From assembly GCA_002189035.1 (NCBI GenBank), contig NEEC01000013.1, forward strand, positions 1,054,001 to 1,118,000: 64,000 bases of DNA. The letters are read 5' to 3'. The stretch comes from Utricularia gibba. Lineage: Eukaryota; Plantae; Magnoliophyta. This document shows, in pieces, positions 1 to 64,000 of the stretch. The notes below the pieces were generated by a model. It was not told the origin of the DNA. It was given only the letters and a program-made list of their open reading frames with translations, and did no database searches. The position numbers and the translations under genes were made by a program. The number at the start of each line of letters is the position of its first letter. Position 1 is the stretch's first letter.

Positions 1-143
1 GACAACTCGTTGAAAAAAAAAAAATCAAAGCTAGTTAAAAAAGGTACTCATAAATTCAAGGTATAAATTATAGGGAAGTCTTTGCCCTTGTTTCGAAATT
101 CGAAATTGTGAAGTTGCTCATAGCACTTGCAGCTCAACAAGGA

Positions 144-3100
144 TGATGTTAGAAACCTCTCTTTGCAAGGTTGCTTGCATTCTAGTATGAGGACGTTTGC
201 TCAGAAATTCAGCAGGATCTAACTTCTTGAGCACATGTTTCTTCTTATTAACTATCTTGGAGACAAGAAAAAGGATTGAACAATTCTCAAAAATTGAATG
301 AGACAACCAAGACAAAAAATCTTCTTACAAAAAGTGGCAATGACTTATGTAAATATTTAAGACCAGGACACTGTTCAAAATTAAAATTTCCCTATTACCA
401 TCATGAAAGTGAGCGTCTGAAATTACCTATGACATTAGCATCAATTCCTCTTCTTCTTCCTAGTTAGGTAAAGTTAAAATCACTGGATTGAGACCCCCAT
501 AATATTTCTATAGTTAACTAGTATGAAACACTAAGTGAATTTTCATTCCAACAAGTAACTCTAGTTTGCAGGCCAGAAGTTCTATTTTCTATAACAATGT
601 ATGGAAGTCAACTAAGCACCCACATAAATCTTTCTTTCATATCTTATTGGAACCTTAAATAAGACCAATTACCCTTCCTCAAATTCTAAGTGACAATGCT
701 TTTGATCATAATAGCCCTTCATTAATTATTGATTGAAATTCAATCTATCCTTATAAAGTTGTAGAATATCATCTCAACCTCAAAATTGTAAATCCACTGT
801 GGAGACCTTGGAATTTTCCTTCTCATAAAGGATGGTCGTTGGTATAGGCTATTCACAAACAATCTCAAACAGAGTCATGTCAATGTGGCTATGCAGGTTG
901 GTGTTGTACGAATATTTTGCCTAGAATAACCAATGTGTCCATTGACTAGGTTTATCACTTGTGAAACTCTTGAGATACATTTCCATTTGTCGACAACATC
1001 GGTTTGACTATCCGATTGTGGATGATATGCTGTTGAATAATACACCTAACATTCATAGCAATTCTTTCCAAAATATACTTTTAAATATCTTATCCCTATC
1101 ACTCACAATAGACTTTGACAATCCATGAAGTTTAAAAATTTCTTCAAATACTATTTTAGCAACCGAAGCATCAATAAAAGGATGCGATAGAGCAAGAAAT
1201 TGAGCATACTTAGAGAATATTTCCACCACAATCATTATCACCTGTTTTTGTCTTGATATCAGTAACCCTTCTAAAAAATCTATTGAGATATTTATCATAT
1301 CCGATTCAGTATAGGCATGGGTTGTAAAAGACTAGCATGTTTCCTCTGGTTTCATTTATTCTATTGAACATCACATATCTTAACGAACTCCTATATTTGT
1401 GCCTTCATACCATGCCAATAAAATTCATCAGATACACGATGGAGGGTCTTTGCATATGCTTCACGGTGAGCAGCATGGCTCATAACAATAATCTATTTCG
1501 GCAATGCCAAGTCAACTGATACATAAAACCTATCTTTATAGTAAATGATACCTTGAAAAAACTTCTACTTATCACCTATTGTCCTCCGACAAATTCCACT
1601 TCTCCTTTCCTATGTGGCAAATGAAATCTCCTAGACTCATTTACTTTGATTTTGTAGGTCGACGTGAAGTATCGAGATTTTGACAAGCTTTACTTCCTCC
1701 TGATCCCTTCTGAAGCATGACGTTCTATGATGAATTCTTGTAAAAAATCTGAAGCAACTAAAATGGGAGCTTGAGTCAATTCTAGTTTAAGAGCTTCAAA
1801 CTCATAATAAACTTGTAAGAGCTACAGTTTTGGCACTAAAATTCTAAATGAATCTATGGTAATAACTTGTGAGACTCAAGAATCCTCACACACCCTTCAT
1901 CTCATGGGTTTAGACTACTCAATAATAGCACATATTTTATTTGGGTCCTCCTTGATTCTCTCTTTCTACCCAACACGTGCCTCAGGTATATCACTTCGGA
2001 TTTCGTAAATAAACATTTCAACTTCTTCACAGACAAGTGATTTTCTTGTAGAATTTCAAAAATTGTATGACTGATCAGTGTGCTTCGATTCAATCACGTT
2101 GAAAATTAAAATATCATCAAAGTAAACAATCACAAACATTTGTAAATATGTTTTAAAGATATTATGCATTAAGGACTTAAAGGTAACTAGAGCATTTATT
2201 ACCTCAAACAACATCACAAAGAATTGGTAATGAGCATTGTGAGTATGAAAACCAATCTTAGGGATGTTTGATCGTTACCCAAATCTGGTGATATCCTGAA
2301 TGAATGTCCAATTTCGTAAATACTATTGCCTCATTCAATTTAGATAACAATTCGTACATTGTTGCAATAGGGAATTTTACCTTTTCTATGATTGAATTCA
2401 AACCCCTATAATCAATACGTAAACGCTAGCCTCCATCATGCTTGGTGATCAATAAAACTGGAGCAGGGAATTGAGAAGAACTCTCTCTAATCCATCGCTT
2501 GGAAAGTAGATCAGGACACTGATTTTCAATTTCCATCTTTTGAGCTTGTGGACACATATAAGGCCTCCTTGCTACTATCATCAACCCCGGTATTGATTCT
2601 TGAAAATATGTAGAGTTTGAGTTTGTCTCTTGAAAATAGTAGCATAAGCCTCGCAGATACACAATACAATTTAACCAAAAATATTTTAGGGACAAGATTC
2701 TATATGATGTAATGATGTAATCTCATGGGCATTGTCATGGTTGGGACCACAAAAGTCTTTCCTCCCATTTCAAAACTAAATCATAATTCCTCAAAAATCA
2801 TAATTCCCCAAAATCACATTTAATCATTCCCAGAGAATATAACCAATTAATTATAGCCACACCATTATATCTACAAAAAATTGTTAGTCTTCAATTCTAA
2901 GGGAACAATTTCGGACGATGACAACACATGGAATTCCATCATTATTAGAAAGGATCACATTAATTCTCTTAAAAGATTCCACCTGTAAATGCAACTTGTA
3001 AGCTAATGATGCATGTACAAAGGAATGAGAACTCCCTTAATCCACCAAGAATGTTAGTTTCTTTCTATTAACATGGCCAAATATTTTGAGCCTCTTTAGA

Positions 3101-4231
3101 GATGGGTTTCTGATAGTAGCCAGTAAGGATAATTCAGGGCTTTATTCACCACCATATGTTAAGGACTCCCCATCATCCAAAGCTAATTCCAACACAATCA
3201 CAAATAATCATTTACACTTATGGCCAGGTTTAAACTGCACATCACAATTAAAGCACAACCATTTTGCTCTACATTCTCAAATTCAGCTCAAGGTAAATGC
3301 TCCCATACTAACTATAGAAGGGTATTGTTCTTTGCAAAAATCCTAACTTTTCTCATAGCCATTTTCACATCCTATGGTTTTGCAGGTCCTCTAGCAAACC
3401 CTTCATGTGTAAGGAGGTTTCATATGCAAAGTCCAAGTACTAACATAGAGGGAAAGATTAATGAACTTCTCATTATAGTATCCTAATCATAATCCATGCG
3501 AAGCTCTAGCAAATCCACCATGATCGACACAGCAATGTTATCATAAAAAGTGTCACAATAATCACCCTGAAACAATTCCCACGTCAAGGACAAAGTATTA
3601 TGTGAAGCTTCATAAACTAGGATTGAGCAAGACCACCCAAACTAGTTGCAACTACTTGCAATTTCTCTTCATCTACTGAAATGATAAAAAAAGAAGTAAT
3701 CCTTTTTTTTTAACCCAATGAATTGGGTTCGAAATTTCATTAAATTTGAGAACATACAAGAGGTGGGCTGCTGTTCCCCATAAGGTAGATAGCCATGGGA
3801 GCTTCATCCCCCAAAAGTTTGAGAGTGTGTGGAGTCTTTTAAGGTTTCCATTCTATTCATCAATTTCTCTAATTGAGATTGCAGTGTGTGCTGGAAGGAA
3901 TCCACACAATCCAAATGATCTTTCAAGGTTTTAAATTTTTCTACATCCATAGATGAAGACGAGGTCGAATAAGGCAACTACTCTGATATCAAATTCTGAG
4001 GAACCTCTCCTTGCAGGGCTGCTTGCAACCTTGTACGAGGATATTCTCTCAAAAATTCAGTAGGATGTAACTTCCTGAACACGGTTTTCTTCCTATTCCC
4101 TATCTTGGAGATAGGAAAAAAGATTAAGCTATTCTTAAAGGAAACTTCAAGAACTAAGTAAGACAACCGAGAAGACAAAAAGTAATCACGACTTATATAA
4201 ATATCTAAGACCAAGACATTTTTCAAATACA
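144..4231 (-). mobile_element. Old, internally deleted Ty3/gypsy LTR retrotransposon
   Basis: Two diverged ~240-bp direct repeats (~144-383 and ~3995-4231). Reverse-complement tRNA-Met PBS (actctgatatcaa, 3980-3992) abuts the right repeat. Flanks aagga/aaggt are a 4/5 TSD. Minus-strand integrase fragment (1053-1298, IMIVVEIFSKYAQFLALSHPF...SIVSDRDKIFKSIFWKELL) and RT fragments (1902-2093; 2426-2695, WIRESSSQFPAPVLLITKHDGG). All frames are broken. Confidence 0.7.
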
Positions 4232-4339
4232 AAGGTATGGTTAAGTTCTAAAGAAGTTCCAATTCCTCACAATTCCTTGTTGGCTCAATTCTTCTATTAT
4301 AGCACAGGGGTCCCTTCATAGTTGGTAGGGACATCATAG

Positions 4340-5830
4340 ATGGACAATTTATCATGTGGATATGAAGACTGCCTTACTCAATGAAACTATGAATGAAATC
4401 ATTTACTATGAGCAACCTGAAAGATATATTAAAAAGGTTGTGGAAAACAAGATATTAAAATTAAACAAGATTTTGTACGGTTTGAAGCAAACTTCTCAAT
4501 CTTGGTATGAAAAAATTCATCACTTTTTTGATGCAGAAGGTGTTTTCCTAACCAATACTAAGCAAACACTGTTTTGTAAAGAAATGAATGGAGAAAAAAT
4601 CTTAGTAAGCATTTATGTTGATGACCTATTGATTACCTATAATGACTCAACTCTAGTGGATTAACTAAAAAATAATCTCAAGTGATAGTTTCAGATAACT
4701 GACCTCTGAATCATGAACTACTATTTGGGAATATAAATTCACCAATATGTGAATAAAGGAACATTTTTGTGTCAAAGGAAAAACTCATTAGAACTAATTC
4801 AATAATTTAAGATGTAAGAAGCAAATGACTACATATGTCCCATGAACTCTAAAGGGATGTTTACTCCATAAGAAGATGAACGTGATTGTGATATTAAAAT
4901 TTATCACAGCCTTGGATGCCTTATTTACCTTAGTCACACAAAGCTTGACTTATGTCATAATGTAAACATGCTTTTCAGGTTCATGAAGAACTCCAAAGTC
5001 TCACTTTGTAGTAGCAGTCAAACAGGTTTTGAGATATGTGAAGAAAACTATTGGTTGTGTAATTTTCTACTCCTACAAGGAAAATGGATATCCAAAGCTT
5101 AAGGGCTACAAGGATCGTGATTACACAAGTAGCTATGACAGTAAGAGCACATCACGATTTTACCTAAATGTTTCACTCATCTCATGGAGTACAAAGCGAC
5201 AATCTATCATTGCCCAATCAACAGCTGAAGCTGCATATATTTCAGCTTCATTGGCTTTAAAATATCAAATCCAAATCCATTGTGTGGATAACAAGGTTAC
5301 AATTCAAATTGCAAAGATCTTCTCAGTTTAGCAAAGATAAACACATTCAAGTCAAATTTCACGCTATCCAAGATGCTATCAGACGGAAAATAATTAACTT
5401 GTAGTTTGTGGAAAGTAGTGAACAATACGCTAATATGTTCACAAAGCCCTTGGGGCGCCTACTATATGAAAGCTTTTGTTTGAGAATATGTGTGAAAAGA
5501 TTGAGGGAAATTCATGAATTATGTTCCGAGAGTGATGGGGGGAGTGTTGAAGGTCATTCTTGGAAATCATGAGGGAAATCTAAAGGCGGAAAGATGGAAG
5601 ATGTGAAGAAGTGGGTGGAAATTAAAGAAGCTTTTAATCATGTGATCATAACATGACTTAGACTACAAGTATGCAAAATCCTATCAATAAAAGATAACTA
5701 TTTTCCCAATCGTTTTCTTTTGTCAGGAACCACTATGAGTCTATATCTCTATTTTGAATGCTCCCACAAGATCTAAGATTCACAGAAAGAAATCTATATT
5801 CAATACTGTTGCATTATGTTTTCTTCCATG
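4340..5830 (+). mobile_element. 5'-truncated Ty1/copia remnant (RT, RNase H, PPT, 3' LTR)
   Basis: DMKTALLN...LNKILYGLKQTSQSWYEKI...SIYVDDLLIT (4356-4664) and ISWSTKRQSIIAQSTAEAAYI (5029-5331). Purine tract gatggggggag (5534-5544) is followed by TG at 5545. The right boundary is approximate. Confidence 0.8.
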
Positions 5831-7660
5831 AAGCAAACTTGAGATTCATATGTGGTTCAAGTACACTCTTGAGATGCTCCTATTGAAATGGCTATGTTGC
5901 AAGTGGAGCTCTTCATGCTTTTTATTCGAATCAAGTAGAAAACATAAAATTATCAAATCAAGAATCAAATTGAAAGAAAATAATCAACAATTCCAAGTTC
6001 GAATGCCTCACAAACCAAGGTTCATACTGAATGAATTCACCAATTTTTATCAATGACGAAGAACTACAATCCATAATTCAAATCTTTCCTACCTGGTGAG
6101 CTTAATAAGATTTGAATTGAAGTTTAATTCATTACAATAAAAATGTTATTATGTTCTTATTTTTACTCGATTGTTAATAGTTTAAGAAAACTATCAAAAT
6201 GTTACACAACCACAATCGAGAAGAATTTTTCAATTACTCACTCAAATCTCATGCTCTGCTTGATAAAATAATATTTTCCTTAACTCATTGAGTTATCGCT
6301 ATCTTCATTTAAGATTATTTGTTAACCATGTAAATTTTGGCTTGGGAAAAGCTCCACTGAAAGGCCTCTCTCCCTTGATATATGCCCTATCATAATGGTT
6401 GCTTAGCTTAGAAACAGTACCATGTCCCATCAACTGGACATTATGGTATGGCAGAGAGATTTACAATAGCAAGAAATCTCAACCTAGAACATAACATGGC
6501 ATTAAATGTTACACATTGCCTTTGGATTTAGATGATGAAAACTATGCCCCTTCCGATTGCCAGAATGCATGTGAAAACACAATAGGGAGGTTATTGGAGT
6601 AATAAGGAAGAAAAGTGCAATAAGGTTAGGGGCTATAAAGAAAATGATCCAAGTGGAAAAATGAATAGTTTGATGATGTAGAAAAGAACTCAATCTAGAT
6701 AAGATTAGCACATATAATTCGAATTCAAATATATAAAGACCAAGAATTAAGGTTGAAGATTAGGGATCACAGTTGAAGTTTCTATTCGAGACCAACTAAT
6801 TTTGTTTATATCTATACCATAAATGTTTTGCCAATATGCTCCCAAAAAGCTAAAGATTGATTGATGTGTAACACACACACCAAGACTTGCCACAAGAGAC
6901 CCAGAGCTAGCAAATCTCCTACAGCATAATACCACAATTGACCAAAAATACACACAAGAAGAGCAAATCATCTAATGGAGCATCAACATTCCATTTATGA
7001 TTTCATGTTTAAACTGAATGATGGTAGAGTATTTCATCAGATTAGATAACAAGTAGAACCCCTTGAGAATTATAGGTGGCAGCACACTCAACCCAAGCCA
7101 CCAGTACTTTCACTTAGGGCGCGTTTGGTTGGTGGATTTAGGTGGGTTGCAGCGTGGGATTAGACATAAACCCACGTTTGGTACGTGGGTTTCATGTGGG
7201 TAAAAATAAACCCACCTGTTGACCATAAACCGGGCGGGAACCTGTGGAGATGGGTTTAACTAAACCCGGGGGGAGGGGGGTCGATTTAGCTAAACCCAGC
7301 TCGGCACTTCCACTTTTTCCCTTGCGTGAACTACATTTGAATGCAGATCTACAACCCAGATTTGTTAGTGCTTTGCCAGTGGCGTCGCCTGTTCTTTGAG
7401 CGCAAGATGGTGGGTCTTTCGGTAAGTATGCTTTCTGTTCTTGGTGGGTTGGTTCACGGTAGCACTGCCAGAGGCCAATCACGGCAGCACCGCATACTGG
7501 ATTTTTATCTGTGAATTTCCAATTTCAGAATCTTTGGTGCTATGTCAGTGAACTTATTTTGCTCGATTTTGGTGACTGTTGAGGGGACATGGATTTTTTC
7601 ACGAAGGGTCATGTCATCTTGAGTGCGGCAGCGGCAATTTTGACTGAATACTTGGTGTAG

Positions 7661-8664
7661 ATGAATGTGTTAGTATACTTACATTGGAAGAAATATCGTA
7701 GGGGATATAGGGTGAGACGTAAGTATTCACTTACACACAAGATTCGTAGACAAGTTGAGTTTATTAGTAGGTTGGTGAGTGATGTGAACAGTGCATCCAT
7801 TGAGAATTTGAGAATCAGCCGAGATGCGTTGGGTATTTTATGTAGCCTATTAGAAACTGTGGGAGGAGCTGTGTCTCGGTGCTTCCAAAAGGTGTTGCAT
7901 GTGGTGCTTTGCTTCCATGAGGTGCTGTTAGAGACCCCAGTAGTTGATGCAGAATGTGCATCCGAAGGAAAGTTTAAAAACTTCCAGGTTGACACATCTT
8001 TCATGCTTCTTTATACGAATGTGTATCCTAAAATTGATTATGCATTTGCAGGGTTGTTTTGGAGCCATAGATGGTGCATACATCGGTATACAAGTTAACA
8101 AATGTGATGCTGCAAGGTATAGAAATCGAAAGAGGGTGATATCCACCAACGTGCTGAGTGTATGTGATGAACACATGAAATTTATATATGTGCTTGCTGG
8201 GTGGGAGGGGTCTGCTACAGATAGTCGGGGTGCTAAACGATGCACTCTCACGATCCGACGGCTTCCGTGTACGCCCAGGTATTTTACTTGTTTAGCCCTT
8301 GTGTATGTGATTCCAATGATTTTATGCACTATGTATACTTGATGACACAAGAACATATTACCTCTGTGACAATGGATATGCCAATAGGGAGGGCTTTTTG
8401 ACACCATATCGTGGAGTCCGTTACCACTTGAAGGAGTGGGGACAGGGAAATAGAGCACCCCAGAATGCCAAAGAGCTATTCAACATGCGGCATGCATCAA
8501 GCAGAAATTTGATCAAACGAGCTTGGGGCTTGATGAAGATGCGGTGGGGTATACTACGGACGGCTAGCTACTATTCCGTAGACACACAGAACCACATTGT
8601 ATTGGCATGTGCTTTACTCCATAACCTCATTCAAAATGGAGGTCCCATTGGACTTCCAGGATGA
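7661..8664 (+). pseudogene. PIF/Harbinger DDE transposase, inactivated
   Basis: Motifs GCFGAIDGAYI, TNVLSVCD, YVLAGWEGSATDSR, YYLCDNGY, PYRGVRYHLKEW, FNMRHASSRNLIKRAWG, LACALLHN. One extra G in cggggtg (~8226-8231) frameshifts DSRVLNDAL. The conserved RNxIER Glu is Lys. A segment appears deleted between TVGG and AVSR. Confidence 0.9.
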
Positions 8665-9042
8665 AGCTGGGGACACGAGTAATCTAGAAGATGTCACGAC
8701 ATGTGCTGAAGGCAATCAGGGATAGAATAGGTGGCGTGACCAGCAAGCCGGGGGGATGTACACCGAGTGGCTAGAATCCTGCAGATGCCGCTAGTGTAGC
8801 ACTGTTTTAGACATTGTCATGCTAGTGGTTTTCCTTAATTCCCGTTCAGAACCTATCGTGTTGTTTGTACTGAATTACTAAGCACAACTCTTTGCATTGC
8901 AAAGTCATGTCCTAAATTCCCATTTGTACTCCAACTTGAAATTGAAATTGCAGAGTATTTGATAGTTGCTGCACAAGTTGTTGGGATTGTACCATAGTGT
9001 CATGTCTTACCATGGGGTAACATGGTAACACACGGTGGATCA

Positions 9043-9490
9043 TTGGAACCAACACCGCGATCTTCAGTTGAGGTGCTACAAAGGCTTGTACGACACCAAA
9101 ATTGTTGGCACACCACGTGTTTCATCATATCCGGTGCTGACAAAAATTAAACATTAGATGAGTGTGAAGCTAGTGCATAGTAGTGAGGGTATTTGGTAGT
9201 ACAGCAATGCGCCATTTGACCAAACACCGGGATCCATAAACTCCAGTGCTTCTGAATGCCTGGGCTATGCTGCGTTCAGTGCTGCACCGCATGTTTCCTC
9301 GTATCCGGTGCTGTCAAGTTTTAGAAGTAAATGCGTATGCAGCTGGTGCATATTAGCGTGGGTGATTGGTAGTACAACAATACTCCATTTGACCAAACAC
9401 CGCGATCCATAATATGCGGTGCTTCTAAACGCCTGAGCTACGCTACGCATTCCGCAGCACTGCGAAAACATAATCCGGTGTTCTAAGTTC
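9043..9490. repeat. Internal tandem repeat, ~173-bp period, two clear copies plus one diverged partial copy
   Basis: ttggtagtaca...ccatttgaccaaacaccg.gatccataa...gtgcttct.aa.gcctg.gcta...atccggtg.t starts at 9193 and 9366. A weaker copy (aacaccgcgatc...atccggtgctgaca) lies at ~9043-9150. Confidence 0.7.
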
Positions 9491-9723
9491 CAAAAATAAA
9501 TTGGCATAAAATATTACAGTTATAAAATATTAATACCCCCCTTGCGCACAATAAAAGCGCCTGACATTGTGCAATTTCCAAAACAACTTCATTAATTCCG
9601 CCCATGCAACTCCACCCTTTCAGCAAACGTGCAGCAGCACCGCGAAAACAGTCTCCTTGACAACCTCTCTAGAACAGCGTCGCAACGGTAGGAACCTTTG
9701 CCCTTAGCGTTTCAAATTCTTCG

Positions 9724-10643
9724 TTGCCATCGTCAAGTAACATGTCTATTGTTTTCCAGATGTTGATGTGTGAGAAACTACGTGTCCGTTTCTCAATTCC
9801 CGATGGTTACATGATGTGGGATAAACAACCGGGCGAAACGTCGGACGGCAAACCATCATCCAGAGTTGGAGCATCGGGATTCGCCGTCAGCACCGAGAAC
9901 TTTCGGTGTGGATTGCGACTCCCCCTGCCCTCTTTCTTGGTGCACATACTTGCTGCACTCCAGATCCCACTCTCCCACCTCACACCACGTTCAGTGGTTT
10001 ACATTCTCGCATTTCTGCTGATCTGTGAAGAGGAGGGCATACCCCCGGAAATGCGTGTCTTCTTTGCGGTTTCTGTTAGTGTCCAACGTAAGGGGAGTCC
10101 GCACTGCTCGCTTCATGGAAAACCTGGTGTGGTTCTGGTTACAGACGTGAGAAGCGCATATGATGATTGGTGGACTAGTTTTGTATGGGTATGCCCACCC
10201 ATCGCTGCAGAATGGCCAACAACGTTGACAGTGTCAGAGAATGTGGGACACCCATCACGTAATCACAAACAATTACTTCGCATATTCACACGTCTTGTGC
10301 AATAGTACCCATGTTTTTTGCTGTTTTCGTTGTAGGCATAGAGGTATTGCCAAAACGTGCGACAAGGAGGTTTGTGAATTTGTTCTCTTTTAGAACAAAG
10401 TCCTTGGAGGACGTCTTGCCCTCCTTCATCAATGCCCCTAGGACACAGCATCCGTGGTGCGGAACCCCTCGACACCGTAGACAACGTAGGAGTACAAATG
10501 ATGATCCTGAGGAGGTGACCCATGAAGAGGATGAAGATGTGCAGCCAGAAGTCAAGGGCAGCATGGAGGGGCCAACACCAATCTGGACACATGACGACGG
10601 GTGGGTGCTGCCATTGCAAAGTATATCCAAATGGATAGACTGA
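9724..10643 (+). pseudogene. Cargo ORF 1: 'transposase (putative), gypsy-type'-like region followed by an acidic linker exon
   Basis: LRVRFSIP...FRCGLRLPLPSFLVHILAALQIPLSHLTPRSVVYILAFLLICEEEGIPP...DWWTSFVWV matches the remembered motif pattern of the plant Transposase_28-like family. A phase-compatible 77-nt GT-AG intron (10259-10335) would join it to the 10336-10643 frame (DDPEEVTHEEDEDVQPE). Confidence 0.55.
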
Positions 10644-10725
10644 ACGCAGAGAATATTGAACTCTGTGGTCGACTTGCATGGTATGAAGCAAGGTGGCATA
10701 TGGTGGACTGTCGAGTGATAACACA

Positions 10726-12661
10726 GCCCCACCACGGAAGTTGCTAATATTTGACGTGAATGGCGTACTTGGGGACATTGTGTATCCTCGCGAAGTCAGA
10801 TGGGGAGCGCTGAAGCCGTATGCCGTCATTTACGGGCGAAACGGTAATGCGGTGTCATTGATATGCATTTAATATTCGGTGCATGTGTTAGTACTATTTC
10901 TTGTGCTTGTAGTGTATCTTCGACCAGGTGCACGTGAGTTGATACAGTTTTGTATGGAACACTTTGACGTCGCCATCTGGTCTTCAAGAGGATGGTAAGA
11001 CTGACCACCTTGCAGGCAAGGTGCATTCCTGCTGACATTTTTTTTTATGACAGCATATGGTAGTGAACAATTGCACGATGTGGTTTAGTGGTTACTAGGA
11101 CCTGCAGCAGTCAACAAGCTCGTCTTCCAATGGGATGGATCCAGGTGTGTGGACACCGGCTGTCCGGTGCACGACAACAGGAACAACACGGTCTTAATAC
11201 GCTTCTCATCGATGATGCGCCGTACAAGTCACTACACAATCCAGTGAGTTTCTGGCTGCGCTCATTCTCCATCATCTTGCATACGATGATTGTTTAGTTT
11301 CATTGGATAGCCCGAAAATGCCATATTCCAAACAACTTTCAAGTACACCTGATAAAAGAAAAATTATGCAATAACGTTAAATGCAAATTTTCCTATCAAA
11401 TAAATTTATAACCTAACCCACATTCAAGCATAAAACAATTATGAGCATAGTGATTAGGGTGGAACACAAAGAGCAGGTATTTGTCAAGTGATTAGCCAAA
11501 GCATGAAATCAGTGTCACGTTGGTAAATTGGTCTTAACTAGGACTAAGGCAGGACTATAATGAAATACAGTAAAGAAAAGTAGCAAGTTTGGATTCGGTA
11601 GTTTCTGGAATGGAATGGGTGATGCCTTGGGACTCTTAGGGAATATATGCCTATCACTAAAAAAACTCACCTAAATCATAAATCATACAACTAACTCACA
11701 AGATCTAGGTCTACCTGTATTCTTGTTTTTCCCCCTAATCTTTGGTCTACCTCTAATTAGGGCTGTTAAGTTGGGTTTCATGATTTGGTAAGGAAGTGGC
11801 GTGACTCATGGTTTATTAAGTGTAAGGATGGATTAGCATATTTCTCCCCTTTTCACCCCAAGGCACCCCCCTAAATGCTTAGCCACTCGTGCTTAAGGTA
11901 AATGAAAATGGACAAGAAAACATCACCCACAGTATACTCATTTCACAGTCGAATACCAGAAAGCAAACAAGCAAGTAATGTGAAATGTCGACAAAAACTA
12001 AAAACGTCGCTAGCTACTCTTAGCTAGGAGTAACATTCTTCGAAAACATAAATTAGTCTTGAACTTCAGCTTCGTTCCTGTTTGTCTTCCTTCTTCTTCC
12101 TCCTCAGAAAACCTTCTCCAGATAGCTATTCGTGAGTCTTCAAGGGTAGATCTGCTTTCTCTCTCATCTTCCCCCCCTTTTTGTCCAAAATCTCACTTTT
12201 TCACCTTCTTGGACTTTGTGTGTACTCTTTTTCAGATTTCTACCACCTTCTGTGTCACTACACTGTTCATATTCGGCTCCTTGGGATTTGTGTTGCAACA
12301 TGTGCTGCATTGCTTGAAGAAAACTATTAGAAGGTTGGGACTAAATCACAGATTTAGTCCCAACTAAGACTAAATTGGCACTACTACAGTACTTATGTGC
12401 AAAAATACAAAACTAGGCAATAAAGCTTACTTTTTGTAGCACAAAATGAGTAAATTCTATGCATTGAGCCACTCAAAAATATGTGTTATCAACACCGCAG
12501 TCAATGATTGTTCGCTGGTTCGAGGAGGAGATATTAGGTTGTTCTTGAAAGCTCTCATTGACAACATGGATGTACCCACGCACGTCGATCAGCGTCGGGT
12601 AGGTCAACGTCCAATAGACGAGGAACACCCATTGTGGAAGCATAAAAAGACTCTTGTGTAA
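10726..12661 (+). pseudogene. Cargo gene 2: FCP1-homology/NIF (HAD-superfamily) phosphatase-like, multi-exon, disrupted
   Basis: Successive blocks RKLLIFDVNGVLGDIV / VYLRPGARELIQFCMEHFDVAIWSSR / KLVFQWDGSRCVDTG / NTLLIDDAPYKSLHNP / PENAIFQTTFKYT-[solo LTR]-AVNDCSLVRGGDIRLFLKAL...VGQRPIDEEHPLW, with GT-AG introns between most blocks. An internal deletion/frameshift lies between the DTG and NTLL blocks. Confidence 0.85.
11350..12491 (-). mobile_element. Solo LTR, 1142 bp (Athila-like by appearance)
   Basis: TGATA...TATCA termini with a perfect 5-bp TSD ACACC (11345-11349, 12492-12496). Removing it restores the FCP1-like reading frame. Confidence 0.92.
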
Positions 12662-12821
12662 CCGATGGTGCACCTTTGAAATTGCATACGCGGTGCTTCC
12701 ACATACGAAGTCACAACACAGTCTACCCTTTGCAGTGCTCATCCCAGTTTAAAGGATGATTAGAAGATGAAATACATCTAGTCCATAAGTCCAACATAAG
12801 GCGGAGCAGCACACAACGGAT

Positions 12822-13853
12822 TTAAGATCTACATTCGGATGCTAAACCATGCACAATAAGCTCTCTTTCACAGTCACTAGAGGCAAGGAAGTAGCGTAAC
12901 CTCGCAAGGTTGGAACTAATCGTCTCTGCTATGGTAAAACGTTCGATGGCAGTTAATTGCACCGGCATACCTCTAATGGTCTCCCCTGCCTGACGCTGAT
13001 TATCCACCAACTCCCGTGCTTGCTGCACCACTGTTAATCTCAAGTGACATAGGTCTTCGCATGTGCACACGTTAAGCTCCTTCATTTTTTTGATGAACTA
13101 CTTCATCATCGATTCCCCTTGATCCCCTGCCGCTTCATCCAGTCCGCCGCGACGACTCGGTGTTGTTGTGTGACTCGAAGTCCCTACTAGGCGTGACGTT
13201 CACACCCTCCGCAGCACAACCAATTGGGTCACAAGGTGTGTCAGCATACGAGAAGTTCATATTGAGTCCAGTGCTATCTGTGTCCAGAGGGCAATCCGAA
13301 AATACTTCCAGATTCTCCCCAACATCTTCCATGAATTTCCTCTTTTTGGTCGCGGTTACATAGCTCATCGTTTTTTCTCCTGTAGCCCGATCCTTTCCAA
13401 AGATTTCCTACCACTCCATGTAATACGGCCACGCTTTGTGTCTTAGGGTGTGTAGTCTGGGTGCATGCTGACATAATAACACAGTCAACATTAGATATAA
13501 CACAGCGACAACATGGCATACGTACCTGATCAATCTCCTTCCAAACCTCATCGTCTGCGTCTACGGTGTAGGTCAGCTCACTGAAACCGGTGCCCGACCT
13601 TGATAAAAAATCTACAAGGAGGTAGTAGTCTTTTTTCCAGGTGCGCACCTTGCTAGATATATGCGGGTGTGCGCGGATGTCGGTTCTAGGTCGGAGTTTC
13701 AAGAACTTTGTCTCTAATGCTCGGTGATACAATTTTCCAACCTTCTTTCACTATCTGCTTCAAAGCGTGGAACAAGTCTTTCTCCTTATCTGGCTTCCAG
13801 GCACGTTTCGTTTTTTTGTGAGACTCTTCCACCACGATTGGGCTATGCATACC
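12822..13853 (-). pseudogene. PIF/Harbinger Myb/SANT-like DNA-binding protein (ORF1), frameshifted
   Basis: KRAWKPDKEKDLFHALKQIVKEGWK, HPHISSKVRTWKKDYYLLVDFLSRSGTGF, TVDADDEVW, a KPWPYY...EIFGKDRATG-type block and a C-terminal LTAIERFTIAETISSNLARLRYFL. The blocks sit in several frames and lie convergent to the transposase. Confidence 0.85.
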
Positions 13854-15363
13854 TGCAATCTTTGCTGGAGGAAAGAAAACAGCAAGAACAAAGCACCTAC
13901 ACTGAGCACTTACCACAAGTAAACCGTAAAATTCACTCAAAATTCAACGGATTTCAAACGAGAAACTCTGCGCAACGAAGGAAGTATACAAACTGGACTT
14001 AACCCATGGCTCTTCACTCTCAATTACTTGTAACAACCGAGTGTGAAAATCGGTGGACAAAGGGGGAAAACTAATGGTAATAAAGAGGAATATGTCTGAT
14101 TGGTAAAGTCGGTGTGAGTCGGTGGACGAGTGTGAAAGGCTATATTGGTAAATTCCCATGAAAATTATGTATAAACCCAATTTTATACCCACCTACCAAA
14201 CGTGGGTTCATTTAAACCCAAATAATGTAAACTCATCAACCAAACATGATTTACAGAGACTAACCCCACAAACCCGGTTCCCTAAACCCAAATAAACTAA
14301 ACCTGGGTTTAGGCCAAACCCAGCAACCAAACGCGCCCTTATATGTTGTGGTATAACATGCAATTTATGAAAACATAGTATAATTACAATATTATACCTC
14401 ACTTGTCACTTATGGTGATATGTGTATAGGAATAATGGTGCTGCATTTCACGTGAAGAAGACAAAAATGACCACACAACAAACAGCCAAGCCAAAGGGGA
14501 GCTCTTTGTTAATGTAAGGAAGTACAGAATTGTGTGTAGACGATGGGGAATTTATAGATTACATAATCAGTTGCTAACATCCTAAAGTCACTCCATGCGA
14601 TAAGGGCCTAGAATTGTGCCTTTGACTTGACGAAAAACCTCAAATAATGGGATAGTAGTTGATCTTAAAGGTGTAAACCTGTTCCAACTCTTTTCATAAG
14701 CCTAAATTTGACCATCTCATGTTAAAGTAGGGTATACTAGTGTACCTTGTGACATTACACATCTCGATTAGGAGTCAGTCTCCTTAGTACGCCTCTCCTT
14801 ATGACTCCAAGCCTTATTTCTCCAATTATTCATGTTCTTCAAGAATGCGCTTCATCTTTATGACAAGGGTTTTGTTGATGGCTTCTTGAAGTACGGGCCT
14901 CGGATTTGTAAGCCGCATCGGGGCATCAATCGACTACGTGGCACATATCTACAAGAACGGTGGATGGGCTATTGTCAATGGTGATAAAGTCGAGGTCTCC
15001 AAGAATCCACCTACCGAGCATGGGATATCTTCACTCCACTTCTACGAGACAAAAGCTGCCTCACAAGTCACAGCTGAACGATTGAGTAGCAGAAAATAGC
15101 CAGAGAAGTTAAACACATTCCAAGGCCAATCCACTTTAGTACCTATTAACTTGGATAAGTTTGGTTTTATCTAAATAAGAAATTTGTTAGGTAACCTGAG
15201 TTTTTCATCCTCTGGTCACTTTGAATTCGATGTTTTTGTGGAATGTTTCAATGATGGTTATTCTCTCTTACAAAGTATAGTTTAGTAGGAACTTCCGGTT
15301 ATCCACAACAACTGGTTCATGGCGGCAGACCTCTCAAAGTCGCTGACAAGAATTGAGCCGAAA

Positions 15364-16245
15364 CTACACATTTTCCGGCAACTGAAACCTCTGCGAGCCC
15401 ATAATCCGGCGAGAGGGGGTCTCTACGAAGAGAGCAATCCCACATCTTGCTGGGTTAAAATCCTCCCGGAGACAAAAGCTCACGGCCCCGGAGATAGTTT
15501 TCTTGGCGGAGATGTCCTTCACAGAGCAAAGCTTTTCTATGCCACGCACCACGTAGTCGCTAGCCAAAACCCTGCCCTTGTTTGCTCCGGCTTCGCAGTC
15601 GGTGATCAGGCCGCTCTCGAACAAAGCAACCATGACGTTCACTCCTTGACCGTCCACCTTCGTCCTCAGGGATCCCGTCAATGATACTTCAATCGTCCCT
15701 TGAGATCCCCTTTTGAATGTAGCCTACACCCCATGTAAGAAAAACAGATAAATAAATACGGACAATTTTAATAATTAGTAAATGAAAAAATTGTATCATA
15801 AAACATATAAAAAAAATTAATACATCACCTGGAAAAGGGGTGCCGGAGTTCTCCGTGCGGCGATGATGCAGGAAAGCAGGGCCTCTTCCTCATTGCCCAT
15901 GCATTGGTCGGCGCCCTGTACCACGATCTGCGGCGTGAAGATGGTATCGAGATGCAGGGTTTCAACGTAAGCCTTCTGGCGCACGGTCCATTGACTGGAG
16001 GCAAAGGGATCCTTCCATCCATTGTAATCCCAGTAATCGACGTGGTACGCCAGAAGAATCAACGGGATTTCGAGATTGAAATCGCCCCGGCCGAGACGGG
16101 AGAAGAGGGATTCCGCCTCCGTGGAGGCCGCGCATCCCTGGGAGGAGAAGAGCTCCACCAGGATTGGGCCCAACTCCGGCGTGGTGGCGACGTGGCTCGA
16201 TCCAGAGGATACTTTTCCAAAACAGTTGAAGAGACGAGGCGCCAT
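15364..16245 (-). CDS. DUF1223 thioredoxin-like-fold protein, 2 exons (16245-15829, 15723-15364), 258 aa
   Basis: LVELFSSQGC...LLAYHVDYWDYNGWKDPFASSQWTVRQKAY...FTPQIVVQG, and GANKGRVLASDYVVR in exon 2. Canonical GT-AG intron in phase 0. Confidence 0.9.
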
Positions 16246-19200
16246 GATCGAACGCTTCGCCCCGATCGGAAATCGGTTCAGGTGGATGGAGAATGCAGAA
16301 CCAGAAATGATATGATAACTAATGGACGACACGGAGTCCACCAGGAAACATTGGCCATGCAAATGCATGGGATCACCCCATTTTCGATATATTATTTTAA
16401 ATTAAAATTGCATCTTAAAAAAAAAAAGAATATTTCCATTAACCACAGTAAATTTGTGATACTAGAAGGCTACCTGGATTTCACAAATACATGAATTTAA
16501 ATAAACCATTTAAAAAACACCTATAGTCCCTATTTAATTTTTAAAATACCTGAATATTAAAATGTTAAAAATACAACCATTCTTTAAAAAAATTTAATTC
16601 TATTAAAAAACAATTAAGTGACATTTTTCTTCACACACCCAAAGTATGTTGTGGAAAAAATATTTTTTAAAAAAATTGAAAGCATATTAAAAATATATTT
16701 TGAGAAGAACTATGATTGAATCTCTAAAATCATGAACCATTTGTGTAAATGATTCAACATTTTTTTGACGATTTAAGACACTACTATAACCTAGTATGGA
16801 AACTAATGCATCAATGTTTAATGATTTATTATGCCTTAATTTTTAGGTATTAATTATGCACTAAATTTCATAAAACGTCACACAACAAAAATATATAAAT
16901 ATAAATAATTATTAATTATTGATGATACACATGGGACATTTTAAAAGTACCTCCTTACTGGGCCCTTTTATCAAAATACTTGTGTTATAAAATTTTTTTA
17001 GCATATTATCTGTTATTACATTTTTATTATGAAAATATTTGTAATTTGTATTTATTGCTAAAACACCAATATTTTTACTATATTTTTTTTACATGAATCG
17101 AATAGTGAAAATCATGTAATTTTTTTAATTGAATTATTTTAATTGAAAACAAATTTGAAACATTTTTAATTTATTTTTTTATATTTAATCCATAAAAATT
17201 TAAAAATTTTAATAAATATTGTAATTATACATTTTATATATGCTTGTTTGTTTATTAATAAAATATTACAAAGAAATTGCAACATTCTGAAATTTGTGAC
17301 ACATTAGCTTAGTTGGTTATTGGTTTGATAATATTATGATTTATTAAGATGTTTTGAATTTGAATATTAAAAATAAAGTTTTATAAATTTGACTTATTCT
17401 ATTGGTATCTGATGAGTACAAATATAGTCACATTTAGATGGATAAATATGTAGTATTAATCTCAATTCACGGTATGTATTATAATTCTTGATTTTTTTAA
17501 TAATTATTTTTTTCTTTATCAAAAACTTAAATTAAATATTTTTTTGGACAATAATAATTCATACCATTTCAGATAAACTAATATATTTTAATATACAATA
17601 TATACATTACAAAAAAAATTAAAAAAACAGGTATTACAATAATAATTTCAAAACAACAGAAATTTTTATTATAAAAAAATTACATTTATTTTGATGAATA
17701 CAAAAAAAGAACAGGCATTTTGAAAAAAACAATTATGACATAGGTATTTAACTAAATTTATGCTCTATCGCTTCTTTTGTAAGGATTTTTAAATATAATT
17801 ACTTAATTATAATATTAGACTATAGATGAATATAAATAATAATTAATTAACGTTGAAACATGCTTTTGAAATAAAAAAAAATAGCAAGATGGGTATTTTT
17901 TTAATAAAGTTTGGACGGTTGGGATTTTTCAAAGTTTTAAAAATTGCAAGTGGGTACATTTTTAAACAAGCCCTATAAAAAAGCTTTTTTCATTTTCCAC
18001 CCGTCTGACCTGGCGCCTAAACACTCCGACTCCAATTAGTTTACCACCATATATTTGAATCATGAGTTTATCTCCCGGAATTGCGTAACTGGAGCCCACC
18101 GACTATGATGCAAGTATTGTTCTTTTTTTATATATACATTTACGTATGGATACACGAATTTTCGAATATACGTATAAATTCATATACATGTATTCGATAT
18201 CGTTTTATTAAAAATATTACTATTTACTAATTTCCTTCACTTTTTGGTCAATATTAGTTCCATTTTTCTCATTTGATGTTGTGCAGATTGTATCTTTTAC
18301 AGTCCATTAGCAGCATCAACTATCATTAGAAATCATAAGAATGTTTTATCTAGCAATGTTGTGTCCTAGAAAAGAGTTTATGTAATATTTATTGAAGTTT
18401 TACGTTAAATCATCATAATTAAATATTTTGTTTAAAAACATTGATTAAACATTATGAAAAACTTAATACTTTATTATTGATACTTCTTTTTAAATATTAT
18501 ATATTAAATTCCTTATTCATTATTTTATAATTTTATTTATTTATAATAAATATTTTTTGTTTTAAATATAAATACATTTAAATTTCGTGTTTGAATCCCT
18601 GAATTCAAGGATTTGTTTGATAATGTAAAATATAATCAATTTAAGCTAATAAAATTGTTTTATTTTATGATATAAAATTTAATAAAATAAATTATATATT
18701 GTAGAGTAGACTAAAATTGAATAATATAATTTTTAACGTTTATTAAAAGTGAATATTTTTTATTTAATCACTAAAAACATAGATTTAATAAGTTTAATAT
18801 AAGCTAATTAGAAAATTTAAATATGTAATTTTACAATAAAATGATTAAATATTAAAAAATTAAATAAAATCAATTCAAAAAATTATGTTTATAATATAGC
18901 CATCATACTCGAACTTCACCGGGTTCCCACTACTTCTTACGCTTAGAGCCAGGCCCTCTTTAAAAAATAATTGCATGTTGTACAGATGCAATTAAATAAA
19001 CGAAACTTGATCGACTTAATAACTTTTTTCAATTTCAATCTTTTTTTATTTGAATTAAATATTCAAGAGTAAAACTATTTCAACACTCTGCTTTGTTGTC
19101 CATCCAAACCTGGTTGTCCGGGGACCTTATTGCCCGATACAGAAATTGTTCAAATAACAGAAATATTTGACTTTTTCACTAGATTACTAAAATAATTATT

Positions 19201-21244
19201 TAAATAACACACCATGAAAATAATTTTCTAATTTCATTCAACGAAATGTAATGTCCATCAACCGGAACCCCACAATAAAACCACCATGTTTCTTTATTTT
19301 CGATAGTGTTTTAAATGGGGAAAAAGCCGTGAATCGTTTGCATAGGCGGTTTGCGATTTAAATGATTTTGTTATTGTTTAAATTATGATTAAATTGATCG
19401 TTTTTTAAATTTTTTTTAATGTTTCTATTCTGAATAAATATCAATATGTGATTGACTTGTAATCGAATTGCAATTAAATTGTAGTTCAATCTTGATCTAA
19501 CCACAATTTAATTGTAATTTATTTTTCTTATTTTAAAATGAGTCGAATATAATTCAATTCATATTATGAACAATTCGTAGTTCAACCTTTTTGAACCACA
19601 ATTTTCAAACTGTTTAGATATCATGCAGATGGGGGAAGGATTACTTTTTACTCTATAACATACTAAATTATTGAAAAAATTACATTCAGAAAAAAATGAT
19701 TCTTATAATTATTAAACATTTTATTAACAATTTAATAAACAATCACTTCAAAAAACTAAAATAAAACATTAATTATTAAGTTCATTCATTTTTTTAAAAA
19801 AAATTATAAGAAAATTTAAGCAATCAATAAATACTAAAATTGCATTCAAGGTAATTTTTTGAGTTCCATTGACTAAGGTTAGAAAAATAAAATGAAAAAT
19901 GGAATATTCTATGAGGTGCAATATAAAGATTATTAAATTTATTATATGTTTTTCATAATTAAATAATAATTTAAAAATAAACTAGATTAAAAAGTCGCCT
20001 TTACGGAATTCTTGGAATTCTATAGTAACTGAAAGTCAATGAATACAGTTAAATTCCATTGACCTAAAAAAAGATTATTAAATTTATTTAATGTTCTGAA
20101 AAATTAAAAATAAATAAATATTCAATTTATAGAAATGATGAAGATTAATACTTAATGCACATCTATTTTGTAAATAAATTTTCAAAAAAAGAAAGATATT
20201 TTTATCAAGTTTAATGATATTTTCTGGACGGTTGATATCCGGACAATGAACTACTCCTACTCCCGCCATTTCCGGAAATTGCGACGTCAACTTGTGGTGC
20301 TGAATTATTACAAGAAAATAAAGACTATTTGTACCTTAAATTAAAAATTTGAGGCTACTTAGTTCCTTTGTTGAAGATCAAAAATTATTTTCGAAAAATG
20401 ATTATAATCCAATAAAAATATTTTTGAATTTCAAATACTCTTGAAACATAAATCAATATTTCATAACAAAAGTTTTTTTAAAAAAACATGTTTGAAATAA
20501 AATTGTACTACAATTGTGGATGTAGTGGAACATAAACTAATTGTAGTACAATTGTAGTACAGCCCTTGAATAATTGAGCTCGAACATGCTCATATTCGTA
20601 TTCCATATAATTTCACGTCCAGATTTTGTTGAAATTAAGGATACAAAAGAGTTAGAAGAGTATATGTAAAATCCAAATATATAAAATATATAAATCATAT
20701 TCGAAAAATTATATACAATCAGCTATTAATAATTTATAATTGTTTATATATTTAATTATTTCATTTTAAATTTACTATATGAGATTGTTTATTCTAATAG
20801 ATTTGAATATTAATTTCAAGTATTGAAACTTAACTTAGCAGGGCATAAATCATTTCAATGCTCTGATAAATTTTAATCATGTTAATTTTTTTTAAAAAAA
20901 GGAAGCAACCTGCTCCCTAGTCTGCATTTACATCCTATAAAAATTATGGCATGCATGTAAACCCTATGTGTGTCCAGAAACAAGAAAAAAAGAAAAAAAA
21001 CTAGATTCCATTACTGGGACCCATGTTGTAACATTAGTATTTATGACTGCTGCTGTGATCGTCCGCATCTCATAATTTTTTCTTTTTACTTGGCGTGTCA
21101 CATGTCTAAATCCAATGTTCTACGACAGGGAGATCGATTGTGGAGAATTGCCCCAGGCATCCTCGACCCTACGCACGCCCCCCAGCGTTTGAACCCGGAC
21201 AGTGAAACACAGGGAATGGCCCCACGTACGAAAACCTGAGGGGG

Positions 21245-21909
21245 AAGAGCCAAAAGTCGAGCTGTCCCGGTACGAGGAGAGGGTCACACAGTAGAGGTCA
21301 CCCCTGGCTCTTCGGCACCGCCGATGGGGTGCCTCACGAGTTGCCGCTTACCCCCTAACACCACTTGGAAGCCACCGTCCGGCACTGAGCCAATAGCCAG
21401 CACTGCTTTGACGCATGCTACTCGGTCCCAGTTGGAAGCACCAAGCTGAATGGAATCGATCCGCGATCCGGTTTGTTTCATTTTCTGTGTGGCCTTTGGG
21501 ATCCCGGAGCGGCAGCGGACGGTTGGTGTAATATTTTAGTCTGTGGCATCATAATCATGAAGAAGGGTCCAACAACAAGTACCCATACCCACACCAGAAT
21601 AGGACTGAATTTGAAAGGTTGTATAAAAAACAGCGCAATTATGTATCCATCAAGGAATCTGCGTGACGCAGCTGCCGTGGCGTGTTTGGAGGATTGAATT
21701 GGGATCTTCTGCAGTCGCCGGCGGTAGGTCGAACCACCGGTTGTGGTTTGTGGCCTGGGGTAGATAAGGGGAGTGGGATAGAACGAGGTTGGGATTTAAC
21801 GTGGTGAGGAGTTCGAGTGTGAATAGAAAACACGTTTTGAAAAAGAAAAAAAGGATTAAATTTATGAGAAATATATTTTGGATATGCATCCTCCCTGTTC
21901 CTATATAAA
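21245..21909 (+). promoter_or_regulatory. Nitrate reductase upstream region: TATA box plus a cluster of NLP/NRE-like half-sites
   Basis: TATATAAA at 21902-21909. TGNCYYTT-type motifs or near-matches: AAGAGCCA 21245, GAGGGTCA 21279, AGAGGTCA 21293, TGGCTCTT 21305, TGGCCTTT 21490, AAGGGTCC 21563. No full bipartite NRE with 10-nt spacing was seen. Confidence 0.4.
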
Positions 21910-22005
21910 CCACTCATCCCCGTCACAAATTGTGTGCAGGGAAAACGACTTGGGGAAATTCACTCGAGGTAGCAGGGAGAAATACCCCTCTCTAGACCCA
22001 CAACC

Positions 22006-25000
22006 ATGACGGCTTCCAACGGCGACCAACAGAAAGGTTCTCCGGTGACGGTGGTTGCTTTCTCAGCCAAATTCCAATACTCCTCTTCAAGCGAAGAGGA
22101 GGATGATGACAACGAGGGATACAGGTCGCCGGCGAGTAACGCCGACGGTGAGACAGAGCCCTCTGTTCTCGATCCGCGGGACCAAAACACCGCCGATAAC
22201 TGGATTCCTCGCAACCCATCTATGGTTCGGCTCACAGGGAAACACCCATTCAACGCCGAGGCGCCACTCCCGAAGTTGATGAGTTCGGGTTTCATCACGC
22301 CTGTTCCTCTTCACTACGTCCGTAACCACGGCCCGGTTCCCAAATCCACCTGGGAAGAATGGACAATCGAAGTTACCGGGCTGGTAAAAAAACCAGCCCT
22401 ATTCACCATGAACCAATTAGTAACCGAATTCCCATCCAAGGAATTCCCCGTTACCCTCGTCTGCGCCGGGAACCGCCGCAAGGAACAGAACATGGTGAAA
22501 CAGACAATTGGGTTCAATTGGGGTGCGGCAGGCGTATCCACTTCGGTGTGGAGAGGGGTTCCCCTCCGCACCGTGCTTATACGATGTGGGATTATGAGTA
22601 ATCGGAAGAGGGCACTGAATGTCTGTTTCGAGGGGGCCGAGGATTTGCCCGGAGGCGGCGGATCGAAGTACGGGACGAGCTTGAGGAAGGAAGTGGCGAT
22701 GGATCCAGCGAGGGATATTATATTAGCGTATATGCAAAACGGGGAGAGATTGACGCCGGATCATGGGTTCCCGTTGAGGATTATTATTCCCGGATTCATC
22801 GGCGGGAGAATGGTGAAGTGGCTGAAGCGGATATTCGTCACGACGGCGGAATCCGATAACTATTACCATTACAAGGATAACAGAGTTTTCCCGTCGAGCG
22901 TGCACGCCGAGCTCGCGGATTCTCAAGGTATCCCATCCATCCATTCATCCACTTTTGACTTCACCTTCTTACCATTGTATTTCTCTTTCCATGTTGGAAC
23001 GAGCCTTTCCCTAGAAATAAAACACATGCATGGCCCTAAGTTTCGGTATGCTTGGAATTTTCTTTTTCATTTTTTCAAAGTATCATAAATCCGAAATATG
23101 AGGGCTGAGATTCATGTATGGGGCTGTGGACAAGACAAGTGGTCGGCCACGTGCTTCAGAACCCACATCCACAGTTGGACACAAGTGATTGGCTCTACTG
23201 GATTCCCGGCGCAAATGTGCACAGTTGATGATTGTCACAACTGTTGTGTTGCAGGGTGGTGGCACAAGCCGGAGTACATCATAAACGAGTTGAACGTTAA
23301 TTCAGTCATCACCACCCCATGTCACGGAGAGGGGCTGCTCCTGAATGCTCAGACTGCATACTCCTTGAGGGGCTACGCCTATTCTGGTGAGTTGCACACC
23401 CAGCCAGTGCTTGAGTGATGATTTTTGAATGAGAACTGAACTGTAATTTCGAATTGGAGGGGGCGGGAGGAGAGTGACGAGGGTGGAGGTGAGCATGGAC
23501 GGCGGTGGCACGTGGCGAGTTTGTGCTTTGGACCGGCCTGAGAAACCCAACAGGTATGGGAAGTACTGGTGTTGGTGCTTCTGGAGCTTGGAGGTGGAGG
23601 CGGGGGAACTCCTGAGGGCCAAAGAAATCGCTGTGCGGGCGTGGGATGAGGCCCTCAACACGCAGCCGGAGAACCTCATTTGGAATCTTATGGTGGGTTA
23701 TATGAGTCAGTGTCTGGATTGGTTGTTACTGTAGCTTGTGTTTGATCATTAGGAGCAATTTCAGGGGATGATGAACAACTGCTGGTTCCGAGTGAAGGTC
23801 TCTGTGTGTCAGGCACAAGGTGAAACTGCAATCGTGTTTGAGCACCCGACTTTGCCGGGGAACGACACAGGGGGTTGGATGACCAAGCAGGTCCGGTCCG
23901 TTCAGGAGGACAAGAGTGTCTCGTTACCCAACGCCCCTTCTGATGTTTTCTCCGTCTCTGAGGTTGAGAAGCATCGGTCTACTGATTCCGCCTGGATCAT
24001 CGTCCACGGACACATATACGACTGCACCCGCTTCCTCAAGGATCATCCCGGAGGAGCCGACAGCATTCTGATCAATGCCGGTACGGACTGCACTGAGGAA
24101 TTCGACGCCATTCACTCAGCTAGTGGGAAGAAAATGCTCGAGGAATATAGAATTGGGAAGCTCGGTATCAATGGCAAGATCAGTGAAGAAGACGCATTTC
24201 AGGTTACGTCCTATCCCGAGAGTCCCCTGACCGCCACAAAAGGTGAAAGTATTGCTCTGGATCCACATCAGAAAATCTCCTGCAAGCTGGTGGCCAAAAC
24301 AACGCTAAGTCACGACGTTCGATTACTCCGATTCGCCTTGCCGGAATCGGAACAGTTGCTGGGATTACCTGTGGGGAAGCACATCTTTCTCTATGTTACC
24401 GTACAGGGGAAGCTCTGCATCCGAGCCTATACTCCGTCGAGCGACCCCAGAGCTGTCGGTTATTTTGAGTTAGTGGTGAAAATCTACTTCAAAGGCAAGC
24501 ATCCTGACTTCCCTGACGGCGGCTTAATGTCGCAGCATCTGGACGCGCTCGAACTGGGTTCCTCTGTGGAGGTAAAGGGGCCCGTTGGCCACATAGAGTA
24601 CACCGGACAAGGTAGCTTTCTGGTCCATGGGAAACCCAGATGTGCTAAGAAGCTAGCGATGATTGCGGGCGGCACAGGGATCACGCCGATTTACCAGGTG
24701 ATGCAGGCGGTAATGAGCGATCCGGACGATCGGACGGAGATGCACTTGGTGTACGCAAATCGAACTGAGGAAGATATCCTGCTGAGAGAGCAGATCGATT
24801 CTTGGGCAGAGAAGTGCCCTGAGAAGTTAAAAGTTTGGTATGTGGTTTCAGAAAGTGTGAAGCAAGGATGGAAATACAGCGTCGGAATCATCAACGAAAC
24901 TGTGCTGAGAGAACATATTCCGGCAGCTTCCGAATATACCCTGGCCCTGGCTTGTGGACCTCCGGGAATGTTGCAATTCTCCGTGAAACCAAATCTGGAG

Positions 25001-25042
25001 AGAATGGGTTATGACCTTGTGGAATCACTATTCATATTTTAA
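22006..25042 (+). CDS. NIA: Assimilatory nitrate reductase, 4 exons (22006-22927, 23255-23386, 23460-23692, 23765-25042), 854 aa
   Basis: Moco domain ([32 protein letters not shown]), dimerisation domain (WCWCFW), cytochrome b5 ([19 protein letters not shown]), FAD/NAD domain ([18 protein letters not shown]). Three introns at the usual plant NIA positions and an open spliced frame. Confidence 0.97.
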
Positions 25043-25981
25043 GGAAGGTTCTGTAAAATTTTTGAAGTATATTTATATTTTTTTTAAACAATAAAAATTA
25101 TTTTATTTTATGATATTATTAATTATAAAAATAATTCTATCAAAAATAATTTAAAAAATATACTATAAAAATTATTTTTAAAAAATTAAGAAATGAGATA
25201 CTTTTCCATTCTTATTTTTATTTTTAACTAAAATTTTGAAAAGTACTTTTAAAATTTTAAAATTTTTAAATATTATTTTTAAAGTAAGAAATAGAGAGAT
25301 TAATTAATATTGTTATTTTTAAAACTTTGAATAATAATGCATGAATTTAATGTTTTAATCTCAAAAAATTATGTTTATTAACATTTATATATTATCTTAA
25401 AAAATAATCAAAATTATTAAAAATAATTTTTTACGGAATATTCCTTTGATATGAAAAATAATTCTATATCTATTTTTACAGTTTTCTATAATACTTATAA
25501 TCTTTTTCATTTATATCAATTATTTATATTTTGTTAAAGTAATTTTGGAAAAATATAAGTAGATTTTAAAATTTTTTCAATAAGGCTGCTTTAGTTTGCT
25601 AGACAAGTGTGATGATGTTTCTAACTCTCAAATGTGAGTACATTGTCCCATTGTGAATTCACACAAGAAATGTCAGCCTGTTAGTAAATAGTGGAATCAA
25701 AAGTTATTATTATTCCTTCGCTCACACAGTTTCAAAGTAGACAAAAAGAAAAAAAAACCATGATCCCATAGAATTATTGGAAACTTTTGACTGAAGAGGT
25801 TGAGTCCTCAAGTACAACAAGTCACAACCCACATCTCGTGTTCAACGATTTATTGCCCCTAACAACACAATGTATTAAAAGACTTAACGGGAGATGGAGA
25901 ACGACTTCCAGAAGCACACACGCACAAAAAAGAAGAAATAATGTCCAAGAGAGGCGCGGATCCATCAGCGCTGCATGGCAA

Positions 25982-26458
25982 TCACCACGGCAACGGTAAC
26001 CATGGAGTAGCATACACATTGTTGTTGGATGGGACGCCTGGAAGCGTCAGATTTCCCGTAGGCAAAAGCGCTGCCCTTAGAATGCCACTAGTGAGTATCG
26101 TGCATGAAGGATCTGCAGGAAGCTTGATGGTGAGAACGCAGGGAAGAGGTGCGAAGGGCAGAAGCGTCACGTTGGCGAGTTTATCAGCTCCTAGCGAAAA
26201 CCTAACCACTCCGTTGGCATCGGTGTTGGTTGTAGCCACCAGAATCGACGCCCAGTTCTTTGCGATGCAACTCAGTTGCACGGGCTGACTAACCAGAGGT
26301 TTCCGAATTACAAAACAATTTCCAGTGAAGCTGCAGCATGCACTCGCGGTCACGTTTATGCCGGTCAAGGTGGCGTTTATTCCGTCTGCGGTGGCCGCCG
26401 GCAAGGTGACGCCCAAGACCAGGAGGGTTGCTCCAAGGATGCGGAGGGCATGAGCCAT
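25982..26458 (-). CDS. Secreted phylloplanin/Pollen Ole e 1-like protein, copy 1 (158 aa, intronless)
   Basis: Hydrophobic signal peptide, CC-x5-C ... VQLSC ... TTNTDANG ... C-x9-C pattern as in phylloplanin-like proteins. Four N-x-T sequons (NAT, NVT, NVT, NLT). Confidence 0.75.
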   Translation of the reverse strand: MAHALRILGATLLVLGVTLPAATADGINATLTGINVTASACCSFTGNCFVIRKPLVSQPVQLSCIAKNWASILVATTNTDANGVVRFSLGADKLANVTLLPFAPLPCVLTIKLPADPSCTILTSGILRAALLPTGNLTLPGVPSNNNVYATPWLPLPW

Positions 26459-28509
26459 CTCTTTTTCTTGTCTTGCGCAGTAACAATTACCGAAGGAGTG
26501 TTTCTATGCTGAGGAGCAAAGTGAATGGGGCTTTAATAAAGGGGCAAATGTACATTAAAATAATAGAGTTTATTAAAAGTAAACTCCAATAATACATGGC
26601 AAACTAGTTGAACTTTGACCCCAAAAACATAAACAAAGAATAAAAAAATTGAATTTGCATATTGGTAGAATAATTTAATTACAATAAATTAAAATTATTT
26701 ATATTTAATTAAACATATCTAATCTGATTTATAAATTTATATTTAAAATAATATTGTATTCAGTTGATAAAAAATCAAATCTCGCGTGATTAAAAATTAT
26801 ATAAATATATTATAAATCATGGGTATATTAGAGAATAAATCTATCAAATATACGTAATTCTCAATATAAATATGTCTACAGTCCCAAGACACCTTGACCT
26901 GAAGCACGCACGAACAAGATAACTTGATATAACTTTTGCTATATAAATTATATGTGAAAAAGCATACACGTGGGGTACATTAGGCGTTGAAAAATGAAAT
27001 AATATAACACTTACCAAGTTGAAAGTTTGGGAAGAGTAAAATAACTGACTACTGGATGATGCGCATACATTGAATTTGGATGCCCTAATTTTGGGGGCTT
27101 TTGGGCCTTGACAAGATCTGCTACCCTACCGACAAAGAAAGACAACCAGGCATTGAATTCGACTGTTGTTGCATAATTTGCCCTAAAAACCGCAGATTCC
27201 TTTTGATTTTTTTTTCAAAAAAAACACCTGTGGCTAAAAATCGAGAACGAATATTAGTTTTATTATTTTTTGATTTCATTCTCGCTTTTTTATTTCATCA
27301 ATTGTTGTGGTGTCGATAATGGACACGTAGTAGGGCATCAACCACGCGTGACTTCAATCCAGAAAAAAAATGATTAAATTGAAATTGTTGAAATTCAAGA
27401 TGCCATGGACAGGTAAACTCGTGCTCAAATGTTGTAAGGTTACTACAAGGTTAAGTCGAATGATGATATTCTGCACTCGTCATATACCTAATTTCTCGTT
27501 GTTGTTTTTTTTTTTTTTTGGAATTTCAATTTCATATTCCCGTTCTCAATCAACTCTTAGGATATATTTGATATTGTAGTTTCGTTAATTATATACTTAA
27601 ATTATTTTCATTAAAATAAGTATATGTTACGTAGTTAAAGTTGAAAGTTGTTATGATATGTAAGTTTGTGTTGAATAAAAATATTTAAAATTGATAGAAA
27701 AAAAAGTACTTAAGCTGCATATACTTTTACAAATAAATTTTAAATAGTTTTATTTTTAAATACGAGTAATTTTTAATTCAAAAACTCTAAAATTTAGAAA
27801 TACTTATTATTTTTAGGAAACAATAGAATTCCAACTTCTACTTTTAAAAAAAAATTCTCAAAAAGTTGATTTTCGAGAAGTTACACTAAATAGAACCTAA
27901 AATTGTTTGATTAAGAGAAGAGTTTTCAAATAGATACGTATGCAGGAACACGTATGTCTATACTTTCCAACACGTGTATTTAGAGCCATAAACAACAATA
28001 TCAAACACTGACTTTAAAGTTTACTCATTCTCTCCTTTGTATCTGTGAATTGGTAATTTTTTTTTGTGGAGTCAGCACATGGTAATCAAGACCATGACAT
28101 GGCGTAAATCACTTCTGCCCATGCGGAACATGATGAGCATCGAACTGCTAGTCCTAGATTTGCACAAGTCGAAATTGCGCCAGTTATGTTTTGTGCATGG
28201 CAGTCATATTACACTCATATGCACAACTGCATGCACCCTTCCACCCTCTCGTTTGCAAAGGTGTTTCTCTGTGATTCATGTTTGGGGTTGTGTTATTACT
28301 GGCTATGGCATGCTGTCTTTCTTTGGGCCAAAAAAATATGGTGTCCATTGACCAAACATTGCACGTCTCACGTACAAAATAAACGACACAAGAAAGGACA
28401 CGTGAATGAGGGGCCATTGGGAGCAACAACACCTTATTGCATGAACTGAACATGGTCAACGACTCTTACAGGGAAACCTTGAAACGGGAAAGAGAGTGCA
28501 GTCTGTTGA

Positions 28510-29033
28510 TCAGATGGGCAACAAGACCCATGCCAAACCAATAGCATTGATATTCTTCCCGATGAACGGAAAATATATTCCGACAGCAAAAACTGGCGAT
28601 CTCAGTACCCCGCTACTGAGCGACGGGCAGGAGGCCGATGGGAGTTGGATGCTGAGAAAGCACGGAAGGGGCCCAATTGGCAGAAGAGTAAGATCAGACA
28701 ATTTATCACCCCCACCGTGAAGGTAACCGTTCCGGAGATATCCGTGGTAGCCGTACCCAACAGTACTTCCGCGATGTTATTCGTAAAACAGGACAGTTCC
28801 ACGGTCTGGTTAACCATGGGGGGAGCGGTCTTGTTGGCAAAGCAATTACCAAAGAAGCCGCAGCACGCGCTCACCGTTACGGTTAGCCCGGAGGGGCGGA
28901 TGGGGTTTATAGTTATGCCCGAAATGGGGTTTATGGATATGCCGGCTGCGTTGGAGGCCGTCGGGACGGTGGCGGTGGCTAGTAGGAGAAAGGCGGTGGC
29001 GAGGATAAAGAAAACAGGGTTTTCAGGAGCCAT
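28510..29033 (-). pseudogene. Phylloplanin/Ole e 1-like copy 2, one-base frameshift
   Basis: MAPENPVFF...SACCGFFGNC...VELSC...TATTDISG is in one frame and LSDLTLLPIGPLPCFLSIQLPSASCPSLSSGVLRS in the next. Adding one base at the C-run 28709-28713 restores alignment with copy 1 (GADKL). Confidence 0.72.
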
Positions 29034-29902
29034 CTCTTTTGTGTCAAAGAACAACATTCCTGAAGAGGGTATTAAATAAGGGAAGGACTAATTAAAATAA
29101 ACATTCCCTTGGACATTATCTTGAACAAGTATTCAAAGTAAACTTGAATAATGGATGCATTGCTTGAAAATGAGGATAATTGGGCAACTTAATTAAGAGG
29201 TAATTACATGCAGCGTTGAAACAATTTTAAACTAATCTCACCTGTTTTGTCAAGTAAGCCTTCATCAGTCTGTTTTTTTTAGGTTTAGAGTAGCTTTTAT
29301 TTTGAAAAATGTTTTAAAAGGAATTTTTTTATTAAATACGAACAAATATTATTTCAAAAAACTAAAAAAAATCTAAAAAGCACTTTGTATTCTTAAGAAG
29401 CTTTCAAACTGACTATTTTTTTAAAAGTGCTTATCAAAAAACATAAAAATTAGTTTATTGATTTGTCAAATCAATTTATTGGTGACCGATAATCAATCTA
29501 TAAAATATGATGCTATATTCATAAAAATAAAAGGAGTACTGAACTATGGTAAAAACCACAAGAAAAGTTTTTAAGAAACATTACTCTAACAAATGCACTT
29601 CACCAGAACTTCTTCCACATAGACTTCAACAAAATAAGTCAACTTCGCCAAACATAAGCCCACTAGGGAAAAAGGCACAGAAATAAGAGGCTCTAAAGAA
29701 ATTCCAGACTTTGCAAGACAAGTAGTAGAAGCATATGGGCCCAAATATGGTGACAATCACTATTGACTTGTATTTAATTTTATATATTTTCATCTATTTG
29801 GCTTTCCTTGGAATTAAATTCCAATTTGAAAGATTAAATTCAATTCTAGATTCCTAATAGTTATACTCATGTTAAATTGTGATGAGATAATTCTTATGTT
29901 CT

Positions 29903-31263
29903 TGATGACACACATTTTCTCTGCATTTTATAATGCAAAATTATTATGTTTTACTGTGGTTTAGGCTAGTTTTGTATGGTTTTTCATGTTTCATGTGTTC
30001 TTTAGCTTAATTTCATTTTTATGTTAAAAAGTGGACTAAATCCTTTGATTTAGTCCACCTTGCATCACTGATGATTGCTTAAATTCAGCAGAAGGATTCA
30101 CATCAAATCAGACTCACGAATGTGTGGAATAAGTAGAAAAGGGCACAACATCCGAAGAGAGACAAAGAGCACTATTCTGCTGCCTGTAATCTACAAGTTC
30201 AAATCAAGAACAATGATGGTGTCAGGAACAATGCATTAGAGTAAAAGAGAAGAGATATTTTTCGAAAAAGGCAGAGTGAGAGCTTCAGAGCGACACACAA
30301 GGGACTTCTCCTCCAATAACAAAAACACCGACTAGAAGAGGAGAAGAAGGGTTTCATCCTCAAGAACACCACCAAGGCCCAATCAAGTGCTACTGTTCCG
30401 GGCAATGAACAGTAGCAGATGGGAATCAAAACAATCTTTCACTTTATTTTCATTTACTGAATGTTTCTAGTTTTTTCCATTGACTTCCTTACCATGTTTC
30501 AGTTACTTTGGTTATTTGATCTTAATGACATTATGTTTTACCTTCTAAGTATGAATAGCTAAAACCTTAGAGATGCCTTAAAGTAAAGCATGGTGATATG
30601 GAGTTAGGGTTAAAAATGTAATTTATCTTTGTTCCTTAATTCATTTTTCAATCATTCCATGGGTAGACCTAAAGAGGGGAGCAAATAACTTCGCAATTCA
30701 GATGCTTGATTTAGAGGTAGACCAACAAATCAAGGTAGGAGGAGTAGGTATTAGTCCAAAGTAGAACCAGTAGAACCGGGTAGACTTAATTATATGCACT
30801 TTGCATACGGGTAGACCTAATTGAAATGTTGGTGATGATATTGGGGACTAGTTTAGACGAAAATATGATGAATGACCTGGATAGACTTGGGTTGTTTGGA
30901 GTTGTGAGCATAGGAACATGGTAAATTAAATTAAGCATCTTAGCACCACATCACCTGCATACCTTAAGGCATCTTAGTTTTACTATGTACTAGAACCAAT
31001 ATTTGTTATTTCCAACGTTGAGACTTGACCTTGTTCATTGAACTTGCTTACTACTGTTAGTTTGAGCTTAGACTAAAAACCACTGTTATTCCGAAATCTG
31101 CATCTGCTGAAACACTTACCAAGCACAAGCTCCTTGTGATCGACCATGAATTCCATTTTACATTTTGTGTTTAATTTGTATCTTGTGAAGATTAGGACTT
31201 ATAAATTTATTTGATATAGAATTCTATTTTTATTGCAATGATAATAGGAATTTTCGTTTATCA
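29903..31263 (+). mobile_element. Solo LTR, 1361 bp
   Basis: TGATG...TATCA termini, TSD gttct/gttcc (4/5). Shares the terminal block tatcaaataaatttata (in reverse complement) and the atgaatagcta motif with the other solo LTRs. Confidence 0.8.
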
Positions 31264-34200
31264 GTTCCTCATGAGACCTGCGAAGCAGATGAACTCTATC
31301 TTGAGCAATAACATAGGGAAGAAGATGGTGGAAAAAGGAAAAAAAAACTAGGGCGAATATGAACGATTGGGCCTTAGGAACATGTGAAACAATACTGACC
31401 TAATAGATGAAAAAATGGAAAGATCCACACGAGTAAGAGCCCACTACCAGAGCATGGAGTAAGGCTGCAATCCCAATGGCTATTTTCTTTACTGTTGAGT
31501 TACAAATTTATACCTATAAATTGTACACTGTCTAGAAAAAACGAGAGCTATTTTCTTCAGTAAAAACACTATACAACTTTTGCATCTTCAAAGGCAAGGC
31601 TCCTAGTTCGTGAGCTACACATACTCTTTCAACTCATTGATCCATAATCCATTAAAAAGTTTCTGATTTCCTTGGAAAAATTTGATAACACATATTTTGC
31701 TGTCATTTAGGTGTGATTTTGAATGTTTTGTCACTCTTGATGCGAATTGGAGCATTTTCAAAAGAATGGACTAAATCACTTGATTGATGTAAGTTTCTCT
31801 AAATAATCATTATGTGTGAGATTCATGTGTCTAATAAAATTTATAACTCAATCCACATAAAATATTCATAAAATCAAGACAAGCATACATTAATCGGGTT
31901 CGATTACAAAGAGCTTGTGTTGCTAAGATGTGAACATTATACATTATCCAAATTCATCTTCAATGTAATATAGAATAAATGAACAACATGAAGTAAAATG
32001 AAACATATAGCAAGAAACACAACAAGTAATATGCATGGGGACTGGGCAATGCAGGAATGATGCCTTTGAAAGTTTAGTAATGTGCTAAATTTGTCATGGT
32101 TCTGAAATTTTACGAATGAACTCTAACTTGAAATGTGCTCTGTAAGTTTTTTTAAAAATTTTTCAACTCTAAAGTTTATTAATCAATGATGTTTAAGATT
32201 TCATAGGAAAACTTAGAACTAAATCTAATTGGTTCTATTGGCATCTATTTGAGAAAGTTCAAATAATTACGTACATTTAAATTCCTTCATCTACCTCTAA
32301 ATCAAGTATCTTAGGTTTGATTTATTTTCCAATATGTTGTCATCCGGTGGTCATCTTCTTTCTAGAAATAATCAATTAGATACTTGATTTACGATTGATT
32401 TTTGTAGAAAATAAAGAGGGGTGACCCATACAATATGAAAATCGAAAGTACTAATTATGCAAGAGATAAAGATTCATCTATATAAGATATTAGGAAATGT
32501 TGCCTTGAAGATTGCAATACAAATTGGCATTCAATCACAAACTGAGAGATATCAAGACAATTTATGTAAATGGAAGCTATCTAAAAGTTGGTTGGATGGA
32601 GGAGCATAATGAGATGTTGCTTCCTTTGGATGAATCAAGATACCTCTCTCTCCTAGAAAAAAAATAAGATGCAAGAATGTGTGATGTGTTGGGAAGTGAT
32701 GAGAAAATTCTCAACAATCTGATGCCATTGGTGAAGAAGAGAAAACCTAAGGACAGAACATAGGTTGAAAAAGAGGAACTAAATTTGGACTACCAACCGG
32801 GGGCCTTTTAATCATGGTTCAAACTTGAAGGTAAGTTATCATGAAGAAAATATCCAAGAGCAGAAGTTTAGTTTACCATCAAGACAACTAGCCAAAGCCC
32901 ACAATTTTAAACTCACAATGGGCATATAACCGTATAAATAGGAGTATATACATATAAATTATGTAGAATGCTTTGACAAAAAAAATCACTTTTGCTTCAG
33001 ATGTTCTTAAAATCCTTAAGTTCGGAGGATAATGCTTCAAGTTAAGAAGTCTTAATTTCACGCTTCAAGATAGGAAAGTACAACCTTAAATCCTTTTAAA
33101 GGCAGTAAAGAGAATGTAAAATGTTTAGTTTGTAGAATGTTGTAATGAGCATAATGTACTCCAAATGTCTTGAACGTCCTATGTGTTGGAAGATCTTCAA
33201 TCTTATATAGGAGTAAAATTTCCTGCCGTTGAGATTGTTTATTGAGACCAGAAGGAAAATGTCCCTCTAAACACAAAGAGATGACCCTCCTATCTTTGAT
33301 GTGATCTAGGTACAGTGAGCCAAACATAATGGGTACCCGACATAAATGCCTGAGGAGGTGTGCATTCTACAGCTATCATCGTGAGCTTTCGAAATATGGG
33401 AATTCACTTGGCTCGATCATTAGGAATTGGCCAAAATGCGGGAGAATTATAGCAAACAATCCCACATCACGATTTGAAAGTATACTTAGACTTCACATGT
33501 ATTTGCTTGACTTATCCAATCTTTAATGATCTGCAATTTCTTATATACTATTTCACTTTGAAATCTTGATGTAGAATTATTTGTTCTAATAGGAAGTTCG
33601 TTTGCAGTAAGTTTTCTCCAGGTATTATACTATTTCTACTCGACTACATGACTGCTTGTTTCATCTCGTTTAAGTCCACTTGCTTCATTGAATTAAGCAG
33701 CCCATTGGAAGTCAACGACATTCCTAGAAACAAGGAAATATGTCACCACTTGCAGATATATGGACAAAGAGGTGCGACATATGGAATAAGTGTCATTTTA
33801 TCATAGCATTTTATGCACGTATATATACTAAAACTTTCCTAATGTGGAGCCTATTTAGTTGCTGAAGTGAGACTTAACTTTGTATTTAGTATGCGCAAAA
33901 TATATTTAGATTATGAGAATGATTTTTTTCTTATAAGAGATATTCCAACAACTATAAACATTAATGTTGTACATGTTAGAGAAAATCAACTTTAGTGCAC
34001 ACGAAGCTTTATCTTGAGTCCTTGAATTAGAATTTTTAATTAGGTTATGGGTACTTGGATTCACTTTTGGGTATTTAGCTGAGTTTCTATGTAGATCTTC
34101 TTTATTGTATTGATTCATATGCCATGCTCATTACTTTCGCAAAGACTACTTCATTCTTCAATTCCTAACTGTTAAAATTAAGTATCAGATGAATCGGACG

Positions 34201-34964
34201 ATCACACATAAAATTTATATATACAAGAAACGTAAATCACATTAGAAAAGATTATGCTTAACCGATTATTTGTAATTTATAATTTTTTTATATATTTGAT
34301 TATTTTATTTTAAAATCTCGATGTAATATTGTTTATTCTCATACTAACCATGTTAGTTATTCCTCTTGGAGCTTCATAAGGTGAACTTGGACAAGCTCAT
34401 CATCAATTAACAAAATTTTCAGAAATAATTAATGGTTTTAACTTATTCTTTTTTTTTTTTTAAGATCTCAAGGCAGTTATCATGAAAGTGGGTCATTGCA
34501 AAATCGTTCTTTTTATTTCCCGTTTTTGTTTGTGTGATGGGTTGAAATCTGGAGACACGCCATAACCGTCCTGTCCTAAGGCGGCACCAAACCTATGCAT
34601 TCAAGCTTACCAGATGTGCCTACCTTCAACGGACCCCTGTAATAAAAATAATGGTGGCCGTACGAGTGGAGATGGATCCCCGGCAGTGAAGGACCTCCCA
34701 TTCGGCACCTCCGTGGGGGGAGATGTGGCTCATTCACAACCTCAACAGTTTTACGCATCTGCAACATTTGACAAGTCTGATTCTTTATTGCCGAAAATCG
34801 CTTTCAACTCTGCATATAATTTGCGGATGGAGTTTTCTTGAACCAGCCACATTTTCTCTCTTCTTGCTTTTTCGTTGATCACCCACACGCTACTTTATTG
34901 TGTCTGTCGCAATGGTAAGTTGACTTAGCTTCTAATACCTCCATAACCACAAGTCCCGATAGCC

Positions 34965-37216
34965 ATGTCCGAGTTTCCACGTGCTTCAATAAAACACCTG
35001 GTTCCACTCATCGTGTTTGCGATGTTCCTCATCGCAGTTTGTTTTTTTGCCGCGATGCCTCTGCGGAGTATCCGGCCTTCAGGATTCGAAGCATCCGACT
35101 CCGATCCCGGGGCTCCGCTAAGGGACGCGAAGATCGCGGTGTGCTTGGTGGGTGGGGCTCGCAGATTCGAACTCACCGGTCCTTCCATCATTCAGAGGGT
35201 GCTTCGGGTTTATCCGAATTCGGATGTCTTTCTGCATTCTCCCCTTGATGAAAACTCTCACAAGCTCCATCTGCTGAACGCTGCTCCCAGAATCACATCC
35301 GTCAGGATATACGAGCAGACGCCTATACCTGAAGATGAGACAGTTCACCAGACCCTCGGATACCACGTTCAGGTGCGCACTCTTTTCCTCGTGAATGTAA
35401 ATCTTAAGAATTTGAAGACATCATAATCGAAATTGCAACACAAAAAAAATGTATAGGAAAAAATTATTTTCCCAAGTTTGAGGGGAAATTATGGTTGATT
35501 CTAATAAAATAGAATTTGATGTTCTATAATTTTTTAAAAATAATAATCATATTTAAATTTTATTTATTTTTTAAAGAGAATTTGGTTGTATTGATAAATA
35601 AATATTTTTTGTATTTATAAATATCTTTTAATTATAAAAAACATGAAAAAAAGACAATAATATAGGTGAATCATACTACAAATCAAATGGAGAATAGTTG
35701 TTGAAATAAATGATCCAATAAATCAATAAATACAAGTGAAATCCAAGTATATAATAAATATAAATTATATTTAGAAAAAATTAGATTATTAATGATTTAT
35801 AATTTATTTTATATTTAATTATTTTATTTTCAATTGTTGATGTGAGATTTTTGTTCTAATAATAATTATCCATCATTTTTCATTTTAAATATTTCCACAC
35901 ATTTTTCAGTATTTAAATAGTAAAACATTGTTTTTTAAGTCATAATGTTTTGTACATTTTCATTTTACATTCGAACACTTTAATTTGTACAAAATGTAAT
36001 CAATAAGTTTATCAATAAACTCATTTATTGTCATTTTGGCCAAAAACTTGTCGAAATCAACTGCCACAATTATCATTCTCTTTTCTTTCTTTTTTGATTA
36101 CATAATTATGTATTTTTTTTCAAATAAATCACAAAAAGATTTTTAATGGCTTTAAATCTTAAAAATTTGAGATATATTTTTAAAATTTACAACCATCAAA
36201 CAAAGAAAGGAGGAAGGATGATAGTTGTGGTAATTAATTTTGGTGATTTTTTTTATTGAAATGCCATAAAATGAGTTTATTGGTAAACTTTTTGATTAGA
36301 TTATATATAAGGTAAAATGTTTGAATGCAAAATGAAAATGTATCAAACATTATGATTTAAAAAATGATTTTTACCTTTTAAATATCATGAAATATTTATA
36401 GGGGAAGAGGGGCACCTCAGTTATCTCCTTTTTTTTTTTTTGTAGGGTTTGTTGAAGTACTTTCAGCTAGTAGAAGGATGCTTGACACTCATAAACGCTT
36501 ATCAAGCGAAACATAACTTCACCTACGATTGGATCATCCGAGGTCGAGTTGACAGTTACTGGTCGGGCAAATTGGGACCTGAGAGCTTCAACGAAGGCAA
36601 ATACACGGTCCCCGATGGCACAAACTACTCCGGCTTGAACGATCGCTTTGGAGTTGGAGATTACAACACTTCAGTCGTCGCGCTCTCCAGGCTGTCCTCG
36701 CTCCGCCGCCTCCAGGATGCCGGATTGCATTGGCTTACCTCCGAGCCCGCCTACCTAGCCCAATTCACGACACTCGGCGTTGAAGTCGCTAGAGTCCCGG
36801 TCCCCTTCTGCATCTTAACGGATCACTCGTTCCAGTTTCCCCCCCAGACTGAGATGGCACCGGTCGTGGCGTTGACGAACCCCGGTCCGCAAAATGGATC
36901 GTACTGCAGGGCGTGTACCCCGATATGCGTGGGGTCTTGCGACAGACCGGGGTTATACTATGAGGAGCGGTTGTGGATCGCGGCCGAGTGGAAACGCGAT
37001 CGCATGGAGGTCTGCGATTCGAGCGGGGAGTGGGAAGATGGATGGGAGAAGATGTTCGATGAGGCTGCGGGGAAGGAGCTGGCCGCAGTCAGAAAAGAGT
37101 TTGCGAGTGTAGACCTGCAACGTTGTATCCTTGAATTTGAGAAGATGAAGATGAGAACGGAGAACTGGGATGCACCCCCTGCCGCAGACATTTGTAGCAA
37201 GGGCTTGAAATCGTAG
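34965..37216 (+). CDS. Type-II membrane protein of unknown function (conserved plant family, recalled as DUF7796-like), copy 1; exons 34965-35372 and 36446-37216, 392 aa
   Basis: N-terminal TM (LVPLIVFAMFLIAVCFFAAM), KIAVCLVGGARRFELTGPSI, GLLKYFQLVEGC, YDWIIRxRVDSYW, GLNDRFGVGD, Cys-rich C-terminus. GT-AG intron in phase 0. The DUF number needs checking. Confidence 0.85.
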
Positions 37217-37859
37217 CATTTGGATGAAGTTCATCAATATTTTTAACTCAACAAAAACAAAATAAAACTCACTTTTGTTTATTTTTACTTTCTGCTGTCT
37301 TGATAAGACCTTTTCTTCACTCTTTGGACAGAATGTTAAGACCTTTGGTATTAACTTGATCGACATCTTCCAGTTTTCTTGGGGCCACAAGTCTTGCCTT
37401 TTCAGAACCATCACGGTTTACCAGCGCAAACTTCATCAATTTTTGATTCACCTTATGAATTTTATATGACGAAAAAGATTGTGCATATTCTATTCCACAA
37501 CTTGAAGTTCAGAAGGATAAATTTAAATCATGTTTTTTTTTTTGTGTTAGGATTTATGACTTTAGTTGTATTTTATTTTTATTTTACTTTTTTTTTTATC
37601 TTATGATGTTGTTGTGGTTAAAAATCAATAATAAACAATAATCCGATCTACAAGGGCAAAATCGAGAACGAATAGTCGCTTCTGTTTGTATAATTTTATT
37701 ATTTTGTGATTTCATTCTCGCTTGTTATGTTATCAATTGTTGTGGTGTCGATGATGGACATGTAGTATGGCATCAACCAGGCATGATTTCCATCTAGAAA
37801 AAAATGATTAAATAGAAATAAAATGGTAACAATTTGCGGCTCGTGTCATTTGAGAATGT

Positions 37860-38440
37860 TGAATCCAATTAGATGTGATTCTTCTAGTACCATAGCAATG
37901 ATAAAGGATCCAGTGTTCTATGGTCGTACGAAACACATTACTATGAAATATCATGTAGTAAGAGAGCTACTCAAAAGTGAGCACATCAATTTCTAATATT
38001 GTCCTTTAGAATCCCAAGTTGCTGACATTATGACAATGCCTCTTGGTGCAAGTGCCTTTCAACACATGAGAATTAAGTTCGGGGTCGTAACTGGTGCTAA
38101 CTTCATGGGGGCGCTTGCTGGATATGAATGATTAGCATCTATCTAATGCTAAGTCGGTATCATTCAGTTCAAGCTCCAAGAATCATGGTCATGAGCGTGT
38201 GTATGACTTTGTCTGTCTTCTGTTGCAATAGCTACGAGTCTGTTGCATCTCTTCTATTAGTTTCGTACTTAGTTGATTAGATGTGAGTATTTAAAGGGTG
38301 TTAATCTACGGGTCGCAGTGTTCTTGTTCTTGTTGTTTTAAGTGCTATCATGATCACCCTTTATTGCAAGATTTCAGTCCTTTTGTTCATACTTTCAACC
38401 CAAACTCATCTGAGGCACTTCACATTTTCTCCTAAACATT
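37860..38440 (+). mobile_element. Ty1/copia RNase H C-terminus with probable PPT/3' LTR fragment
   Basis: IRCDSSSTIAMIKDPVFYGRTKHITMKYHVVRE...QVADIMTMPLG, then gggggcgc and an LTR-like tract. Boundaries are approximate. Confidence 0.75.
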
Positions 38441-38845
38441 CGGTTTGATCCTACAAAGGTGTGACATACTAAATAAGTGTCATTTTATCAGAACATTTTA
38501 TGCAAGTATATATGCTAAAGTTGAAAGGATATGTAGCTCCCTAACTTAGAGACTATTTAGTCCCTAAAGTGAGACTTAACTTTGTATCAAGTATGAAAAA
38601 ATTATATTTAGATTACAATAATGAATTTGTTCTCATTAAAGATATTCCAACAACTATAAAAAATTAATGTTGTAAATGTAAGAAAGTCAACTTCACTTCA
38701 CATGAGGCCTTATCTTGAGTTCTTGAATTATAATTTTTAATTAGTTTATGGGCAGCTGGATCCACTTTTAGACATTTAGTTGAGTTTGTATGTAGACCTT
38801 CTTTCTTGTATTGATTCATATGTCGTGCTCATTACTTTAACAAAG

Positions 38846-39047
38846 ACCAATTCATTCTTCAATTCCTCACTGTTGAAATTAAGGAAGGCCTAAGACCACA
38901 TGAAACATAGACCAATTCATTCTTCAATTCCTAATTGTTGAAATTAAGGAAGGCCTAAGATCACCAATTCATTCTTCAATTCCTAATTGTTGAAATTAAG
39001 GGAAGCCTAGGATCACATGAAATATAGACCAATTCATTCTTCAATTC
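38846..39047. repeat. Tandem array of 65/52/65/partial-bp units
   Basis: accaattcattcttcaattc begins at 38846, 38911, 38963 and 39028. Only one corresponding unit exists upstream of copy 1 (~34145-34182). Confidence 0.9.

Positions 39048-64000: not shown

Follow-up and report, generated by a model that had tools for sequence, protein, structure and literature searches.

Between positions 9724 and 12661 of the window (the whole 64-kb stretch of Utricularia gibba DNA that was analysed), a domain known from plant transposons is followed by exons resembling a phosphatase. Are these the remains of a single transposon-borne gene, what carries it, and what might its product have done? We propose that the segment is probably a decayed copy of a third, spliced gene of a multi-copy PIF/Harbinger family.

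A PIF/Harbinger element as carrier

The cargo gene lies within a complete transposon, between its transposase and Myb-like genes (Table 1). The ends of the element form an inverted repeat of 24 nt with 92% complementarity (7117-7139 and 14316-14339), and are bordered by a TTA target duplication (7114-7116 and 14340-14342). The transposase exons matched the profile PF13359 (DDE_Tnp_4) at E 2.6e-6 (7944-8339) and at E 4.1e-10 (8398-8661), as well as Plant_tran at E 2.6e-7. Relatives of this transposase were 54-70% identical, and the nearest annotated ones came from Phlomoides rotata and Bidens hawaiensis. The Myb-like gene matched PF12776 (Myb_DNA-bind_3) at E 0.0012, which is under the cut-off, and produced tblastn matches in the Myb genes of three related Harbinger loci (L003, L004 and L007).

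Hence, the element shares with canonical two-gene PIF/Harbinger elements the GGGCGCGTTTGG-type inverted ends, the 3-bp TTA duplication, the DDE_Tnp_4 transposase and the Myb/SANT-like gene. In contrast to these elements, a cargo of about 4 kb separates the two genes. A first-pass annotation of the DNA had described the candidate gene as transposon-borne, with a gypsy-type first domain. The gene is indeed borne by a transposon, namely a DNA element of the PIF/Harbinger type and not a gypsy element. A Retand or other gypsy element was ruled out as carrier by the DDE_Tnp_4 and Myb-like genes that flank the cargo within inverted ends and a TTA duplication. Moreover, no LTR is present apart from a nested solo one, which other copies lack.

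Neither TRP28 nor NIF was present in the five related Harbinger loci that we fetched (53-66% transposase identity). In L003, L004 and L007, the transposase and Myb-like genes leave no space for a cargo between them, while L005 and L006 show the transposase plus about 1 kb downstream only. These loci without TRP28 or NIF suggest that the cargo was acquired by Harbinger.

Domains of the cargo gene

Table 1. Coordinates of the carrier element, the cargo gene and the nested insertion (positions in the window; "." denotes no assigned strand).
Feature	Position	Strand	Basis or remark
PIF/Harbinger element, complete, bearer of the cargo gene	7117..14339	.	Inverted repeat and TTA duplication
Harbinger transposase exons (DDE_Tnp_4), several frames	7944..8664	+	Pfam profiles
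Cargo exon 1, TRP28 (Transposase_28) domain, intact	9724..10258	+	PF04195; first in-frame ATG at 9742
Intron 1, 77 nt, GT...AG, T-rich, in phase	10259..10335	+	Sequence
Exon 2, linker and putative first phosphatase exon	10336..10843	+	Tiling frames; two single-base slips near 10602 and 10696
Intron, 69 nt, GT...AG, T-rich, phase 1	10844..10912	+	Sequence
Putative phosphatase exon B, HAD motif II (AIWSS)	10913..10994	+	PF03031, sub-threshold
Intron, acceptor uncertain (11098 or 11107)	10995..11107	+	Own reading; only frame 0 in phase downstream
Putative phosphatase exon C, motif IV (LLIDDAP)	11108..11243	+	No HMM match
Intron, 67 nt, GT...AG, phase 0	11244..11310	+	Sequence
Last exon, first half (PENAIFQTTFKYT)	11311..11349	+	Frame analysis
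Nested solo LTR, abundant retrotransposon family, 1142 bp, TG...CA	11350..12491	.	Ends, contig joints
Last exon, second half, to stop codon	12497..12661	+	Frame continuous with 11311-11349
Harbinger Myb/SANT-like gene, convergent with the cargo gene	13277..13940	-	PF12776, tblastn

The TRP28 domain was recognised with confidence. Residues 57-114 of the ORF 9724-10302 matched PF04195 (Transposase_28) at E 2.8e-11, with 43.9 bits against a gathering cut-off of 26.2 bits, as the first-pass annotation had anticipated. Phmmer alignments to TRP28 proteins spanned approximately residues 16-170, beyond the 69 positions of the Pfam core. A HMMER search with the ORF yielded 81 distant database homologues, of which the best was 33% identical; in the ten longest of them, TRP28 was the only Pfam domain. 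A word search with the 193-residue ORF gave no match within a length band of 106-338 residues. The AlphaFold2 model (pLDDT 83.6, pTM 0.77) had as fold neighbours in the Atlas only plant TRP28 clusters (Streptophyta, carrying PF04195), at TM 0.69-0.77. The fold offers no functional hint, since Foldseek found nothing in the PDB and the best VIA-align hit reached a Z of just 3.4.

TRP28 is among the commonest transposon-associated domains of plants, with an unknown function (PMC11963269), and is found in antisense ORFs of Retand Ty3/gypsy LTR retrotransposons (PMC11963269; PMC6317226). This layout was checked for one relative, the third-best match (P0003, locus L002), which lies antisense to RT, RNaseH and integrase. 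The layout of P0003 points to a retrotransposon origin of the TRP28 part of the cargo. The surroundings of P0003 and of a second relative, P0001, showed no similarity to NIF or Harbinger. The cargo ORF resembles the Retand ORFs in having the same domain above the Pfam cut-off and the predicted fold of plant TRP28 clusters. Unlike them, it resides in a DNA transposon of the PIF/Harbinger type, shares its strand with the transposase gene, is spliced, is followed by HAD exons, and is at most 33% identical to any database relative.

All blocks of the cargo gene are on the same strand, as the first-pass annotation had noted, and the intron that it had placed at 10259-10335 joins the first ORF to the second in phase, with an AT content of 0.64 vs 0.48-0.49 in the flanking exons. 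Within exon 2, a basic run (RHRRQRR) and an acidic one accompany HAD motif I, which reads FDVNG. Exon 2 itself showed no homology to TRP28 proteins, and joining it to exon 1 by splicing lengthened the TRP28 alignments only marginally. HAD-type motifs then follow in order, with LLIFDVNG (motif I) at 10744, AIWSS (motif II) within 10913-10994 and LLIDDAP (motif IV) at 11202. AIWSS, with the Ser/Thr of motif II, lies 52 residues past the motif I Asp, and LLIDD, with the acidic pair of motif IV, lies further downstream. The FCP1-type motifs with introns of their own, the first HAD Asp and the DD pair, all claimed earlier, are thus present, and the introns at 10844-10912 and 11244-11310 are in phase. 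Exon C is open in both frame 0 and frame 1, and exon B splices in phase into frame 0 alone. In place of the motif I consensus DxDx(T/V), the gene has FDVNGV, in which the first Asp is present and the second is replaced by Asn. Neither open frame of exon C contained a candidate for the motif III Lys between motifs II and IV; the exon is possibly damaged here.

Profile searches recovered part of this region. Both families named in the first-pass annotation were searched by HMM. Transposase_28 was found as described above, and NIF (PF03031) was matched by exon B only, scored as a single piece, at E 0.0024 and 18.0 bits, below the gathering cut-off of 21.8 bits. The match covers profile positions 38-61 of 160, in agreement with the distance from motif I. 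Exon B also matched TIGR02245 (HAD_IIID1) at E 0.18, and the other four of the five phosphatase pieces had no HMM match to family profiles. For exon A, the nearest named Atlas clusters all belonged to the HAD superfamily, with NIF second at 0.84, a language-model result that serves as a lead only. No match was found when the exon pieces were compared with solved structures, the C-terminal piece was not recognised in the Atlas search, and a word search with the 71-residue C-terminal ORF gave no candidate. Taken from motifs and profiles, the C-terminal part is weakly identified as phosphatase-like.

The putative domain shares with the NIF/FCP1/SCP family of HAD phosphatases, which includes the non-catalytic member TIM50, the order and spacing of motifs I, II and IV and one exon that matches the NIF profile. 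It differs in its DxN instead of DxD, in the motif III lysine that was not found in exon C, in a score under the family cut-off, and in being carried by a transposon and apparently fused to TRP28. In HAD enzymes, the first Asp of motif I is the nucleophile and the second is the general acid/base. With the second Asp changed to Asn, this general mechanism makes weak or absent phosphatase activity more likely for the domain than FCP1-like catalysis.

Copies, frame breaks and competing readings

The cargo block is multi-copy. In DNA contigs of the same species, depth was even over 9500-11300 and 12500-12800, covering both the TRP28 and the NIF-like parts; within the window there was no second copy. 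The LTR reported earlier in this copy is a solo LTR flanked by a 5-bp target duplication, ACACC (11345-11349 and 12492-12496). Contigs from three DNA runs (X1, X2 and X5) skipped it with a joint from 11344 to 12492, and contig depth over the LTR was about tenfold higher. Weak relatives of the LTR occur at 49798-49936 and 50660-50762. With the insert and one copy of the duplication removed, the frame of the last exon is continuous from 11311-11349 to 12497-12661. As read from its sequence, this copy cannot make the fusion protein, because of two single-base slips in the linker, a frame problem in exon C and the LTR inside the last exon. In this respect, the first-pass annotation was right to call it broken.

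It had further described the break as a stop codon at 10641-10643 followed by a frameshift before 10726. A break does occur here, but tiling frames and the bases of other copies point to two single-base slips instead, with the stop off the bridging frame. The region where the two parts meet is covered by three overlapping open frames, namely frame 0 (10332-10640), frame 2 (10595-10744) and frame 1 (10687-10869). Some other copies, seen in same-species DNA contigs, carry a single additional base at 10602/3 and another at 10696, not necessarily in the same copies. These bases fall within both frame overlaps and have the right sign for continuity. Furthermore, every other contig aligned has a different base at 10643, within the TGA of 10641-10643. 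Since the extra bases of other copies sit where the three open frames of this copy overlap, the ancestor probably had a single exon in place of the second TRP28 exon and the first phosphatase exon. The fusion of both domains claimed earlier is therefore plausible as a single TRP28-phosphatase frame.

The two parts may instead never have formed one protein. By neutral transduplication of the Pack type, the element could have taken up fragments from two unrelated sources, one from a Retand accessory ORF and the other, introns included, from a host NIF-like gene, and neither would ever have been under selection. Capture of genes is common in plant DNA transposons, including Pack-TYPE elements (PMC8903248), and the frame is broken precisely where the two parts meet. 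Moreover, no database protein unites both domains among the 81 TRP28 relatives, in which a read-through of the HAD exons, X-joined, matched 0 of 81. RNA evidence, too, is absent: none was found for any junction, none of the listed runs that contain the stretch is recorded as RNA, and the one presumed RNA run that was aligned yielded nothing, which does not prove silence. However, neutral transduplication leaves unexplained the three frames that tile over the junction and the single-base differences by which other copies restore continuity. The bridging frame of 35 codons would be open by chance with a probability of about 0.1. In addition, the TRP28 ORF is intact and confidently modelled, yet only 33% identical to any known relative, which argues against a recent fragment. 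We therefore consider neutral transduplication unlikely.

Alternatively, the front of the gene might be unbroken if a third intron at 10601-10715 spanned both the stop and the change of frame. Two GT-AG models are in phase here (10601-10715 and 10605-10692), but the segment contains several GT and AG sites, such that in-phase pairs are expected by chance. The composition of 10601-10715 is exon-like, with AT 0.53 and T 0.25 vs 0.59-0.64 and 0.39-0.43, respectively, in the three well-defined introns. Moreover, the acceptor has no pyrimidine tract, and frame 2 is open through the segment. We rank this quite improbable reading below the two slips.

Finally, it is hardly credible that the ORFs and motifs arose by chance in decayed DNA of a transposon that never held a phosphatase-like gene here: most phosphatase pieces lack an HMM match and the motif patterns were written after the sequence had been seen, but motif I had one occurrence in the window where 0.065 would be expected, the generic patterns of motifs I, II and IV occurred in order once in its six-frame translation and in 0 of 200 shuffles, the NIF match lies at the profile position predicted by the distance from motif I, a separate method gave only HAD neighbours for exon A, the introns keep the phase, and the reading frame runs on over the empty site of the LTR.

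Possible function and relation to other transposon genes

In its working form, the third Harbinger gene would encode one nuclear protein. Its N-terminal part would be TRP28, a plant-only fold that otherwise occurs antisense in Retand gypsy retrotransposons, followed by a linker that is first basic and then acidic. The C-terminal part would be a NIF/FCP1-type HAD domain with DxN in place of DxD in motif I. Because the nucleophile Asp is kept while the general acid/base Asp has become Asn, this domain would most likely bind or trap a phosphoprotein, such as a CTD-like phospho-Ser substrate, without turnover. More speculatively, the protein may have been an accessory factor of the transposon with an influence on how the element is transcribed or silenced; an anti-silencing role is speculation. 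A broader reading, to which we give only a slight chance, is that TRP28-pseudophosphatase fusions form an undescribed accessory family that moved between superfamilies of DNA transposons and counters silencing. Its members would benefit the transposons that carry them by binding CTD-like targets, in phosphorylated form, within the machinery of transcription or RNA-directed silencing.

We found no description of such a gene in the literature on Harbinger with FCP1, or on plant transposable elements with "NLI interacting factor". We read the segment as a real, decayed copy of an apparently undescribed accessory gene of a transposon. Captured host domains that are kept by transposons include the ULP1-protease genes of Kaonashi MULEs and CACTA elements, and the anti-silencing gene VANC of VANDAL21. 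Like these and the contents of Pack-TYPE elements, the cargo is an extra gene in a DNA transposon, at least partly host-derived and multiplied with its element. In contrast, it has a carrier from another superfamily and other domains, and is known here from sequence alone.

This dead copy contributes anatomy only, namely the frames at the junction, the set of introns and a break dated by the solo LTR. The gene would add a further case of a captured host domain retained in a transposon, like ULP1 in MULEs. Furthermore, the fusion of TRP28 to a probably non-catalytic, phosphoprotein-binding fold would provide a first testable hint of the partners of TRP28, and this hint would be weightier if several superfamilies of DNA transposons carry the fusion.

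Carrier element and structure of the cargo gene

The cargo gene in the window is a real but dead transposon-borne gene, which most likely once encoded a single TRP28-linker-NIF-like protein. Its coding blocks at 9724-12661 form a series that lies entirely on the + strand. The first-pass annotation called the first domain gypsy-type; the blocks sit not in a gypsy element but in a complete PIF/Harbinger element at 7117-14339, bounded by inverted ends of 24 nt that are 92% complementary and flanked on either side by a TTA target duplication. The short GT-AG intron that the same annotation placed between the first two ORFs is in phase, as stated there, and is also T-rich. Exon C is open in frames 0 and 1, and exon B splices in phase into frame 0 only, which leaves the internal deletion of the first-pass annotation putative. 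Three imperfect direct repeats of ~173 bp each (79-86% identity) occupy 9041-9447, between transposase and cargo and just upstream of the TRP28 exon; they may represent a repeat array within the element or one of its regulatory regions.

Features of the cargo gene and the core genes of its carrier (window positions)
Feature	Position	Strand	Details
DDE_Tnp_4 exons	7944-8664	+	Upstream of cargo; E down to 4e-10
ORF	9724-10302	+	193 codons, first ATG 9742; Pfam Transposase_28 (TRP28, PF04195), E 2.8e-11
Intron 1	10259-10335	+	77 nt, GT...AG, T-rich (AT 0.64, T 0.39); ORF1-ORF2 in phase
Exon 2 / linker	from 10336	+	Basic stretch (RHRRQRR), then acidic stretch
Exon A	ends 10843	+	Motif I, FDVNG
Intron	10844-10912	+	69 nt, in phase
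Exon B	10913-10994	+	AIWSS
Intron	10995 to ~11107	+	3' end approximate
Exon C	ends 11243	+	LLIDDAP
Intron	11244-11310	+	67 nt, phase 0
Last exon	11311-11349 + 12497-12661	+	Halves split by solo LTR
Solo LTR	11350-12491		1142 bp, TG...CA ends, ACACC duplication
Myb/SANT-like gene	13277-13940	-	Downstream of cargo; E 0.0012

The TRP28 and phosphatase-like domains

The TRP28 domain suspected in the first ORF was recovered by the Pfam profile at 43.9 bits, over a cut-off of 26.2 bits. Searched in full with HMMER, 1.84 billion representative proteins yielded 81 relatives. Because the best of these reached only E 2e-9, with a top identity of 33%, the domain is a deep, unannotated branch within the TRP28 family. 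An AlphaFold2 model of 9724-10302 (mc9610460d105), built with a 38-sequence alignment (A1), was confident (pLDDT 83.6, pTM 0.77) and ordered up to residue ~165. Against solved structures, Foldseek gave no match to this model at E <= 0.001, and the best VIA-align Z score of 3.4 is not meaningful. Its ESM Atlas matches were plant clusters only (TM ~0.7), several of them with PF04195; At3g60930-like proteins bearing DUF1633 and DUF601 are among these neighbours. Plant-only fold neighbours, with none among solved structures, agree with the literature, which describes TRP28 as a domain of flowering plants, without a known function, that Retand gypsy retrotransposons typically encode antisense to gag-pol (PMC11963269; PMC6317226). 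Among the relatives, the third best (P0003; locus L002, 10001-18318, GCA_054771495.1) lies on the strand opposite the ORFs for RT, RNaseH and integrase, the same arrangement as in the Retand layout (PMC11963269).

The gene is fragmented, so family searches were run on single exon pieces. Exon 2 on its own returned no homologue. For the proposed NIF/FCP1 identity, exon B alone matched NIF (PF03031) below threshold (E 0.0024; 18.0 bits against a cut-off of 21.8), while the remaining phosphatase pieces gave neither family nor solved-structure matches. The exon B match covers profile positions 38-61, presumably the place expected for this exon, 31 residues from the motif I Asp; its match to TIGR02245 HAD_IIID1 was weak (E 0.18). 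For exon A, the nearest named Atlas clusters were all HAD-superfamily fragments, with NIF ranking second (0.84), which serves only as a lead. With generic HAD motif patterns, composed after the sequence had been seen, motif I came up once across all six reading frames of the window (0.065 expected), and motifs I, II and IV occurred in order in 0 of 200 shuffles. The HAD-like exons thus probably encode a NIF-type HAD domain, a candidate rather than a proven member of the family.

In HAD phosphatases, the general acid/base is the Asp two residues past the nucleophile. This copy has DxN, not DxD, as its motif I, and shows no motif III lysine. From this mechanism, the protein is expected to be a slow or inactive enzyme because the general acid/base Asp is replaced; it may hold substrate.

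Junction of the domains and other copies

DNA contigs from three runs of the same species cover the whole stretch at 80-99% identity. Their depth is even across 9500-11300 and 12500-12800, which implies that the TRP28 and HAD parts are similar in copy number; the cargo block is multi-copy.

The first-pass annotation recorded a stop at 10641-10643 and a frameshift before 10726. Frame breaks are indeed present, but open frames tile across the junction (frame 0, 10332-10640; frame 2, 10595-10744; frame 1, 10687-10869). Among the other copies, a fraction (16-54% of contig depth) has a single additional base at 10602/3 and at 10696, not necessarily both in the same copy. Both sites fall within frame overlaps, and the sign of each fits passage to the next frame. 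A 35-codon bridge would be open by chance with a probability of ~0.1. Every other aligned contig has a different base at position 10643. We therefore read 10336-10843 as probably once a single exon, with the TGA lying off the ancestral frame. A third intron at the junction is less likely: models at 10601-10715 and 10605-10692 are both in phase, but acceptor quality and the exon-like base composition of the bridging segment disfavour them.

The reported LTR break is borne out. What interrupts the last exon is a solo LTR that belongs to an abundant family and is missing from the other copies: contigs of all three runs connect 11344 directly to 12492, depth rises ~10-fold at 11387-12496, and the reading frame is unbroken across the empty site. 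The LTR family is ~10 times commoner than the Harbinger cargo, and weak relatives (72-75% identity) lie at 49798-49936 and 50660-50762.

C>T and G>A dominate the copy differences across 9500-12800 (in run X5, for example, 142 and 137 of the 578 variable positions). Such dominance is the usual mark of methylated, silenced repeats, and it fits a silenced repeat family whose methylated cytosines have deaminated. One presumed RNA run gave nothing for the stretch, and none of the listed runs that contain it is recorded as RNA, which does not imply silence; the splice junctions are predicted from the DNA.

Related loci and origin of the cargo

Five Harbinger loci with transposases 53-66% identical to the window's were compared, from Phlomoides rotata (L003, L004) and Logan contigs (L005-L007). 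None had a TRP28 or HAD match, L005 and L006 comprising the transposase alone with ~1 kb of downstream sequence. L003 (9980-11395), L004 (9599-10938) and L007 (146-2866; Logan contigs of ERR5639098) have both core genes and lack cargo in the interval that separates them. The two genes converge in L007, where they are only ~1.4 kb apart, and also in the window; the Myb-like gene of L003 and of L004 shares the transposase strand. As these related loci are without TRP28 and HAD matches, the cargo block was acquired within the lineage of the window's Harbinger family.

The NIF domain was absent from the ten longest of the 81 TRP28 relatives, and the HAD read-through (exons joined with X) matched none of the 81. 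Literature searches on Harbinger with FCP1, and on plant transposable elements with 'NLI interacting factor', turned up no account of such a gene. Those on transduplication and anti-silencing gave general reviews and Pack-TYPE capture only. The anti-silencing role suggested by the first-pass annotation is speculative and improbable. DNA transposons are known to retain host domains that they have captured, and the TRP28-NIF-like gene, with its putative host origin, would be a variant of this kind.
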